A stretch of DNA of 64,000 nt from Candidatus Eiseniibacteriota bacterium (GTDB taxonomy: Bacteria; Eisenbacteria; RBG-16-71-46). Of the stretch, positions 1 through 64,000 are shown one piece after another. Positions within the stretch are counted from its first letter, which is position 1; each line of letters opens with the position of its first letter. The translations under genes were made by a program, and so were the position numbers. Where the stretch lies: contig JBGAOA010000006.1 in NCBI GenBank assembly GCA_044222065.1, forward strand, positions 23,129-87,128, read 5' to 3'. The notes below the pieces were generated by a model. It searched no databases, was not told the DNA's origin, and saw nothing but the letters and a program-made list of their open reading frames with translations.

Positions 1-712
1 GGCGGCGGTTCATCGGCGTGCTGCCCGAGTGCGCGGCCTGCCCGTGGAACGTGATCGCGTGGCGCTCGACGCCGAACGTCCCGAGCACGACGCCGAGCGG
101 CAGGCCGAGATCGAGCAGCACCGGGCCCTGCTCGATGTGCAGCTCGAGGTAGGCGGCCGCGTTCGCGAGTTCGCGACGGCTGTCCTTCACCTTCTCGAAG
201 TCGATGCCGACGTCCCTCAGCGCGTCCGGCAGCCGCACGCCGTCCTTGTCCACGAGGCCGCGCGCTTCGGCGAGGTCGAGGTTGCCCGAGCACGCCGACG
301 AGCCGAACAGGCTGCGCCCGAAGCGCGCGCCCTCTTCGTCGGCCCAGTCCACGAGACGCACGGTCATCGGCGGCGCATCGCCGTACTGCGCGTGGATGCG
401 CCGCAGCACTTCGAGGCCGGCGAGCACGTTGAGGCAGCCGTCGAGCCAGCCGCCGTTCGGCACCGAGTCCATGTGCCCGCCGATCAGCAGCGCCTTCTCG
501 GAGCGGCCGCGCAACGTGCTCCACAGGTTGCCCGCCGCGTCGGCGTGGGTCTCGAGCGGGAGCGCGGCGAGCTTCGAGCGCAGCCACTCGCGGACCTTGA
601 GCCACATCGGCGTGAACGCGATGCGCTGCGCGCCGTGTTCGTCGGCGGAGAACTGTCGGAGCTCCTTCAGCTCCTCGATCGTGCGTCGGGCATTCACGGA
701 GGTATTCGTCAT
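1..712 (-). CDS. M20-family Zn-dependent hydrolase (allantoate/N-carbamoyl-L-amino-acid amidohydrolase type), 3' end outside the window
   Basis: Manual translation, not in the ORF track: MTNTSVNARRTIEELKELRQFS...GNLWSTLRG...IGGHMDSVPNGGWLDGCLNVLAG...DWADEEGARFGRSLFGSS. These match the HxDSV..GG..DG and EEGxRF motifs. Confidence 0.9.
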   Translation of the reverse strand, partial: MTNTSVNARRTIEELKELRQFSADEHGAQRIAFTPMWLKVREWLRSKLAALPLETHADAAGNLWSTLRGRSEKALLIGGHMDSVPNGGWLDGCLNVLAGLEVLRRIHAQYGDAPPMTVRLVDWADEEGARFGRSLFGSSACSGNLDLAEARGLVDKDGVRLPDALRDVGIDFEKVKDSRRELANAAAYLELHIEQGPVLLDLGLPLGVVLGTFGVERHAITFHGQAAHSGSTPMNRR

Positions 713-780
713 GCGCGCATCCTAACCTCGACCGCGCCGCCGGGCGAAGGCCGCGGAGCGCCGCGGAGGGCGAGCGATCG

Positions 781-1734
781 CTACGCCGCGCGCTTCGCGG
801 CGCCGGACTCGCCGCCGCCGAAGCCCGAGAGCAGGCTGTCCATTCCGATCTGCACGCGCTCGAGGATCTCGGTCATGCGGTCCCGGTCGTTGAGGCCGAG
901 GTCGAGGAACACGTGCTCGGTCGTGAAGTTCACTTCGCCGCCGTCCCCGCCCACGCCGAGGTGCTGGCAGATGCGGTTCGCGGCGTAGACGAGCCGCGTC
1001 GCCGGCGGCACCGCGTGGCCGGCGCGGTACAGGTGGTGCTGGCCCGCCGCCGTGACGATCGGCTCGGGCATTCCCCACTGCTTCAGCACGTGCGCGCCGA
1101 CCTGCTCGTGCATTTGCGTCACGACGATCTCGGCGGTCTCGTCATCGAGCGGCCGGCCCTGATTCTCGCGCGCGTAGTCGGCGATCGCGTTGAGCAGTGT
1201 CGGCACGCCGGTGTCGTGCAGGAGGCCGAGCAGGAACGCGGCTTCGTGACCGCTGCCGGTCGCGAGCGCGAGCGTGTCGCACGCGACCGCCGCGCCGACC
1301 GAGAGCTTCCACGAACGCTCGAGCGCCGCCTTGTGAGACTTGGCGGTGAACACCTTGGTCTGGATGGACTCGGTGAACACGAGGTTGCTCACGGTCTTCA
1401 TGCCGAGCCGTGCGAGCGCCTGCTGCACCGTGTCCACGGGCACGGTCCCCGCGTACGCCGCCGAGTTCGCGATGCTCAGGATGCGCGCGGCGAGTGCGGG
1501 ATCGGTGAGCACCACCTTCGTGATCTCGTCCATGCCCGCGTCGGGCGATTCGGAGAGCTGCATCACCCGCATCGCGACCTGCGGCAGCTTCGGGATGACG
1601 AGCTTGCCGGCCTCGAGCTTCTTGAGGATCGAGGCCTGCAGGGCGTCGACGAGCTTGTCGTCGAGCCCGAAGGAGGAGCCGTCGACGTTGTAGACCGTGT
1701 TGGTGGGCGGGCGATGAAGCTTCTTCGGAAGCAC
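781..1734 (-). CDS. Stand-alone HDOD domain protein
   Basis: C-terminal part of ORF 781..5010: IPKLPQVAMRV, DPALAARILSIANSA, ALARLG, GLLHDTG, HEQVGAHVLKQWGMP. GTG start at 1734 follows an AGGGA SD-like sequence. Confidence 0.88.
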   Translation of the reverse strand: MLPKKLHRPPTNTVYNVDGSSFGLDDKLVDALQASILKKLEAGKLVIPKLPQVAMRVMQLSESPDAGMDEITKVVLTDPALAARILSIANSAAYAGTVPVDTVQQALARLGMKTVSNLVFTESIQTKVFTAKSHKAALERSWKLSVGAAVACDTLALATGSGHEAAFLLGLLHDTGVPTLLNAIADYARENQGRPLDDETAEIVVTQMHEQVGAHVLKQWGMPEPIVTAAGQHHLYRAGHAVPPATRLVYAANRICQHLGVGGDGGEVNFTTEHVFLDLGLNDRDRMTEILERVQIGMDSLLSGFGGGESGAAKRAA

Positions 1735-1853
1735 GAGTCGTCGTCCCTGAGCGGAGGTTCGTACGCGCGGCCACGGCGGGGCCGCCGGCGGCCACACGGG
1801 GTACCCGCAGTCTCGGCGGCCGGCGCCCGGGCTTGAGGGGCGCCGGCGGGGCG

Positions 1854-4800
1854 TCAGTCGCCCGTCGCGGTGAAGGCCGCCCAGTAGAACGGGTGGAGCG
1901 TGAGCCCGCGCGCGCGGCGCGCCGCGATCACGGCACGGCACGCGTCGCGCATCGCACCCCCCGCGGTCGGATCCGGGCTCGCGTAGAACGCGACCATCCA
2001 CTGGCGCGTCGTCTCGTCCGCGATCGGCCACAGGCTCGCGACCACGCAGCGCGCTCCGGCGAGGTGGAACGCGCGCCGCATGCCGGACACGGCGGCGCGG
2101 CTCCAGCGCTCGGCGACCCCCGACTGGCACGCCGACAGCACGACGCGTTCGGTGCCCTCGAGGTCGAGCGTCGAGACCTCGTCGGCCGTGAGCCAGCCGT
2201 CGTCGCCGTCGTCCGTGTCGGCGCTCGCGCGATTGGCGCCCGCGAACGCGAGCCACGCCTCGCGCCCGATCCACGGCGAGGCCGGCGGCGCGGGTGAGGG
2301 CGGAGTCGCGGGGCGCTTCGCCTTCGCGCGCTTCGTTTGCCCCGACGTCGCGGCCAACTCGCTCACGCCGCCGACGCCGCGCGCGGCGACGAGCGGCAGG
2401 CATCGGCGCCCGCCTCCTGCGAGAGCACGCCGTGCGTCGCGACGTGGATCGCGCGCCGGCCGTGCGCGAGCGCGCGGAAGCGCGCCTCGGTCGCCTCGGC
2501 GCCGAGCAGCAGTTCCGGCGTCGCCGCCGTGCGCGCCCGGCCAGAGCGCCGCGATCGCCTTCGCTTCCTCGCGCGCGCCCGGCAGGTCCGCGAGCGCGAG
2601 CGTTCCGTGCCCGCGGCCGCCGCCGGGAAGGCGCGCCGCGCCTGCGGTCGCGCGCGGCCTTCGGCGGCCGGGCCCGAGAAGTCGGGGTCGCCGACCGCGA
2701 GCAGCGTCCGCGATTCCCGACGGGTGCGCCGCGCGACCTGTGGCCGCGCCTGACGAGCACGCGGATCTGCCGATCGGATTCGGCGAAGGCCACGCCCTTC
2801 GAAGAAGGAGCGCGAGCCACGGCAGGTCGCGCGTCAGGCTGACGCGACGACGAACACCTCGCGGACTCGCCGAGGGCCGCGGCGAGCGGATCCCACAGGT
2901 TCGCCTCGCCCGCGGCGCGCGCCGCGCGCTCCGGCCGCGCGCGCGCCGGCCGCGTTCGCCGGCAGGCGGCGTCGAGAGCCGGGAGAGCCATGCCGAGATG
3001 CGCGCCGTGATCGCGTCCAGCGGAACCGAGACGCACGAGGCGCGGGTCCGCGCCGCCGGCGCGCGCAACGAAGGCGAGCAGCTCGAAGTGCTCCTCGCCG
3101 CCGGCCGCGGCCACGTGGTCGTCGAGCGCCTCGCCCGGCTGGAGCGCGGCGAGCACCGGCGCGAGCGGCAGAGGGCCGACGCGTTCGCCGCGCGCCGCGG
3201 CGAGGCGCGCATAGTCGCGCTCGGCGTCGTCCGCGAGCGCCCGGCTCTCTTCGAACCGCATCCGCGCGCCGGGCGAGCCGTCGTCGAACGTGCCGGCGAC
3301 GAGCCGCTGCGCGTGACGGCGCGCCGCGCCGACCCATCGCGCATGCGCGGCGGCGAGCGCCGAGTCGCCCGCGACCGACACGCGGCGCCGCGCCTCGATC
3401 GCCTCGCGCATGGCCCCGTGGCGCTGCAGCACGGCCTCCCACGCCGCCCGCACCTGGTCCGGCCGCGCCGGTTCGGCGAGCAGCGCGAGCGACTGCGAGG
3501 GATCCGCGGCGTCGTCTTCGTGCATCAGCGCCTCGCGGTCCGACAGCCCCTCGATCTCGAAGCGGAAGCGCTCGCGCGCCATGCCCTCGGCGATCGTCGC
3601 GTGGCGCCACGCGTCCGCGGCGCGACCCAGCCGGTGCTCCGCCTGGGCGCGCGTCTCGACGGCTTTCGGCCAGTTCTTGCTGCGTTCGAGACCCGTCGTG
3701 TCGGCCCACGCGTCCAGGGCGCGGCCGAGGCTGTCGGCGAACGCCGCGTCTGCCGGACCGCGCACGGTCTCGAAGAGCTGCACGGCGAGATCGAGGCGCG
3801 TCATGAGCGCCACGTCCGGCGCGCGCGCGGCGGCGAGCAGCCGCGTGCGCGCCTCGGCGTAGCGCCCCTCGTCGAGCTCGAGACCGACGCGCACGATCGT
3901 GCCGTAGGCGGCGATCGTCGGATCGGGATCGGGGGTGCGGGCGAGGATCTCATCCGCTTCGTCGAGCAGCGTGCGCGCCCGCGCCGCATCGCCGCCGCGT
4001 TCGCACGCGAGCGCGAGCGTGATGCGCTTGTGCACGAGCGACACGTGGGTGGGCGGCAGGCGCCGGGTCTCCATGGCGAGCACGGAGTCGAGGTCCGCCC
4101 GGGCCCGCGCGAAGTCGCCGAGCGCGATGCGTGCCGCGCCGAGCGTCGAGCGGTACGAGATCGCATCGGGCGAGGCCTCGCCTTCGCGTTCGACGCACGT
4201 CGAGAGCGCACGCTCGCCGAGCTCGACCGCGCGCGCCGGGTTGCCCGCGCGCCGCTCGAGCGTCGCGAGCGCATCGAGCGCCAGCTCGAGTCCGTGGAAC
4301 GACGAGCGGGCGTTCGCTCCCGCGATGCGGACGGCGTTCTCGAGCTCGGCGCGCGCGCTGTCGAATTCGGCGAGTTCGCCGTACGAGCGTCCGAGTTCCG
4401 TGCTCAGCACGCCGAGCCCCGGCGCGTTCGGCCCGAGCGCGCGCTCGATGAGCAGGGCCGAGCGGCGGAACGCCGGGATCGAAGCCGCGTAGTCCGAGCG
4501 CGCGCGCTGCGCCTGCCCCTCGCGGAAGTAGAGGTTGCGCAGCACCGAGTCGCTCGGCGGCGCCTCGGCCAGCGCGATCGCGATCGCGCGTCGTACCTGC
4601 TCGAGCGCGCGATCGCCGTCCTGCAGGTCCACGCGCAGCAGCGACGCGGTCGAGAGCGCGCGAATGAGGGTGCGCGTGTCGGGCGGGCGCAGCCGTTCGG
4701 CGACCGCGATCGCGCGATCGGATGCCGCGAGCACGACGCCGTCCGAGAAGTCGCCGAGCGAACGCCCGTCGAGCGTGAGCCGCGTGAGCGCGCGCGCCAG

Positions 4801-5010
4801 CTCGACGGAATCCACGGGCGTCTCGCGCTCGATCGCCTCGACGAGCGCGCGACACGCGCGCACGGCGTCGGTCCAGCGGCCCGACGACTCGAAATGGGCG
4901 AGCGAGTCCCACGGCGCGGGCGACGCCGGCGGCGCCGCGGCGCCGAGGGCGACGACCGGGACCGCGAGAGCGAGCGCGGCGGCGAGTGCCGCGATGGATC
5001 GGAGCGTCAC
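1854..5010 (-). CDS. Secreted TPR + CHAT (caspase-HetF-like) protease, several frameshifts between ~2400 and ~3050
   Basis: Signal peptide and TPR helices in the 781..5010 frame. HVATHG, GWLTADEV, VVLSACQSG, VASLWPIAD and HPFYWAAF lie in other frames, ending at 1854. Confidence 0.85.
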
Positions 5011-5202
5011 GCGGACTTCCTCCGGGTCGGCACGGAGCGGACCCGTGCGCCGGGCCGCGCCGGCACTATACGGCAGAGTCCGCGTCCGGCCTTGAGGGAA
5101 AGACCAAGGGGCGCGGATCTCTCGAGAGCCGACCGCGACGGCGGAGCGGAAACTGCGGTGGACCGCGCTCGTCGCGGGGCGCGCGAGCGGCGCGATTGCC
5201 TG

Positions 5203-7551
5203 CTACTCGCGCTTCACGATCGCGACGACGGCGCGCTCGGCGCCGAGTTCGGCGCGGCACAGGTAGAGGCCGGCGCGAACGGGCGCGCCCTCGTCGTCGC
5301 GACCGTCCCAGGCGAGCGATCGCACGCCGGCCTCGACCGGTCCGCGATGGATCGTGCGCACGCGGCGGCCGGCGAGATCGAACACCTCGACGCGTGCGAC
5401 GCCCGCCTGCGGCGCGAGCAGCGCGATGCGGATCGCGCCCGCGAACGGATTGGGTTCGGCGCGCAGCGCGAGCGTGCGCGGCGCGCTCGACGGCGGCACG
5501 CCCACGGTCGGCAGTGCGACCACGTAGGCGTAGTTCGCGGGGAACGGCAGCGCGTTCACTCCGGCCGGCGGCGGGCCTCCCGACGACTGCGTCGCTTCGC
5601 CGGCAGGCGCGCTCGGCGGGGAGTCCGGCTCGGGTCCGATGGGAATCACGCCGTACCACACCTGGCTCGAATCGCCGGGCGCCGCGCCGGGCGGCACCGG
5701 AACGTGTGCCGTGACCTTCACGTGCTGTCCCGCGGCGAGCGCGAGCGGCGCGCCCGAGTACGAGACACCCCAGCCGCGCGTGTCGAACGCCTGCGGCTGC
5801 AGGGTGACCGAAGCCGCGCCGTCGTTCGCGACGTCGAACGTGAGATCGGCGATCTGTCCCAGCTCGGCGCCGGCGTCTCCGTCCCACAGCACGAGCGGCC
5901 GCGGCACGCGATTCGCGGACTCGAAGCAGTCGCTCGCCCCGTGGGAGCCCGGACGATTCGACGCGAGGAAGACGCGCTCGAGCCCGATGTCCGCGCTCGG
6001 TCCCGTGTCGTCGAGCGGGCCGTTGAGCGCACTCACGTTCACCGGCGATCCCCACGAGGCCTTCACCACGTCGCCGCCCTTCGCGGGCAGCGCGCCGCTC
6101 ACGTTCTGCGACCAGACGTCGTAGCCGCCGAGCCCGCCTGGGCGATTCGACGCGTAGAGGAGCTGCGCGGGCTCGCCGTCGAGCGCCTTCGACACGCAGG
6201 GATCGCGCTCGTCGAACGGCGTGTTCACCGACGCGCCGAGGTTGACGCTCGCGCCCGGGTCATCCGTCGAGTCGATGGGCGCGACGTAGAGATCGAACCC
6301 TCCGCTGCCACCGGGCCGATTCGAGGCGAACAGCAGGTAGCCCAGGAACGCGTGCGGGCTCGTTTCGTCGGCGGACGTGTTCACGTTCGGCAGCGAGGTC
6401 ACCGAATCGAACGTGAGTGGCGCGCTGTGGCCCGCGCGGTACAGATCGAAGCCGCCGGAGCCGCCGGGCCGATTCGACGCGAAGTACAGCTCGGCATCCC
6501 CGATCCCTGAATTCGGCGCCAGTTCGTTGAAGGCGGAGTTCACGAGCGGCCCGCAGTTCACCGGACTCTTCCAGCGCGACTCGTCCGAACTCCACGTGAC
6601 GTACCAGATGTCGTAGCCGCCGAAGCCACCTGCGCGGTTCGAGGCGAAGTAGAGCCGCCCCGCGCGCGAGCCGAACTCGGCGCCATCGGCGACGTCGGGG
6701 TCGCGATCGTCGGCCGCGCTCATCGCGGAGTCGCACAGCGACGACGGCGCTTCGAACACCGGCGGCGGATCGAAGATCGCGTCGAAGTGGCCGTCGTCGT
6801 GCTCGAAGCTGAACCAGTGCGACAGCTCGTGCTTCAGGATCATGTAGTAGTCCACGGTGCCGATCGGGCACTTCGCGTCGGCGTTCGTGATGAAGCCGTC
6901 GCCGTCGGTGTCGCTCGGGTAGCACCAGGTGCGGCCGCCGCCCGGCTCGTCCTTGATCCACAGGATCGCGGACAGCGTGTCGTAGCGCGCCTTGAACTCG
7001 ACCTTCGCGCCGACGTCGTTCACGCCCTTCTCGAGGTCGAACGACATCAGGCCGAGCGTGTTCGCGGGCACACCGGGAATGAACCCGGACGGTTCGATCG
7101 CGACGTCGGCCGCGCCCTCGTCGTCGGTGAACCACGAGTCGTCCGTGATCGGGTCCTTCACGGGTTGACCCGGCGCGTGGAACGGCGAGGAATCGCCGTA
7201 GGCCTTGTCCATCGCCTTCTTCTCACCGGCCGACATCGAACGGCTCGACCTCGCGTGATCCTTCGCGTCGGAGAGATCGTGTCGCGGTCCCGCGGACGAC
7301 ACATGATCGTTCGTCTCGTTGCGGTTGCCCGTGCCGTTCGCGGCCGGGGCCTGGTCGTACATCACCCACTGCTTGAGCGCATAGCGCAGGCAGCGCTCCT
7401 GGTCGGCGCTCAGGTGGCCCTTGTAGATCTTGAACGGCTTCTTCGGCAGGTGCGCCTTCGCCATCTTCTGGGCGTGGGCGAGCGGCGCGAGCGCGGCGAG
7501 CAGCGTGGCGGCGAACAGCGCGTGACGAAGCATGCGAGCGGCGAATCGCAT
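5203..7551 (-). CDS. Secreted protein: zinc-metalloprotease-like motif, PD40 (WD40-like) repeats and FlgD-Ig-like C-terminal domain
   Basis: Signal peptide ending AHA. HELSHWFSFEH at 6799-6831. Repeated FASNRPGG.GG.D(L/I/V)(Y/W). C-terminal PNPF...WDGRDDEG...GLY. Confidence 0.8.
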   Translation of the reverse strand: MRFAARMLRHALFAATLLAALAPLAHAQKMAKAHLPKKPFKIYKGHLSADQERCLRYALKQWVMYDQAPAANGTGNRNETNDHVSSAGPRHDLSDAKDHARSSRSMSAGEKKAMDKAYGDSSPFHAPGQPVKDPITDDSWFTDDEGAADVAIEPSGFIPGVPANTLGLMSFDLEKGVNDVGAKVEFKARYDTLSAILWIKDEPGGGRTWCYPSDTDGDGFITNADAKCPIGTVDYYMILKHELSHWFSFEHDDGHFDAIFDPPPVFEAPSSLCDSAMSAADDRDPDVADGAEFGSRAGRLYFASNRAGGFGGYDIWYVTWSSDESRWKSPVNCGPLVNSAFNELAPNSGIGDAELYFASNRPGGSGGFDLYRAGHSAPLTFDSVTSLPNVNTSADETSPHAFLGYLLFASNRPGGSGGFDLYVAPIDSTDDPGASVNLGASVNTPFDERDPCVSKALDGEPAQLLYASNRPGGLGGYDVWSQNVSGALPAKGGDVVKASWGSPVNVSALNGPLDDTGPSADIGLERVFLASNRPGSHGASDCFESANRVPRPLVLWDGDAGAELGQIADLTFDVANDGAASVTLQPQAFDTRGWGVSYSGAPLALAAGQHVKVTAHVPVPPGAAPGDSSQVWYGVIPIGPEPDSPPSAPAGEATQSSGGPPPAGVNALPFPANYAYVVALPTVGVPPSSAPRTLALRAEPNPFAGAIRIALLAPQAGVARVEVFDLAGRRVRTIHRGPVEAGVRSLAWDGRDDEGAPVRAGLYLCRAELGAERAVVAIVKRE

Positions 7552-7732
7552 GACGGACCCCCGTGGGCGGCGACCGAGAGCGAGCCGGCATCGTCGTGCG
7601 AAGGGGAGACGCGGCGGCGGGCGCGGCGGAGGCTGAACGCGGGGAAGTCTCCGCCCGCCTTTGGCGCGAGGCAATGGGGAAGTTGCGCGTGGCGAGGACC
7701 GTCGAGCGGTCCTTACGGGCACCGGCGCCGCG

Positions 7733-8752
7733 CTACGCCGCGCGGACGATGCCCGCCGCTTCGAGCGCTTCGATCGCCGCGCGCATCGGCTCGACGAGCC
7801 GGCGCACCGCCTCCGCGTCGCCGAGGCTTCCCGGGCGTTCGAGCGTGAGGTCGGCCGTGCCGTCGCCATTGTCCACGAGCGACCACGACCAGCGCGGTGT
7901 GGAGGCGTGGAGCTGGAGCAGCGCGTCCGCGACGCCGGCGGTGGCGAACATCGCGCGCGCCGCGGCGGGATCGCTCGTGCGCAGCACGAGCGCGCGGTCG
8001 AGCGCCTCGTGCCCGATCGTGACGGGAGGCGTGGCCGCGAATTCGAGTGCGGCCGCGGCCGCGCGCGCGCGCGGATCGTCGGCGCGCTCGCGCAGCGCGT
8101 TCACGCCGGCGCGCATCGCGTGCGTCGCGAGGCTGCTCACGAGCGCGGGCTCGCGCCCCGAGCCGTGCGCCGAGAAGGCGAAGCCGCCGCGCATCGCGAC
8201 GCGCGCGCGTGCGCGCGTGATCGGCGAGCGGTGGTTCGACCACGAGCGCACGTCCACCGAACCGCGAGCGACGGGAACGCGGAGTGCCGGCCCGTTCGGC
8301 ATGCCGTACGTCGGATCGAGCTTCGAGTGGCCGACGACGGTGCCGCCAAGCGTCGTGGCGAGCGCGCTCGCCTGCGCGCGGTCGCCCGGCCGGCTGACGG
8401 GAGAGAGGACCGAGAGCAGCGCGCACGGCAGGAGCGGGACCGCCACGACCCAGCGCACCCACCCGTGCGCGAGGATCGCGTCCGCGATGGCGCGTCCGCC
8501 GACGTAGTCGAGCACGTGCGGATGGAACCAGACGAGGAGGGCCGCCCAGGTGATCACGCGGAACACGTCGAACAGGACGTAGATGAGCTTCTCGATGCGC
8601 TCGTTCTCTTCGGGCGTGCAATTGAGCGCGTGGAAGCGCGAGAGGTGCGGATAGCGCCTCGGTGCGCCGGGCGTGCCGGGGGCGGGGTCCTGGGCGGGCA
8701 GCGACATGGGAAGGGTATCGGCCGCGATGCCCTGGGAGGTGAGGCGCGCCAC
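7733..8752 (-). CDS. Hypothetical membrane protein (two N-terminal TM segments); start uncertain
   Basis: 339-aa ORF with GC-rich codon usage and hydrophobic segments. Lies directly downstream of the sigma54 activator. Confidence 0.6.
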   Translation of the reverse strand: MARLTSQGIAADTLPMSLPAQDPAPGTPGAPRRYPHLSRFHALNCTPEENERIEKLIYVLFDVFRVITWAALLVWFHPHVLDYVGGRAIADAILAHGWVRWVVAVPLLPCALLSVLSPVSRPGDRAQASALATTLGGTVVGHSKLDPTYGMPNGPALRVPVARGSVDVRSWSNHRSPITRARARVAMRGGFAFSAHGSGREPALVSSLATHAMRAGVNALRERADDPRARAAAAALEFAATPPVTIGHEALDRALVLRTSDPAAARAMFATAGVADALLQLHASTPRWSWSLVDNGDGTADLTLERPGSLGDAEAVRRLVEPMRAAIEALEAAGIVRAA

Positions 8753-8824
8753 TCGCGGGAGTCGTCGCGCGAGGGGAGTGGGGCGGAAGCCCGGGGGCTG
8801 CCGGCGCGCGGGGCCGGCGAAGCG

Positions 8825-11299
8825 CTATCGGAGCCCGTACCGCCGCATCTTGGCGAGCAGCGTCGTGCGCGGCATGCGGAGCGCGCGGGCGGCTTCGGCG
8901 CGCGAGCCGCGATGGGTCGCGAGCGCCTCTTCGATGCGGCGCTTCTCGACGCCGAGCATCTCGGTGCCGAAGTCCGAGGCGTCGTCGTCGCTGCCGCTCA
9001 GCGACAGATGCTCGATCCACTCGCCCTCGGCGACGAGCGCCGCCTGCTCGACGACGGCCTTCAGCTCGCGAACGTTGCCGGGCCATCGATAGCGCTCGAT
9101 CTGCCCGAGCGCGGCGCTCGTGAACTCGAGCCGGCGCCGCTCGCGCTCGCACGCGCGCGCGAGGAATTGCTGCGCGAGCAGCACGACGTCGTCGCCGCGT
9201 TCGCGAAGCGGCGGCAGCGTGACGACCCCGTGCGCGAGCCGGTAGAACAGGTCTTCGCGGAACGGGCCGCCGCCCTGGAGTTCGTCGCGCGTGCGGTTCG
9301 TCGCCGCGACGATGCGCGCGTCCACGTGCAGCAGCTTGACCGAACCGACGCGCCGCGACTCGCCCGACTCGAGGAAGCGCAGCAGCTTCGTCTGCAGATC
9401 GATCGGCATCTCGCCGATTTCGTCGAGGAACACCGTGCCACCGTCGCACACTTCGACGAGGCCGGGCTTGTCGCGCGTGGCGCCCGTGAACGAACCCGAC
9501 ACGTGGCCGAACAGCTCGCTCTCGATCATCTCGCGCGACATCGCGCCGCAGTTGATGGGGAAGTAAGCGCCGCTTCGGCCCGAGAGACGGTGAATGCCGG
9601 CGGCGACGAGTTCCTTGCCCGTGCCCGACTCACCGAGCACGAGGATCGGCGAGCGGGAGCGCGCGAGTTTCTCCACGGTGCCGAGCAGCTCCAGCATGCC
9701 GGGGCGACGCGTGAGCAGCCCGAAGGTCTCGTACGCCCAGCGCGTGCGCGCTTCGATCTCCGCGGTGGAGCGCCGCGCCACGGGGCGGCGGACTGGCGCG
9801 TCGGTCGTCACGAACGACGCCGGCACGCTCGACGGCGGCGTGCCGCCGGAGTGCGCGACGTTGAGTTCGGCGAAGCGCGCTTGTGTCTCCGCGAGCTTCG
9901 CCTTCGCGCCCATGCGTTCGAACAGGTCGCGAGCGAGGAGGTACGCCTCGAGCGCGCCGCGCGTGTCGGCGAATGCGCCGGCGTGCGGGCCGCGCAGCCA
10001 GTCACCGTAGGCCATCCAGAGCTTGCCCCACTCGTACGGCGTCTCGATGTCTTCGTAGAAAGCGAAGCCTTGCTCGAAGTGCTGCTTCGCTTCACCCGGG
10101 CGGCCCACGGCGGCCGCCGCGAGCGCGAGGACGCGATAGGTCGCGGCCTCCTCGTAGCGATCGCCGAGCTCGCGGCAGTGCGTGAGGCCGAGCTTGGCCT
10201 CGGCGTACGCCTCGTCGTGACGTGCGAGGAGGTAGAAGCACTCGGCGCGGCGCCGACGAAGCTCGGCGACGATGTCGCCCTTCGGCACGAGCGCCATCGC
10301 CTTCGGGAACACCGCGTCGTAGTGCTTCAGCGCGGCTTCAGCTTGCCCCTGCTCGAGGTGCACGTCACCGAGGAACTCGGAGGTGAGGAGGGCAGGGCGG
10401 GAGAGGGGAGAACGATCTTCAAGAGCCGCTGTTTCTCTAAGGCTTATGCTGGCGCTCGAGAAGTCGCCCCGGTGTATGTCGATCAGTGCGGTCGCCTGAT
10501 GAGCGTATCGAACGAAGCGATCATCTGCGTATGCCAGCGCCTGCTGAAGCGCCTTCCGCGCCAGGTTGCTCGCTTCGTCGAGACGCCCTCGCCTCCAGCT
10601 AAGCAGCGCGAGGCTCTGATCCACTCGCAAGAGCTGTACTCGATTCTGTAGTTGCTCCCACATGACTGCGGAAGTTCGGAGTTCTTCCTTCGCTTCGCCC
10701 CAGTGACACAACTGCTTGCTGATGAGCGCTAGGTTCCGGCGAACGTCAGCCTCAAGTCGAGCTTCCTGAGCACGTCTCCCGGACACCAGTGCCTCCAGAT
10801 ACCAGTTCTTGGCGGACTTCAATTCTCCCAATGTCCAGGCGATGTTGCCGAGTACAAGTGCAGCACGACCCAGTTCCCCAGTGTCAGGCAATTGAAGCAG
10901 TCGAGCGTGGGCACGCTGCGCATCGCACAAGGCAAGCGACACCTCTCCAGCTTTCCATCGAGCTGCCGCTCGCCAGACGAGAGGTAGTGCGCTTTGCGCT
11001 GACGCCGATTCGAGAGCTACTCCTTCGAGAAGCTCGTCTGCGAGTCGACACGCTTCCTCAGTCCGATTGAGGAAGACCAGTACTTCCAAGCGCAGCAGCT
11101 GGAGACGTGCTCGCCCGTTCGCGTTCGGCGAGTGAGAAGCGGCGCAAAGTAACTCAACGGCCTCTTCAAACTCGCCGCTGCCGCACAACCTCATTGCCAC
11201 ATCGCTCGCCCGATCGAGCACGCTAGCGTCTTCCGTTTGACCTGCTGACTCCGCAAGCAGGGAACGAAGAGCAGCCGCTTCGATCAAAAACGTGCTCAT
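8825..11299 (-). CDS. TPR-containing sigma54-dependent enhancer-binding protein (AAA+ and Fis-type HTH)
   Basis: [45 protein letters not shown] and a C-terminal HTH. The N-terminal ~490 aa are TPR-like helices with no receiver domain. Confidence 0.93.
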
Positions 11300-11598
11300 C
11301 GCGCACTTCTCCGCTCAGACGACACCATCGATCTCGACTGCGGGATCACGACTAGCCGGCCCGGAGCGACTTCGATTCGGACTGAGCCCAGATTGAACGC
11401 AAGCGGCCTTGCCGTGCGCTGCGCCCGAGTGTTGGGCTCATCGGGCTCCCCAAACGACCACGGCGCGACGAGCTTCTTCGGCTTCTCTCCTGGATACAGA
11501 ATGCTGTCCTCGCCCGCGGATGCGATCGTGGGGAGGACCAACCCGGCGGCCAGCATGAGAGCTGCGATCATCGCGGCCCATCGATGCGTGCGCTTCAT
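11296..11598 (-). CDS. Small secreted protein / putative signalling pro-peptide (100 aa)
   Basis: GAGGAG SD before GTG-ATG. Signal peptide MKRTHRWAAMIAALMLAAGLVLPTIASA, then GEDSILYPGEKPKKLVAPWSFGEPDEPNTR. Its stop overlaps the activator start (ATGA, 11296-11299). Confidence 0.75.
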   Translation of the reverse strand: MKRTHRWAAMIAALMLAAGLVLPTIASAGEDSILYPGEKPKKLVAPWSFGEPDEPNTRAQRTARPLAFNLGSVRIEVAPGRLVVIPQSRSMVSSERRSAR

Positions 11599-12191
11599 CA
11601 CTCGACTCCTCGGAGCTCTCGCTCCACCCGGTGCACTCCGTCGCCCGTCCTGAGCGGAGCGCGCTTCCAAGCAAAGAAACTCCGCCGGGGCACCGGGAGC
11701 AACGCCCTGACAGAGCTTCGCCGCGTGATTCTCGGGTCGTGATGAGGGGATCGCATCAGCCACCAGACCTGAGTCAAAGGTCAACGGGACGCGTCGAGGC
11801 TATTCGCCCGATCGCGAGCGGGTCAACGACATTTTGGTGCGTGCATCGCGACGCGCACTCGAACTCGGAAAACAATTCCTAGCGCCCGCAGCGCCACGAA
11901 TCGCGTGTTCGCCGCGCCAATCGGGGACGTCGCGAGCTGCCCTCGCCGCGAGACGTTGTGGCATTCGAGGCTGCCAGCCTGCCAGTCCCCGCGCAGCGAT
12001 TTCAGGGTCCCGAACGCCACTGAGGCCGTTTTCGCACGACTCCCAAAGGCTCACGCGACTTCGAGCCCCCCCGGCACAGCCCGTGCAGTCCTCGCTCCTC
12101 GCACCGTCCGGACCCGTGCGCGTTTGGCGCCCGCGAACCCGGCGACTCGACCTGGACCCGACTGGCCCGCGCGGCCGATGGAGCCTTCGCG

Positions 12192-13385
12192 ATGAGCACG
12201 ACGCACACCGAGAACCTCAAGTCCGGCTTCATGACGAAGCTCGTTCACGCCGGCGCCGACCACAGCGCGTACGGCAGCGCGGTCACGCCGATCTACCAGA
12301 CGTCCACGTTCGCGTTCCGGAACGCGCAGGAAGGCGCGGACCGCTTTGCCGGCAAGGCCGACGGCTACATCTATACCCGGCTCGGGAACCCGACCATCCA
12401 CGCGCTCGAGTCGTGCGTCGCCGAACTCGAAAAGGGCGTGGGCGGCGTCGCGACCAGCTCCGGCATGGGCGCGGTGCAGTCGGTGTACATGGCGCTGCTC
12501 GCCTCGGGCAGTCACGTCGTCAGCACGGCGTCGGTCTATGGCCCCTCGCGCGGGCTGCTCGAAGACCACTTCGCGCGCTTCGGCGTGTCGGCGACGTTCG
12601 TGGACACCTCCGACGTGAAGAACCTCGAACGCGCGATGCGTCCCGAGACGAAGCTCGTGTACGTCGAGTCGCCCTCCAATCCCGCCATGCAGGTCACCGA
12701 CATCGCGGCGGCGGCGAAGATCGCGCACGCGCACGGCGCGCGGCTCGTCGTGGACAACACGTTCGCCTCGCCCTACCTGCAGCAGCCGCTCGAACTCGGC
12801 GCCGACGTCGTGCTGCACTCGGTCACGAAGTTCATCAATGGTCACGCCGACGTCGTCGGCGGCCTGCTCGTCGCGAAGGACCCGGAGCTGCTCAAGCGCC
12901 TCCGCTCGCTCATGATCGCGACGGGCTGCAACATGGACCCGCACCAGGCGTTCCTCGTCCATCGCGGAATCAAGACGCTCGCGCTCCGGCTCGAGCGCGC
13001 GCAGTGCACGGCGGGCGAGATCGCGGCGTGGCTCGAGGCGCGGCCCGAAGTCGCGTGGGTGCGCTACCTCGGTTTGCCGTCGCACCCGCAGTACGAACTC
13101 GCGAAGCGCCAGATGCGCGGCCCGGGCGCGATGATCAGCTTCGAGATGAAGGGCGGGTACGCGGCCGGCGAGAAGCTCATGAACCGCGTGAAGCTCGCCA
13201 CCCTCGCCGTGTCGCTCGGCGGCGTCGAGACGTTGATCGAGCACCCGGCTTCGATGACGCACGCCAAGATGCAGCCGGCCGAGCGGCTCAAGGCCGGGAT
13301 CAGCGAGGGGCTCGTGCGTTACTCGGTCGGCATCGAAGACCTGGACGACTTGGTCGCCGACCTGCGGCAGGCGCTCGAGGGCTGA
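12192..13385 (+). CDS. megL: PLP-dependent trans-sulfuration enzyme, probably methionine gamma-lyase
   Basis: PIYQTSTF, YIYTRLGNPT, SSGMGA, ESPSNP, VDNTFASP, HSVTKFINGHADV (PLP lysine), AVSLGGVETLIEHPASMTH. Confidence 0.85.
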   Translation: MSTTHTENLKSGFMTKLVHAGADHSAYGSAVTPIYQTSTFAFRNAQEGADRFAGKADGYIYTRLGNPTIHALESCVAELEKGVGGVATSSGMGAVQSVYMALLASGSHVVSTASVYGPSRGLLEDHFARFGVSATFVDTSDVKNLERAMRPETKLVYVESPSNPAMQVTDIAAAAKIAHAHGARLVVDNTFASPYLQQPLELGADVVLHSVTKFINGHADVVGGLLVAKDPELLKRLRSLMIATGCNMDPHQAFLVHRGIKTLALRLERAQCTAGEIAAWLEARPEVAWVRYLGLPSHPQYELAKRQMRGPGAMISFEMKGGYAAGEKLMNRVKLATLAVSLGGVETLIEHPASMTHAKMQPAERLKAGISEGLVRYSVGIEDLDDLVADLRQALEG

Positions 13386-13525
13386 CGGGAGCCGCCCCAG
13401 GCGCGGCTCCGCGCCCGCCGTTCAACACGATCGCCTTCCGTCCGATACTTTCCCCGAGCGAGTCTCGCCGTCGGCGGGGTCGTGCGCGGGCGTCGCGACG
13501 CCCGCAGGACTCGAGGGATCGAGCC

Positions 13526-14860
13526 TTGGAACACGCATTCAATTGCCTGCGCGCCTGGGTGGTGACGGCCGACATGGGGCTCGGTCACCAGCGCGCCGCG
13601 CACGCGCTCGCGCACCTCGCGCAGGACGGCGTGCTCACGGCCGGCAGCCCCGACGTGACCGATCCGGACGAGGCGCGCTTCTGGCGCCGGCTGACGTGGT
13701 CGTACGAGTTCCTGTCGCGCGCGCGGGAAATCCCGCTCGTCGGCAAGCCCGTGTTCGGGCTGCTCGACGCGATGCTCGCGATCCCGCCGTTCTATCCGCT
13801 CCGCGACCTGTCGCACCCGTCGCCGAACAATCACATCGTGGATCACCTGATCCGCCAGGGGCTCGGCCGCTCGCTGCTCGAGCGCCTGCACACGTGCACG
13901 CTGCCGGTGATCACGACGTTCTACGCGCCGGCGCTCGTCGCCGACCGCGCGCACTCGGAGCCGGTGTACTGCGTCATCTGCGACGCGGACCTGAACCGCG
14001 TGTGGGTCGCGTCGAAGGCGCGCGAGAGCCGCATCCGCTACTTCGCGCCGTGCGGGCGCGTCATGCGGCGGCTGCGGCAGTACGGCGTGCCCGACGACCG
14101 CATCTTCATCACCGGGTTCACGCTGCCGCGCGCCAACGTCGGCGGCACCAGCATGGAGGTGCTGAAGGCGGACCTCCTCGCGCGCCTCGGCCGGCTCGAC
14201 CCGCAGGGACGCTTCACGAGCGTCTACGGCGGCACCGTGCGCGAGCTGCTCGGCGAGCGCCCCCAACCCTCGGGCGGACGCGAGCGGGTCACGGTGACGT
14301 TCGCCGTCGGCGGCGCGGGCGCACAAACCGAGATCGGGCTGATGCTCGCGCAGGCGCTCAAGCCCGGCATCCTCGACCGGCGCTTCCGGCTCGTGCTCGT
14401 GTGCGGCGTGAACCGCCTCGTCGAGCGCGTGTTCACGGAGTTCGTCTCGCGCACCGGCCTCGAGAGCGCGCTCGGAGACGGCGTGCTCGTCGTGCGCGAG
14501 GACTCGAAGCCGGCGTACTTCGACCGCTTCAACCTCCTCATGCGCGAGACCGACATCCTGTGGACCAAGCCGAGCGAGCTGTCGTTCTACTCGGCGCTCG
14601 GCATCCCGATCGTCATGGCGCCGCCGCTCGGTTCGCAGGAGGACAAGAACCAGCGCTGGCTCATGGACAAGGGCTGCGCGCTGCCGCAGTACACGCCGAT
14701 CCACGCGCTCGAATGGCTCACGGACATGCTCAAGGACGGCGTGTTCGCCGAGAAGGCGCTCTCGGGTTTCATCAAGAACCGCAAGCTCGGCGTGTACAAG
14801 ATCGAGGAAGTGCTCGAGACCGGCGCGATGAGCCGCGAGACGCACCCGCTGCGGCGCTGA
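13526..14860 (+). CDS. GT-B-fold glycosyltransferase-like protein (MGDG synthase/MurG-like)
   Basis: TTG start after GAGGGA. ADMGLGHQRAA N-terminal motif, VGGAGAQ, and DILWTKPSELSFYSALGIPIV...GSQEDKN. Confidence 0.65.
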   Translation: MEHAFNCLRAWVVTADMGLGHQRAAHALAHLAQDGVLTAGSPDVTDPDEARFWRRLTWSYEFLSRAREIPLVGKPVFGLLDAMLAIPPFYPLRDLSHPSPNNHIVDHLIRQGLGRSLLERLHTCTLPVITTFYAPALVADRAHSEPVYCVICDADLNRVWVASKARESRIRYFAPCGRVMRRLRQYGVPDDRIFITGFTLPRANVGGTSMEVLKADLLARLGRLDPQGRFTSVYGGTVRELLGERPQPSGGRERVTVTFAVGGAGAQTEIGLMLAQALKPGILDRRFRLVLVCGVNRLVERVFTEFVSRTGLESALGDGVLVVREDSKPAYFDRFNLLMRETDILWTKPSELSFYSALGIPIVMAPPLGSQEDKNQRWLMDKGCALPQYTPIHALEWLTDMLKDGVFAEKALSGFIKNRKLGVYKIEEVLETGAMSRETHPLRR

Positions 14861-15065
14861 CGCCCGGCGCGAGCGCGCGCACGCGATTCCCTGTCCACTT
14901 CGCCACAAGGTCACCGCAATCTCTGGAACTTCCGGGGCCCGCGGGCGGGTAAGGTCGTGGGCGAGCGCGGCGGTGCACGCGGGCGGGGCCCGCGCGCCGC
15001 CGTCGCGGGAGGCCGGGCGATCCCGGTTCCCTCACGGCCGCAGGGAGCGGCTCACCGGAGGATGC

Positions 15066-16412
15066 ATGTCCTCGATTCCGTCCGAGGTCGCCGCGGCGCC
15101 GAACGCCGGCCGCGATCAGGCGCTGCGCGTCGCGATCCTGTTCCTGCTCGTGCTCGCGCTCCAGATTCCCTCGCTGTTCATGAGCTTCCTCGTCAACGAG
15201 CGCCGGCACCGACGCGACGAAGCCGCCGCGGAGATCGCATCCAAGTGGGGCGCGGCGCAGACGATCGCCGGCCCCGCGCTCATCGTGCCGTGGACGCGCC
15301 GCTGGAGCGACGTGAACGACAAGGGCGTCCGCCGCGAGCGCGAGTCCCGCGAGCGGCTCGTGCTGCTGCCCGAGTCGCTGCACGTCGCGTCGCGGCTCGA
15401 CACGCAGACGCGCCGGCGCGGCATCTACGAGGTGCCGGTCTACCGCCTCGACGCGCGAATCGCGGGGCGGTTCGAGTCCGTGGACCTCGCGAAGCTCGGC
15501 GTGCCGCCCGAAAGCGTGGACTGGCCGCGCGCGGTGCTCGCGATCGGGATCAGCGACGTGCGCGCGCTGCAGGACCAGGTGCGCCTCGAGTGGGACGGGC
15601 GCTCGCTCGCGTGCGAGCCGGGGACCGAGGACACCGCCGAGCTCGGCGCCGGCATCCACGCCGAGCTGCCGCTCGACGGCCCGCCGTGGGGGCGCACGTT
15701 CGAGCTTCCCGTGAGGCTCAACGGAACGCGCGGCGCCTACTTCACGCCGTTCGGCCGGCAGACCACGGTCGAACTCACCGGCGCCTGGAAGGACCCGAGC
15801 TTCCAGGGCAACTGGCTGCCGGTGACGCGTGCGCTCTCGGACACGGGCTTCCGCGCCGCGTGGAGCATCCCGTCGCTCGGCCGCAACTACCCGCAGGCGT
15901 GGCTCACCTCGCCCGGCGGGCCCGAGGCGATCCAGCGGTCGGCGTTCGGCGTGGACCTCGTGCCCGCGATCGACGCCTACCGCCTGTGCGAGCGCACGGT
16001 GAAGTACGAACTGCTGTTCTTCGTCCTGACCTTCACGGCGTTCTGGCTGCTCGAAGTGCTCGGCGGCCGGCTGCTGCACCCGATCCAGTACGTGCTCATG
16101 GGCGCGGCGCTGTGCCTGTTCCTGATGCTCGAGCTGTCGCTGTCGGAGCACCTCGGCTTCGGCGGTGCGTACGCGCTCGCGAGCGTCGCCGTCGTGGGGC
16201 TCATCGCGTTCTACGCGAGTGCCGTGCTCGGATCGCGCCTGCGCGCCGCACTCGTTGGCGCGGGGCTCGGGCTCCTGTACGCGTGCCACTACGTCGTGCT
16301 GCGGAACGAGGACTACGCGCTGCTGCTCGGCTCGCTGCTGTTCTTCGGCGCGCTCGTCGCGGTGATGGCCGCGACGCGGCGCATCAACTGGTACGGCACG
16401 GCGCGGCGCTGA
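15066..16412 (+). CDS. creD: Inner membrane protein CreD
   Basis: LVNERR...WGAAQTIAGP, RRRGIYEVPVY, PSFQGNWLP, YRLCERTVKYELLF, HPIQYVLMG, LSLSEHLGF, EDYALLLGS, TRRINWY. Confidence 0.93.
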   Translation: MSSIPSEVAAAPNAGRDQALRVAILFLLVLALQIPSLFMSFLVNERRHRRDEAAAEIASKWGAAQTIAGPALIVPWTRRWSDVNDKGVRRERESRERLVLLPESLHVASRLDTQTRRRGIYEVPVYRLDARIAGRFESVDLAKLGVPPESVDWPRAVLAIGISDVRALQDQVRLEWDGRSLACEPGTEDTAELGAGIHAELPLDGPPWGRTFELPVRLNGTRGAYFTPFGRQTTVELTGAWKDPSFQGNWLPVTRALSDTGFRAAWSIPSLGRNYPQAWLTSPGGPEAIQRSAFGVDLVPAIDAYRLCERTVKYELLFFVLTFTAFWLLEVLGGRLLHPIQYVLMGAALCLFLMLELSLSEHLGFGGAYALASVAVVGLIAFYASAVLGSRLRAALVGAGLGLLYACHYVVLRNEDYALLLGSLLFFGALVAVMAATRRINWYGTARR

Positions 16413-16505
16413 CGCGCGGAACGCTCGGGCGGCGGGCGGCGTCCGGCGCGACGTCCGCCCCGCCGCCGCGCCCGCGCCGTGCGCTCGCGGCGGCCACCGC
16501 GGGGC

Positions 16506-19349
16506 TCAGCGCCAGGAGTACGTGAACACCGCCTGCGCGTAACGGCTCAGCGCGCGGTCGCGCGTGTCCTGCACGTAGGTCTCGGTGAGGCTGCGGTTCA
16601 CGCTGCGGTTCGCGTCGAGGACGTCGGTCACGGTGAAGCGCAGTTCGCCGCGCTCGCCCTTCAGGAACTTCTTCCCGAGCGTCGTATTCCACATCACGAC
16701 GTCCTGCCCGTATGCCGAGGGCACGCCGCTCTGCAGCGCGTGCGTCAGTTCCTGCCGCACGACGAAGCCCTTGCCGACGACGGAATTGAAGCGGATCGCG
16801 GCGTTGTGGCTGAAGTAGTCGCCCGAGCTGCTCGTGCTGAGCGTGTTGCGCGCGATGTTGTAGCTCGCGAAGTACGACACGGTGAAGTCGAGGTTCTGGC
16901 TGATGTTGCTCGACAGCACCGCGCCGCTGCGGAGCGCCCACGTCGTGTTGAGGTTCGTCACGTCGTTGATCTTCGTCGGCGTGCGGTTGTACGACCCGCC
17001 GCCGTTGAGGGACAGCACGCTCTTGAGCAGCTTGAGCGGCCGGCTCACGACGCCGAACAGGTTTCCGTTCCACGACTCGCCCAGGTTCACGGGCCGCGTG
17101 AGCTGCGTGCCGCGCGCGAGGAACACGCCGTCCACGGTCGTGTCGGCGAGCGCCGTGAACGTCGCGTTCGCGATCGAGCGGGCCGTGCGCGACACGTTCG
17201 CGAACACGAAGCGGCTCTTCGACGCCATCGGCTCGGCTTCGGAGAAGCGCAGCGAGAAGTTGTTCGTGTAGGTCGGCCGCAGCGAGGGGTTCCCGGTCGT
17301 GAGCGACAGCGGGTTCGAGTTGTTCACGACGTTCTGCAGCTGCCCGATGTTCGGCGCGGCGGCCGACGTGCTCCACGCGAGTCGGAGGCTCCGGCGGTTC
17401 GCGAAGTTCCCCGTGAGCGTCACGGAGGGCAGTACGTCGCCGTACGTGCGGTCGATGCGCTGCGCGCCGGGGAAGGTCTGCTCGGATTCGAGCCGCTGGC
17501 TCTGGGCCGAGAGGTTCGTGAGCCAGCGCCACGGCCCCTTCGTGACGAGCATCGCGAGGCCGCCGTTCTGCACCACGTTGCGGCTCGCGTACACGTTCGA
17601 GAGCGCCGAGTCGGGGCGGGTGTACGCGCCGCTCGCCGGATCGAGCGCGAACGTGCGCGCGTCGGCGTCGCTCTTCGAGAACGACGGGTTGTAGATCGCC
17701 TGCAGCTGCACGCTCTTCGACACCGGCTCGGTGAACGCCACGCGCGCCGACCACGAATCCGTCGTCGTCGTCGAGTTCGAGCGCTGGTCGAGCGTGTCGC
17801 GCGTCGTGGTCGAGCCCTCGTAGTTCGTCGTGAGCGAGTACTGGCCGCCGCCGCCGTCGCGGTCGTTGCGCGAGGAGTTCAGGTCCGCGCTCACGTTGCG
17901 GCCGCGCTTCGCGAAGCGGTGGCGAAGCGTCAGGCGTGCGGAGAGGTTGCCGCCGTCGTTCGTGTCGGTCACGCGGCTCTCCGCCGCGCCGATCACGCCT
18001 CCGATCGTGGACAGGTTCGCGGCGGTGCCGAAGTTCGTCGCGTCGGTGCGCTGGAAGTAGGCGCGCGGCTGGAAGATCACCGAGTTGAGCGAGTCCGGAG
18101 TCCACTCGAGACGCGCATCCACGCGCTGGTTCGCGCTGCGATTGCCCGTCGTCGTGAGCTGGCGGTAGAACGCGAGCGAGTCCTGCGGCGGCACGTACTC
18201 GCGATCGAGCGACTGCAGGTTCTCGGTGTCGGTGTCGTTCACGAACACGCTCGAGCTGACCTGCACCTTCTTGCCCCACTGGCCGACGTAGTTGAAGCCG
18301 CCCGAGTGCGTCGTCGCGATGCCCGGCTGCTGGTCCACGAAGAAGCTGCTCGGATCGAATCCGCCGCCACCGCCGCCGCCCATGCGGATCATCTGCGGGC
18401 GGCCGCCGCCGGGACGGAAGCCGCCCGGACCGCCGTGCATGATGATGCGCGGGCCGCCGCCGCCGCCGCCCGAGCCGCTCATCGAGCCGAACAGGTCCTG
18501 CGGCGAGAAGTTCCGCTGGTTGATGTTGTTCGAGAGCCCGATCAGCGTGAAGCGCGTCGCGCCGCGCACCCAGGTCGCGTTTCCGCCCGTCTGGTAGCGC
18601 TCGTCGTCGCCGCCGCCCGCGTACACCTTGCCGAACGTCGCCTTCTGGTCGCGCAGGATGAAGTTCATCGTGCGCTGCGACTGCGTGTCGTCGAAGCCGC
18701 TGAACTCGGCCTGGTCGCTCATGCGGTCGTACACCTGGATGCGGTCCACGACCTCTGCCGGCAGGTTGCGCATCGCCGCCGTCGGATCGCTGCCGAAGAA
18801 CGGACGCCCGTTGACGAGCACCTGCTGCACGTTCTCGCCCTGCGCCTTCACCTGCCCGTTCTCCAGCGTCACTCCGGGCAGCTTCTGCACGAGGTCCTCG
18901 GCCGTCGCGTCGCGATGGGTCTTCACCGCGCTCGCCCGGTACTCGGTCGTGTCGGCCTTCTGCGTCGCCGGCGCCGGCGACTCCTGCACCGTGATGGGCG
19001 CGAGCTCGATCGAACGCGGCGCGAGCTTCACGTCGCCGAGGTCGTGGTCGGGCTTCGTCACGCGCACGACCTGGTGGAGCGTCTCGTAGCCGAGCCGGGA
19101 CGCCTCGAGCCGGTAGCTGTGCCTGCCGAGGCCCTTGAACTCGAACGCGCCGTCGTCACCGCCGGTCGCGCGCCGCACGTCGGACGTGTCGGCGAAGTTC
19201 GTGAGCTTGATCGCGACCCCGGGCACGGCCACGCCCGTCGACGCGTCCTTGAAGCGGCCGCGCAGCCTCGTGGTCTGGGCGGAAGCGAGCGAGGGAAGGA
19301 CGAGCAGCGCGCAGGCCGCCACGAGCCAGTGGGAGCGGACGGGCATCAC
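16506..19349 (-). CDS. TonB-dependent-receptor-like outer-membrane beta-barrel with N-terminal carboxypeptidase-regulatory-like domain
   Basis: Signal peptide. DTTEY.A...EDLVQKLPGV, VLVNGRPFFG.DP, DRIQVYD, GNPSLRP and terminal FTYSWR. Confidence 0.88.
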   Translation of the reverse strand: MMPVRSHWLVAACALLVLPSLASAQTTRLRGRFKDASTGVAVPGVAIKLTNFADTSDVRRATGGDDGAFEFKGLGRHSYRLEASRLGYETLHQVVRVTKPDHDLGDVKLAPRSIELAPITVQESPAPATQKADTTEYRASAVKTHRDATAEDLVQKLPGVTLENGQVKAQGENVQQVLVNGRPFFGSDPTAAMRNLPAEVVDRIQVYDRMSDQAEFSGFDDTQSQRTMNFILRDQKATFGKVYAGGGDDERYQTGGNATWVRGATRFTLIGLSNNINQRNFSPQDLFGSMSGSGGGGGGPRIIMHGGPGGFRPGGGRPQMIRMGGGGGGGFDPSSFFVDQQPGIATTHSGGFNYVGQWGKKVQVSSSVFVNDTDTENLQSLDREYVPPQDSLAFYRQLTTTGNRSANQRVDARLEWTPDSLNSVIFQPRAYFQRTDATNFGTAANLSTIGGVIGAAESRVTDTNDGGNLSARLTLRHRFAKRGRNVSADLNSSRNDRDGGGGQYSLTTNYEGSTTTRDTLDQRSNSTTTTDSWSARVAFTEPVSKSVQLQAIYNPSFSKSDADARTFALDPASGAYTRPDSALSNVYASRNVVQNGGLAMLVTKGPWRWLTNLSAQSQRLESEQTFPGAQRIDRTYGDVLPSVTLTGNFANRRSLRLAWSTSAAAPNIGQLQNVVNNSNPLSLTTGNPSLRPTYTNNFSLRFSEAEPMASKSRFVFANVSRTARSIANATFTALADTTVDGVFLARGTQLTRPVNLGESWNGNLFGVVSRPLKLLKSVLSLNGGGSYNRTPTKINDVTNLNTTWALRSGAVLSSNISQNLDFTVSYFASYNIARNTLSTSSSGDYFSHNAAIRFNSVVGKGFVVRQELTHALQSGVPSAYGQDVVMWNTTLGKKFLKGERGELRFTVTDVLDANRSVNRSLTETYVQDTRDRALSRYAQAVFTYSWR

Positions 19350-19588
19350 GGGTTCCTCGATGGAGAGCGACGGATTCGGAAGCCGGGGACTCTAGCGGAA
19401 CGCGCCGGCGCACGTCGCGCCGGCGTGCGCCGCGATCGCGGACCCGGCGACCCGCCGGCGGCCGGTCGGGCGAGTAGACGCGACGGAGCGTGGCAGGGTT
19501 GGGTCCCCGGAGGATGAACGCGGCCCGGAACGCCGCGGGCGCGGGAGAGGCCTCCCGCGCCCGCGCGCCGTTCCGGATGCGTCGCGAC

Positions 19589-22500
19589 TCAGGCCGTCAC
19601 GGGCTCCGCTTCCGCCGGCGAAGGCTCGAGCACCGGCTCGAGCGCTTCGTCGCGCGCGTGCGTCTTCGCCACGACGGTGTAGATCGCCGGGACGACGAAC
19701 AGCGTGAAGACGGTGCCGATGATCATGCCGGTCACGAGCGTGATGCCGATGCTGTTGCGCGCGCCCGCGCCCGGGCCGCGCGCGATGATGAGCGGCAGGT
19801 GGCCGAACACGGTCGCCGCCGTCGTCATGAGGATCGGACGGAGTCGCGTCGCGGCGGCCTCGGTGACCGCGCGCCCCTTGTCGAGCCCGGTGCGCTGGAG
19901 CGTGTTCGCGAACTCGACGATCAGGATGCCGTTCTTCGCCACGAGCCCCACGAGCGTGATGAGTCCGATCTGGCTGTAGATGTTGAGCGACGTGAAGCCG
20001 AGGAACGTGAACAGCAGCGCGCCCGTGAGCGCGAGCGGCGCCGACCCCGTCATGATGACGATCGGGTCGCGGAAGCTCTCGAACTGCGCCGCGAGCACGA
20101 GACCGATGAGGATCGCCGACAGCAGGAAGACGGGCAGGAACTTGCCGCCCTCCGTGCGCAGCTGGCGCGACTCGCCGGCGAAGTCGACCGTGTAGCCGGT
20201 CGGCAGGATCTTGCGCGCCTCGGTCTCGAGGTACGTGAGCGCCTGGTCGAGCGGCACCGGCGGCGGGATCACGCCCTGGATGCGCACCGCGTTCAGCTGC
20301 TGGAAGCGCTTGAGCTCGCGCGGCTCGGTCGTGGTCTTGAGCGTCGCGAACGTGGACAGCGGCACGAGCTTTCCGCCCGGGCCCGTCACGTACACCTGTT
20401 CGAGCTGTTCGGGCGTGAGGCGCTCCGCGCGCTTGATCTGCGGGATCACCTTGTAGCTGCGCCCCTGGATGCTGAACCGGTTGACGAAGTTTCCGCCCAG
20501 CATCGTCGAGAGGTCGCGGCCCGCCTGGCCCATGTCCACACCGAGCGAGCGGACCTTGTCGCGATCGAACACGACCTCGGCCTGCGGCTGGTCGAACTTC
20601 AGATCGGTGTCCACGTACATGAACATGCCGCTCGCGTACGCCTTCTGGACGAGCTGGTTCGCGATGTCGGCGAGCTGCTTCGGCTCGGCCGTCGAGGCGA
20701 TGACGATGTCCACGGGGAAGCTGCCGCCGCCGGGGAGCGCGGGCGGGGTCACGGAGATCACGCGAATGCCGGGGATGCGCGACATCTTGCCCGTGACTTC
20801 CATGTTGATCGCGGACGTCGGGCGCTTCCGCTCCGACCACGGCTTCGTGACCATGCCGCCGAAGCCGCCGGTCGGGAACGTGATCTGGAACGTGTTCTTC
20901 ATCTCGGGCGTGGACTTGTACGCCTCGAACATGCCGGTCGTGAACAGGCGCGTCTGATCGAGCGTCGCGTTCGGCGCGGCCTGCACGATGCCGAACACGA
21001 CGCTCTGGTCCTCGGCCGGAGCGAGCTCCTTCTGCGAGAACATGTAGAAGGGCACCATCAGCAGCACGACGATGAGCCACAGCGTGAGCACGACCGGGCG
21101 GTGGCGCAGCGTGCCCGCGAGCGCGCTCGAGTAGCCGTCGCGGACCTTGTCGAACTGGCGGTTCACGAAGCCGGCGAAGCCGCGTTCGCTGTCGCCCGCG
21201 CGCAGCAGCCGCGACCCCATCATGGGCGAGAGCGTGAGCGCCACGATGCCCGACACGATGACGGCGCCCGCGAGCGTGAACGCGAACTCGCGGAAGAGCG
21301 AGCCCGTGAGGCCGCCCTGGATGCCGATCGGCGTGTACACCGCGGCGAGCGTGATCGTCATCGCGATGATCGGCCCGATCAGTTCTCGGGCGGCGAGGAT
21401 CGCGGCGTCGAACGGCTTCCGGCCCTCGTGCACGTGTCGTTCGATGTTCTCGACCATGACGATCGCGTCGTCCACGACGAGTCCGACCGACAGCACGATC
21501 GCGAGCAGCGTGAGCAGGTTGATCGTGAAGCCTGCCACGTTCATCAGGAACACGGCGCCGATGAGCGAGATCGGGATCGCGACGACTGGGATCACGAGCC
21601 CCCGGACCGATCCGATGAAGAGGAAGATCACGACGACGACGATGAGCAGCGTCTCGGTGAGCGTCTTCAGCACCTCGTGGATCGCGTCCTCGATGTTCTC
21701 GGTCGCGTCGTACGGGATGCCGGCCGTCATGCCCACGGGCAGCTCGGCCTGCACGTCCTTCATCGCCTCGCGCACGCGGTGGATGACGTCGAGCGAGTTC
21801 GCGGTCGGCAGCACCCAGATGCCCATGAACGTCGCGGTCTCGCCGTTGAAGCGCACTTCGGTGTCGTAGTCCTCGGCGCCCAGCACGACGTCGGCGACGT
21901 CGCCGAGCCGCACGATGTCGTCGCCTTCCTGCTTCACGATGAGCTGACGGAACTCGTCGGGCGTCTTGAGGTCGGTGTTCGCGACCAGGTTCACCGACGT
22001 CATCGTGCCCTTCGTGCGTCCGAGGGCCGAGAGGTAGTTGTTCTGCGACAGGGCGGTCCACACCTGCGTCGGCGACAGCCCGCGCGCCGCCATGAGGTTC
22101 GGCTTGAGCCAGATGCGCATCGCGAACGTGCGGCCGCCGAGGATGTCGGCGCGCTGCACGCCGCTCACGGCCGAGAGCCGCGGCTGGACGACGCGCACGA
22201 GGTAGTCGCTGATCTGGTTCTGGTCGAGGTCCTTCGACGCGAACCCGAGGTACATCGAGGCGAACTCGGAGTCCGCCGTCTGCACTTCGATCACGGGCGC
22301 CTGCGCCTCGGGCGGGAGGTCGTTGCGCACCTGAGCGACCTTCGCCTGGATCTGGGTCAGCGCGGCGTTCGTGTCGTAGTTGAGCTTCAGGTGCACGGTG
22401 ATCGTGCTGACGCTCTGAGCGCTCGAGGACTCCATGTAGTCGATGCCGTCGGCGCTCGCGATGACGCGCTCGAGCGGCGTCGTGATGAAGCCGCGCACGA

Positions 22501-22672
22501 GATCGGCATTCGCGCCGACGTACACGGTGGACACGGTGACGACCGCCATGTCGCTGCGCGGGAACTGCCGAACGCTGAGCGAGCGGATGGACTGGAGCCC
22601 CGCGATCAGGATGACGAGGTTGACGACGATCGCGAGGACCGGCCGGCGGATGAAGAGATCGGTGAACTTCAT
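19589..22672 (-). CDS. RND efflux transporter permease (AcrB/MexW-like)
   Basis: MKFTDLFIRRPVLA start, GLVVDDAIVMVEN, GLVAKNGILIVEFAN, RLRPILMTT. 1027 aa. Confidence 0.96.
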   Translation of the reverse strand: MKFTDLFIRRPVLAIVVNLVILIAGLQSIRSLSVRQFPRSDMAVVTVSTVYVGANADLVRGFITTPLERVIASADGIDYMESSSAQSVSTITVHLKLNYDTNAALTQIQAKVAQVRNDLPPEAQAPVIEVQTADSEFASMYLGFASKDLDQNQISDYLVRVVQPRLSAVSGVQRADILGGRTFAMRIWLKPNLMAARGLSPTQVWTALSQNNYLSALGRTKGTMTSVNLVANTDLKTPDEFRQLIVKQEGDDIVRLGDVADVVLGAEDYDTEVRFNGETATFMGIWVLPTANSLDVIHRVREAMKDVQAELPVGMTAGIPYDATENIEDAIHEVLKTLTETLLIVVVVIFLFIGSVRGLVIPVVAIPISLIGAVFLMNVAGFTINLLTLLAIVLSVGLVVDDAIVMVENIERHVHEGRKPFDAAILAARELIGPIIAMTITLAAVYTPIGIQGGLTGSLFREFAFTLAGAVIVSGIVALTLSPMMGSRLLRAGDSERGFAGFVNRQFDKVRDGYSSALAGTLRHRPVVLTLWLIVVLLMVPFYMFSQKELAPAEDQSVVFGIVQAAPNATLDQTRLFTTGMFEAYKSTPEMKNTFQITFPTGGFGGMVTKPWSERKRPTSAINMEVTGKMSRIPGIRVISVTPPALPGGGSFPVDIVIASTAEPKQLADIANQLVQKAYASGMFMYVDTDLKFDQPQAEVVFDRDKVRSLGVDMGQAGRDLSTMLGGNFVNRFSIQGRSYKVIPQIKRAERLTPEQLEQVYVTGPGGKLVPLSTFATLKTTTEPRELKRFQQLNAVRIQGVIPPPVPLDQALTYLETEARKILPTGYTVDFAGESRQLRTEGGKFLPVFLLSAILIGLVLAAQFESFRDPIVIMTGSAPLALTGALLFTFLGFTSLNIYSQIGLITLVGLVAKNGILIVEFANTLQRTGLDKGRAVTEAAATRLRPILMTTAATVFGHLPLIIARGPGAGARNSIGITLVTGMIIGTVFTLFVVPAIYTVVAKTHARDEALEPVLEPSPAEAEPVTA

Positions 22673-23799
22673 CAGCTGTCTTCCGGCTTCGGCGCGGCGC
22701 TGTTGCTCGGCGTCACGGCGTTGTTCACGACGACGGAGGCGCCGGTGCGCAGCTTGAACACGCCCGACGTCACGATCTCCTGTCCGGCCTTCACGCCGTC
22801 GAGGATCGCGACCTGGTCGCCGCGCGCCGGGCCGATCTTCACGAACTGCTGGCGCACGCCCTTGTAGGACTTGCCGTCCGGACCCTTCATGTCCTCGATG
22901 ATGAAGACCGAGTTTCCGTAAGGCGCGTAGTTGATCGCCGTCGTCGGCAGCGCAACGACGGGCTTCGCGCTGCCCACGACGACGTGCACGGTGACGAACA
23001 TGCCGGGGCGCAGCGCGCCGCCGACGTTGCGGAACGTCGCCTGCACTCTCACGTTCCGCGTGTCGCCGTCCACGACCGGGTTCACCGCCGTGATGCGCCC
23101 GGACGCGAGCTCGCGCTCGCCGTCCTCGCCGTGCGCGTGCACGACCGCCCCCGTCTTGAGATCGCCGACCTGCTGCTGCGGCACGGCGAAGTCCACGTAG
23201 ATCGGGTCGCGCGACTGGAGCGGCACGATCGGGTCGCCGCTGTTCACGTACTGGCCGAGGTTCACCTGACGGATGCCGGCCACACCCGAGAACGGCGCGC
23301 GGATCGTCTTGCGCTGGATCGTGGCTTCCACGCCGGCGACGGTTGCCTCCGCCTGACGGAACAGCGCCTCGACCTGGTCGAACTCGGCCTGCGCGATCGC
23401 CTGCGTGTCGAGCAGCCGGCGCGAGCGGTCGAGGTTCGCCTTCGCGAGCTGCAGGTTCGCCTGTGCCGCCGCGAGCGCCGCCCGTTCCTGGCGCGTGTCG
23501 AGCGTGACGAGCGTCTGTCCCGCGCCGACCGGCCGTCCGGACTCGAACGCGATGCGGTCCACGACGCCCGGGAGGTCGGCCGCGAGCGTGACGCCCTGCA
23601 CGGGCTCCACGGTCCCGACGGCTTCGAGCGTTCCTTCCCAGCGGTCCTGCTTCGCGACCACGGACGTCACGCTCTCGGGCGGGGCCGACCACGACTTGCC
23701 GGCCGCGATCGCGGCCTGGATCTGCTGGAACTTCACGAACCCCAGGATGGCGACGACGATGAGGACCGCCGTCAGCATCTGGAACATGCGCTTGCTCAT
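22672..23799 (-). CDS. RND efflux periplasmic adaptor (membrane fusion protein)
   Basis: N-terminal TM, lipoyl/hairpin pattern, IRAPFSG.AGIRQVNLGQY, LRPGMFV. Stop overlaps the permease start. Confidence 0.94.
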   Translation of the reverse strand: MSKRMFQMLTAVLIVVAILGFVKFQQIQAAIAAGKSWSAPPESVTSVVAKQDRWEGTLEAVGTVEPVQGVTLAADLPGVVDRIAFESGRPVGAGQTLVTLDTRQERAALAAAQANLQLAKANLDRSRRLLDTQAIAQAEFDQVEALFRQAEATVAGVEATIQRKTIRAPFSGVAGIRQVNLGQYVNSGDPIVPLQSRDPIYVDFAVPQQQVGDLKTGAVVHAHGEDGERELASGRITAVNPVVDGDTRNVRVQATFRNVGGALRPGMFVTVHVVVGSAKPVVALPTTAINYAPYGNSVFIIEDMKGPDGKSYKGVRQQFVKIGPARGDQVAILDGVKAGQEIVTSGVFKLRTGASVVVNNAVTPSNSAAPKPEDS

Positions 23800-24203
23800 G
23801 AACGATGGATCCCCGCTAGCGGAGGGTGGAGGAGGAGAGGGTGGCGCGTGAGGCGGGGCCACCGCTGCGGCGACCGTCCCGGTCCCCTGTGCAAGAGGGT
23901 GCGGCGCGGGAGGCGGAGCGACGCGTCAGTCGAGGTGCGCAAGCCCTAGGGATGCGCGCCGGTGGAGCCGGATTCGGCCCGGATCGGACTCCTTCTTCGT
24001 CCGGGCGGGCACCGCGCCGGAGCGAGCGCGGAACTCTACCACCGGAGGCCGCGCGATCGGAGGCCGGAATGGACGATCGCGGGCCCGCCGCAGCCGAACG
24101 CCGAACGAACCCGGAACGCCCCGCATGGCCGCATCTGGGGTAGGGCCGGTAGAGTGCCGCGCCGGCCCGCTCCGTCGCCGAGTCCGACCCGAGGTGAACC
24201 CGC

Positions 24204-24890
24204 GTGAACGTCGCTTCCGAATGGTGGCTGCTCCGGCACGGCGAGACCGAATGGAATCGCGCGGGCCGGCTCCAGGGGCGCGACGATTCGCCGCTCACGG
24301 CCGATGGCCGTGCGGCCGCGGAGGCGCTCGCTCGCGCGTGCGCCGGCCTGGGCGCGGCGCGGCTCTGGACGAGCCCGCTCGGACGCGCACGCGCGACGGC
24401 CGAACGGATCGGCCGAGCGTGCGGGCTCGATCCCGAGCCGCACGAGGCGCTCGCCGAGATGTCGTTCGGCGAGTGCGCGGGGCTCACGCTCGACGAAGTG
24501 CGCGCGCGCCATCCGGGCCTGTTCGACGCGCGCGCGCGCGACCGCTGGCGACACCGCTGGCCCGGCGGCGAGAGCTACGAGGACGTGTGCGCGCGCGTGC
24601 GCGCGTGGCTCGATCTCGCGGGACCGCTCGCGAGCGCGAAGCCGGCGATCGTCGTCGCGCACCAGATCGTGAACCGCGCGCTGCTCGTGGCGCTCGGCGC
24701 GTGCGCGCGCGATGCGGCGATGGCGAGCGAGCAGTCGGCGAACGTGATCGTGCGGCTCGAGGCGGGCGGCCCGCTCGCGCACGCCCGGCTCGACGCCGCG
24801 GAGACGTCGGCCGCCCTCGCGTGGCGGCCGGGAGCCCCCGCGGTCGCCGACGGCACCGACGCGGCGCTCGCGACCCAGCGCCTCGTCTGA
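24204..24890 (+). CDS. Histidine phosphatase (phosphoglycerate mutase family)
   Basis: LLRHGETEWN, QGRDDSPLT, SPLGRARATA, PGGESY, VVAH. Confidence 0.9.
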   Translation: MNVASEWWLLRHGETEWNRAGRLQGRDDSPLTADGRAAAEALARACAGLGAARLWTSPLGRARATAERIGRACGLDPEPHEALAEMSFGECAGLTLDEVRARHPGLFDARARDRWRHRWPGGESYEDVCARVRAWLDLAGPLASAKPAIVVAHQIVNRALLVALGACARDAAMASEQSANVIVRLEAGGPLAHARLDAAETSAALAWRPGAPAVADGTDAALATQRLV

Positions 24891-24989
24891 ACGACGCGCG
24901 GTCGGCGCGTTTCGGGGTTGTCGGACGGCGGCCGGCCCCGCTAGCTTCGCCGCTCCCGGCGTTCCTCGCGCCGTGGTCCGGAGGTCTTC

Positions 24990-25583
24990 TTGTCCGACGC
25001 CCCCAAGCCCGCCGGCGCTCTCGAATCCACGGCGTTCCTGCTCGACCGGGTCCGCGGCGGGGACGATCGCGCCCGGGAACGCCTCGTCGCCCGCTTCCTG
25101 CCGCTGCTTCGCCGCTGGGCTCAGGGCCGGCTCCCGGCCCGCGCCCGCGGGCTCGCCGACACCGACGACCTCGTGCAGGTTTCGCTGCTCCGCGCGTTGG
25201 AGCACGTGAACGACTTCGAAGTCCGTCGCGAGGGGGCGTTCCTCGCCTACCTGCGCCGCATCCTCGTGAACGCCCTGCGCGACGAAATCCGCCGTTCGAC
25301 CCGCCGCGCGAGCGAACCGCTCGACGGGAGGGACGTCGCTTCGCCCGACGCCTCGCTCATCGAGCAGCAGATCGGCCGGGACGTCGTCGAGACCTACGAG
25401 GCCGCGCTCGAGCGGCTCACGGAAGCGCAGCAGGAGGCGGTGATCATGCGGCTCGAATTCGGGTACGGCTACCCGCAGATCGCGGAGACGTTCGGTGACA
25501 CGACGCCGAACGCCGTGCGGATGCTCGTCTCGCGCGCGCTCGTGCGGCTCGCCGAAGAGATGGAGAAGCACCGTGACGGATGA
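24990..25583 (+). CDS. ECF-type RNA polymerase sigma-70 factor
   Basis: Region 2 (DTDDLVQ...FLAYLRRILVNALRDEIR) and region 4 (L...QQEAVIMR...YPQIAE...VSRALVRL). Confidence 0.92.
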   Translation: MSDAPKPAGALESTAFLLDRVRGGDDRARERLVARFLPLLRRWAQGRLPARARGLADTDDLVQVSLLRALEHVNDFEVRREGAFLAYLRRILVNALRDEIRRSTRRASEPLDGRDVASPDASLIEQQIGRDVVETYEAALERLTEAQQEAVIMRLEFGYGYPQIAETFGDTTPNAVRMLVSRALVRLAEEMEKHRDG

Positions 25584-27348
25584 CGCGCTCACCGAATCGG
25601 CCGGCCGCATCGCCGACGGGCTCGAGGTGGATTGGGAACGGCTGCGGCGAGAGTCGCCCGAGGCCGCGTCGCGGCTCGAGGCGCTGACGCAGCTCGAGCG
25701 GCTCGCCGGCGCCTGGCGCGCGGCCGGCGCCGTGCCGGACGACCGTCCCTCCGAGCCCGCACTGTTCGCGTGGGGCGAGCTCGAAGCGCGCGAGCGGCTC
25801 GGCGAGGGCAGCTTCGGCGAGGTTTATCGCGCGTTCGATCCGGCGCTGCGCCGCGAGGTCGCGCTCAAGCTGCGCCGCGCCGACGCGAGCGAGTCCGGCA
25901 CGCGGCGCGCGCTCGACGAAGCGCGCCACCTCGCGCGCGTACGGCACCCGAACGTGATCGCGATCCACGGCGCCGACGTGCACGACGGTCGCGTGGGCTT
26001 CTGGACCGACCTCGTGCTCGGCCGCACGCTCGACCAGGACCTGGCCGAGCGCGGCCCGTTCGGCGCGCGCGAAGCGGCGCTCGTGGGCTGCGATCTGTGC
26101 CGCGCGCTCGCGGCCGTGCACGCCGCCGGGCTCGTGCACGGCGACGTGAAGGGCGCGAACGTGCTGCGCGAGCACGGCGGACGCATCGTGCTCGCGGACT
26201 TCGGCTCGGGCCGCGACGCCGCGTCCGCGGGCGGGGGCGCCGTCGCGACCTCGCCGCTCGCCGCGGCGCCGGAGCTGCTGCGCGGCGATCCGCCGTCCGT
26301 CGCGAGCGATCTCTACGCGCTCGGCGCGCTGCTCTTCCGGCTCGCGAGCGGCCGGCATCCCTACGAGGCGGCGACGCTCGACGAGCTGCGCGCGAAACAC
26401 GAGCGCGGCGAGCGCGCCTCGCTGCGCGCGCTCCGGCCCGACCTGCCGACGTCGTTCGTCGCCGCGGTCGAGCGCGCGCTCCAGGCCGCGCCCGCGGACC
26501 GCTTCGCGGACGCCGGCGCGTTCGAACTCGCGCTCGAGTCGTCGCTCGCCGCGCCGTCGGGCGTGTCCGCGGGCGCGCCCGCCGCGCCGCGCCGTTCGCA
26601 CGCGCGGCTTCGCGCGGGGCTCGCCGCGGCTGCGGCGCTCGTCGCGGTCGTGCTCGCGGGCTCGCACTGCGCCGCTTCGGCGCGAACAGGCGCGCGAGAC
26701 GCCGGCCTCGCCGCCGCTCGCCGCGGGCGAACGCGCGCGGGCGACGCCGGGGCGCCGCGCCCGGCGCCGCCGGCCGCGAACCTCGCGCCGCTCGCGCCGC
26801 CCGGCGCACACGTCACGTTGTGGCGCGGTCGCGACGGCGTGCGCACGCCGCTCGCCGACGGTGACGCGGTCCGGCCGGGCGACCACCTGTGGCTCGAGTA
26901 CCGCGGCGACGAGCCGCTCCCCGTCTACGGGCTCGACGAAGACGACCGCGGCGAGACGTTCGCGCTCTTCCCGGTGCGCGGCACTGACGTGGCGAATCCG
27001 CTGCCCGCGCGCCGCGCCGCGCGGCTGCCCGGGTCGCGCGACGGCGCCCCTTTCGACTGGGTCGTGACGAGCGCGGGCGGTCACGAGCGCCTGCTCGTCG
27101 TGGCGTCGCGCGTCCCGCTCGCGGCACTCGAGAATCTGCTCGCGGCGGTGCCGGCGGCCGATGCCGGCGCGCCCGTCGCGTACGCGGGCGTGCCCGAGGG
27201 CGCGCTGCTCGCGCTGCGCGGCATCGGCGGCATGGCGCCGTCGGCGGCCGACGCGCGCGACGGCCGGCTCGCCGCGGTCGAGCGGGCGCTCGAGTCGCAG
27301 CGGAGCGCGGGCTACTGGGTGCGCCACTTCGTGCTCCACGCGCCGTGA
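25573..27348 (+). CDS. Membrane Ser/Thr protein kinase with extracytoplasmic C-terminal (DUF4384-like) domain
   Basis: LGEGSFGEVY, VALK, HGDVKGANV, DFG, APE and SDLYALG, then a TM segment, then VRPGDHLWLE...LFP...LPG. GTG start overlaps the end of the sigma gene. Confidence 0.88.
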   Translation: MTDDALTESAGRIADGLEVDWERLRRESPEAASRLEALTQLERLAGAWRAAGAVPDDRPSEPALFAWGELEARERLGEGSFGEVYRAFDPALRREVALKLRRADASESGTRRALDEARHLARVRHPNVIAIHGADVHDGRVGFWTDLVLGRTLDQDLAERGPFGAREAALVGCDLCRALAAVHAAGLVHGDVKGANVLREHGGRIVLADFGSGRDAASAGGGAVATSPLAAAPELLRGDPPSVASDLYALGALLFRLASGRHPYEAATLDELRAKHERGERASLRALRPDLPTSFVAAVERALQAAPADRFADAGAFELALESSLAAPSGVSAGAPAAPRRSHARLRAGLAAAAALVAVVLAGSHCAASARTGARDAGLAAARRGRTRAGDAGAPRPAPPAANLAPLAPPGAHVTLWRGRDGVRTPLADGDAVRPGDHLWLEYRGDEPLPVYGLDEDDRGETFALFPVRGTDVANPLPARRAARLPGSRDGAPFDWVVTSAGGHERLLVVASRVPLAALENLLAAVPAADAGAPVAYAGVPEGALLALRGIGGMAPSAADARDGRLAAVERALESQRSAGYWVRHFVLHAP

Positions 27349-27407
27349 CGCGCGGTCGGCGCGCGTTCGCTCTTTCTCGCGACCGCCCGTGCCGATAGTC
27401 TGACGAC

Positions 27408-30400
27408 ATGCGTGCCCGACTGCTCCCGACCCTGCTCGCCGGACTCGCGCTCGTCGCGAGCGTGGCCGATGCGAAACCGCGCGCCGCGGCGCCCTTCGAC
27501 TCGGCCTTATTCCGGAGCGTGGGGCTGCGCGAGCCGTTCCGGCCCTTCGCCGCCGCCGCGCGCTTCGGCAGCGTCGACAGCCTCGCGCGGCTCGAGCTCG
27601 GCCGGCTCACGGCCGCCCGTACGCGCGATTCGCTCGTGGTGGCCCGTGCGCTCGTGGACGTCGTCGAGACCGGGTGCCTGAACGGACGTGCGCGCGAACC
27701 GCTGCTGGCGGCCCAGCTGCAGCGCGCGCTCGCGATCCATCGCGCCCATCCGGGGCCGGATTCGCTGATCCTCGCGCGTTCGTGGCGCGTGGCGGGCGAA
27801 CTCGCGCGGCGCAACCGAGACTTCGACGAAGCGCTGCGGCTCGCCAACGCGGCGCTGCGCGTGTTCGAGCGCGCGCTGGCGCCGATGGACCTCGACGTCG
27901 GATCGGCCTCACGGCTCGTCGCCACGATCGGGACGAACCTCGGTCGAGGCGACTTCGAATCGCCGGCGCGCCGGGCCGTCGAGATCGCCGAGCATCATTT
28001 CGGCCCCGGTGACCCGCGAACGCTTCCGGCGCTCTCGACGCTCGCGGGCCAGCAGAACGTGCGCGGCGACCAGGTGCACGCGCTCGGCACGCTCGAGCGC
28101 GTGCTGGCGCTCGCCGAGCGCGCCTATGGTCCCGAGCACACCGAGACCGATCGCAGCCGATACAACGTCGCGGTCGTGGCGATGCGCGTCGGCGACTACG
28201 TGCGGGCGCGCGCGCTGCTCGATCGCGTCGTCCGGTCCGAGTCCGGACGCGCGCGCGTGGATTCGGCGCGGCTCTCGAACGCCGTCAGCGCGTACCTCGA
28301 AGTGCTGAACGACCTCGGCGACTTCGACGAGGCGCTCGCGCTGCACGGGCGCTTCGGCGATGCCTCCGAGCGCGGCCTGCCCCCGGGCGATCCGGATCTC
28401 GCGCGCTACCGTCACCAGCTCGCGCGCACTCTCGTGGGCTGCGGACGCGCGCGCGCGGCGATCGCGCTGTTCGACAGCGCGATCGTGACCGAGGCTCGGA
28501 TCACCGACAGTCTCGCGGCGCTGCCGATCTTGTTCGAGCGCGCCGCGGCGTTCCGCATCGCGGGCGACGGCCCCGGAGCGCTGCGCGCGGTGGATCTCGC
28601 CGGGACGCTCGCCGACCGGGCGGGGGAGCGCGCGCCCTCGTACCACGAGGTCGGACTGCTGTGGGCGCGCTGCCTCGACGACGCGGGCCGCCCGCGCGAG
28701 GCGGTCGCGCGGCTCGAGTCGTCGCGCCGGAGCGCGGAGCGCGCGCTGGGCCCTCGCAATCCGATCCTCGCGCGGATCCTCGGCGAGCAGGCGCGCGCGC
28801 TCACCGCCCTCGGTGATTCGCGCGCGTTCGGCGTCGCGCTCGAAGGCGCCGACCAGAGCGCGGAACTGCTTCGCACCGCCGCGCGCGGCTTCCCGGACCG
28901 CGAGGCTCTGCTCTACGCGAGCGGCCTCGGGCTCGGGCTCGATCCGCTGCTCGAGGTCGCGGCCGGCGGCGGGCTCGACGCCGCCCAGCGCCGCGCGGCG
29001 CTCGACCGCGTGGTCGCGGCGCGCTCGCTCGTGCTCGACGAGGTCGCCCGGCGCACGCGCGCGGCGCGGGCCGCGCGTGATCCGCGCGCCCGCGCACTGC
29101 TCGACTCGCTCGGCGAAGCGCGCGCCGTGCTCGCGCGCTGGCTCGTGCGCGCCGAGTCGGGCCTCGGCAGGATTCGCTGCGCCGCGAGGCGCGCGTGCGC
29201 GCGGAGCGGTTCGAGCGCGAGCTCGCCGCGCTCGGGCTCGAGCCGGCGTCGTCGGCGACGGGCTCGCCGCTCGACCGGCTGGCGTCCGGCGACGCGCTCG
29301 TCTCGTTCGTCGAGTACGCGGCACCCGCGGGCGGGTCCGCGACCGAACGCCGGCTGCTCGCGTTCGTGACGCGCGCGGGGTCGGCGCCGGCGCTCTTCCT
29401 GCTCGGCCGCGCTCCTCACCGTGGACTCGCTCGTCGCGCGCTGGCGCGGACGTCGCCGCGGGCACGGGCGCGAAAGACCTCGCGGCCGCCGAGCGCCGTG
29501 CGCGCACGAGCGGCGCCGCGCTGCGCGCGCGTGTGTGGGACCCGCTCGCGGCCGCGGTCGCGGATGCGGGGCGCGTCGTGCTCGTCCCCGACGGCGCGCT
29601 GCACCTCGTGGATTTTTCCGCGCTGCCGTCCGCGGCCGGCGGGTACCTCGCGGACCGTCCGGCGCTGCTCGCGCGCCTCGGAGCCGAGCGCGATCTCGAT
29701 GCCGTGCCCGCGGACGACGCGGGACGCGGGCTGCTCGCGCTCGGCGGCGCGGACTTCGACCTCGAATCCGGCGGCGACGCCGGGCCGGCGGCGCTCCGCA
29801 GTGGGGGAGTCGCCTGCGAGCGCTTCCGCGACGTGAAGTTCTCCGCGCTGCCCGCGACGCGGCTCGAGGTCGGGGACGTCGCCTCACGCTGGCGCGCCCG
29901 CGGCCTCAAGGCGACGGAGCTCACGGGCGCGGACGCGAGCGAAACGCGTCTCAAGCAGCTCGCGCCGTCGTGCGGTGCGCTGCACCTCGCGACGCACGGT
30001 TTCTTCCTCGGCGGCGAGTGCGCGCGATCCTCGTCCGCGACGCGCGGCATCGGCGGGCTCGCCCCATCGGACGCGGTTGCGGCGAGCAGCGCGACGCCGA
30101 ACGCGGCGAACGCGCTCCGGCTCGCGGGGCTCGCGCTCACGGGCGCGAACCGGCGCGGTTCGGGCGCCGGCGAGGACGGCGTGCTCACGGCGGAGGAGAT
30201 CTCGGCGCTCGACCTCTCGGGCGTCCACGAAGTCGTGCTGTCGGCGTGCGACAGCGGTGTCGGCGACATCGCCGCGGGCGAAGGCGTGCTCGGGCTTCAG
30301 CGCGCGTTCCGCATCGCCGGCGCCCGCTCGCTCGTCATGAGCCTGTGGCCGGTCGAGGACGCCGCGACGCGAGCGTGGATGGACGCCTACTACGACGCGC

Positions 30401-30531
30401 GGCTCGCGGGCGGCGCGGGCGTCGCGGCGTCCGTGCGCGCGGCGGACCGCGCGCGGCTCGCCGCGCTGCGGCGCGCGAAGTCGCCGACGCCTCCGCACCT
30501 CTGGGCGGGGTTCATTCCGCTCGGGGAGTAA
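27408..30531 (+). CDS. Secreted TPR + CHAT protease, frameshifted at ~29170-29450
   Basis: Signal peptide and TPRs (ORF 27408). Middle part in ORF 29195. CHAT in ORF 28813 with LVPDGALHLVDF, LHLATHGFF (His), VVLSACDSG (Cys) and PHLWAGF. Confidence 0.88.
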
Positions 30532-30692
30532 AGCGCGCGGGCGTCAATCGACGCGCACGCCGAGCCGGTGGGCGAGCGCCCGACGGCCCGCTGTGATGAC
30601 GAGCAGGGCGCGCGTGCCGCGGCCGATTCAGCGCATCGGGGCGGCTGCGCTCGTCGCGCCGCCGCCCCGCTCGTTCGCCTCGCGAAGACCGC

Positions 30693-32057
30693 TCAGGCCT
30701 TCACGTACTTGTCCGCGACGTCGAGCGCCTTGTCGATGCCGGCGAGCCCCTCCCGAGCCTCCTCCGCCGTGATCGTGCACGGCGGCGTGACCTGCAGGCG
30801 GTTGAAGTGCGCGAACGGCCACACGCCGTTCGCCTTGCACGCGCCCATCAACTCGACCATCGGCTTCGCGTCCGCGCCCGCGGCGTTGAACGGCACGAGC
30901 GGTTCGCGCGTCTTGCGGTCGCGCACGAGCTCGATCGCCCAGAACACGCCGAGACCGCGCACTTCGCCGACGCTCGGGTGCTTCGCCATCATCTTCTGCA
31001 GCTCGGGGCCGATCACGTCGGCGCCGATCCGGCGCGCGTTCTCGACGATCTTCTCTTCCTTGAAGATTCCGATGCTCGCGACGATCGAGGACGTGCCGAG
31101 CGGATGGCCGCTGTACGTGAGCCCGCCCTGGAACGAGCGGTCCTTGAAGAACTCGGCGATCTTGCGGCTCAGGATCACGCCGCCGACCGGGACGTAACCC
31201 GAGTTCGAGCCCTTCGCGAACGTGATCAGGTCCGGCGTCACGTTCCACTTGTTCACGGCGAACCACTCGCCGCAGCGGCCGAAGCCCGCCATCACTTCGT
31301 CGCAGATCATCTGGATGCCGTGCTTGTCGCACAGCGCGCGCACGCCCGCGAGGTAGCCGTCCGGCGGAACGAGGATGCCGTTCGTGCCGACCACGGTCTC
31401 GAGCAGGATCGCGGCGACCGTGTGCGGCCCCTCCACCATGAGCACGTTCGAGAGGTGTTCGAGCGCGCGCTCGCACTCCTCGGCCGGCGTCGTCGCGTGG
31501 AAGGCGGAGCGGTAGAGGTAGGGGCCCCAGAACTTCACCGCGCCCGGCGTCGCGGGCTCGTTCGCCCAGCGCCGCGGATCACCGGTGAGGCCGATGCTCG
31601 TTCCCGTCGCGCCGTGGTAGCTGCGGTAGGCCGACAGCACCTTGAGGCGTCCGGTGAAGCCGCGCGCGAGTCGCACCGCGTTCTCGACCGCGTCGGTGCC
31701 GCCGTTCGTGAAGAACACCATGTCGAGATCGCCGGGGGCGAGCTCGGCGATGAGCCGCGCCGCTTCGCTGCGCATGTCGTTCGCGTGGAACGGAGCGATC
31801 GTGCACAGCCGCGCGGCCTGCTCCTGGATCGCGGCGACGAGCTTCGGGTGCTGGTGCCCGATGTTCACGTTGACGAGCTGGCTCGAGAAGTCGAGCCAGG
31901 TGTTGCCCTTGTCGTCCCACATCCGCGAGCCGAGCGCGCCGGCGATCACCGTCGGCTGGAGGGCGGATTGGACGGACCACGAATGGAAGACGTGCTTGCG
32001 ATCGTTGGCGAATGCGGACGCCAGATAGGGCGAGGTGCTCGTTTGAGTGGGGTTCAT
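30693..32057 (-). CDS. Class III PLP aminotransferase (taurine/beta-alanine:pyruvate-like)
   Basis: HVFHSWS, LDFSSQLVNVNIGHQHP, FFTNGG, SYHGAT, DEVMAGFGRCG, DLITFAKG, GGLTYSGHP. Confidence 0.93.
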   Translation of the reverse strand: MNPTQTSTSPYLASAFANDRKHVFHSWSVQSALQPTVIAGALGSRMWDDKGNTWLDFSSQLVNVNIGHQHPKLVAAIQEQAARLCTIAPFHANDMRSEAARLIAELAPGDLDMVFFTNGGTDAVENAVRLARGFTGRLKVLSAYRSYHGATGTSIGLTGDPRRWANEPATPGAVKFWGPYLYRSAFHATTPAEECERALEHLSNVLMVEGPHTVAAILLETVVGTNGILVPPDGYLAGVRALCDKHGIQMICDEVMAGFGRCGEWFAVNKWNVTPDLITFAKGSNSGYVPVGGVILSRKIAEFFKDRSFQGGLTYSGHPLGTSSIVASIGIFKEEKIVENARRIGADVIGPELQKMMAKHPSVGEVRGLGVFWAIELVRDRKTREPLVPFNAAGADAKPMVELMGACKANGVWPFAHFNRLQVTPPCTITAEEAREGLAGIDKALDVADKYVKA

Positions 32058-32216
32058 GGCGGGGGAGAGTAGGACAGCGCGCGCGACGAGGAAAGGCGGC
32101 GGCGCGCGCCCTCCGCGCGATCTTCCGACCGAGTGTCCCCCGCGTGACGGGGAATGCGTTGAGGGAGTGGGCGCGTTCGCCCGTTCCCGCCATCGCCCGC
32201 TCCGGAGGTGTCCCCG

Positions 32217-34814
32217 ATGCGCCCGACGATCCCGCTTCGCCGCACGTTTTCCTTTGCGCTGTTCGCCGCGCTCCTCGCCGCGTCCCCCGCCCGCGCCGCC
32301 TTCGTGGACACCGGCTTCGACGTTCCGCTGCTCAATCCGACCGCGTCGGCGTGGGGCGACTTCGACCGGGACGGCGATCTCGACTTCGTGCTCACCGGCC
32401 AGGACGGCACGCCGCCGTACACGCTGCGCGCTTTCGTGTTCCGCAACGACGCCGGCGCGTTCACCGACGCCGGCGCGGGCCTCACGGGGCTCGCGAACGC
32501 CGCGGCCGCGTGGGGCGACTACGACAACGACGGCGATCTCGACCTGCTGATGTGCGGGAACTCCTCGTCGCTCGGCGACGTGCCGACGACGCGGCTCTAC
32601 CGGAACGACGGCGGCGCGTTCACGAGCCTCGGCGCCGCGGGACTTCCCGAGGTGCGCTCCGGATCGGTGGCGTTCGGCGACTACGACCGCGACGGCGACC
32701 TCGACGTGCTGATCACGGGCTATCGCACGGTGCCGAGCTCCTCGCTCGTCGGCGCGATCTACCGCAACGACGGCGGCGTGTTCACCGACGCCGGCGCCGG
32801 ACTGCCGCCGCTCTTCTACTCGTCGGCGGCGTTCGGCGACTACGACGCGGACGGCGACCTCGACCTCGCGATCCAGGGCACGAATTCGTCGGTGAACCTC
32901 ACCCGCATCTACCGAAACGACGGCGGCACGTTCACGAACATCGCGGCGCCGCTCGTCGGACAGGAGGTCGGCGACGTCGCGTGGGTGGACTTCGACGGCG
33001 ACGGCGACCTCGACTTGTCGTCCACCGGGTTCGACGGCGCCGTGGAGGGGACGCGGCTCTATCGCAACAACGGCGGATTCACATCCGTCGCGACCGGGCT
33101 GCCGGGCGCTTCGCGTGGCGCGGCGTGGGGCGACTTCGACAACGACGGCGATCCCGATCTCGCGCTGACGGGCATCGGCACGACGCCGTCGCTCTCGCGC
33201 ATCTACCGCAACGACGGCGGCGGCGCGTTCGCCGACATCGCCGCGGGAATCGCGGGGACGCGCGCGTGCACGCCGGCGTGGGCCGACTTCGACGGCGACG
33301 GCGACCTCGACCTGCTGATCGCGGGCGGCGACGGCACGGGCGTGCGGAAGCTCTACCGCAACACGGGCGCGAGCGTGAATCACCCGCCGCAGCCGCCGTC
33401 GACGCTGATCGCGACCGAGTGCGTGGACGGCGAACTGAAGCTCCGCTGGGGCGTCGGATCCGACCTCGAGACGGCGGGGCCGGGGCTCACCTACAACCTG
33501 CGCGTCGGCACGACGTGGGGCGGGAACGAGATCGTGTCCTGTCCGGCCGACCCGGCGAGCGGACAGGCCCAGCTCGCGCAGCCGGGCAACGTCGGTCACG
33601 CGACGAGCGTCACGCTGGCGCTGCCGCCCGGCACCTACTACTGGACGGTGCAGACCGTGGACGGCGCGTTCCTCGGTTCGGACTTCGCGCCCGTGCACGT
33701 TGTGCAGGCGCCGTCGGTGGACGGCGCGTGGAACGCGGCCGAGGGCCCGCCCTCCGTCACGCAGTCGCTGCAGACCGGGTTCGGCGATGCGTCGCTCGGA
33801 CTGCCCGACTTCGCGAACGGCTCCGAGCTCGACGGCGCGTACGCGCGGCTCGACGACTGCGCGCTGCACCTGTTCCTGCCGGGGAACCTCGAATCCAACT
33901 TCAACAAGCTCGAGCTGTTCTTCGACACGCTGCCCGGCGGCCAGAACCAGCTGCGCGGGGACAACGCGAACGTGGACTTCGACGGACTCAACCGCATGGG
34001 CGACGACGGCAGCGGGAACGGGCTGCGATTCGATCCCGCGTTCGAGCCGGACTTCTACGTCACGTTGAGCGGCGGCGACGCGGGCGGCGACTACACGCTG
34101 TTCGCGAGCTGGGCGGAGCTGCTGAGCGCGGGCGGCGGACTCGGACGCTACCTCGGCAGCACGACGCCGCCCTCCAACGGCGCGCTCGCCGGCGGCGACA
34201 ATCCCGACGGCATCCTCGCGACGATCGACAATTCGAACACGGCCGGCGTGACGGCCGGTACGGGCGGCGCGTCGGGCTCTGGAGTCACGACCGGCGTCGA
34301 GCTCGTGATTCCGCTCGCGTCGCTCGGAAACCCGACGGGCTGCTTCGAGGTGTGCGCATTCGTGAACGGCTCGGGGCACGACTTCGTCTCGAACCAGGTC
34401 CTCGCCCCGCTCGTCGCTCCGCAGGGCAACCTCGGCGAACCGCGCAACGTGGACTTCGGCCGCTACGCGGGAGAGCAGTGGTTCTCGGTGTGCCCGGGCG
34501 CGACCGCGGACGTTCCGGCGGGCCCCGCCGCCTCGGCGACGCGCGGACGACTCTCGGCGTTCCCGAATCCGATGCGCGCGTCGTCGCTCGTGCGCTTCGA
34601 ACTCGCGCGTGCGGGGGAGGCGAGCGTCGAGCTGTTCAACGTGCAGGGGCGGCGCGTGCGGCGGCTCGTATCCGGCGCCTTCGACGCGGGTCCGCACCAG
34701 GCGCTCTGGACCGGCACGGACGACTCGGGCCGCGCGCTCCCGAGCGGCGTCTACTACGCGCGTCTCCTCGCGCCGGGCGAGCGCGCGTCGCACGCGCTGA
34801 TCCTGCGGCGCTGA
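32217..34814 (+). CDS. Secreted FG-GAP/VCBS-repeat protein with FN3-like, unknown and FlgD-Ig-like C-terminal domains
   Basis: Signal peptide. Seven A(W/F).D(F/Y)D.DGD.D repeats with YRN-type ends. C-terminal PNPM...W.G.DDSG...SGVY. Confidence 0.88.
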   Translation: MRPTIPLRRTFSFALFAALLAASPARAAFVDTGFDVPLLNPTASAWGDFDRDGDLDFVLTGQDGTPPYTLRAFVFRNDAGAFTDAGAGLTGLANAAAAWGDYDNDGDLDLLMCGNSSSLGDVPTTRLYRNDGGAFTSLGAAGLPEVRSGSVAFGDYDRDGDLDVLITGYRTVPSSSLVGAIYRNDGGVFTDAGAGLPPLFYSSAAFGDYDADGDLDLAIQGTNSSVNLTRIYRNDGGTFTNIAAPLVGQEVGDVAWVDFDGDGDLDLSSTGFDGAVEGTRLYRNNGGFTSVATGLPGASRGAAWGDFDNDGDPDLALTGIGTTPSLSRIYRNDGGGAFADIAAGIAGTRACTPAWADFDGDGDLDLLIAGGDGTGVRKLYRNTGASVNHPPQPPSTLIATECVDGELKLRWGVGSDLETAGPGLTYNLRVGTTWGGNEIVSCPADPASGQAQLAQPGNVGHATSVTLALPPGTYYWTVQTVDGAFLGSDFAPVHVVQAPSVDGAWNAAEGPPSVTQSLQTGFGDASLGLPDFANGSELDGAYARLDDCALHLFLPGNLESNFNKLELFFDTLPGGQNQLRGDNANVDFDGLNRMGDDGSGNGLRFDPAFEPDFYVTLSGGDAGGDYTLFASWAELLSAGGGLGRYLGSTTPPSNGALAGGDNPDGILATIDNSNTAGVTAGTGGASGSGVTTGVELVIPLASLGNPTGCFEVCAFVNGSGHDFVSNQVLAPLVAPQGNLGEPRNVDFGRYAGEQWFSVCPGATADVPAGPAASATRGRLSAFPNPMRASSLVRFELARAGEASVELFNVQGRRVRRLVSGAFDAGPHQALWTGTDDSGRALPSGVYYARLLAPGERASHALILRR

Positions 34815-34872
34815 ACGCAGGCACGGGCCGCCGCGCCGATCGCCGCGCCGTGCCCGCCGCCCGAAAACGCCA

Positions 34873-34900
34873 GAGGCGGCGTCCTCGCGGACGCCGCCTC
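34873..34900 (-). terminator. Intrinsic terminator downstream of the cold-shock gene, possibly bidirectional
   Basis: GAGGCGGCGTCC-tcgc-GGACGCCGCCTC perfect 12-bp stem, followed on the minus strand by ...GCGTTTT. Confidence 0.75.
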
Positions 34901-34925
34901 GGCGTGAGGTGGTACCTCGTGCGAA

Positions 34926-35129
34926 CTAGACCTTGCGCACGTTCGCGGCCTGCAGCCCCTTCGGGCCGCGGGTCACGTCGAACTCGATCGCTTCACCCTC
35001 GGCCAGCGTCTTGAAGCCGTCGCCGGCGATCGCGGAGAAGTGGACGAACACGTCGTCCCCGCCGTCCGCCTGCGTGATGAAGCCAAAGCCCTTCGCCTCG
35101 TTGAACCACTTCACGGTGCCACGTGCCAC
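34926..35129 (-). CDS. cspA: Cold-shock protein (CspA family), 67 aa
   Basis: GTG start after [22 protein letters not shown]...DVFVHFSAI...[10 protein letters not shown] (RNP1/RNP2). Confidence 0.96.
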
Positions 35130-35243
35130 TTGAAGCTCCTGTTGAATCCGGATCCGAGGATCCGCACTTGCCGCGGAATCACGCCCGCGGCCGCGTCCGG
35201 TCGACTTGACCGTGTCCCGATCGCTGTCCGGATCGCCGCCCAC

Positions 35244-35271
35244 AAAAAAAACCGCCAGAGGTCTCTGGCGG
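35244..35271 (-). promoter_or_regulatory. Terminator-like hairpin plus U8 tract in the csp 5' region
   Basis: Minus strand CCGCCAGAG-AC-CTCTGGCGG-TTTTTTTT, about 115-140 nt upstream of the csp start. Confidence 0.6.
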
Positions 35272-35589
35272 ATCAGAACGTGGACGACACATCCCATACA
35301 ACCGAAGACGCGCGCAGTATCGTCCATTCGGCGCCGAAACGACAGCCGATTTCGAGCCCCCGGCGGGGGGCGGACCGGAAATCCGGAAAATCGCCAGCGA
35401 AAGCGTGGAATTCGGGTGCGGGCCCGGCCCGGGAATTCACGCCTCCGGGACCTTCCGGAGGCGCGCGCACCCGGTCCCGGCGGGGACTCCGTCGCGTCCG
35501 GGCGAATCCGCTTGCGGCGTCCGTGGCGGCTCGCCGAACCTGCCGGCCTCGTTCCGGCCGTTCCGCGCCACCACCGAAGGGGAGTCCTC

Positions 35590-36747
35590 ATGACGTCGCT
35601 CCGTCTCGCGTTCCTCGCACTCGGCGTACTCGCGCTCGCGGCTCCGGTCGCCGCCGACGAGTCGGCCGGCTTCGTCGTCCGGCTCGGCCGCGACACCACC
35701 TCGGTCGAGCGCTACACGCGCAGCCCGAACCGCATCGAGGTGGACCAGGTCGGACGCGCACCGCGCGTCCTGCGCCGGCACGTCGTCTACGAGTTCACGA
35801 ACGGCCAGATCACGTCGTTGACGCTCACGGCCACGCCGGCCGGCGCGACGACGCCGGCGCAGACGGTCGAGGCGAAGCTCGGTCCCGATTCGCTTCAGAT
35901 GACGATCCGCACCGGGAACGCTCCGCCGCAGACGCCGAGCATCGCGCTGCCCCCGCGCACGCTCGTGCTCGCCAACGCGACGCCGTGGCCCGTGTACGAG
36001 GGCGAAATCGCGAAGCTCGTCCGCTCGAAGCGGGACACGGCCTCGTTCGCCGGCTACTTCGTCGGCGCGCCCAGCGTCGTTCGCTTCGGCCTGCGGCGCC
36101 TCGGACGCGACACCGTCGCGCTGACGACCGATCGCGGCGACGAGTACCGCGCGCGCGTGGACAAGGACGGCGTCGTGCTCGGCGTCGCGCCGGTCTCCGG
36201 CACGCAGAAGTTCTCGCTCGAGCGCGTCGCCGCGCCCGACATCGACGCGGTCGCTGCGGCGTTCGCCGAACGCGAGAAGGCCGGCGGTGCGTTCGGCGCG
36301 CTGTCGCCGCGCGACACGGTGCGGGCGACGCTCGGCGGCGCGTCGCTGCTCGTGGACTACGGGCGCCCGGCGCGCCGCGGGCGGAAGATCTTCGGCGAGG
36401 TCGTGCCCTACGGCGAGGTGTGGCGCACCGGCGCGAACGCCGCGACGCAGTTCCGCACCGACAAGGCGCTCGACTTCGGCGGCACCGTCGTCCCGGCCGG
36501 CTTCTACACGCTGTGGACGCTGCCGACCGATCAGGGCTGGACGCTGATCGTGAATTCCGAGACCGGCCAGTGGGGCACCGCGCACAAGGCCGAGCGCGAC
36601 GTCGCGAAGATCCCGATGCAGGTCTCCGCCGCGGGCGAGCCCGTCGAGAAGTTCACGATCCAGCTGCGCGACTCGGACGACGGCGGCCTTCTGGTGCTCG
36701 AATGGGACACCGTGCGAGCGAGCGCCGCGTTCCGGGTGCAGCCGTGA
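35590..36747 (+). CDS. Secreted DUF2911 domain protein
   Basis: Signal peptide. C-terminal [44 protein letters not shown]. Confidence 0.85.
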
Positions 36748-36896
36748 GCGGGCGCGCGCGGCGCTGAAGCGGCGCCGCGCGCGGGACGTCGCGCGCGGCG
36801 CCGCGAGGGCTTGACCCGCGAAGGACGCGCGCGGATTCTCGGCCGTCCTTCGGGGACGCGCGAACGCCGCGCGCCCCGCCGTCGAGGAGGCCCCCC

Positions 36897-39800
36897 ATTC
36901 CGCGCGAGTACGAGCCGTCGGGTTTCTTCGCGCTCCGCGCGCCCCTGTTGCCGTTCACGGACTGGCTCGCGTGGGGCGACGGCGCCTCCGCCGCGGACGC
37001 ATCCGAGGGCGCGTGGCGCGCGGCGCGCGACCGCGGACGCGCGTGGCTCTCGAGCCGTCTCGAGGACCCCGTCGTGCGCGAGGCGATCGCGCTCGCGTCG
37101 CCCGACCTCGATGCGCGCATCGGCGCCTGGCGCGCCGATCCCGACGCCGAGCCCGGCGTCGAGGCGGGGCTCGTCAAATACGTCTCGCGCGCGTGCGTGC
37201 GCGCGACGCCGTTCGGCACGTTCGCGGCGACCTCGCTCGGCGCGCTCGGGAGCACGACGCGCCTCGCCTTGCCCGCGCGCGACGGATCGCGCCGCCACAC
37301 GCGGCTCGACATGGACTTCCTGAGCGAGCTCGTGGCGCGGCTCGCGTCGGACCCGGAGGTGCGCGCGCGCGTGCCGTTCGCGCCGAACTCGAGCCTCTAC
37401 CCGGCGGGCGACGCGCTGCGTTACGCCGAGGCGCGCCGCGTCGCCGGGGCGCGCGCGTACTTCCTCGTCGAGGTCGAGGCGAACGACGCCGTCACGGCCG
37501 CGCTCGAGGCGTCGAAGGGCGGGGCGACCCTCGAGGCGATCGCGCGCGCGCTCGCCGATCTCGGCGTCGCGCTCGAGGACGCGCGCGAGTTCGCGGGACA
37601 GCTCGCCGACGCGCAGCTGCTCGTCGCCGACCTCGGCCCGCTCGTGACCGGCGCGGACGCGCTCGAGGACCTGATCGCGCGCCTCGCGCGCCACGCGCCA
37701 GAGCATCCGGCTCACGCGGGCCTGCGCGAGGCGCGCGCCGCGCTCGCGGCGCTCGACGCGCGCGGACTCGAGCGCCGCGCGCGTCGTACGACGCACTCGC
37801 GGAGCGGCTCCGAACGCTCGCGCCCGTCGATCCGGCCCGGCTCGTCCAGGTGGACCTCTATCGCGGTGGCGATCCGCCGGAGCTCGACCGCGGCCTCGTG
37901 CACGAGCTGCTGCACGCGGCGGAGACCGTGATCGCGCTGTTCGCGAAGGGGCACGCCGATCCGCTCGCGGCGTTTCGCGACGCGTTCGAGCGGCGCTATG
38001 GCGACCGCGAGGTGCCGCTCGTCGAGGCGCTCGACGAGGAGCTCGGCATCGGCTTCGAACCGAGCTCCGGGCCCGCGAGCGATCCGTCGCCGCTGCTCGT
38101 GGGACTGCCGTTCACGCCGCCCGAGGAGGAAGGTCGCGTGCCGTTCGGCTACCGCGCGCAGTTCGTGCAGTGGAAGCTCGCCGAGGCGATCGCCGCCGGG
38201 GCCGAGGAGCTGCGGCTCGATCCGCGCGAGCTCGAACGTTTCGCCGATCCCGACGCGCCGGGACTCGGCGGCGCGTTCCACCTGCTCGCCTCGCTGCTCG
38301 CGCCCGACGCCGCGGATACGGACGCGCCGCGGGCGCTGTTCGATTCGGCGGCCGGTCCGTCGGGCGCGCGGCTGCTCGGGCGGTTCGGCTTCGGGGACCC
38401 CGCGCTCGCCGAGCACGTGCGGGCGCACGTGCGGCGCGAGGAGGCGCTGCGGCCCGACGTCGTCTACTTCGAACTCGTTCACCTGCCCGAGGGCCGCGTC
38501 GGAAACATTCTCGCGCGTCCCGTGCTCCGCGAATTCGAGCTCGCCTACCTCGGCGCCTCCGGCGCGCCGCCCGATCGCACGATCTCCGTGCTCGACCTCA
38601 CCGTGCGGCTCGAGGGCGGGCGGATCGCGCTGCGATCGCGCGCGCTCGGACGCGAAGTCCGGCCGCGGCTCTCGTCGGCGCATTACGCGGGCGCGCGCAG
38701 CCTCGGGCTCTACCGGTTCCTCACCGCGCTCCAGGCCGAGGGTGTCGTCGAGGGCGCGGCCTGGCACTGGGGGCCGTTCGAACACCAGCCGCGGCTGCCG
38801 CGCGTGCGCATCGGGCAGGTCGTGCTCGCGCGCCGGCAGTGGAACGCGCGTCGCGACGAAGCCCGCCGCCTGCGCGAGCACTCGGGCCACGCGGCGTTCC
38901 TCGAGGCGGGCCGGTGGCGCGCGGCGCGCGACGTGCCGCGGTTCGCGGGCCTCGTGCACGCGGACAACGTGCTGCCCGTGGATTTCGATCAGCCGCTGTC
39001 GGTCGCGGCGTTCCTCGACGCGCTCAAGGGCCGCGACGGCTTCTCGCTCGTCGAGCTGTTCCCGGGCGCGCGCCCCGACGCCGCGCGCTCGCCCGAAGGC
39101 GGCTTCACGAACGAAGTCGTGATCCCGGTCGTGCGCGCGCCGGCCTCCGCGGCGGCGGCGCGCGAACCGGCGCGCGGCGGTCACGTCGATCGCGGGGCCC
39201 TCGGCCCGGGCTTCGCGCCCGGTTCGGAATGGCTGAGTGCGAAGCTCTACGGCGGTCCGAAGGGCGTGGATCGCGCGCTCGTCGAGGCGCTGCGCCCGGC
39301 GCTCGCGACGCTCGTGGACGCGGGCGACGTGCGGCGCGTCGAGGCGCGCGTCAGTGCGGGCTCGCGACGCTCGTGGACGCCGGCGACGTGCGGCGCGCGT
39401 TCTTCGTGCGCTACGCCGATCCGGGCTGGCACGTGCGCGTGCGGCTGCACGGCGAGCCCGCGACGCTGCTCACACGCGCGCTGCCGGCGCTGCGCGCCGC
39501 CGCCGCGCCGCTCTTCGACGCCGGGGTGCTGCACGCGCTCGAGCTCGCGCCCTACCGGCGCGAGATCGTGCGCTACGGCGGGCCGGCCGCGATCGAAGCG
39601 TGCGAGGCGCTGTTCCACCACGACTCGCTCGCCGCGCTCGACGTGCTCGCCGGTGCGCCCGGGGAGCGCGGCCTCGAGGCGCGCTGGCGCCTCGCGCTCG
39701 TCGGCACCGACCGGCTGTACGCCGACTTCGGACTCGACGACGGCGCGCGCCACGAACTCTCGGGCCGGCTCGCGCGCGCGTTCGCCGCCGAGTTCCACGC

Positions 39801-40173
39801 CGACTCCGCCGCCCGTCGCGCGATGATGGCGCGCTATCGCGAGGTGCGCGCGGCGCTCGCGGCGCTGCTCGACGGCGACGCCGGCGGCGACGACGCGCTC
39901 GCGCACGGCCTGCGCCGGATCGAGGCGCGCTCGCGCGCGAACGCCGCGCCGATCGAGGCGCTGCGCGCCCTCGATCGCGATCGTCGGCTCGGCGTGCCGC
40001 TCGAGGAGATCGTCGCGAGCCTCGCGCACATGCACGCGAATCGCGTGCTGCGCTCGTCGCAGCGCGCGCAGGAAATGGTGATCCACCACTACCTCGAGAA
40101 CCTCTACGCCGCCCGGCGCGCGCGCGCGGCGCACGGCGTCGCCGCGACACCCGGCGCGGGAGGGACGCCGTGA
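36897..40173 (+). CDS. lanB: Class I lanthipeptide dehydratase LanB (glutamylation and elimination domains); frameshift at ~37780 and a 59-nt-offset duplication at ~39300-39400
   Basis: FFALRAPLLP, EAIALASPDL, KYVSRACVRATPFGTFA, GPSGARLLGRF, GNILARP, PRLSSAH and DNVL, then WLSAKLYG, FFVRYADP..HVRVR, YRREIVRYGG, FHHDS and SLAHMHANR. Confidence 0.92.
39281..39397 (+). repeat. Imperfect tandem duplication inside lanB
   Basis: GCTCGCGACGCTCGTGGACGC(G/C)GGCGACGTGCGGCGCG at 39301-39338 and 39360-39397, each preceded by GTCGAGGCGC. Offset 59 nt. Confidence 0.85.
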
Positions 40174-40728
40174 GCGACGGTCGCGACCGGCTCGACCCGC
40201 TGTTCCGCCCCGAAGCGCTCGAGCACGCGCTGCGGGGGCGTTCGAGCGGCGCGCTGCTGCGGCTCTCGCCGGCGTGGAAGCACTGGGCCTTCGGCGTGCT
40301 CGTCGCCGCGTTCGCAGGCGCGCTCGTGCTCGCGGCGCGCGTGCCGTTCGGCGCGGACGTCGCGGGCCCCGCGCGCATCGTGCGCGCGCCCGACGGGCTC
40401 GAAGCCGTGCGCCTGCTGCCCGCGGGCGCGCGCGCTGCGCCCGGGGCAGCGCGCGTGGCTGCGGCTCGAACGCGCGAACCGAACGGCGGCCGCGGCGTCG
40501 GTCGTCGGCGTCGGCGGCGAAGCGCTCGGCGCCGAGGGCGTGCGGGCCGCGCTCGGCGAGGACGCGCGCGACCTGCCGCCGTTCACGCCGCCGGTCGTCG
40601 TCGTGCGGGTCCGCTTGAACGCGGGCGCCGGCGCCGAGTTCGTGCCGGGGACGCACGCGCGGGCCTCGGTCCGCGTCGGCGAGCGGACGCTGCTCCAGGC
40701 GCTGCGGTTCCCGGACGCGACGCGATGA
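40170..40728 (+). CDS. Short HlyD-like peptide-secretion accessory membrane protein (frameshift at ~40430)
   Basis: GTGA overlap with the lanB stop and ATGA overlap with the exporter start. LFRPEALE N-terminal motif, one TM, and C-terminal PGTHARASVRVGERTLL. Confidence 0.7.
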
Positions 40729-42902
40729 GGCTCGAGTTCTCGAGGCCGCGGCTGCCGCACGTGCAGCAGCTCCACCTCGCCGACTGCGGACCCGCGTGTC
40801 TCGCGATGGTGCTCGGGCTGCACGGCCGGCACGGTTCCGTGGACGAGGTGCGCGAGCGCTTCGGCGCCGGCCGCGACGGCGTTTCGGCGTACGACATCCT
40901 CGAGGCGGCGCGGACGTTCGGCCTCGCGGGCCGAGCGGTGCGGCTCGAGCTCGCGGACCTCGCGCTGCTGCCGCGCGGCGCGATCCTGCACTGGCGCATG
41001 AACCACTTCGTCGTGTTCGACCGCGTGCGGCGCGGCGGCATCGCGATCGTGGATCCCGACGGCGGCCCGCGCTTCGTCGCCGCCGAAGAGCTGTCGCGCG
41101 CTTTCACGGGCGTGGCGCTCGTGCTCGAGCCGACGGACGCGTTCGAGGTGCGCTCGCGCGAGGCGTCGCGGCTCTGGGCGTACGCGCGCCGCGTCGCGCT
41201 GCGCTCGGGGCTGCTCGGCCGCGCGCTGCTCTTGTCGCTGCTGCTGCAAGTGCTCGCGCTCGCGCTGCCGCTCTGGACCGGCGCGATCGTGGACCGCGTG
41301 CTCCCCGAGGCGGACGTGCCGCTGCTCGGCGTGCTTTCGGCCGGCATCGCGGTGCTCGCCGTCTACGCGTTCTTCGCCGCCTACGTCCGCGCGCACCTGC
41401 TGCTCGCGCTGCGCACGCGGCTCGACCTCGAGATGTCGGTCGGCTTCCTCGAGCATCTCCTGCGCCTGCCGTTCGCGTTCTTCCAGCTGCGCCAGACCGG
41501 CGACCTCGTGATGCGGCTCAATTCGAACGCCGTGATCCGCGAGTCGCTCACCTCGGGCGCGATGACGGCGGCGCTCGACGGCCTGCTCGTCGCCGGCTAC
41601 CTCGTCGTGATCCTCGTGACGCACCCCGGGCTCGGGCTGCTCGTCGTCGGCCTCGGCGCGATCCGCGTGCTCGTGTTCTTCGCCTCGCAGTCGCGCTACC
41701 GCGCGCTCATGGGCGAGGCGCTGCAGGTGCAGGCCGATTCGTCGAACCACCAGGTCCAGATGATCGAAGGCATCGAGACGCTCAAGACGTCGGGTGCCGA
41801 GCGCCGCGCGAGCGAGGTGTGGACGAACCTGTTCGTGGACGTCCTGAACGTCACCGTGCGGCGCGGACGTCTCGCCGCGCTCGTGGACTCGCTGCTCCAC
41901 GCGCTCGAACTCGCCTCGCCGCTCGTCGTGCTCGCGGTCGGCACGCAGCTCGTGCTCGACCAGCGCCTGTCGCTCGGCACGATGCTCGCGATTTCGGCGC
42001 TCGCCGCGGCGTTCCTGCAGCCGCTCGGCAGCCTCGTGACGACGGCGCTCGAGTTCCAGCAGCTCGGCAGCTACGTCGACCGCGTCGACGAGGTGCTGAA
42101 CCGCCCCGCCGAACAGGACGCGGCCGCGCCGCCCGCGCCGACGCTCGAGGGCGCGCTCGAGCTCGAGGACGTGTGCTTCCGGTACTCGGAGCGCGGGCCG
42201 CTCGCGGTGGATCACGTCACGCTCGCGATTCCGCGCGGCGCCGCGGTCGCGATCGTCGGTCCGTCGGGATCGGGAAAGAGCACGCTCGCGCGGCTCGTCG
42301 CGGCGCTCTACCGGCCCGAGTCCGGCGCGGTCCGCTTCGACGGCGCCGACCTGTCGTCGCACGACGTCGTCTCGCTGCGGCGCCAGATCGGATTCGTGCC
42401 GCAGCACCCGTACCTGTTCGGGGCGACGATCCGCGAAAACATCGCGATGGCCGACGCGGACGCCGACGGCGAGGCGATCGCGCGCGCGGTGCGCGAGTCG
42501 GACCTCGGCCGCGATCTCGAGGCGATGCCGCTCGGGCTCGACACGCACCTCACCGCGGGCGGCACGAACCTCTCGGGCGGCCAGCGCCAGCGCATCGCGA
42601 TCGCGCGCGCGTTGCTGCGCTCGCCGGCGCTGCTCGTGCTCGACGAGGCGACGAGCCACCTCGACGCGCGCTCCGAACACCGCGTGCACGAGCACCTGCG
42701 CGCACGGCGGGCGACGCGCCTCGTCATCGCGCACCGCCTCTCGACGATCCGCGACGCCGACCTGATCGTCGTGATGGACCGCGGGCGCGTCGTCGAGCAG
42801 GGCACGCACGACGCGCTCGTCGCGGCGAACGGGCTCTACGCCGAACTCATCCGGCCGAATCGAGCAGCAGAAACCGATCCCACTCCGGCGCGCGGCGGCT
42901 GA
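40725..42902 (+). CDS. lanT: Peptidase C39-containing ABC exporter (LanT/PCAT)
   Basis: QQLHLADCGPACLAM (catalytic Cys), ILHWRMNHFVV, six-TM domain, GPSGSGKST, LSGGQRQRIAIAR, LDEATSHLD. Confidence 0.95.
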   Translation: MRLEFSRPRLPHVQQLHLADCGPACLAMVLGLHGRHGSVDEVRERFGAGRDGVSAYDILEAARTFGLAGRAVRLELADLALLPRGAILHWRMNHFVVFDRVRRGGIAIVDPDGGPRFVAAEELSRAFTGVALVLEPTDAFEVRSREASRLWAYARRVALRSGLLGRALLLSLLLQVLALALPLWTGAIVDRVLPEADVPLLGVLSAGIAVLAVYAFFAAYVRAHLLLALRTRLDLEMSVGFLEHLLRLPFAFFQLRQTGDLVMRLNSNAVIRESLTSGAMTAALDGLLVAGYLVVILVTHPGLGLLVVGLGAIRVLVFFASQSRYRALMGEALQVQADSSNHQVQMIEGIETLKTSGAERRASEVWTNLFVDVLNVTVRRGRLAALVDSLLHALELASPLVVLAVGTQLVLDQRLSLGTMLAISALAAAFLQPLGSLVTTALEFQQLGSYVDRVDEVLNRPAEQDAAAPPAPTLEGALELEDVCFRYSERGPLAVDHVTLAIPRGAAVAIVGPSGSGKSTLARLVAALYRPESGAVRFDGADLSSHDVVSLRRQIGFVPQHPYLFGATIRENIAMADADADGEAIARAVRESDLGRDLEAMPLGLDTHLTAGGTNLSGGQRQRIAIARALLRSPALLVLDEATSHLDARSEHRVHEHLRARRATRLVIAHRLSTIRDADLIVVMDRGRVVEQGTHDALVAANGLYAELIRPNRAAETDPTPARGG

Positions 42903-44129
42903 CCGCCGCGACGAGCGCGAGTCCCGTGCCGGCGGCGCCCGTGAGGAGCCCCGGATCCTCGACGTACTCGCCTTCGCGCCGGCGCTCGAATCCGAACGTC
43001 GCGAAGCCCGCGACGTTCGGCCGGTCCGCGACGCGTTCGAGGGCGCGCTCGAACCACGCGAGCGCAGCGTCGCGGCAGACGGGATCGCCGCTCGCGCGCC
43101 ACAGCCGGTGGAAGACGTGCGCGACGCCCGCGGCGCCGTGGCAGAGCCCGGCGTCCACGACGCCGGACGATTCGACCGGACGCCGCGCCGCGGCGTGCGC
43201 GACGTCCAGCGCGAACGCGCGCAGGGCCCGGTCGTCGAGCGATTCGCCCGCGGCGGCGAACGCCGCGGCGACGCCGGGGTCGCCGTAGCACCACGCCACG
43301 CGCGCGGGCTCCGCACGATGTCGTGGGCGACGTAGTCGGGGAACGCGCCCGCGGCGCCGGCCGGGAGCCGCTGCGCCGCGAGCCACGCGGCGCCCGCGGC
43401 GAGCAGGCGGTGCGCGCGGGCGCGCAGCTCCGGGAACGACGCGAGCCGCGCGAGGATCGCGAGCACGCCGGGGACGCCGTGCGACAGCCCGAGGTTGAAG
43501 TACGTGTCCTCGGGCGCGACGTGGTCGGCGAGTGCGCGGCGCGTCAGCTCGCCGCTCGGCCACGAGAGCCCGGCGGACTGCGGCCGCGCGAGGCGCTCGA
43601 GGTGGTCGAGCACGGCGCCCGCGAGCGCCGGGCCCGTCGGCCGCGCCCGCCGCTCGAGCGCGAGCACGCCGAGTCCGGCGAGTCCGCCGATCAGGTCGAA
43701 GTCGGGGCGGAAGCCCGGATCGGCGAACGCGTCGAGCAGCGTCGCGTCGATGTCCGCGACGGGGTCGTCGTCACCCGCCTCGCCCGTGACGCGCAGCACG
43801 TGCTCGGTCGTCCACGCGATGCCCGGGAAGCCGCAGAACAGCGAATGGTCGAGCGTCTCCTCGGGGATCCGCTCGATCGCCTCGGACAGGAACGCGAGCG
43901 CGTGCTCCTTCGCCGCCGCCTCGCCGAGCGCCGCGAACCTCCACGCGTGGAACAGCGCGATGCCCGAGCGTCCGAGCGCGAGCGAGGTCGTGCGGACGCC
44001 GTTCTTCGGCGCGTCGCGGGCGATGTCCCAGCGGTCGAACGGCCGCGCGAGCGCGTCGCCCAGCTCGGCGATGCGGCGATGCGCTTCGCCGGCGAGCGCG
44101 CCGTCGAGCAACGGAGCGTCGAACGTCAC
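42847..44129 (-). CDS. lanC: Lanthionine cyclase LanC (one frameshift at ~43310)
   Basis: SLFCGFPG, FDLIGGLAG and NLGLSHGVPG (ORF ending at 44129), then RVAWCYGDPG, AGLCHGAAG and GLLTGAAG (ORF 42847). Zn ligands are present. Confidence 0.92.
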
Positions 44130-44152
44130 GGGAGGCCGCGGGCCGCAGACGC

Positions 44153-44185
44153 GACGAGCGGCCTCGCGAAGCGAGACCGCTCGTC
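44153..44185 (-). promoter_or_regulatory. Stem-loop between lanA and lanC
   Basis: Minus strand GACGAGCGGTCTCGC-TTC-GCGAGGCCGCTCGTC, a 15-bp stem with one G-U pair and no U-tract. Confidence 0.7.
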
Positions 44186-44205
44186 ACGCAGACGCGATCG
44201 CTCGA

Positions 44206-44361
44206 TCAGCAGAAGATCGGGCAGGAGAGGCGCGAGCTCGTGTGCGTGCAGGGGCAGCTCTTCGTGAGCGCCGCGCCCTCGACGCGCTTGGTCTCGGCTT
44301 CCGTGAGGCAGCGCAGCGTTTCGCGGTTCAGCTCGAGCTTCTTGATCGTCAGCTTCTGCAT
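44206..44361 (-). CDS. lanA: Lanthipeptide precursor LanA (51 aa)
   Basis: Manual translation: MQKLTIKKLELNRETLRCLTEAETKRVEGA-ALTKSCPCTHTSSRLSCPIFC*. GGAGGAG SD, directly upstream of lanC. Confidence 0.92.
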   Translation of the reverse strand: MQKLTIKKLELNRETLRCLTEAETKRVEGAALTKSCPCTHTSSRLSCPIFC

Positions 44362-44424
44362 GGAACTCCTCCGGGGTGAGAAGGACCGCTGGAACGCGCG
44401 TCTCTCGAGCGACGCGCGGGCCGG

Positions 44425-44454
44425 ACGTTAGGCGACGCGCCCGCGGCGCGGCAA
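44425..44454 (-). promoter_or_regulatory. Candidate sigma70 promoter of lanA-lanC
   Basis: TTGCCG-N18-TAACGT on the minus strand, about 65 nt upstream of the lanA ATG. Confidence 0.35.
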
Positions 44455-44480
44455 GGCCAAATTTGTGCGGCCGGAGCGCC

Positions 44481-46349
44481 TCAGCGGGGCTCGGCCGCGC
44501 GCTCGGCGAGTTCGCGCGCGCTCATTTCGATCTGCGGCCCGATCTGCTTCGCGAGTTCGTTGTTCGGGTCCATCGTCAGGCACTCGCGCAGCGCGGCGCG
44601 CGCCCGCGGGATGTCGCCGACCATCTCGGCGAGCTTCGCGCGCAGCGCGAAGGCGTCGGGCGTGGGGCCGCGCACCGCTTCGGCGCTCGCGATCAGCGAA
44701 TCCGCGCGGCCGATCTCGCCGCGGTTGATCGCGAGGATCGCGAGTCCGTGCGACGCCTGCGCGGTGAGCGAGGGGGCGGGCGGGTCCTGCAGCGCGAGCG
44801 CACGCCGGTACTCGGCCTCGGCTTCCGCGACGCGCTTGTCGGTCACGGCCGCGTGGCCGAGCGTCCACGCGACGAGCGCCTCCCGCGCGACCGGCACGAC
44901 GAGGTCGTAGTCGGGACGCAGGTCGTACGCGAGCACTTTCGCCGGCAGGGTCTCGGGCCGGAACGTGCCCTCGAACGCGCCGAAGCGCGCGGTCGTGTCG
45001 CGCAGCCAGTACTGCACCGCGAGCGACTCGCGGAAGCCGTTCAGCGTCATCTGGGGCAGACCCCAGTAGGCGACCCACGCGCGCGGCGGAAGTTTCGTGT
45101 TCTTCAGCGTCTGGCCCGTTTCGCTCACCGTCGTCTGGAGGCGCGTGAGCCGGCGGAACGACAGGTCCGAGGCCGACGGCGGCGGCTGGATGTCGAGCAC
45201 GCCCGAGGGTTCGGCCGCGAGCATCGCGACGAGCCGGACGCCGACGAACGCGAGCCCGATCGCCGGGTGCGCGGCGACGGCGAAGAGCGTCGCGGCGAGC
45301 GCGATCGCGGTGACCGGAACGAACGCGCGCCAGGCATTCCAGTCGGGGAGGAGCGCGCCGAGCGGCACGATCGCGAGCGCGCCGACGGCGAGCACGAGCG
45401 CGATCGCACGCCCGCTCGCGCGCACGCGGGCGCGCGGCGCCGGACCGAGCAGGCTCGTGAGCGCGATGCCGAGGACGGCGAGCGCGCACACCGGCGCGCC
45501 CGCGGCGACGGCGAGCGAGAGTCCTTCGGCGTTCGAGGCGGCCACGAGCGCGAGCGCGAGCGCGTGCGGGAAGCCCGACGCGGTGCGCGCGATCCCGCCC
45601 GGCGGCAGCACGACGCCGTGCGCGCCCGCGACCCCGTAACCCGCGAGCCACGCGGCGAAGAGCGCCGCGGCGAGCGCGGCGTCCACTCGCGCCGCCTTCG
45701 CGCCGCCGCGCAGCGCGCCGCCGAGGACGAGCGCCGGGAACGCGAGCACGCCGAGTTCGTGCGAGAGCGCGGCCACGAGCGCGGCGAGCGCCGCCGTCGG
45801 GCGCCGCCCCGCGAGCGACTCGTGGAACGCGAGCGCGAGCGCCAGAGTCGCGAGCAGGTGCTGCACGCCGCTCGGCCACGTGACGAGCGAGCGGACGGGC
45901 TCGGAGAGGAGCGGCGTCGTCGCGACGAGCGCGGCGAGCGCCGCGGGCCACCAGCGCCGCGCGATGCGGTACAGCACGAACGCGAGCGCGGTGACGAGCG
46001 CGAGGTTCAGCGCCGCGCCGAGGAGCGGCGCCGAATCGAGCCACGGCCCGACGAGCCCGAACCACAGCTGGCGCGACACCGGGCGCCAGTAGTAGGTCGC
46101 GCCCATCGAGCCGAACGGATCGAGGCCGTAGTGGAAGCGCAGCCGGTGCAGGAACTCGAAGTCGTCGGCGACCGGCGTGCCGAGCGGCGCACCACGCAGC
46201 GAGAACACGAGGGCGAGCAGCGCGGCGAAAGGCGCGAGCCGGCATCCCCACTCGAGTGCGGGCGGGCGCGCGGCGGGCGCGGCCTCCGCCGGCGGCGCGG
46301 GCCGCGCGGCCTCGCGTCCGGCCTTCCGTTGCGTCGAGGGGTGGCGCAT
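44481..46349 (-). CDS. Polytopic membrane protein (GT-C glycosyltransferase-like) with C-terminal TPR
   Basis: PVADDF.FL after TM1, YYWRPVS, ALSHE, many TM helices, and a TPR-like C-terminus (AEAEYRRALAL, L.MDPNN). Confidence 0.65.
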   Translation of the reverse strand: MRHPSTQRKAGREAARPAPPAEAAPAARPPALEWGCRLAPFAALLALVFSLRGAPLGTPVADDFEFLHRLRFHYGLDPFGSMGATYYWRPVSRQLWFGLVGPWLDSAPLLGAALNLALVTALAFVLYRIARRWWPAALAALVATTPLLSEPVRSLVTWPSGVQHLLATLALALAFHESLAGRRPTAALAALVAALSHELGVLAFPALVLGGALRGGAKAARVDAALAAALFAAWLAGYGVAGAHGVVLPPGGIARTASGFPHALALALVAASNAEGLSLAVAAGAPVCALAVLGIALTSLLGPAPRARVRASGRAIALVLAVGALAIVPLGALLPDWNAWRAFVPVTAIALAATLFAVAAHPAIGLAFVGVRLVAMLAAEPSGVLDIQPPPSASDLSFRRLTRLQTTVSETGQTLKNTKLPPRAWVAYWGLPQMTLNGFRESLAVQYWLRDTTARFGAFEGTFRPETLPAKVLAYDLRPDYDLVVPVAREALVAWTLGHAAVTDKRVAEAEAEYRRALALQDPPAPSLTAQASHGLAILAINRGEIGRADSLIASAEAVRGPTPDAFALRAKLAEMVGDIPRARAALRECLTMDPNNELAKQIGPQIEMSARELAERAAEPR

Positions 46350-46515
46350 GGCGCGCCCATCGTAGTCGAAACCGGCGCGCGCGCGGCAGCGACTTCCCGC
46401 GCTCGCGTGCGCTTTCGGGCCCGCAGAACGTTCGAGAGGCGCGGCCCCGTCCGGCGTCACCGCGCGGAGGGTCCCCACGCGCGGTCCCCGTCCCCCGCAA
46501 TCGCAGGGAGTTGCC

Positions 46516-49296
46516 ATGCCGATCTCCGTTTCGTGCTTCGCCCGCTCGAGCGTCCTCGCCGCGCTCTCGCTCTCGCTCCTCGCCGCGCGTCCGGCGCTCG
46601 CGGTTCCGCACGGCGGAGGCCCCGACGTCCTGGTCGGCGTCTCGCGCGCGCTCGGCCAGCCGAACGACGTCGACCTCGCCTTCACGAGCGGCGCGTACGC
46701 GTTCGCGTGCGCCCAGCTCGACGACCCGCTCGCGGGCGGCAAGGTGGTCGTCTACCTGTCGCGCGACCGCGGCGCGACCTGGTCACCGTGGACGTTGCTC
46801 GGCGATTCCGACTTCGATCTCACGACCGGCTATTACGAGCCGTCCCTCTACGTCGCCGAAGGAACGACGCCGCGCCTGTTCGTCGCGTTCCGGCACACGT
46901 TCATCGTGGGCGCGAGCACCTTCAGCAACATCGAGGTGATGCGCGCCGACCTCGGCGCGACGGGGCCCGGCTCGACCTCGACTTCGACCGCGATGTCGTC
47001 GTCCGGAGTGTCGTTCCGCCGGCCCGACGTCGCCGCCGACGACCGCACGACGCCGGCCTACACCGTGCACGTGATCGCCGAGGCCGCCGACGGCACGGGC
47101 ACCGACATCTGGGTCGCGCGCTCGACGAATCAGGGCGTGGCGTGGGCCGCCGAGTACGCGATCGCCTCCATCACGTCGGCCTTCGGCGGCAACGACCGCT
47201 ACCCGCGCATCGCCTGCGGCAGCGCCGGCTACGTGCACGCGACCTGGTCGTTCGCGCCGAATCCGATCGTCGGCGGCTCGCGCACCGTGGTCTACCGTCG
47301 CGCGAACGGTGGCGCCGCCGCGATCGGAAACTGGTTCGCGCCCGTCACGATCGCGACCGACTTCTACGTGAGCGACATCACGGCGGCCCCGACGGGCGGC
47401 AAGGTCACGATCTCGGCCACGCCGATCGGCGCCGCGACGAATCCGTGGTTCTTCACGTACCAGGCGGACGGCGCGGCGGTGTTCGGCAGCGGCACGAGCG
47501 CGCTGCTGTACGGTCCCGCGGGCGTCGCCGACTTCGACGGCGCCGGCGCGTTCGTCGCCGGCGTGCGCCTCGCCGACGGCCGGGTCCGTCTCGGTCAGTC
47601 GATGGCGGACACGCTCTCGGACGCCGCCGTCGCAGTCGTCACCGACGACCGCACGGTCGTCGCCGCGCTGACGAGCCCCTACGCGGACGCCGGCTCGGTG
47701 TGGATCGCGCCCGGCTCGGGGGCGGGCGACACGCTCCGGTTCGACGCGAGCTACTTCCTGCGCCCCGCGTTCCCGCGCCACTTCCGCACGAAGGTCCTCG
47801 CGGACCCGCCGGTCACGCCGCCGACGCTCGCTCAGCTCGACGCCGATCCCGAACTCGAGATCGTGTACGGGGACGCGACGGGCAAGGTGCACGTGCTCGA
47901 AGCCGCCGGCGCCGAGAAGGCGGGCTGGCCGTACTTCGCCGGCAGCCTCGCGACCGACGCGACGATCGCCGTCGGCGACGTGGACGGCGACCACGAGAAC
48001 GAAGTGGTCGTCGGGAACCTCGCGGGCCAGGTCATCGCGCTGAACGCGGACGGCTCGCTCCGCGCCGGCTTCCCGAAGTTCGTGAACACGGGCAAGAGCG
48101 TGCACGTCTCGCTCGGCGACCTCGTCGGCGACGCGCGCGCCGAGATCGTCGCGTGCGCGGGGAACCAGGTGCACGTCTACGACGGCGGCGCGAACGAGGC
48201 GTCCGGCTTCCCCGTGTTCACGACGGTCTCCGTCGACATCAAGTGCCCGGCGTCGATCGGCGACCTCGACGGCGACGGCCACCGCGAACTCGTCGTGCTC
48301 ACCGACGGCTCGATCCGCTGGTACTCGAACGACGGCACGCTCGGCGTGCTGCGTTCGATCGCGGGCACGGTGTTCGAGGAGCCGGCCTCGCTCGCCGACG
48401 TGGACGGCGACGGCGATCTCGAGATCGCGACCGCGACGACCGCGGGGCGCGTGGACCTCGTGGATCACGCGACGCTCGCGGACCGCACGGGATGGCCGTA
48501 CCTCGCGACGAACCCCGTGTACGGGGTGGCGTTCGGCAAGGTCTCGGACCCGGAGCCGCTCGGGCTCGCGTTCCTCGCCGGCGGCAACGTGCACCGCATG
48601 CGTCCCGACGGCACGCACGTGGGCGCCGTCTACAACGTCGGCGCGCTCGCGCACGGCGCGGCGCCGGTGATCGCGGAACTCGACGGCTTCGGCGGCGCCC
48701 GCGAACTCGCGTTCGGGAGCCCCGACGCGCAGTACCGCGTGACCGACGACGGGCCGTCCTACGCCGCGTTCTGGCCGATGCCGGCCGGCGACGTCGTCGA
48801 CGACATGGCGGCGATGGGCGACCTCACCGCGAGCGGGAACACGCACCTCGTGTTCCTGAACCACGCCGGGCTCGACGTGTTCGAGCTGAACCAGCCGCTC
48901 ACGACGGCCGACCTGCAGACGTCGTGGCCGCAGTACGGGTACGACGCCGGCCACGCGTCCTGCTACCGCTGCGGCGGCTCGGCCACTGTCGGCGTGCCGG
49001 ACGAAGGCGCCGCGTCGGCCGCGCTCGCGCTCGCCGCGACGCCGAACCCGTCGCGCGGCGCCGCGACGCTGTCGTTCTCGCTCGAGCGCGGCGGCGAGGC
49101 GACGCTCGCGATCCACGACGTCGGAGGGCGCGTGGTGCGCCGGATCGCATCGGGCCCGCTCGCCGCCGGCGCGCACCGCGTGACGTGGGACGGCCGCGAC
49201 GAGCAGGGGCGCGACGCGGCTCCCGGCCTGTACTTCGCACGCCTCGCGCTCTCGGGCGAGCGCGCCGTCGCCGCGCGGATCGTGCGCGTACGGTGA
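46516..49296 (+). CDS. Secreted BNR/Asp-box + FG-GAP-repeat protein with FlgD-Ig-like C-terminal domain
   Basis: Signal peptide. SRDRGATW and STNQGVAW Asp-boxes. GDVDGD, GDLDGDG and ADVDGDGD repeats. PNPS...WDGRDEQG...GLYF. Confidence 0.85.
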   Translation: MPISVSCFARSSVLAALSLSLLAARPALAVPHGGGPDVLVGVSRALGQPNDVDLAFTSGAYAFACAQLDDPLAGGKVVVYLSRDRGATWSPWTLLGDSDFDLTTGYYEPSLYVAEGTTPRLFVAFRHTFIVGASTFSNIEVMRADLGATGPGSTSTSTAMSSSGVSFRRPDVAADDRTTPAYTVHVIAEAADGTGTDIWVARSTNQGVAWAAEYAIASITSAFGGNDRYPRIACGSAGYVHATWSFAPNPIVGGSRTVVYRRANGGAAAIGNWFAPVTIATDFYVSDITAAPTGGKVTISATPIGAATNPWFFTYQADGAAVFGSGTSALLYGPAGVADFDGAGAFVAGVRLADGRVRLGQSMADTLSDAAVAVVTDDRTVVAALTSPYADAGSVWIAPGSGAGDTLRFDASYFLRPAFPRHFRTKVLADPPVTPPTLAQLDADPELEIVYGDATGKVHVLEAAGAEKAGWPYFAGSLATDATIAVGDVDGDHENEVVVGNLAGQVIALNADGSLRAGFPKFVNTGKSVHVSLGDLVGDARAEIVACAGNQVHVYDGGANEASGFPVFTTVSVDIKCPASIGDLDGDGHRELVVLTDGSIRWYSNDGTLGVLRSIAGTVFEEPASLADVDGDGDLEIATATTAGRVDLVDHATLADRTGWPYLATNPVYGVAFGKVSDPEPLGLAFLAGGNVHRMRPDGTHVGAVYNVGALAHGAAPVIAELDGFGGARELAFGSPDAQYRVTDDGPSYAAFWPMPAGDVVDDMAAMGDLTASGNTHLVFLNHAGLDVFELNQPLTTADLQTSWPQYGYDAGHASCYRCGGSATVGVPDEGAASAALALAATPNPSRGAATLSFSLERGGEATLAIHDVGGRVVRRIASGPLAAGAHRVTWDGRDEQGRDAAPGLYFARLALSGERAVAARIVRVR

Positions 49297-49466
49297 GCGG
49301 TCGCCGGACGGCCGCCTCGCCACTTTGTCAGTTGTGGAGGCGCGGCGGCCGTCCGTAGCCTCTCGGCGTCGCGACCTTCATCGCCGGGCGTCGCGGCGCG
49401 ATCCCCCACGGTCGAGCCGCGGAAGCCAGGACGCCCGCCGTTCCCCTCACGTCCGTGGGAGGCCTC

Positions 49467-52400
49467 ATGCTCCGCCGCCTCGCCGACGCGCGCTCGCGCT
49501 TCGCGCTGTTCGTCGCGCTCGCAGCCGCATCCGCCGCGCCGTCCTTCGCCCAGAACGAAATCGCGATCGAGAACGCGCTGCCCGGGAACCCGTCCTCGGA
49601 GTGGGACGTCACGGGCGCGGGCGATCCGAGCATCCAGGGCTTCACGACCGACATCAGCGTGAACCAGGGCGAGACGGTGTTCTTCAAGATCGGCACGCCC
49701 GCCGCCGACTACCGCATCGACGTCTATCGCATGGGCTGGTACGGCGGACTGGGCGCGCGCAAGGTCGCGACCGTGCAGCCGTCCGCCTCGCTGCCGCAGG
49801 CGCAGCCCGCGCCGCTGACCGATCCCGCGACGGGGCTCGTGGACTGCGGGAACTGGGCGGTGTCGGCGTCGTGGGCCGTGCCCGCGGACGCCGTGTCGGG
49901 GATCTACGTCGCGAAGCTCGTGCGCGAGGATCCCGAGGACGGCCGCGCGAGCCACGTGCTGTTCGTCGTGCGCGACGACGACGGCGGCTCGGACCTGCTG
50001 CTGCAGGCGAACGACGAGACCTGGCACGCGTACAACACGTACGGCGGGAACAGCCTCTACAACGGCTCGCCCGCGGGGCGCGCCTACAAGGTGAGCTACA
50101 ACCGTCCGTTCACGACCCGCTGCTGCAACTACCCGGACGGCGCGATCGTGACGTGGTTCTTCAGCGCGCCGTACCCGATGGTGCGCTGGCTCGAGGCGAA
50201 CGGCTACGACGTCAGCTACACCACCGGCGTGGACACCGACCGCCGCGGCGCCGAGCTGCTCGAACACGGCGTGTTCATCTCGGTGGGCCACGACGAGTAC
50301 TGGTCGTCGCAGCAGCGCGCGAACGTGAAGGCGGCGCGCGACGCCGGCGTGAACCTCGCGGTGTTCAGCGGCAACGAGATGTTCTGGAAGACGCGCTGGG
50401 AGCCGAGCCTCGACGCCGGCGGGACGCCGTACCGCACGCTCGTCTGTTACAAGGAGACGCACGCGGGGGCGAAGATCGATCCGCTCGCGAACGTGTGGAC
50501 GGGCACGTGGCGCGACCCGCGCTTCAGCCCGCCCGCGGACGGCGGCCTGCCCGAGAACGAACTGCTCGGCACGATCTTCAAGGTGAACGGCGTCACGAAC
50601 AACGAACTCGTCGTGCCCGAGGCCGACGGCAAGATGCGCCTGTGGCGCAACACGAGCGTCGCGACGCTGCTGCCCGGGCAGAGCGCGACGTTTGCGACCG
50701 GCACGCTCGGCTTCGAGTGGGACGAGGACGCCGACAACGGCTTCCGTCCGCCGGGCCTGTTCCACGTGACGTCGACGACCGTGAGCGGCGTGCCCGTGCT
50801 GCAGGACTACGGCTCGACGTTCGGCTCCGGCACGGCGACGCACCACGCGACGATGTATCGCGCGCCGAGCGGCGCGCTCGTCTTCAGCGCGGGCACCGTG
50901 CAGTGGTCGTGGGGGCTCGACGCGACGCACGACAATCCCGGCACGCCGTCCGATTCGCGGCTGCAGCAGGCGACGCTGAACCTGTTCGCCGACATGGGCG
51001 TCCAGCCGACGACGATCCAGCCCGGGCTCGTGCCGGCGAGCGCGTCGGCCGACGCGATTCCGCCGTCTTCGGCGATCGTCTCGCCGCTCGCGGGCGCCGA
51101 CGTCACGGCCGGCACGCTCGTCACCATCACCGGCGCCGCGTCGGACGCCGGCGGACGCGTCGGCGGCATCGAGGTGTCCGTGGACGGCGGCGCGACGTGG
51201 CACCCCGCGCAGGGCCGCGAGTTGTGGAGCTACGCGTGGACCCCTTCGAGCGCCGGCAGCGCGACGATCCGCTCGCGCTCGGTGGACGACTCCGGGAACC
51301 TCGAGTCGCCGGGCGCGGGGGTCACCGTGACCGTGCATCCGCCCGTCGGCGGAGTGTGCCCGTGCCACCTGTTCGAGGGCGCGGGCGGACCGGCCGCGAG
51401 CGACGCGCAATCGGTCGAACTCGGCGTGCGCTTCCGCTCCGACCGCAGCGGATTCGTCACCGGACTGCGCTTCTACAAGCCGGGCCCTTCGAACGGCGGC
51501 ACGCACGTCGGCCACCTGTGGACGAACGCCGGCGCGAACCTGCGCGCGGCGACGTTCGCGAACGAGACCGCGTCGGGCTGGCAGCAGGTGGACTTCGGCG
51601 CCGGCAACGAAGTGCCGGTCACCGCGGAGACGCTCTACGTCGCGAGCGTGCTCATGCCGCAGGGGAATTACGCCGCGACTCAAGCCTACTTCGCGACGCA
51701 CGGCGAGGACCGCGCGCCGCTGCACGCGCCGCGGGACGGGGCGGGCGGCTTCCCGAACGGCGTGTACGCGTACGGCGCGGGCGGCTTCCCGACGGGCACG
51801 TTCGCGTCGTCCAACTACTGGGTGGACGTCGTGTTCGACACCGCGCTCGCGGGCTCCGACACGACCGCGCCCGCGATCTCGAACGTGCTCGCAACGCCCG
51901 GGCCGGACGGCAATAGCGCAACCGTGTCGTGGACGACGGACGAGCCCGCGACGTCGCGCGTGGACTACGGCACGTCGGCCGGCGCGCTCTCCGCCTCGGC
52001 ATCGAACGGCGCGTTCGCCACCTCGCACGCGCTCGCACTCGCGGGCCTCGCGCCGGGAACGACGTATCACTACCGCGTCACCTCGGCCGACGGCTCGGCG
52101 AACGCGGCGACGTCACCCGCGCCGCCCGCGGCGCCGCTCACGTTCGCGACCGCGTCGCCGCCGTGCGTCGCGGACGCTACGAGCGCCGAGTTCGCGCGCG
52201 GCCGGTTCGGCGCCGGCGCGTACGCGGGCGCGACCGCCGACGGGGAGGTGATGCTCGCGCCCGCGGCGGGCTCCGAGTTCGGCGGCGCGGGATTGCCCGC
52301 GGGCTGGACGGGCACGCCGTGGGCGGCCGGCGGCGCCGCCGCCGTGTCCGGGGGCGCGCTCGCGGTGGACGGCGCGCGCGCCGGGACCGACGCCGCGTTC

Positions 52401-53363
52401 GCGTCGCCCCGAACGCTCGAGTTCTCGGCGACGTTCGGCGGCGACCCGTTCCAGCACGTCGGCTTCGCGAACGACTTCGACTTCAATTCGCCGTGGGCGG
52501 TGTTCAGCACGTTCTCGGGCGGCGGGCTCTACGCGCGCGCGAGCAATGGCACGAACACGGCGATCCCGGGCAGCTGGTTCGGCGCGCCTCACCGCTACCG
52601 CATCGCCTGGACCGGCGGCACGTTCGACTTCGCCGTGGACGGCGCGCCCGTCGCCTCGATCCCGTTCGCGGTCGGTGGCGCGCTGCGCGCGCTCGCGAGC
52701 GACTTCGGCGTCGGAGGCGGCGCGATCGCGCTCGACTGGCTCCGCCTGTCGCCGTACGCGGCAAGCGGCACGTACACGTCTCGCGTCGTGGACGCCGGCG
52801 CCGCCGTCGCGTGGAACGCGATCTCGTGGAGCGCCGACGCGCCCGCGGGCACGAGCGTGGCGCTCGCGGTGCGCGTCGGGAACGCCCCGGTGCCGGACGG
52901 CTCGTGGACCGCGTTCACGCCCGTCGCGGCGAGCGGCTCGGTCGTCGGCGTGTCGTCGCGCTACCTGCAGTACCGCGCGACGCTCGCGACCTCCGACGGC
53001 ACGCTGTCGCCCGTGCTCCGCGACGTGACGGTCGCGTGCGCGCCGTCGGGCGTCGGCGCGCCCGATCCCGCCCGCGCGCGCGCCTCCGCGCCGGTCGTGA
53101 CGCCGAATCCGCTCGTCTCGGGCGCGACGCTGCGCTACGCGATCGGCGTGGGCGCGGGGGCCGTGCCGGTGGAGCTCGCGATCCTCGATCTCCACGGGCG
53201 CGTCGTGCGCGTGCTCGAGCGCGGGCCGCTCGGCGCGGGCGAGCACGTCGCGCGCTGGGACGCGCGCGATGCGCGCGGCGCACCGGTCGTTCCGGGCGTC
53301 TACTACTACCGCTTCCGCGCGGGCGAAACCTCCGCGCGCGGCAAGCTCGTCGTGCTTCGCTGA
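49467..53363 (+). CDS. Large secreted protein: N,N-dimethylformamidase-beta-like domain, Ig, DUF4082, FN3-like and FlgD-Ig-like CTD
   Basis: ENALPGNP..W, YRMGWYGG.GAR, TWHAYN.YGGNSLY, VSYNRP, SVGHDEYWS, AGTVQWSWGL; VELGVRFRSD...NYWVDVVF; W.TDEPATSRVDYG; C-terminal WDARD..G..GVY. Confidence 0.85.
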   Translation: MLRRLADARSRFALFVALAAASAAPSFAQNEIAIENALPGNPSSEWDVTGAGDPSIQGFTTDISVNQGETVFFKIGTPAADYRIDVYRMGWYGGLGARKVATVQPSASLPQAQPAPLTDPATGLVDCGNWAVSASWAVPADAVSGIYVAKLVREDPEDGRASHVLFVVRDDDGGSDLLLQANDETWHAYNTYGGNSLYNGSPAGRAYKVSYNRPFTTRCCNYPDGAIVTWFFSAPYPMVRWLEANGYDVSYTTGVDTDRRGAELLEHGVFISVGHDEYWSSQQRANVKAARDAGVNLAVFSGNEMFWKTRWEPSLDAGGTPYRTLVCYKETHAGAKIDPLANVWTGTWRDPRFSPPADGGLPENELLGTIFKVNGVTNNELVVPEADGKMRLWRNTSVATLLPGQSATFATGTLGFEWDEDADNGFRPPGLFHVTSTTVSGVPVLQDYGSTFGSGTATHHATMYRAPSGALVFSAGTVQWSWGLDATHDNPGTPSDSRLQQATLNLFADMGVQPTTIQPGLVPASASADAIPPSSAIVSPLAGADVTAGTLVTITGAASDAGGRVGGIEVSVDGGATWHPAQGRELWSYAWTPSSAGSATIRSRSVDDSGNLESPGAGVTVTVHPPVGGVCPCHLFEGAGGPAASDAQSVELGVRFRSDRSGFVTGLRFYKPGPSNGGTHVGHLWTNAGANLRAATFANETASGWQQVDFGAGNEVPVTAETLYVASVLMPQGNYAATQAYFATHGEDRAPLHAPRDGAGGFPNGVYAYGAGGFPTGTFASSNYWVDVVFDTALAGSDTTAPAISNVLATPGPDGNSATVSWTTDEPATSRVDYGTSAGALSASASNGAFATSHALALAGLAPGTTYHYRVTSADGSANAATSPAPPAAPLTFATASPPCVADATSAEFARGRFGAGAYAGATADGEVMLAPAAGSEFGGAGLPAGWTGTPWAAGGAAAVSGGALAVDGARAGTDAAFASPRTLEFSATFGGDPFQHVGFANDFDFNSPWAVFSTFSGGGLYARASNGTNTAIPGSWFGAPHRYRIAWTGGTFDFAVDGAPVASIPFAVGGALRALASDFGVGGGAIALDWLRLSPYAASGTYTSRVVDAGAAVAWNAISWSADAPAGTSVALAVRVGNAPVPDGSWTAFTPVAASGSVVGVSSRYLQYRATLATSDGTLSPVLRDVTVACAPSGVGAPDPARARASAPVVTPNPLVSGATLRYAIGVGAGAVPVELAILDLHGRVVRVLERGPLGAGEHVARWDARDARGAPVVPGVYYYRFRAGETSARGKLVVLR

Positions 53364-53464
53364 GCCGCGCGCGGGCGGGCGAGGGGGCCGCCCTTCCGCC
53401 CGGCGGCGGCGAGCGGCTACGCTGCCCGCGCTCCCGCCGTGAACTTCCGATTCCGAGGTCCCGC

Positions 53465-54046
53465 ATGCGCCGATCGATGGTCGTCCTGTCGCTGCTCGCG
53501 CTCGCCGCGCTGCCCGGCTGCGCCACGCTGAACCAGCTCGCGACGCTCCAGAAGGTGAGCTTCGCGTTCGACCGCGTCTCCGAAGTGCGCGTCGCCGGCG
53601 TGCGCGTGAGCGAGAGCACGAAGTTCTCGGATCTCGGGATCGCGGATGCCGCGAAGCTCGCGGCCGCGATCGCGTCGAAGCGCTTGCCGCTCGAGGCGGT
53701 CGCGCACGTGAGCGCGACGAATCCGACCGCGAACGGCGTGAACGTGCGCATGGTCGAGATGCCGTGGACGCTGTTCGTTCAGGACCGCCGCGCGCTCGAC
53801 GGCGGCATCGCGGCGCCGGTCGCGATCGCGGCGGGCGCGACGTCCGACGTGCCGCTCACGCTGAGCCTCGATCTGATGCAGCTCGCGAACGGCGGCGCGC
53901 GCGAGCTGTTCGACCTCGCCCGCGGCATCGCGGGCCCGAGCGGCACGGCGACGGAGCTGAGGCTCGAGCTGCGCCCGTCGATCGAGACGCCGATCGGCCC
54001 GATCGGTTATCCGGCGCCGGTCGTCGTGCGCCGCACCCTCCGCTAG
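53465..54046 (+). CDS. Lipoprotein (LEA_2-like fold)
   Basis: Lipobox-like LPGC after a hydrophobic leader, and an NPT.N motif. Confidence 0.7.
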   Translation: MRRSMVVLSLLALAALPGCATLNQLATLQKVSFAFDRVSEVRVAGVRVSESTKFSDLGIADAAKLAAAIASKRLPLEAVAHVSATNPTANGVNVRMVEMPWTLFVQDRRALDGGIAAPVAIAAGATSDVPLTLSLDLMQLANGGARELFDLARGIAGPSGTATELRLELRPSIETPIGPIGYPAPVVVRRTLR

Positions 54047-54060
54047 CGCTTCCGATCGGA

Positions 54061-54104
54061 ACACGAAGCCCCTCGCGCGGGTCCTTCCGCACGAGGGGTC
54101 GTGT
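54061..54104. terminator. Hairpin between convergent genes
   Basis: ACACGA..CCCCTCG-C-GCGG...CCGC-A-CGAGGGG-TCGTGT imperfect inverted repeat. Confidence 0.5.
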
Positions 54105-54118
54105 GTCGTCCGCGGCTC

Positions 54119-56797
54119 TCAGGCCGCGCGGGCGATGTCCTCGTCGTCGTCCACGGCGCCTTCGTCGCGCACGATCGACATCGCGGACTGGACGCGCGCC
54201 GACGTCTGGCGCTCGTCGCGCAGCCCGTCGATCGCGGCTTCCGCCTGCTTCAGCAGGAACTGCAGCGAGCCGGTCTTCTCGACCGCCTGGTCCACGAGCG
54301 CCTTCTGCGCCTGCAGCGCCTCGAGGCTCGAACGCACGTCCACGAGCAGCCCTTCGGCGCGCGCGAGGCGTTCCTCGGCCCGGCCGAGCTGGCGCTTGCG
54401 TTCCTCGAGCGTGCCCGCGAGCGCGTTCGCGTCCTTGAGCTGGGACGTGACCTGCCGCAGCAGCTCGCGGCCGCTCTCGATCTCGTCGTGCGCCGACGTG
54501 ATCTCGCGCACGTGCGCCGAGGTCTGCTCGGCCATCTCGAACATGCGGTCGAGATCGGTCTGCAGCGTCTCGATCGTGCTCTGGCGCGCCGTGAGGTCGT
54601 CGAGCGCGCGGGCGATCGTCTCGTCCACCTGGTGCCACTTCGCGAGCCGCGACTCGAAGCGGTCGAGCCGCTGCTCGACCTGGCCGAGCGCCGCGGCGCG
54701 GTCCTCGAGCTGCCGCGCGACCTGGCCGACGCCATTCGCGCGCTGGTCCGCCTTCGCGACCGCCGCCGCGAGCTGCTGCGACAGCGCCTCGAGCTGCTGC
54801 GCGACGTTCGACGTCTCGACCCGCACGGTCGTGGCGCGTTCCAGCTCCTTCGCCGTCTCGGCGAGCGCCTGCTGGCGCTGCTCGAGCTCCTGCTTGAGCG
54901 CCGCGGTCTTCTCGGCGAGCGTCTCGACCGCGTCGCAGCGCTTCGCGATCGCCGCCACCTTCTGGCGCGTGTCGGAGGCCGAACGGTCGGCGGCGTTGAG
55001 CTTCGCCGCGATCTCGGTGACCTGGAGCGACATCTTCTCGGCGTCCTCGGCGCGCTCGTTCAGCGACTCGACGCGCTGCTCGGCCGCCTCCATGCGGGCG
55101 GCGAGGCGGTCGCCGCGCTGGTCCAGCTCGACGCCGTGCGCTTCGAAGCTCTTCATGCGCTGGCTCAGCGTCTCGACCTGCTCGCGCCGCGCCTCGATGG
55201 ACGAGAGCGAATCGCCGATGCGCCGCACCTGCTGCTCGGCGAGCTGGATCGCCGGCGCCATCGCGTTCAGTTCGCCGACCTGCGAGCGCAGCTCCTCGAC
55301 CGAGCGTTCGACGCCCGCGAGCCAGCCGCGCACCTCGGCGTGCGCCTCGTGCGCGCGCTTGAGCTCGTCGTGCGCGAGCTGCGTCTGCTCCGCGGCGTCC
55401 CGCACCGCGGCGTGCGCGCCGCGCAGCTGGCCGAGGTCCACGAGCGCGGACTCGACCGCGCTGCGCGACTGCTCGATCCGCGCGAGCTGCTGTCCGTGCT
55501 CGCGCGCCGCGCGCGAGGCCTCGTCGAGGTCGCGGCGGATCGCGTCGAGCTTCGTCACTTCCTGGCCGAGCGTGCCGGCCTCGAGCGTCAGCGAGGCGAC
55601 GCGCTCGGCGACCGACTGCGTCTGGCTCTGCAGCTGGCCGACGGCCGCGCTCGACTCGGCGAGGCCCTTGAAGCGCGACTCGGCGTCCGACAGCGCGGCG
55701 CGCAGGTCGGCGACGCGCTGCGTCACCGATTCGAGCCCGCGGCTCTCGAAGTCGAAGCGGCCGACGGTCTTCTTCATCTCGTCGGTCGCGGCCGCGAGCG
55801 AGTGACGGTTCGCCTCGACCTTGTCGTCGATCTCGCGCTGGAGCTTCGAGATCTCGCCCGAGCGCTCGACGACCGTCTCGTGCAGCTGGCGCGCGTTCGC
55901 GAGCGACTCCTGCATCTCGGCGAGCGTGCGCTCGTTGTCCTTCTGCTGGCGCAGGCCGGCGTCGATCTGGCGCATCGCGACGTCGAGCCGCTCCGCCTGG
56001 GCGAGCGCGCGGTCCACCGACTCGCGCTGCGCCTCGAGCGCGGCCATCTTGCGCGACACCGCGTCGCCGAGCGACTTGAGCGAGCCCATCTCGCGCCGCA
56101 CCTCGTCCACGCCGTGCTGCACGCCGTCGAGCGCCTTCACGGCCTCCTCGACGCCGCCGATGCGGCGTTCCTTGTCGGTCAGCGAGCGGGACAGGTCGTC
56201 GCGCCGGCGGTCGAGCGCCTCCATCTTCGAGAGCGCGAGCTTGTGCGCGTCCTGAAGCCGCTCATGCTGTTCGCGCAGCCGCGCCGCGCGCTCGCCGGCG
56301 CCTTCGACGTCCTTGCGGATCAGTTCCGAGTCGGCGCGCATCTGCTGGAACGGCTTCTCGACGTCGAGGAACGCCTGGAGCTGGTCCTTGAGGCTGTTCG
56401 CGTGGTCCACCTTCGAGGCGAGGTCGGCGAGGTCGTCCTGGACCTTCTGCGCGCTCTCGAGGATGGACAGGATCTTCGCGTCCGCGAGCTGCTGGGCCTG
56501 CGCGAGGCCCTGGGCGCGGTCGTCGAGCCCTTCGTACATCGTGCCGAGCTTCACGAGCGCTTCGAAGCGCTTCTCCGTGCTCTCGATGCGCTCGCTCACC
56601 GACTCGACGTCGTCGGTCGCCTTCGCGAGCGGCGCGGCGAGCGCCTCGAGACGCGCCGTCGCAGTGGCCGACTGCTCGAGCAGTTCGGCGTAGCGCTGAC
56701 GTTCCTTCTGCATCTCGCTGAGGATCGCCCGCATTTCCTCGGGGGTCGCCGACTTCTTGGAGTCATTGCCGAGCAGGCTCTTGAGCAGGGAGGACAT
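54119..56797 (-). CDS. Long coiled-coil protein (892 aa) with no recognisable globular domain
   Basis: ATG after an AAGGAG SD. E/Q/R/L/A-rich heptad pattern throughout, no Walker motifs and no TM. Confidence 0.85.
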   Translation of the reverse strand: MSSLLKSLLGNDSKKSATPEEMRAILSEMQKERQRYAELLEQSATATARLEALAAPLAKATDDVESVSERIESTEKRFEALVKLGTMYEGLDDRAQGLAQAQQLADAKILSILESAQKVQDDLADLASKVDHANSLKDQLQAFLDVEKPFQQMRADSELIRKDVEGAGERAARLREQHERLQDAHKLALSKMEALDRRRDDLSRSLTDKERRIGGVEEAVKALDGVQHGVDEVRREMGSLKSLGDAVSRKMAALEAQRESVDRALAQAERLDVAMRQIDAGLRQQKDNERTLAEMQESLANARQLHETVVERSGEISKLQREIDDKVEANRHSLAAATDEMKKTVGRFDFESRGLESVTQRVADLRAALSDAESRFKGLAESSAAVGQLQSQTQSVAERVASLTLEAGTLGQEVTKLDAIRRDLDEASRAAREHGQQLARIEQSRSAVESALVDLGQLRGAHAAVRDAAEQTQLAHDELKRAHEAHAEVRGWLAGVERSVEELRSQVGELNAMAPAIQLAEQQVRRIGDSLSSIEARREQVETLSQRMKSFEAHGVELDQRGDRLAARMEAAEQRVESLNERAEDAEKMSLQVTEIAAKLNAADRSASDTRQKVAAIAKRCDAVETLAEKTAALKQELEQRQQALAETAKELERATTVRVETSNVAQQLEALSQQLAAAVAKADQRANGVGQVARQLEDRAAALGQVEQRLDRFESRLAKWHQVDETIARALDDLTARQSTIETLQTDLDRMFEMAEQTSAHVREITSAHDEIESGRELLRQVTSQLKDANALAGTLEERKRQLGRAEERLARAEGLLVDVRSSLEALQAQKALVDQAVEKTGSLQFLLKQAEAAIDGLRDERQTSARVQSAMSIVRDEGAVDDDEDIARAA

Positions 56798-56996
56798 CGC
56801 GGGCTCCTTGTTGGCGACGCCGGCCTCGCGCGACCGGCGGCGTGAATGCGAGGGGGACGCCGTCCGCGGCCCGGCGATGCCGGTACGCGGGCGCCCGAAG
56901 GGATCGCGCTTCGGCCCGGGCGGTCCCTTCGCGTTCGAACGTCCGTTTCGGCCGGCTTCCGCTGCGCCGGCGCACTCCTGTGCGGGCGGCCCTCGC

Positions 56997-57012
56997 TGCA
57001 AGATGCAGGCCG
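56997..57012 (-). promoter_or_regulatory. Candidate sigma54 (-24/-12) promoter of the coiled-coil gene
   Basis: Minus strand CGGCCTGCATCTTGCA: GG-N10-GC with TTGCA, 200 nt upstream of the ATG. Confidence 0.4.
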
Positions 57013-57315
57013 CCGGGGGGCGGGCGCCGGGCGCGTGCAATCGCGAGCGCGAAACCCGCGTCCGGCCCGCATTCCGAGCGCACGCGCGGCATTCCGGCGT
57101 GCGGCGGCGTGCCGAATGCGCGGCCGCCTCGGGTCGCCCGGTCCGGCGAATCCCGGACCGGGGAGAGGCCAGTTCCCGGCCGCCGCGCGGTCGGATCCCG
57201 GCGCGATTCCGTTCGCGCGATCGCGGCCGCGCGCCGATAGGATGCGCACACTCGCTCACGCGCGACGCCGCGCCGCGTCGCGATCCTCGTTCCGGCCCCC
57301 GCCGAGGAGCCCCGC

Positions 57316-58320
57316 ATGTTCCGCGTTCCCGCACTCGCGCTCGCGACGCTCGCGTGCGCCGCCGCCGCGCACGCCTCCGAACTTCCCTACGCGCAGGACT
57401 TCCAGTCGCCCGACGGTTCGCCCTGGCCCGGGCCGTGGTTCCCGGGCTCGGTGCACGTGACGACGTGGGACGTGCAGGGCGGACGCGCGCGGCTGAACGG
57501 TCACACGAGCCAGGTCGCGCGCATGATCCTGCCGGGGTTCTCGGCCACCGACGTCGAGGTCGAGGCGACGATGGAGTTCGAGGACGTCGCGCACCAGGGC
57601 ATCGGCTTCTACGTGCGGCAGAACGGCGGAACGCTGCACGAGTACCTGCCCTTCGGACAGGGCTACGCCGTGTTCCTCAAGGGCTCGTGGGCGTGGCCCG
57701 AGGATCTCGGACTGTGGCGCGAGATCGACGGCGCCGAGACGCAGTTCGCGTTCGGCACGAACCCGATCGCCGGCGGCCTCCTCGACCACGTGCGCTACCG
57801 CGTGCGTTACCGCGTCGAGCAGGCCACCGCGGCGACGACGCGCCTGCGCGCGAAGGTGTGGCCCGAGGCGTCGGGCGAGCCCGCCGGCTGGACCGTGGAC
57901 GTGTTCGACGCCGAGCCGATGCTGCAGGGCACGGCCGGGAGCTTCGCGATCGACATCTACAACCACGCGGGCACGCTGCCCGTGTACCTGGACGACGTCG
58001 TGATCCGCGCGCTGCCGCTCAACGCGGACGCGGGCCCGCCGCCGGCGGTGCGCGCGCTCGCGCTGTCCGCGCCGCGGCCGAACCCGGCGTCGTCAGCGGC
58101 GAGCGTCGAGGTCACGCTCGCGCGCGCGGACGACGTCGCGCTCGCGGTCGTGGACGCGGCGGGCCGCGTCGTCGCGCGGCCGTTCGCCGGGCCGCTCGCG
58201 GCGGGCCACCACACGCTCGCGCTCGGCGGCGCGCTGCGCGGCCTCGCGCCGGGCGTGTACGCGCTCGAGCTGCGCGCGCGCGGCGAGCGCGCGATGCGGC
58301 GGCTCGTCGTCGCGCGCTGA
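57316..58320 (+). CDS. Secreted beta-sandwich protein with shortened FlgD-Ig-like CTD
   Basis: GAGGAG SD and a signal peptide ending AHA. LRAKVWP...EP..W motif. C-terminal PRPNPA...DAAGRVV...PGVY. Confidence 0.8.
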   Translation: MFRVPALALATLACAAAAHASELPYAQDFQSPDGSPWPGPWFPGSVHVTTWDVQGGRARLNGHTSQVARMILPGFSATDVEVEATMEFEDVAHQGIGFYVRQNGGTLHEYLPFGQGYAVFLKGSWAWPEDLGLWREIDGAETQFAFGTNPIAGGLLDHVRYRVRYRVEQATAATTRLRAKVWPEASGEPAGWTVDVFDAEPMLQGTAGSFAIDIYNHAGTLPVYLDDVVIRALPLNADAGPPPAVRALALSAPRPNPASSAASVEVTLARADDVALAVVDAAGRVVARPFAGPLAAGHHTLALGGALRGLAPGVYALELRARGERAMRRLVVAR

Positions 58321-58326
58321 GCCGCG

Positions 58327-59142
58327 CTACGGCCGCCGCTTCACGGCGACGATCTCGAGCACGAGCGGCGTGAGCGTGAAGCCGCCGGGCGCCGAGCCCG
58401 TTTCGGCGAACGCGCGCCGCACGGCGTCGGCGCGCGCGGGTTCGATGCGGCCGAGCTCGACGAGCCGGTCGAGGCCGACGTTCACGAACGCGAGCGGCCA
58501 CTGCCACAGGAAGTCGCCGGGGCGCGCGACCTCGACGATCGGACGCACCTCGCGCAGCTCGAAGCCGAGCGCTTCGAGCCAGCCCGGGAGCGCGAGCCCG
58601 ACGTCGGGCTCGCCGCCGCTCTCGCGCCACGACGCCATGACCTCGCGCACGAACGACTCGAACTCCTCGCGCACGGGCGACACGCGCCACGACCGGTAGT
58701 CCGCGTACTCGTGCAGCACCATCGCGCCGCCGGGCGCGAGCCGCGCCGCGACGCGCTCGAGCACGCGGCGCGGTTCGCGCACGAACGCGTACACCCAGCG
58801 CGACCACGCGCCGTGCGCGACGAACGGCGGCAGCTCGCGTTCGTCGAGGTCGAGTTCGTGCGTCTCGACGTTCGCGAGGCCGCGCGCGCGCGCCATCGCC
58901 TCGCACGCGTCGAGGTAGCGCCGCGAGCGGTCCACGCCGATCACGCGCCCCGCGGGCCCGGCGATCTCGGCGAGGTCGAGCGCGGCGTAGCCGGGGCCGC
59001 AGCCGACGTCGAGCAGCGTCTGGCCGGCCGTGAACCCCGCGCGACGCCACGCGTCGCTCGCGCGCGGGCGCCACACGCGGTGCTGCAGTCCGAGTCGTTC
59101 GAGTTCGGCGTCGTGCGTGCCGAGCACGTAGTCGCGTTCCAT
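58327..59142 (-). CDS. Class I SAM-dependent methyltransferase
   Basis: YVLG...ELERL..Q, LLDVGCGPG, GRVIGVDRS, L.PGG. Confidence 0.92.
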   Translation of the reverse strand: MERDYVLGTHDAELERLGLQHRVWRPRASDAWRRAGFTAGQTLLDVGCGPGYAALDLAEIAGPAGRVIGVDRSRRYLDACEAMARARGLANVETHELDLDERELPPFVAHGAWSRWVYAFVREPRRVLERVAARLAPGGAMVLHEYADYRSWRVSPVREEFESFVREVMASWRESGGEPDVGLALPGWLEALGFELREVRPIVEVARPGDFLWQWPLAFVNVGLDRLVELGRIEPARADAVRRAFAETGSAPGGFTLTPLVLEIVAVKRRP

Positions 59143-59242
59143 CGGGAGTCCTCCGGGTGCCGGTGCGTCCGAGTGAGCTCCGCGCAGTCTCGCACGCGGG
59201 CCGCGCGCGGACCGGCCGTTTTCGGAAGCCGATGGCCGGCGC

Positions 59243-61573
59243 TCAGAACGCGATCGTGACGCCGCCGACGGGGAAGAAGTGGATCTGCTCGACGGCGGCG
59301 AGCGAGCGCGTCTTGGCGTTCCAGACGTACTGGAAGACGTTGCGCTCGTCGAGCACGTTCTGCGCCTCGAAGAACCACGTCACGTTCGCGCCGAACGTGC
59401 GCGTGCGCCGGTCCACGCGCAGGTCGAGCCGCCGGTAGTCGCGCGCACGCACGCCGTTCACGCGCGCGAGGTCGAGCACGTAGCGGTTCTGCTGGGTCGA
59501 GACGGGCTCGAGCGGCGGCGTGTACGGCCGGCCGGTCGCCGCGCTGAAGCGCCCGGACAGCTCCCAGTCCGGCGTCGGAATCCAGCCGAGGATCGCGGTC
59601 GCGTTGTGCGGCGAGTCGAACGCGCCGCGCCGCAGCACGCCGTCGAGCGCGCGGTGCTCGACGTGCGAGTACGCGTACGAGAGTTGGCCGTACCAGCGCC
59701 CGGTGAGCTTCTTCTGCGCGTAGAACTCGACGCCGCGCGCGCGCCCGGAGCCGGCGCTCGCGAGCGGCAGCAGCAGGCCGTAGAGCGCGTACGTGTCGCC
59801 CGTGTTCGCGAACGACAGCGTCGGGTAGTCGCGGCTCACGGGATAGCGCGCGTACGTCTTCGCGTACGTCTCGAGCGTGAACCGCAGGTCGGGGCGCGGC
59901 AGGAACTGCAGCCCCGCGACGAGGTGGTCGGCTCGGATCGGATCGAGGCGCCGGTTCACGTCGTACGCCTCGACGAGCGCGAGCGGCGGCGACTGGTGGA
60001 AGCGCCCGGCCGAGAAATTCACGTCCCACGCCGGCGTGAGGTGCAGCGTGAGCCCGGCGCGCGGATCGAGCGTCGTCGCCGCGATCGCGCCGAAGCGGTC
60101 CGCGCGCACGCCGAGCGTCGCGTCGGCGCGCGCGCCGAGCCGCCAGGTCGCCTGGGCGTGCGCCGCGGGGTTCCACTCGCCGCTCTCGAGGTCGAGCGCG
60201 ATCTCGTTCACGCGCGCCGTGTCGGACGAGAACGGATTCTGCGTGCCGAACGGCTGCTCGACGGCGAAGTGGTTGCGCGTGCGCTGGAGCCGCGCGCCCG
60301 CCTTCCAGTCGCCGAAACGCGGGCTGCGGTAGGCGGCGTCCAGCTTCACGGTCGTCTCGCCCTCGAGCGAGGCGTTGCGGAACGAGCGCGCGCCGCCGAG
60401 TTCCTTCGAGAACGCCTCGACCTCGTAGATGCCGACCGCGTCCGACACGCCGAGCGTCGTCCAGCCGCGCGCGCCGAGCAGGTGCTGCCAGTTCACGCCC
60501 TCGATCTGTCGCCAGCCGCGATCGGTGATGCGGTCCTCGTTCGGATCGTCCAGGTCCGCCGGATCGGGTTCGAGCGCGATGTCGTCCCGGCCGCCGACGG
60601 CGACGAACCACACGCGGTCTCGCGGACCGGGCTCGAGGCTGCCGCGCAGCTGCCAGTTCGTGTAGTGCGGGATCGCGGCGAGGCCGAACGAGTCCGCGAG
60701 CAGGTCGAGATAGCTGCGGCGCACCGAGCCGATCCACGCGCCCCGCGATCCGAGGGGCCCCTCGGCGAGCGCGCCCGCGCCCGCGACGCTCACAACCGTC
60801 TCGGAGCGGAAGCGCTCGCGGTCGCCGTCGCGCAGTCGCACTTCGAGCACGCTCGAGAGCCGCCCGCCGTACGCGGCCGGGAAGCCGCCCGCGAGGAACG
60901 TCGCATCGCGCACGAGTTCGTTGTCGAGCATGCTGATCGGCCCGCCCGACGTGCCCTGCGCGGCGAAGTGGTTCAGCGTCGGGAACTCGACGTTGTCCAC
61001 GAGCGTGAGGTTCTCGTTCGGACTGCCGCCGCGCGCGATCAGGTCGTTGCGCTGGTCGTTCGCCATCGCGAGGCCCGGGAGGCTCTGCACGAGCCGCAGG
61101 ACGTCGCCGATCGCGCCGGGCGAGCGGCGGATCTCCTCGTACGAGAGCGCGTAGCTCGTCGTCGGCACGTCGGCCGGCTTCGCGAATCCCTTCGCGCGCA
61201 CCTCGACCTCGCCGGCTTTCACGGCCGCGACGTCGAGCTCGAAGTCGGCCTGCGTCGTGCGGCCCGCGGTCACGACGACGTCCGACAGCACGACTGGCGG
61301 GTAGTCCATGCGCAGCGCCCGCACGCGGTGCGTGCCCGCGCGAACGCGCGCGATCTCGAACCCGCCGTCGTCGCCCGTGAGCGCGCCGAGCGGCGTGCCG
61401 AGCACGGCGACGGTCGCCTGCGCGATCGGCTGGCGCGTCGTGCGGTCCACGACGCGGCCGCGGATCGAGCCCGTGTCCGCCGCGCGCGCGGTCGCGGCGG
61501 CGAGCGCGAGCGACAGCAGTGGATGGAGCAGGGCCGAGGCGGCGCGGAGACGGAAGGGGATTGGGCGGGTCAT
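59243..61573 (-). CDS. TonB-dependent receptor with carboxypeptidase-regulatory-like N-domain
   Basis: DVLRLVQSLPG, RGGSPNENL..VD, GGFPA.YGGRLSSVL, DPR, RLDLRVD and a terminal F. Confidence 0.92.
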   Translation of the reverse strand: MTRPIPFRLRAASALLHPLLSLALAAATARAADTGSIRGRVVDRTTRQPIAQATVAVLGTPLGALTGDDGGFEIARVRAGTHRVRALRMDYPPVVLSDVVVTAGRTTQADFELDVAAVKAGEVEVRAKGFAKPADVPTTSYALSYEEIRRSPGAIGDVLRLVQSLPGLAMANDQRNDLIARGGSPNENLTLVDNVEFPTLNHFAAQGTSGGPISMLDNELVRDATFLAGGFPAAYGGRLSSVLEVRLRDGDRERFRSETVVSVAGAGALAEGPLGSRGAWIGSVRRSYLDLLADSFGLAAIPHYTNWQLRGSLEPGPRDRVWFVAVGGRDDIALEPDPADLDDPNEDRITDRGWRQIEGVNWQHLLGARGWTTLGVSDAVGIYEVEAFSKELGGARSFRNASLEGETTVKLDAAYRSPRFGDWKAGARLQRTRNHFAVEQPFGTQNPFSSDTARVNEIALDLESGEWNPAAHAQATWRLGARADATLGVRADRFGAIAATTLDPRAGLTLHLTPAWDVNFSAGRFHQSPPLALVEAYDVNRRLDPIRADHLVAGLQFLPRPDLRFTLETYAKTYARYPVSRDYPTLSFANTGDTYALYGLLLPLASAGSGRARGVEFYAQKKLTGRWYGQLSYAYSHVEHRALDGVLRRGAFDSPHNATAILGWIPTPDWELSGRFSAATGRPYTPPLEPVSTQQNRYVLDLARVNGVRARDYRRLDLRVDRRTRTFGANVTWFFEAQNVLDERNVFQYVWNAKTRSLAAVEQIHFFPVGGVTIAF

Positions 61574-61764
61574 CGGAGGGATCGGGGCGGTGGAAGCGCC
61601 CGGCGCCGGCAGCATAGCCGCGCCTCCGGCTCCGATCGAGGCGATCCCCCGATCGCGCGGTCTCGCGCCGCCGCGCCGTTCCATCGCGAGCGCCGTGCAC
61701 CGCCCAACCCCGGCGCCGCTCCGCGCGTCCAAGCTGCGCCCGCCGCGTTCCCCGGAGACTCCGC

Positions 61765-62703
61765 ATGAAACCGCACTCGTTCGCCTGCCTCCTCGCGCTC
61801 ACGGCCGCGGCGTTCGCGCCGCCCGCGCGCGCCGCCGAACCCGCCGCCCTTCCCGCGTCGCCCGTCGCCGCGATCCGCAACAAACTCTCGGCCGCCGACC
61901 TCCTGAGCGCCGAATCGCTGCTCGAGGTGTACGGCCGCAGGGCCGGCCGCGACTCGAACTACTTCGAAGCGCTCGGCTGGGTCGCGCGCGGCGCGTTCAT
62001 GCTCGGCGAACCCGCGAAGGCGGCGCGCTACGCCGCCGACGTGTGCCGCGAGTGCGACGCGCGGCTCGCCGCGGGCGCCGACCTCGCGCTCGAGCCGAAG
62101 CTCGCGACGGCGCTCGGCGCCGGCGTCGAGGTCGAGGCGCAGGTGCGCGAACGCGCCCGCGGGAAGCGCGCGGCGGCGGCGTACCTCGACGACTGCCTCG
62201 CACGCTACGCGAAGCCCGTCTCGTTCCGCTCGCGGCTCCACAAGCGGCGGAACCTGATCGCGCTGCGCGGCGAGCGGGCGCCCGAACTCGCGGTCGAGGA
62301 CTGGATCGGCGAGAGCCCGAAGCCGCTCGCCTCGCACCGCGGCCGGCCGGTCGTGCTGTTCGTGTGGCGCGCGACGTGCGGTGACTGCTCGGCGCAGTCC
62401 GCGACGCTCGCGCGCGCCGTCGAGCGCTGGGCGCCGAAGGGCGTGGACGTGGTCGCGCTCACGCGCTACTACGAGGACGACCGCACGGCCGAGAAGGCGT
62501 ACGTGGACAGCGTGTGGAACGCGACCTACCGGGACGTCGGCGCGATCCCGCGCGTGATCAGCACGGCCTCGATGGAGCGCTACGGCGGTTCGAGCACGCC
62601 GACGTTCGTGTTCATCGGGCGCGACGGCCGCGTGCGCGACTACCTGCCGTACCGGCTCGACGAGTCCGAACTCGACCGGCGGATCGCAGCGATCGCCGAC
62701 TGA
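61765..62703 (+). CDS. Secreted TlpA/thioredoxin-fold redoxin with helical N-terminal domain
   Basis: Signal peptide. APEL, GRPVVLFVWRATCGDC (CxxC) and TPTFVFIGRDGRVR. Confidence 0.85.
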   Translation: MKPHSFACLLALTAAAFAPPARAAEPAALPASPVAAIRNKLSAADLLSAESLLEVYGRRAGRDSNYFEALGWVARGAFMLGEPAKAARYAADVCRECDARLAAGADLALEPKLATALGAGVEVEAQVRERARGKRAAAAYLDDCLARYAKPVSFRSRLHKRRNLIALRGERAPELAVEDWIGESPKPLASHRGRPVVLFVWRATCGDCSAQSATLARAVERWAPKGVDVVALTRYYEDDRTAEKAYVDSVWNATYRDVGAIPRVISTASMERYGGSSTPTFVFIGRDGRVRDYLPYRLDESELDRRIAAIAD

Positions 62704-62817
62704 GCGGACGCCGCGGGCGGCGCGCCGCGATCCCGCGCGCCGCCCGCCGATGTGGTAGTGATCGCCGCGGCGCCGCCGGAGGCGCGCGCCGCGAAGCGCC
62801 ACGCCGCGAGGGATCGC

Positions 62818-63534
62818 ATGGGCCGCCGCCGCTCGAGTCCGACGTCCGATTCGCCGCCGACGATCTCGGCCGAAGCGACGACGCTGCCCGTCGCCGAGTA
62901 CGAGGCGCCGTCCCCGTGGCGCGACCCCGCGCTGCTCTGGATCGTCGCGGGCAACGCGCTGACGCTGCTCGGGGCGCTCGTCCAGCAATGGCCCGCGAAG
63001 CCCGTCATGTGGGTCTACTGGGGCCAGAGCGTGATCCTCGGCGCCGCGAACGTGATCCGCATGCTGAGCCTCAAGGACTTCACGACCGAGGGGCTCCGGT
63101 CGGGGAACCGGCCCGTCCCCGCGACGCGCGCGGGGCAGGTGAGCACCGCGACGTTCTTCGCGTTTCACTACGGCTTCTTCCACCTCGCGTACGCGTTCTT
63201 CCTGAATTCGAACGCGCTCGGCGGTCCGATGCCGACGGGCGTGCTGATCCCCGTGCTCGCGAACGTCGCGGCGTTCGGCTACGCGCACGCCGGCCCGCTC
63301 GTGCGCGCGGGCGGCAACGATCTCGCCCAGCGGCGTCCGAATCTCGGCACGCTGATGTTCTATCCCTACCTGCGCATCCTCCCGATGCACCTCGCGATCA
63401 TCTTCGGTTCGTCCGCGCCGCAGCAGGCGCTGCCGCTGTTCATCGCGCTCAAGACCGGCGCGGACGTCGGCCTGCACTTCGTCGAGGCGCGGCTCTTCCG
63501 CGGCGCGCCGCGCCCGCGGAGCGACTCCGCGTGA
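62818..63534 (+). CDS. Membrane protein, DUF6498-like
   Basis: YWGQSVILG, FFAFHYGFFH, MFYPYLRILPMHLAII, K..AD..H. Confidence 0.75.
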   Translation: MGRRRSSPTSDSPPTISAEATTLPVAEYEAPSPWRDPALLWIVAGNALTLLGALVQQWPAKPVMWVYWGQSVILGAANVIRMLSLKDFTTEGLRSGNRPVPATRAGQVSTATFFAFHYGFFHLAYAFFLNSNALGGPMPTGVLIPVLANVAAFGYAHAGPLVRAGGNDLAQRRPNLGTLMFYPYLRILPMHLAIIFGSSAPQQALPLFIALKTGADVGLHFVEARLFRGAPRPRSDSA

Positions 63535-63610
63535 GCGCGCCGCTTCCGGCACCGGCGCGCCGCTGGCATACTCGCCGCGCCCTTCCCACTCACGGACGAG
63601 ATCGCGAACG

Positions 63611-64000
63611 ATGAGCCCCACGAGCGCGCTCCGAGAAACGCTCCAGACCGCGCGCGACCGGCTGCGCTCGGGCGATGCCGCGCGCGCGGCGGGCCTGTTC
63701 CGCGCCGTGCTCGCGAGCGAGCCCGGAAACGCCGCCGCGCTGCACGGGCTCGCGCGCGTGGCGCTCGCGGACGGCGAGCGCGAGGACGCGGCGCGGCTGT
63801 TCGCCGCGGCGATCGAATCCGAGCCCGGGGCCGCCGTGCTGCACGCCGACCTCGCGGCGACGCTCCAGGACCTGGGCCGCAACGACGAGGCGCTGGCCGC
63901 GGCGGCGCGCGCGCTCGAACTCGACCCGCGCGGCGCCGCGGCGCTCAACACGCGCGGCAACGCCCTGCGGGCGCTCGGACGCCTCGACGAGTCGCTCGCG
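63611..64000 (+). CDS. TPR-repeat protein, 3' end outside the window
   Basis: Manual translation: ...VLASEPGNAAALHGLA...ALELDPRGAAALNTRGNALRALGRLDESLA. Confidence 0.85.
   Translation, partial: MSPTSALRETLQTARDRLRSGDAARAAGLFRAVLASEPGNAAALHGLARVALADGEREDAARLFAAAIESEPGAAVLHADLAATLQDLGRNDEALAAAARALELDPRGAAALNTRGNALRALGRLDESLA

Follow-up and report, generated by a model that had tools for sequence, protein, structure and literature searches.

A Predicted Exported Small Protein Is Encoded in a Conserved Pair with a TPR-Sigma-54 Activator in Eisenbacteria

The stretch of Candidatus Eiseniibacteriota DNA analyzed here (64,000 nucleotides, hereafter the window) carries, on its minus strand, a small ORF for a predicted exported protein and, overlapping its end, the gene for a sigma-54 enhancer-binding protein whose input region is a TPR domain. 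The two are a co-inherited gene pair, the association and its sequence motif lie far above chance, and the module that they make up is real. What the two proteins do with one another is a more tentative matter, for which a peptide-receptor relationship is our best guess.

Pairing of the Small ORF with TPR-Sigma-54 Activators

The small ORF (11296..11598, minus strand) encodes 100 amino acids followed by a TGA stop codon. The call is based on the open frame, on GC3, and on public protein collections, in which an identical 100-residue product is already present without a name. Its frame is coding-like, with a GC3 of 0.74 as compared with 0.63 and 0.56 in the other two frames; the upstream part that a TTG start would add has a GC3 of 0.58. 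A Shine-Dalgarno sequence, GAGGAG (11606..11611, minus strand), lies 7 nt before the ATG, and a GGAGG-type word is conserved in the alignment of orthologues. The TGA of the small ORF overlaps the ATG of the activator gene (8825..11299, minus strand; 824 amino acids plus stop; called from its ORF, Pfam, and profile searches) as ATGA. The strong Shine-Dalgarno sequence, this overlap, and the Sec-type signal peptide and WSFGEPDEP motif described below had all been noticed in the first-pass annotation, and each of them stands.

The first-pass annotation also proposed to test whether a signal-peptide ORF with a G(E/D)PDxP-like motif is consistently found upstream of homologous and paralogous activators. 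This is borne out, with conservation of the gene pair as well as of its G(D/E)PD core. Our orthologue set comprises 58 loci, 42 of which have at least 250 nt of upstream sequence. In 37 of these 42, a signal-peptide ORF with G[DE]P[DEV] ends at the activator start, giving 30 distinct proteins of 86–119 amino acids that are ∼25% identical and have the motif at residues 35–69. Three more orthologue loci (L035, L086, and L091) have a motif ORF as judged by eye, while no upstream ORF was found at orthologue loci L033 and L089 or at the paralogue locus L047. Among 28 distinct pairs there are 16 with a 4-nt overlap of start and stop and 5 with an 8-nt overlap, counts that are upper bounds because the nearest in-frame start was chosen. 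Such an ORF also precedes the activator at 23 of 24 paralogue loci, which encode ∼815-residue TPR and ∼1040-residue TPR-GAF activators; here it lies 7–106 nt upstream or, at L124, overlaps the activator start by 16 nt. Further Eisenbacteria loci have it without exception (24/24), with GDPD in 17 and G[ST]PDE in 7.

A six-frame scan of the 4.2-Mb genome for a signal-peptide-like start with G[DE]PD within 28–95 residues of it returns three cases, and all three are directly upstream of the three TPR-sigma-54 activators of this genome; the two small proteins other than that of the window are encoded at G000:C64 and G000:C7. Activators of this family are present in 205 of 206 genomes of the phylum, and a genome has two to eleven matches. 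Distant families show a decayed motif (GDPI, GDPN) or lack it, with none found in L162 and L177. Outside the phylum, the weak TPR matches in the Desulfobacterales/Deltaproteobacteria records L152 and L155 have no such upstream ORF; a further outside record, L153, ends without upstream sequence. The genes that neighbor the pair differ between sub-clades, and tblastn at E 1e-3 did not find the protein encoded at 7733-8752 or the Cys/Met enzyme of the window at the orthologue loci. At four orthologue loci, the genes immediately upstream are an M16 peptidase pair.

Architecture of the Two Proteins

The activator has an N-terminal TPR sensor domain of 12 repeats (residues 1–485; 9845..11299, minus strand), in agreement with the ∼490-residue TPR input region noted earlier. 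AlphaFold2 predicts 24 helices, forming 12 TPR-like pairs over residues 3–483 with a mean pLDDT of 92, and Pfam matches TPR_12/TPR_10 at residues ∼145–416. Among orthologues, mean pairwise identity is 0.27 over residues 1–140 and 0.31 over 141–300, and rises to 0.63 over 301–480, which divides the domain into a variable part (1–300) and a conserved one (301–480). An AAA+ sigma-54 interaction domain with its lid follows (8999..9712, minus strand; Pfam Sigma54_activat and AAA_lid_14), the Sigma54_activat match (PF00158) spanning residues 530–690 with an E value of 1.2e-55. A motif scan of the minus strand locates Walker A as GESGTGKE at residue 556 (9634-9611), Walker B as FLDE at residue 624 (9430-9419), and a GAFTGA-type loop as GSFTGA at residues 602–607 (9496-9479). 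GAFTGA is the consensus of the loop that contacts sigma-54, and GSFTGA is one conservative change from it. The protein ends in a Fis-type HTH (Pfam HTH_8, residues 784–821; 8837..8950, minus strand; E 2.1e-10). Judged by these motifs and the HTH, the activator looks intact, and the genome contains rpoN, whose DNA-binding domain is found at G000:C96:963-1439 with an E value of 1.5e-62. The activator is of cytoplasmic type, with no membrane-spanning segment (Kyte–Doolittle 19-residue maximum of 1.04). Pfam detects no receiver or other sensor domain beside the TPRs, and no histidine kinase or receiver is encoded among the genes scanned between window positions 5 and 19951, as the first-pass annotation had indicated. 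With neither a receiver domain nor a nearby kinase, the input would be direct.

In type, the TPR domain is a generic solenoid like those of LGN and kinesin light chain. By Foldseek it is most similar to the LGN/Pins TPR domain (E 1e-9), with a TM to target of up to 0.70, and Rap and NprR do not occur among the Foldseek matches listed, down to rank 50. A profile search of the PDB finds LGN and kinesin light chain at 1e-13 to 1e-9, with RapJ, NprR, and RapF weaker (E 1e-6 to 5e-3). The predicted structure is thus closest to solenoids that enclose extended peptides, which we count in favor of a ligand for this domain. Co-folding of the TPR domain (1–490) with the mature small protein (28–100), both supplied as alignments, gave an ipSAE of 0.00 in two runs without controls, a value that counts neither for nor against binding.

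The small protein begins with a predicted signal peptide (residues 1–28; 11515..11598, minus strand), read from sequence features, as is its cleavage. Its N-terminus, MKRTHRWAAMIAALMLAAGLVLPTIASA|GED, has basic, hydrophobic, and A-x-A parts, with a Kyte–Doolittle 19-residue maximum of 2.2, and fits the Sec (SPase I) layout of n-region, h-region, and small-x-small site (MKRTHR / WAAMIAALMLAAGLVLP / TIASA|G); cleavage would fall at IASA|GED. By eye, the same layout, with proline and small-x-small sites, is present in the 30 orthologues, and the small protein is probably exported and cleaved. The WSFGEPDEP motif occupies residues 47–55, and the alignment of the 30 orthologues defines the core GEPDEP (residues 50–55; 11434..11451, minus strand), in which G50 and P52 are invariant and D53 is at least 90% conserved. 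AlphaFold2 places a helix at residues 3–21, no secondary structure at 22–65, and a low-confidence beta-meander at 66–86 (pTM 0.29), and the mature protein is predicted to be largely unstructured.

Database comparisons place the small protein in no named family. It is unmatched in Pfam and NCBIfam, as are ten members run against NCBIfam, its sole Pfam trace being a sub-threshold match of the signal peptide to DUF4148; no PspA, NifL, or HrpV family was detected in it by either collection. A similarity search finds no paralogue in its own genome and, in 60 relatives, a single match at E <1e-3, which is located upstream of an orthologue of the activator. The ESM Atlas yields only leads below 0.9 for the window's protein, and unnamed Eisenbacteria clusters at 0.90–0.93 for a small protein of the ∼815-residue group.

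The small proteins, which range from 95 to 125 amino acids, are alike in signal peptide and motif only. Mean pairwise identity among orthologues is 0.45 in the core versus 0.08 after the motif, and identity after the motif is at the shuffled level (0.213 vs 0.201). Variable small proteins together with variable N-terminal TPRs (0.27–0.31) are the pattern that would be expected of diversifying partner surfaces. In the ∼815-residue group, the N-terminal region (M-x-R-F-x-x-N-R-W-W) has an identity of 0.37 versus 0.21 when shuffled, and the proteins end in a conserved basic amphipathic stretch (...WRLQVVLQSLRLWFVRF); those of the distant families end in a hydrophobic C-terminal helix. Such C-termini point to association with the membrane and away from a short diffusible peptide.

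Two further assignments were considered for the window's protein and rejected. Sorting signals of the PEP-CTERM/GlyGly-CTERM type consist of a short motif, then a C-terminal transmembrane helix and a basic cluster; here 45 residues follow the motif and none are transmembrane-like (Kyte–Doolittle maximum of 1.08), and the NCBIfam sorting-domain models have 0 matches among ten small proteins. An uncleaved hairpin membrane protein is at odds with the cleavage-type sites and with the lack of a second hydrophobic segment. As a separate observation, L160 and some other members of the distant families have their hydrophobic C-terminal helix soon after GDPD.

Promoter, Leader, and Transcription

A sigma-70-like promoter is predicted upstream of the small ORF (11797..11826, minus strand), with a −35 element TTGACC (11826-11821), an 18-nt spacer, and a −10 element TAGCCT (11802-11797). 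The assignment is a purely comparative one: TTGAC-N16-19-TAnnnT occurs 197–244 nt before the small-ORF ATG in 21 of 30 orthologue upstream regions, against a mean of 0.1 and a maximum of 2 in shuffles, and also in 13 of 23 paralogue regions, while a generic sigma-70 consensus scan of 8500-12300 returned 0 sites. The predicted 5′ leader of ∼190 nt (11599..11790, minus strand) contains a conserved word and a hairpin. The word, TCCCCTCA (11750-11743, minus strand), emerges from orthologue comparison and is found as TTCCCCTC/TCCCCTCA 130–152 nt before the ATG in 11 of 30 orthologues. The hairpin, GGAGC...GCTCC (11625-11612, minus strand), comes from the orthologue alignment and stands directly before the Shine-Dalgarno sequence. 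The leader has no Rfam match, and RNAalifold gave no consensus structure.

Sigma-54 promoters with up to 2 mismatches were found neither upstream of the operon nor downstream of the activator gene, and no autoinduction loop is therefore visible. The only nearby candidate, CGGCACAGCCCGTGCA (12072-12087, plus strand), precedes a divergent gene for a Cys/Met PLP enzyme; in the whole window there are 5 such sites versus 11 expected by chance.

RNA-library contigs leave most of the stretch uncovered, which is uninformative because contigs of this kind reveal neither absence nor strand nor where transcripts end. Three studies supplied contigs identical to the locus, and one of these contigs, with 0 differences, covers 11482-11748, including the start of the small ORF. 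They are weak evidence that the locus is transcribed, since DNA carry-over is possible.

Possible Function and Relation to Known Systems

We tentatively favor, as our best guess, a reading in which the activator's TPR domain has the small protein as its cognate ligand. The sigma-70-type promoter and its leader would drive a bicistronic signal-input cassette, in which a small Sec-exported pre-protein is translationally coupled to a cytoplasmic sigma-54 activator. Either the small protein as a whole or an extended piece of it that contains the G(D/E)PD-x-P core would bind the TPR domain, and binding would govern AAA+ ring assembly or ATPase activity and, in turn, sigma-54-dependent transcription of targets elsewhere. 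Processing of the protein, its return to the cytoplasm, TPR binding, and the sign of regulation are steps that we infer. The core is common to all paralogous pairs in a genome and so cannot itself give specificity; the residues that flank it, together with the variable N-terminal TPRs, may give each pair its own. The invariant core may just as well serve as a site for a protease, for sorting, or for metal binding. The C-termini of the small proteins, the absence of a sigma-54 promoter before the operon, the loci without the ORF, and the decay of the motif in distant families also weigh against the ligand reading. A wider proposal, which we regard as unlikely, is that a family of directly peptide-gated sigma-54 activators with several paralogues spans the phylum, and that the gene immediately upstream of each activator supplies its switch as a fragment of an exported pro-protein. 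This would be an independent case of RRNPP-kind cell-cell or self-signaling, with the shared G(D/E)PD-x-P core as a docking or processing element and the variable flanks and N-terminal TPRs as "dialects."

The analogy drawn by the first-pass annotation was to the RRNPP(A) systems of Bacillota (Rap-Phr, NprR-NprX, PlcR-PapR, PrgX, and AimR-AimP). In these, a cytoplasmic TPR-type receptor is encoded beside, and often overlapping, a small gene with a Sec signal; the pro-peptide is matured outside the cell, re-imported by the oligopeptide permease (Opp), and bound in the TPR groove, and the pairs are paralogous with a fast-evolving small partner. The Eisenbacteria module shares the TPR-type domain in a cytoplasmic protein, the adjacent small gene for a predicted exported pro-peptide, the several paralogous pairs per genome, and the fast-evolving small partner. 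It differs in its output, a C-terminal AAA+ sigma-54 activator with a Fis HTH in place of an XRE-type HTH or Rap phosphatase domain. In addition, the TPR domain is N-terminal, has 12 repeats, and resembles LGN/KLC more than Rap/NprR; the small gene comes before the activator gene instead of after it; a single core motif is common to all pairs; and the host belongs to a diderm phylum, not to Bacillota. The small proteins also exceed typical RRNPP pro-peptides in length, which counts against the peptide reading. Of the proposed analogy, then, the conserved gene pair stands and an RRNPP-like mode of action is possible, while membership of the RRNPP family is not supported, because the TPRs are generic and the output domain, gene order, and taxon differ.

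Other known systems resemble the module in part. PspF-PspA, NifA-NifL, and HrpS-HrpV are enhancer-binding proteins controlled in trans by a partner protein and, as may be the case here, a receiver-less sigma-54 activator has its activity set by a protein encoded separately in the same or a neighboring operon. PspA, NifL, and HrpV, however, are proteins of cytoplasmic or peripheral location, with the AAA+ or GAF domain as their point of contact, whereas the partner here has a signal peptide and the activator a large TPR input. Vibrio LuxO, a response regulator in a phosphorelay, receives its input from membrane kinases; the proposed reading would likewise wire cell-density signals to a sigma-54 activator in a diderm, but here there is no receiver domain or nearby kinase, and LuxO matches the AAA+ part only. 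The sensor is matched best, in structure and in profile, by the TPRs of LGN/Pins and kinesin light chain (Foldseek E 1e-9; HMM E 1e-13), whose inner groove takes up extended peptides, often ones that are acidic or aromatic. These eukaryotic scaffolds have 8 or 6 repeats and are unconnected with transcription, and the resemblance is one of repeat type, not evidence of common function.

The usual switches of sigma-54 activators are phosphorylation, small molecules, and cytoplasmic anti-activators. To our knowledge, essentially all cytoplasmic TPR proteins that act as receptors of exported peptides come from Bacillota and the mobile elements of Bacillota. Eisenbacteria is a diderm phylum without a cultured member. 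Our literature searches on Eisenbacteria sigma-54, TPR enhancer-binding proteins, and Gram-negative RRNPP/TPR systems brought up no sigma-54 activator with a TPR input that is strictly paired with a small exported protein. On this basis the module is undescribed, as the first-pass annotation had surmised, and the small-protein and activator families are unnamed. A true ligand-receptor pair would be a new input class for enhancer-binding proteins and the first RRNPP-like logic in a diderm, in a simple testable unit of one peptide and one ATPase. If the pair is not of this kind, the invariant GDPD core still marks a processing or recognition step of a phylum-specific exported protein family. Either way, two unnamed protein families gain an anchor.

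The alternative that survives best, possible but less probable than the ligand reading, is that the two genes are co-expressed without contact between their products. The small protein would then be a periplasmic or envelope factor, or act through a membrane component; the TPRs would sense another protein or a metabolite; and linkage would serve co-regulation only. The amphipathic or hydrophobic C-terminal segments and the G/D/P-rich low-complexity linkers do resemble an envelope-associated protein, a GDPD core common to all paralogues fits a common processing or metal site, and TPR domains mostly bind folded partner proteins. Yet a 4-nt start/stop overlap and strict one-to-one pairing, across three paralogue groups and the whole phylum, would be unusual for independent genes. 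Nor does any third conserved gene accompany the pair, given that the two neighboring products of the window searched by tblastn were not found at the orthologue loci and neighbors vary by sub-clade, and the activator has no other sensor domain.

Distinctly improbable, in our estimate, is an export-coupled partner switch, in which, inside the cytoplasm, the unprocessed pre-protein binds the TPR solenoid and holds the activator off (or on) until Sec export removes it, reporting export capacity or envelope state by the logic of FlgM/sigma-28 applied to Sec. Translational coupling would fix the stoichiometry where the two proteins are made, a solenoid of 12 repeats could wrap around a long chain without structure, and the N-terminal region of the small proteins in the ∼815-residue group is conserved beyond the need of a signal peptide. 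Several paralogous pairs per genome are, however, hard to justify for the monitoring of one export pathway, the canonical small-x-small sites favor ordinary export, and we know of no precedent for such a switch through Sec. Finally, the idea that the small ORF is open merely by chance in GC-rich DNA, and that its region is no more than the 5′ leader of the activator, draws on the many spurious ORFs of high-GC genomes and on the unconserved C-terminal half, but it is effectively refuted by the retention of a signal-peptide and motif ORF in 30 distinct orthologues at ∼25% identity, by the conserved Shine-Dalgarno sequence and the highest GC3 in the small-ORF frame, and by the occurrence of this type of ORF, genome-wide, only before TPR activators.

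The small ORF and its activator

The activator (8825-11299, minus strand) is an 824-aa protein with TPR_12/TPR_10, Sigma54_activat (E 1.2e-55), AAA_lid_14 and HTH_8 domains, and it carries a Walker A motif (GESGTGKE), a GSFTGA loop and a Walker B motif (FLDE). The small ORF directly upstream runs from 11598 to 11296 on the same strand, encodes 100 aa and ends in a TGA that overlaps the activator ATG as ATGA; a Shine-Dalgarno sequence, GAGGAG, lies 7 nt 5' of its own ATG. We take the ATG at 11598 as the start because a TTG extension upstream of it has a GC3 of 0.58. By frame, GC3 at the small ORF is highest in its own (0.74; the others give 0.63 and 0.56). By sequence, the N-terminus, MKRTHRWAAMIAALMLAAGLVLPTIASA/GED, has the layout of a Sec signal peptide: a basic part, a hydrophobic part (Kyte-Doolittle maximum over 19 residues, 2.2) and a small-x-small part. 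The motif WSFGEPDEP occupies residues 47-55, and what follows it is not transmembrane-like (Kyte-Doolittle 1.08). In the AlphaFold2 model (pTM 0.29) the signal peptide is helical, residues 22-65 have no secondary structure, and a three-stranded meander is predicted at low confidence over residues 66-86. The first-pass annotation had described a small ORF with these features coupled to a TPR-sigma54 protein with no receiver or kinase nearby, and the sequence together with domain scans confirms that description, no receiver or histidine-kinase domain being present in the genes scanned between positions 5 and 19951.

The small proteins match no family in Pfam or NCBIfam. A similarity search with the window's protein against 60 relatives gave a single hit below E 1e-3, located upstream of an orthologue of the activator. 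Both this protein and its paralogue on contig C64 of the same genome are already called in public collections, as unnamed proteins.

No membrane-spanning segment was found in the activator, and its NCBIfam matches are confined to the AAA+/HTH part, all under the equivalog cut-offs. An AlphaFold2 model built on 27 orthologues has 24 helices over residues 3-483 (mean pLDDT 92), which pair into 12 TPR-like repeats, and this solenoid is the sole sensory domain of the protein. Foldseek places it closest to the TPR domains of LGN/Pins (E 1e-9; TM-score to target up to 0.70), with other long TPR solenoids ranking after these. A profile search of PDB sequences returned LGN/Pins at 1e-13, kinesin light chain at 1e-9 and designed PPRs, as well as RapJ at 1e-6, NprR at 1e-6 to 1e-5 and RapF at 5e-3. 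The domain belongs to the peptide-binding TPR_12 type in a broad sense rather than to the RRNPP clade specifically. Orthologues diverge over residues 1-300 (mean pairwise identity 0.27-0.31) and are conserved over residues 301-480 (0.63). The TPR part and the small ORF (9800-11598) have GC3 values of 0.71 and 0.74, as compared with 0.91 in the AAA+/HTH part (8825-9799) and 0.92-0.94 in neighbouring genes; codon bias is therefore relaxed in the fast-evolving parts. The window also encodes a large TPR signalling protein of 1409 aa (784-5010, minus strand) that combines TPR_12 repeats with an HDOD domain at its C-terminus, and it has no signal-peptide/GDPD ORF upstream.

Conservation of the pair

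Of 36 genomes sampled from the window's family, 24 gave an orthologue when queried with the TPR region (E 1e-54 to 1e-122), and nothing outside the family was closer than E 3.7e-28. A scan of named genomes added 33 loci, with one weak 30% match in a Ruminococcus record (L104) excluded. The orthologue loci number 58 in all; 16 come without upstream sequence, and 42 are assessable. At 37 of the 42, a same-strand signal-peptide-like ORF of 86-119 aa, with G[DE]P[DEV] at residues 35-69, ends at the activator start. Loci L035 and L086, which are the same in sequence, show a motif ORF (MGEPDVPP) with no ATG start that passes the filter, and at L091 a VGDPD is visible in an ORF truncated by the contig end. 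An upstream motif ORF was not found at L033 or L089, and the leader-to-activator spacing at L089 is ~270 nt shorter than in its relatives.

Collapsing identical sequences from two overlapping collections reduces the 37 ORFs to 30 distinct proteins, 17-33% identical to the window's protein. Their alignment leaves only M1, G50 and P52 invariant, with D53 kept in at least 90%, so the core of the motif proposed at first pass is conserved. Among 28 distinct pairs, an in-frame ATG or GTG overlaps the small-ORF stop by 4 nt in 16, by 8 nt in 5 and by 10-19 nt in 4, and the start falls no more than 8 nt after the stop in 3; these counts are upper bounds, as the start nearest the stop was picked. Within the window's group, mean pairwise identity is 0.29 in the N-terminal part (shuffled, 0.20) and 0.33 in the 28-residue stretch surrounding the motif (shuffled, 0.26), and past the motif it is no better than shuffled (0.21 vs 0.20). 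The small partner evolves rapidly, is predicted to lack structure over most of its length and keeps one short core invariant.

The window's genome has two further TPR activators, one of the ~815-aa type on C64 and one of the ~1040-aa TPR-GAF type on contig C7. The C64 gene (C64:47844-50245; also L190:3845-6243) is broken in the AAA+ domain, with a TGA-containing piece between two frames, which reflects either pseudogenization or a fault in the assembly; the 122-aa small ORF upstream of it (C64:47429) is intact. Twenty paralogue loci fetched from relatives and 4 earlier ones make a set of 24, of which 23 have a signal-peptide ORF of 94-125 aa lying 7-106 nt 5' of the activator or, at L124, overlapping its start by 16 nt. 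The motif is G[DE]PD in 22 of these and GSPDE in L049; locus L047 has no such upstream ORF. A profile scan of named genomes gave 24 more Eisenbacteria-type loci (4 identical to loci counted before), and all 24 have the ORF, with GDPD in 17 and WAGG(S/T)PDETL in 7. Most of these homologues thus keep the upstream secreted ORF that the first-pass annotation had led us to look for. The pattern is weaker in distant families (five large genomes): GDPD occurs at L160, L161 and L164, GDPI at L163 and GDPN at L165, signal-peptide ORFs stand without the motif at L166, L167 and L175, and the filter found no such ORF at L162 and L177.

The small proteins of the ~815-aa group conserve an M-x-R-F-x-x-N-R-W-W N-terminus with the hydrophobic region (0.37 vs 0.21 shuffled), a GDPD-x-P-x-G-x-x-K island (0.50 vs 0.26) and a basic amphipathic stretch, often ending in RF, over the last 22 residues (0.28 vs 0.22); by eye, there is also a second small word, A/V-G-D-G.

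The association is specific within the window's 4.2-Mb genome. In a six-frame scan, open frames of 60 aa or more contain 189 instances of G[DE]PD; in only 3 does the motif come 28-95 residues after a signal-peptide-like start, and all 3 of these ORFs directly precede the three TPR activators. All but one of 206 genomes of the phylum have the activator family, the single miss being a 66%-complete genome. One unpublished genome, G038, is included in this phylum count, in the 36-genome orthologue sampling and in the 60-relative search; no other results rest on it.

The orthologous loci carry record titles of Candidatus Eisenbacteria, and the Atlas clusters of paralogous small proteins are assigned to Candidatus Eiseniibacteriota. 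Loci 34-62% identical to Eisenbacteria activators also occur in records of other phyla (L102, L103, L126, L142-L144 and L149), titled Methylomirabilota, Verrucomicrobiia, Limnocylindria, Hyphomicrobiales, Dormiibacterota, Bacteroidota and Omnitrophota, and at one of them the small protein is identical to that of an Eisenbacteria-family genome. These names probably reflect mis-binning or naming errors, not gene transfer. The window's genes for an outer-membrane beta-barrel, TonB-type and PD40/OmpA-like proteins and a T9SS tail fit a diderm.

A possible input to the TPR domain

These data establish that the pair is co-inherited, co-transcribed, often translationally coupled and duplicated as a unit. 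In the simplest mechanism, the TPR domain would take the small protein, or part of it, as its input. We hold this reading tentatively, at somewhat less than even chances, in an RRNPP-like form comprising export, processing and return. Several features argue against a simple diffusible peptide: the core is common to all paralogues in a genome, the small proteins are long, amphipathic or hydrophobic C-termini are conserved in other groups, and no autoinduction promoter is visible. The same pairing could instead reflect a functional link without direct contact between the two products, which we consider somewhat unlikely, or sensing of the pre-protein before its export, which seems to us improbable. 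Membership of the RRNPP family, to which the pair had been likened, is rejected, as the activator differs from RRNPP receptors in effector domain and domain order and shows no specific homology to them. In the parts of the literature available to us, where no work on Eisenbacteria with sigma-54 was found, we saw no pairing of a small exported protein with a TPR-sigma54 activator.

Promoters, transcripts and neighbouring genes

A TTGAC-N16-19-TAnnnT element lies 197-244 nt 5' of the small-ORF ATG in 21 of 30 orthologue upstream regions and 146-246 nt 5' of it in 13 of 23 paralogue regions, whereas base-shuffled controls average 0.1 occurrences and never exceed 2. This comparison yields a sigma-70-like candidate promoter in the window on the minus strand, with TTGACC at 11826-11821, an 18-nt spacer and TAGCCT at 11802-11797; owing to its weak -10 box, it is missed by a generic consensus scan. 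Words conserved within the ~190-nt leader are TTCCCCTCA among orthologues and TCACCCCGTATCCA in the ~815-aa group, and neither an Rfam match nor an RNAalifold consensus structure was obtained for the leader. Immediately 5' of the Shine-Dalgarno sequence is a hairpin, GGAGC-N4-GCTCC (11612-11625, minus strand), and roughly half of the orthologue leaders in the alignment have a similar word, CGGAG-N6-7-CTCCG, before the Shine-Dalgarno sequence; this hairpin may serve to control translation. Just 5' of the proposed -35 box, a terminator-like hairpin followed by a T-rich tail (11880-11896, minus strand; 1 found vs 2.2 expected by chance) is consistent with the small-ORF operon being a separate transcription unit.

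RNA-library contigs (four libraries, three studies) agree with the window, at 0 differences, over 8813-9025, 9395-9628, 10520-10728, 11112-11273 and 11482-11748, the last covering the small ORF start and 150 nt of leader. Such contigs show that the sequence is present in an RNA library but carry no information on strand, transcript ends or level, and they may stem from DNA carry-over.

No sigma-54 promoter with up to 2 mismatches was found 5' of the operon or shortly after the activator gene. Genome-wide there are 32 matches (-24/-12) with at most 1 mismatch, 5 of which (C37:5617, C64:50544, C121:12590, C126:75437 and C7:45230) follow a same-strand gene for an enhancer-binding protein at a distance of ~180-740 nt; a 2-mismatch site, C7:44719, is ~230 nt downstream. 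Both paralogues of the window's activator are among these cases (C64:50544 and C7:45230), and the genes that follow encode a cytochrome c on C64 and an fn3 protein and a DUF4384 protein on C7. Within the window, sigma-54-promoter-like sites number 5 vs ~11 expected by chance. One, CGGCACAGCCCGTGCA (12072-12087, plus strand), lies 105 nt 5' of the ATG of a Cys/Met PLP-enzyme gene (12192-13385), and many strong sites of the genome likewise have xTGC at -12.

The small ORF and activator are the only conserved unit at the locus. The protein at 7733-8752 and the Cys/Met enzyme, whose gene is divergent from the small-ORF operon, have no hits at orthologue loci, and a Pfam scan of 78 neighbouring genes at 14 loci shows the neighbours to be sub-clade-specific. 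In one sub-clade of orthologues, two M16-family (insulinase-like) peptidase genes stand directly 5' of the small ORF and share its strand (L081:1569-5320, L083:1155-4864 and L086:1167-4939); one M16 gene is called at L089 (1769-3358), where the small ORF is missing too. These peptidases are candidates for a processing protease, or the arrangement may be mere synteny. A divergent NFACT gene is found at L077, L080, L100 and L102. Finally, genes of the methionine/SAM cycle, SAM synthetase and/or SAH hydrolase, recur near the pair at L072, L083 and L086.

Follow-up and report, generated by a model that had tools for sequence, protein, structure and literature searches.

The 51-residue open reading frame lanA, found within the window (the whole stretch of 64,000 nucleotides of Candidatus Eiseniibacteriota DNA analysed here), is very probably the structural gene of a class I lanthipeptide. 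In relatives with intact gene clusters its product would be modified by LanB and LanC, cut after Gly-Ala by LanT and exported. The lanA family has been automatically annotated but is unstudied, and it belongs to a kind that is already known, the class I lanthipeptides with double-glycine (GG) leaders. The features of the cluster are collected in Table 1.

Table 1. Position of lanA, its parts and the surrounding cluster genes in the window
Feature	Position	Strand	Remarks and basis
lanB, dehydratase (Lant_dehydr_N + Lant_dehydr_C)	36948..40173	+	Three frames; Pfam
Imperfect tandem duplication in lanB, 59 bases (about 57-59)	39338..39396, region 39281-39397	+	Offset comparison
Small adaptor-like gene (~185 aa in relatives)	40170..40728	+	One membrane helix; frame broken near 40433
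lanT (C39 peptidase, ABC membrane and ABC ATPase domains)	40725..42902	+	One intact frame
lanC, cyclase	42847..44129	-	Two frames, break near 43311
G+C-rich stem-loop, 19-bp central stem	44144..44194	-	Between lanA stop and lanC start
lanA, 51-aa precursor gene	44206..44361	-	ATG start; ORF listing, alignment, selection test
lanA leader	residues 1-30		LxLxRx5L box L9..L19; predicted cleavage after G29-A30
lanA core	residues 31-51
Shine-Dalgarno sequence GGAGGAG	44366..44372	-	4 bases upstream of lanA ATG; read from sequence

lanA is a coding gene under purifying selection

The translation of lanA in the ORF listing is MQKLTIKKLELNRETLRCLTEAETKRVEGAALTKSCPCTHTSSRLSCPIFC, in which KKLELNRETLRCL occupies residues 7-19 and VEGA residues 27-30. 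The 21 residues that follow Gly-Ala comprise four Cys, four Ser and three Thr, with S-C-P occurring twice and Cys as the last residue. The open reading frame, leader motif, VEGA site and core composition given by the first-pass annotation of this DNA agree exactly with the sequence. The peptide has no match in Pfam. A search for paralogs in the window's own genome returned only two weak matches (E 0.36 and 0.77), which were taken as chance.

Genomes as rich in G+C as this one (74%) contain many spurious open frames, and lanA might be regarded as one more of them. The probability of such an origin is practically nil, and the conservation data already refute it: in addition to the ribosome-binding site, there is a G or C at the third position of 49 of the 51 codons (96% GC3, as compared with 0.94-0.98 in neighbouring genes), 16 relatives are found, the synteny is conserved and pN/pS lies at 0.1-0.3. 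The selection test compared the DNA of the window and of 13 related loci in 91 pairs. Since the median pS was 0.466 against a median pN of 0.099, with window-versus-relative pN/pS ratios of 0.11-0.31, lanA is a real coding gene under purifying selection.

The leader and core are conserved in 16 relatives

A word-indexed search of 5.8 billion proteins found 16 other proteins with 70-91% identity to the lanA peptide, all of 50-66 residues, and these were aligned with the window's own peptide. In the leader, L9, L11, R13, T15, L16, R17, L19, T20, E21, E23, K25, R26, E28, G29 and A30 are invariant in the 17 proteins; in the core the same is true of C36, C38, H40, T41, S42, S43, R44, S46, C47 and C51. 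The almost invariant core pattern across the family is C-P-C-T-H-T-S-S-R...S-C-x-I-F-C, and the variable stretch consists of the few residues directly after Gly-Ala. In the alignment of the selection test, locus L011 has Thr instead of Ser at position 46, which keeps a dehydratable residue, as would be expected if this position must be dehydrated. Of the 17 aligned proteins, 15 share the leader Cys at residue 18 (LRCL) and two have N or A instead; a separate NCBI record, P0030, has Ser there.

The first-pass annotation described an LxLxKx5L leader. The box is indeed present, as L9-E-L11-N-R13-ETLRC-L19, with R replacing the K of the consensus, and L9, L11, R13 and L19 are all invariant. Position -4 from the predicted cut is Val and positions -12 and -15 are Leu, which we take to fit the hydrophobic positions of double-glycine leaders. 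The NCBIfam model NF038153 (lant_leader_L1a) aligns at its positions 7-31 of 32 with the leader of the window peptide, scoring 15.7 bits (E 0.012), under the 22-bit cut-off; across the family, 12 of the 17 members reach E <= 1 with this model, the best value being 7.9e-6.

When 1.84 billion representatives were searched with a profile, 59 matches reached E <= 1e-3 and only four clusters E <= 1e-10. Of the weaker matches, 37 of the 59 were viewed; most of these share mainly the leader and carry other Cys/Ser/Thr-rich cores, which the core of lanA does not resemble. Among the 37 viewed, C-x-C-T-x-T-S is retained in P0031, P0032, P0034, P0037 and P0039, which also have Cys as the last residue or adjacent to it; of these, P0031 and P0032 are without C47.

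The gene had been called unannotated at first, which does not apply to the family: two NCBI family records, whose cores depart from that of the window only at core position 15, with Thr in place of Leu, already bear the automatic label 'class I lanthipeptide'. The statement that the core matches no recognised product agrees with a literature search, in which no paper contained any of four core strings of lanA. Further literature searches found no report pairing Eisenbacteria with lanthipeptides or Gemmatimonadota with a class I lanthipeptide, and among papers on the expression of MAG-derived lanthipeptides they found nothing relevant, judging by titles and the beginnings of abstracts.

Five genes are conserved in related loci of three phyla

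A scan of one genome per species recovered 13 loci related to that of the window: eight in Candidatus Eisenbacteria MAGs, three in Gemmatimonadota or Gemmatimonadales, one in Krumholzibacteriota and one in an unclassified 'bacterium'. In their common layout, the group of lanA, hairpin and lanC faces that of lanB, the small HlyD-like gene and lanT (C39-ABC) in convergent orientation. The gene lanT is present in 11 of the 13 loci and lanB in nine, all absences being at contig ends, and the small gene lies between lanB and lanT in all nine loci that reach that far. The genes flanking the cluster are not common to the related loci, and therefore the conserved unit consists of five genes: lanA, lanC, lanT, the adaptor gene and lanB. 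No LanD, LanP or LanFEG is found in this conserved set. In the window the cluster is flanked by two large proteins with FG-GAP repeats and a FlgD Ig-like domain at the C-terminus (32208-34814 and 46516-49296, both on the + strand), of which only the C-terminal domain recurs near some loci (L009, L010 and L015).

In the phylum of the window the lanA peptide occurs in 12 of 206 genomes (including the window's own) and in six of 83 genera. Such patchiness, combined with the occurrence of the family outside this phylum, suggests transfer. Two to three lanA matches each are found in genomes G144 and G145 of the same phylum. The Gemmatimonadales locus L012 contains a second precursor gene just upstream of lanB (17505-17657, + strand), with the same leader and a different core, CCPCTGTSTIGPTQPMVC; this core is related, contains CPCTGTS and ends in Cys. 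The window's stretch or part of it is contained in 20 public runs from 17 studies, and those with a recorded habitat come from sludge, bioreactor, biofilm or wastewater. The lanA family is common to a few uncultured wastewater and soil bacteria.

Modification and export genes surround lanA

Separate lanB and lanC genes lie beside the precursor gene, with their frames broken in this assembly. The Pfam matches of lanB are PF04738 (E 5.6e-50 and 2.3e-77) and PF14028 (7.9e-52), and lanC matches PF05147 in two parts (E 1.5e-18 and 2.1e-11), with the H of SHG, the C of WCYG and the CHG motif all present. On lanT, PF03412 is matched at E 2.4e-29, and the Cys and His of the C39 peptidase are found in DCGPACL and NHFVV; E28-G29-A30, the predicted cleavage site of this protease, is invariant in the precursors. 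The convergent lanC and lanT genes overlap by 56 bases at their 3' ends (42847-42902), and they overlap in relatives too, by ~32 bases in L005. In DNA runs, the summed contig depth at 42422-42672 of the window is 20-40x that of neighbouring bins. This is no copy-number signal, because the conserved ABC ATPase part of lanT attracts contigs of many organisms.

The small gene between lanB and lanT has a GTG start that overlaps the lanB stop and a stop that overlaps the lanT ATG, and is in this way translationally coupled to both. It is fast-evolving, with an invariant start F-R-x-E-A...S-P-x-W in the window and in loci L005, L009, L010 and L012-L016; the alignment omitted L011, where this N-terminal motif is not apparent in the frame shown. 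It had no match in Pfam or NCBIfam and only matches at E >= 0.32 among profiles of solved structures, and a search of proteins of near length returned its own record and one relative at 63% identity, with nothing else. In a protein atlas its nearest neighbours are short 'HlyD family secretion protein' clusters with LcnD_C or AprE beta-barrel domains (feature score 0.92, structure TM 0.63-0.72). As a lead only, the gene may encode a shortened periplasmic adaptor of the HlyD/LcnD type for the exporter.

The G+C-rich stem-loop between lanA and lanC folds at -51.3 kcal/mol (z = -4.04), and none of 200 shuffled sequences was equally stable. Each of the 13 related loci forms a hairpin in the corresponding position, although the sequences differ, with z <= -2.9 in 10 of the 13 (100 simple shuffles each) and non-significant values in L009, L010 and L016. 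From its position, the hairpin may be an attenuator or a stabiliser of the precursor transcript, and it probably sets the ratio of precursor to enzyme transcripts.

lanA resembles class I precursors with double-glycine leaders

The initial view of lanA as a class I lanthipeptide precursor with a GG-type leader is supported by the LanB, LanC and C39-ABC neighbours and by their conservation in relatives. Residues 1-30 would be the leader, in which a recognition box of the Bacteroidota type, LxLx(K/R)x5L, precedes an E-G-A end of the double-glycine type, and residues 31-51 the core, which is conserved and rich in Cys (four) and Ser/Thr (seven). In the intact relatives, full-length LanB would dehydrate Ser and Thr of the core by means of glutamyl-tRNA, and LanC, whose zinc ligands are present, would then add Cys thiols to form thioether rings. 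LanT, together with the small HlyD/LcnD-like adaptor, would cut after Gly-Ala and export a peptide of ~21 residues. From dehydration and ring formation to the cleavage site and export, we infer these steps from sequence.

The same gene order might be read differently. There are unmodified peptides, too, with GG/GA leaders and C39-ABC exporters, and the four Cys could form two disulfides, so that the product might be an unmodified or disulfide-only double-glycine bacteriocin or signal, with LanB and LanC acting elsewhere. We consider this quite improbable: in each of the 13 loci lanA immediately precedes lanC, and lanB is present wherever the contig is long enough; a second precursor-like gene is found in only one locus, L012; and the conserved T41, S42, S43 and S/T46 of the core adjoin conserved Cys.

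Taking lanA as a lanthipeptide precursor, its closest known counterparts are the class I LanAs of Bacteroidetes. For these, the part of Walker et al. 2020 (PMC7268733) consulted here describes a leader with an LxLxKx5L box, which often ends in Gly-Gly, and clusters that include a C39 protease; pinensin is placed in family I_17. The window cluster resembles that group in encoding LanB and LanC separately, in the leader box and Gly-Gly-type end of its precursor, and in containing a C39 protease. It differs by having R for K in the leader and a G-A instead of a G-G end. Moreover, the group is described in that text for Bacteroidetes, whereas the hosts of the lanA family are Eisenbacteria, Gemmatimonadota and Krumholzibacteriota MAGs. 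The LanB of pinensin is split, according to the same portion of PMC7268733, whereas the relatives of lanA have one full-length lanB gene, in a single frame in eight of nine loci, and the splits in the window are frame breaks inside domains rather than a division of the pinensin type.

Viridisins, thalassomonasins and Ped15.1/15.2 are described, in the excerpt of PMC9680876 used, as Gram-negative class I lanthipeptides with double-glycine leaders. They share with the lanA family a LanB/LanC pair directed by a conserved double-glycine leader, and the host phyla differ; this comparison is one of leaders, enzymes and hosts.

The dehydratase and cyclase logic is the same as in class I lantibiotics of the nisin/epidermin type, unlike which lanA is without an FxLD-type leader box and its cluster without conserved LanP, LanD and LanFEG. 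The lipid II motif of the nisin/gallidermin group, SxxxCTP(G/S)C as quoted in the consulted part of PMC7268733, was absent by eye from the 21-residue core. As to an epidermin-type AviCys, the C-terminal Cys of lanA is invariant, and the conserved set comprises lanA, lanC, lanT, the adaptor and lanB only. The T-x-S-C-x-C of the window core has what we take to be the spacing of the last two, interlocked rings of nisin, and the T-x-S spacing is not conserved across the lanA family.

Ring pattern

Sixteen aligned members have the C-x-C-T block, and in eight of them there is only one Ser or Thr between the cleavage site and the two Cys. Consequently, no more than one of the two Cys of these eight could form an ordinary ring, in which the dehydro residue is N-terminal to the Cys, and four ordinary N-to-C rings cannot be the rule of the family. 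In these eight members, as read from the alignment, the other Cys would have to link to the downstream T39, T41, S42 or S43, stay free or pair as a disulfide. The proposal of up to four thioether rings in the first-pass annotation is thus possible, with the reservation that in half of the relatives it needs at least one ring of non-standard direction.

A more far-reaching idea is that the family represents a new lanthipeptide scaffold, with an invariant C-x-C-T-H-T-S-S block in which rings of the usual direction cannot form. At least one Cys of the C36/C38 block would then react with a dehydro residue C-terminal to it, remain free, form a disulfide or act together with the invariant His in metal binding or a cross-link of another kind. 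We regard this as doubtful. If it were true, a compact, interlocked or metal-binding peptide would have been passed between three phyla of uncultured bacteria.

Frame breaks in the window: error or decay

Four frame breaks interrupt the cluster in the window, two in lanB (near 37769 and at the 59-base insertion), one in the adaptor gene near 40433 and one in lanC near 43311. At the insertion, a 38-base repeat (39301-39338 versus 39360-39397, 37/38 identical) duplicates the peptide LATLVDAGDVRR and shifts the frame; the relative L005 has 15 bases at this site versus 74 in the window. The duplication was unreported by Tandem Repeats Finder and was found by offset comparison. The middle of the two copies differs, and they could be an old duplication or two alleles joined in assembly. 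As lanB, the adaptor and lanC are out of frame and the genome of the window has no second LanB or LanC, this genome, as assembled, is predicted to be unable to make the lanA product.

If the four breaks are real, lanA would be a member of the family but a relic in this strain: the cluster would be decaying, no modified peptide would be made, and lanA and lanT would be intact only since they have not yet been hit. We give this explanation a substantial chance, although somewhat below even. The four breaks fall within ~5 kb of cluster genes, while rpoB and rpoC (7.9 kb) are unbroken, each in a single frame, and the same holds for lanT and five large neighbouring genes, with ~12.7 kb of neighbouring genes in single frames in the Pfam-searched region. 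The assembly is therefore not generally error-prone or indel-ridden, and the breaks may be real decay. Moreover, a 59-base imperfect duplication is no simple base-calling slip, and there is no back-up for the broken LanB and LanC. In the related loci, the LanC halves are in a single frame in 11 of 11 and L012 is the one exception for LanB, the N-terminal part of its lanB (~16981-17358) aligning in two frames. Given this frame change, the window may perhaps not be the sole member with a disrupted dehydratase.

Contigs from four public runs (X1, X2, X3 and X15) compared with the cluster region speak against such decay. One contig of X3 has an additional G after 37769, which restores the frame of lanB; one contig each of X2 and X15 has an additional G after 43311/43312, restoring lanC; and one contig of X15 has GCGCA inserted after 40433, restoring the adaptor gene. 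Each of these contigs has a depth below 5, which is flagged as a possible error. However, it is unlikely that insertions located exactly at three of the four predicted break points are an accident, and their presence in near-identical DNA of other samples implies that intact alleles exist in the population. In X1, the run that best holds the region, the listed contigs end at or beside all four break sites, which fits differing alleles or difficult assembly. Furthermore, the pN/pS test revealed no relaxation of constraint in lanA itself.

Among the listed contigs of X1, X2, X3 and X15, none bridges the site of the 59-base duplication. The protein collection contained no full-length LanC closer than 76% identity, a result of little weight since the contigs there are short. 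The RNA-library run X15 has contigs on parts of lanB, on the lanB-lanT stretch and on lanC, and no listed piece covers lanA; such contigs cannot show transcription.

Biological significance

Class I clusters with GG leaders are common in Gram-negative and uncultured lineages, so the cluster described here is an ordinary kind of system that reveals no new principle, and it serves as one further candidate for heterologous expression. It combines a conserved, uncharacterised core with hosts from understudied phyla. The shortage of Ser and Thr before the CxC makes the ring pattern worth solving, the ring logic of C-x-C-T-H-T-S-S being the one unusual point of the family. Should the peptide be produced, then, going by the literature searches above, no earlier lanthipeptide would be on record for Eisenbacteria and their neighbours, which are phyla that have no cultured representatives. 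The near-invariance of its core across three phyla argues for a specific target.
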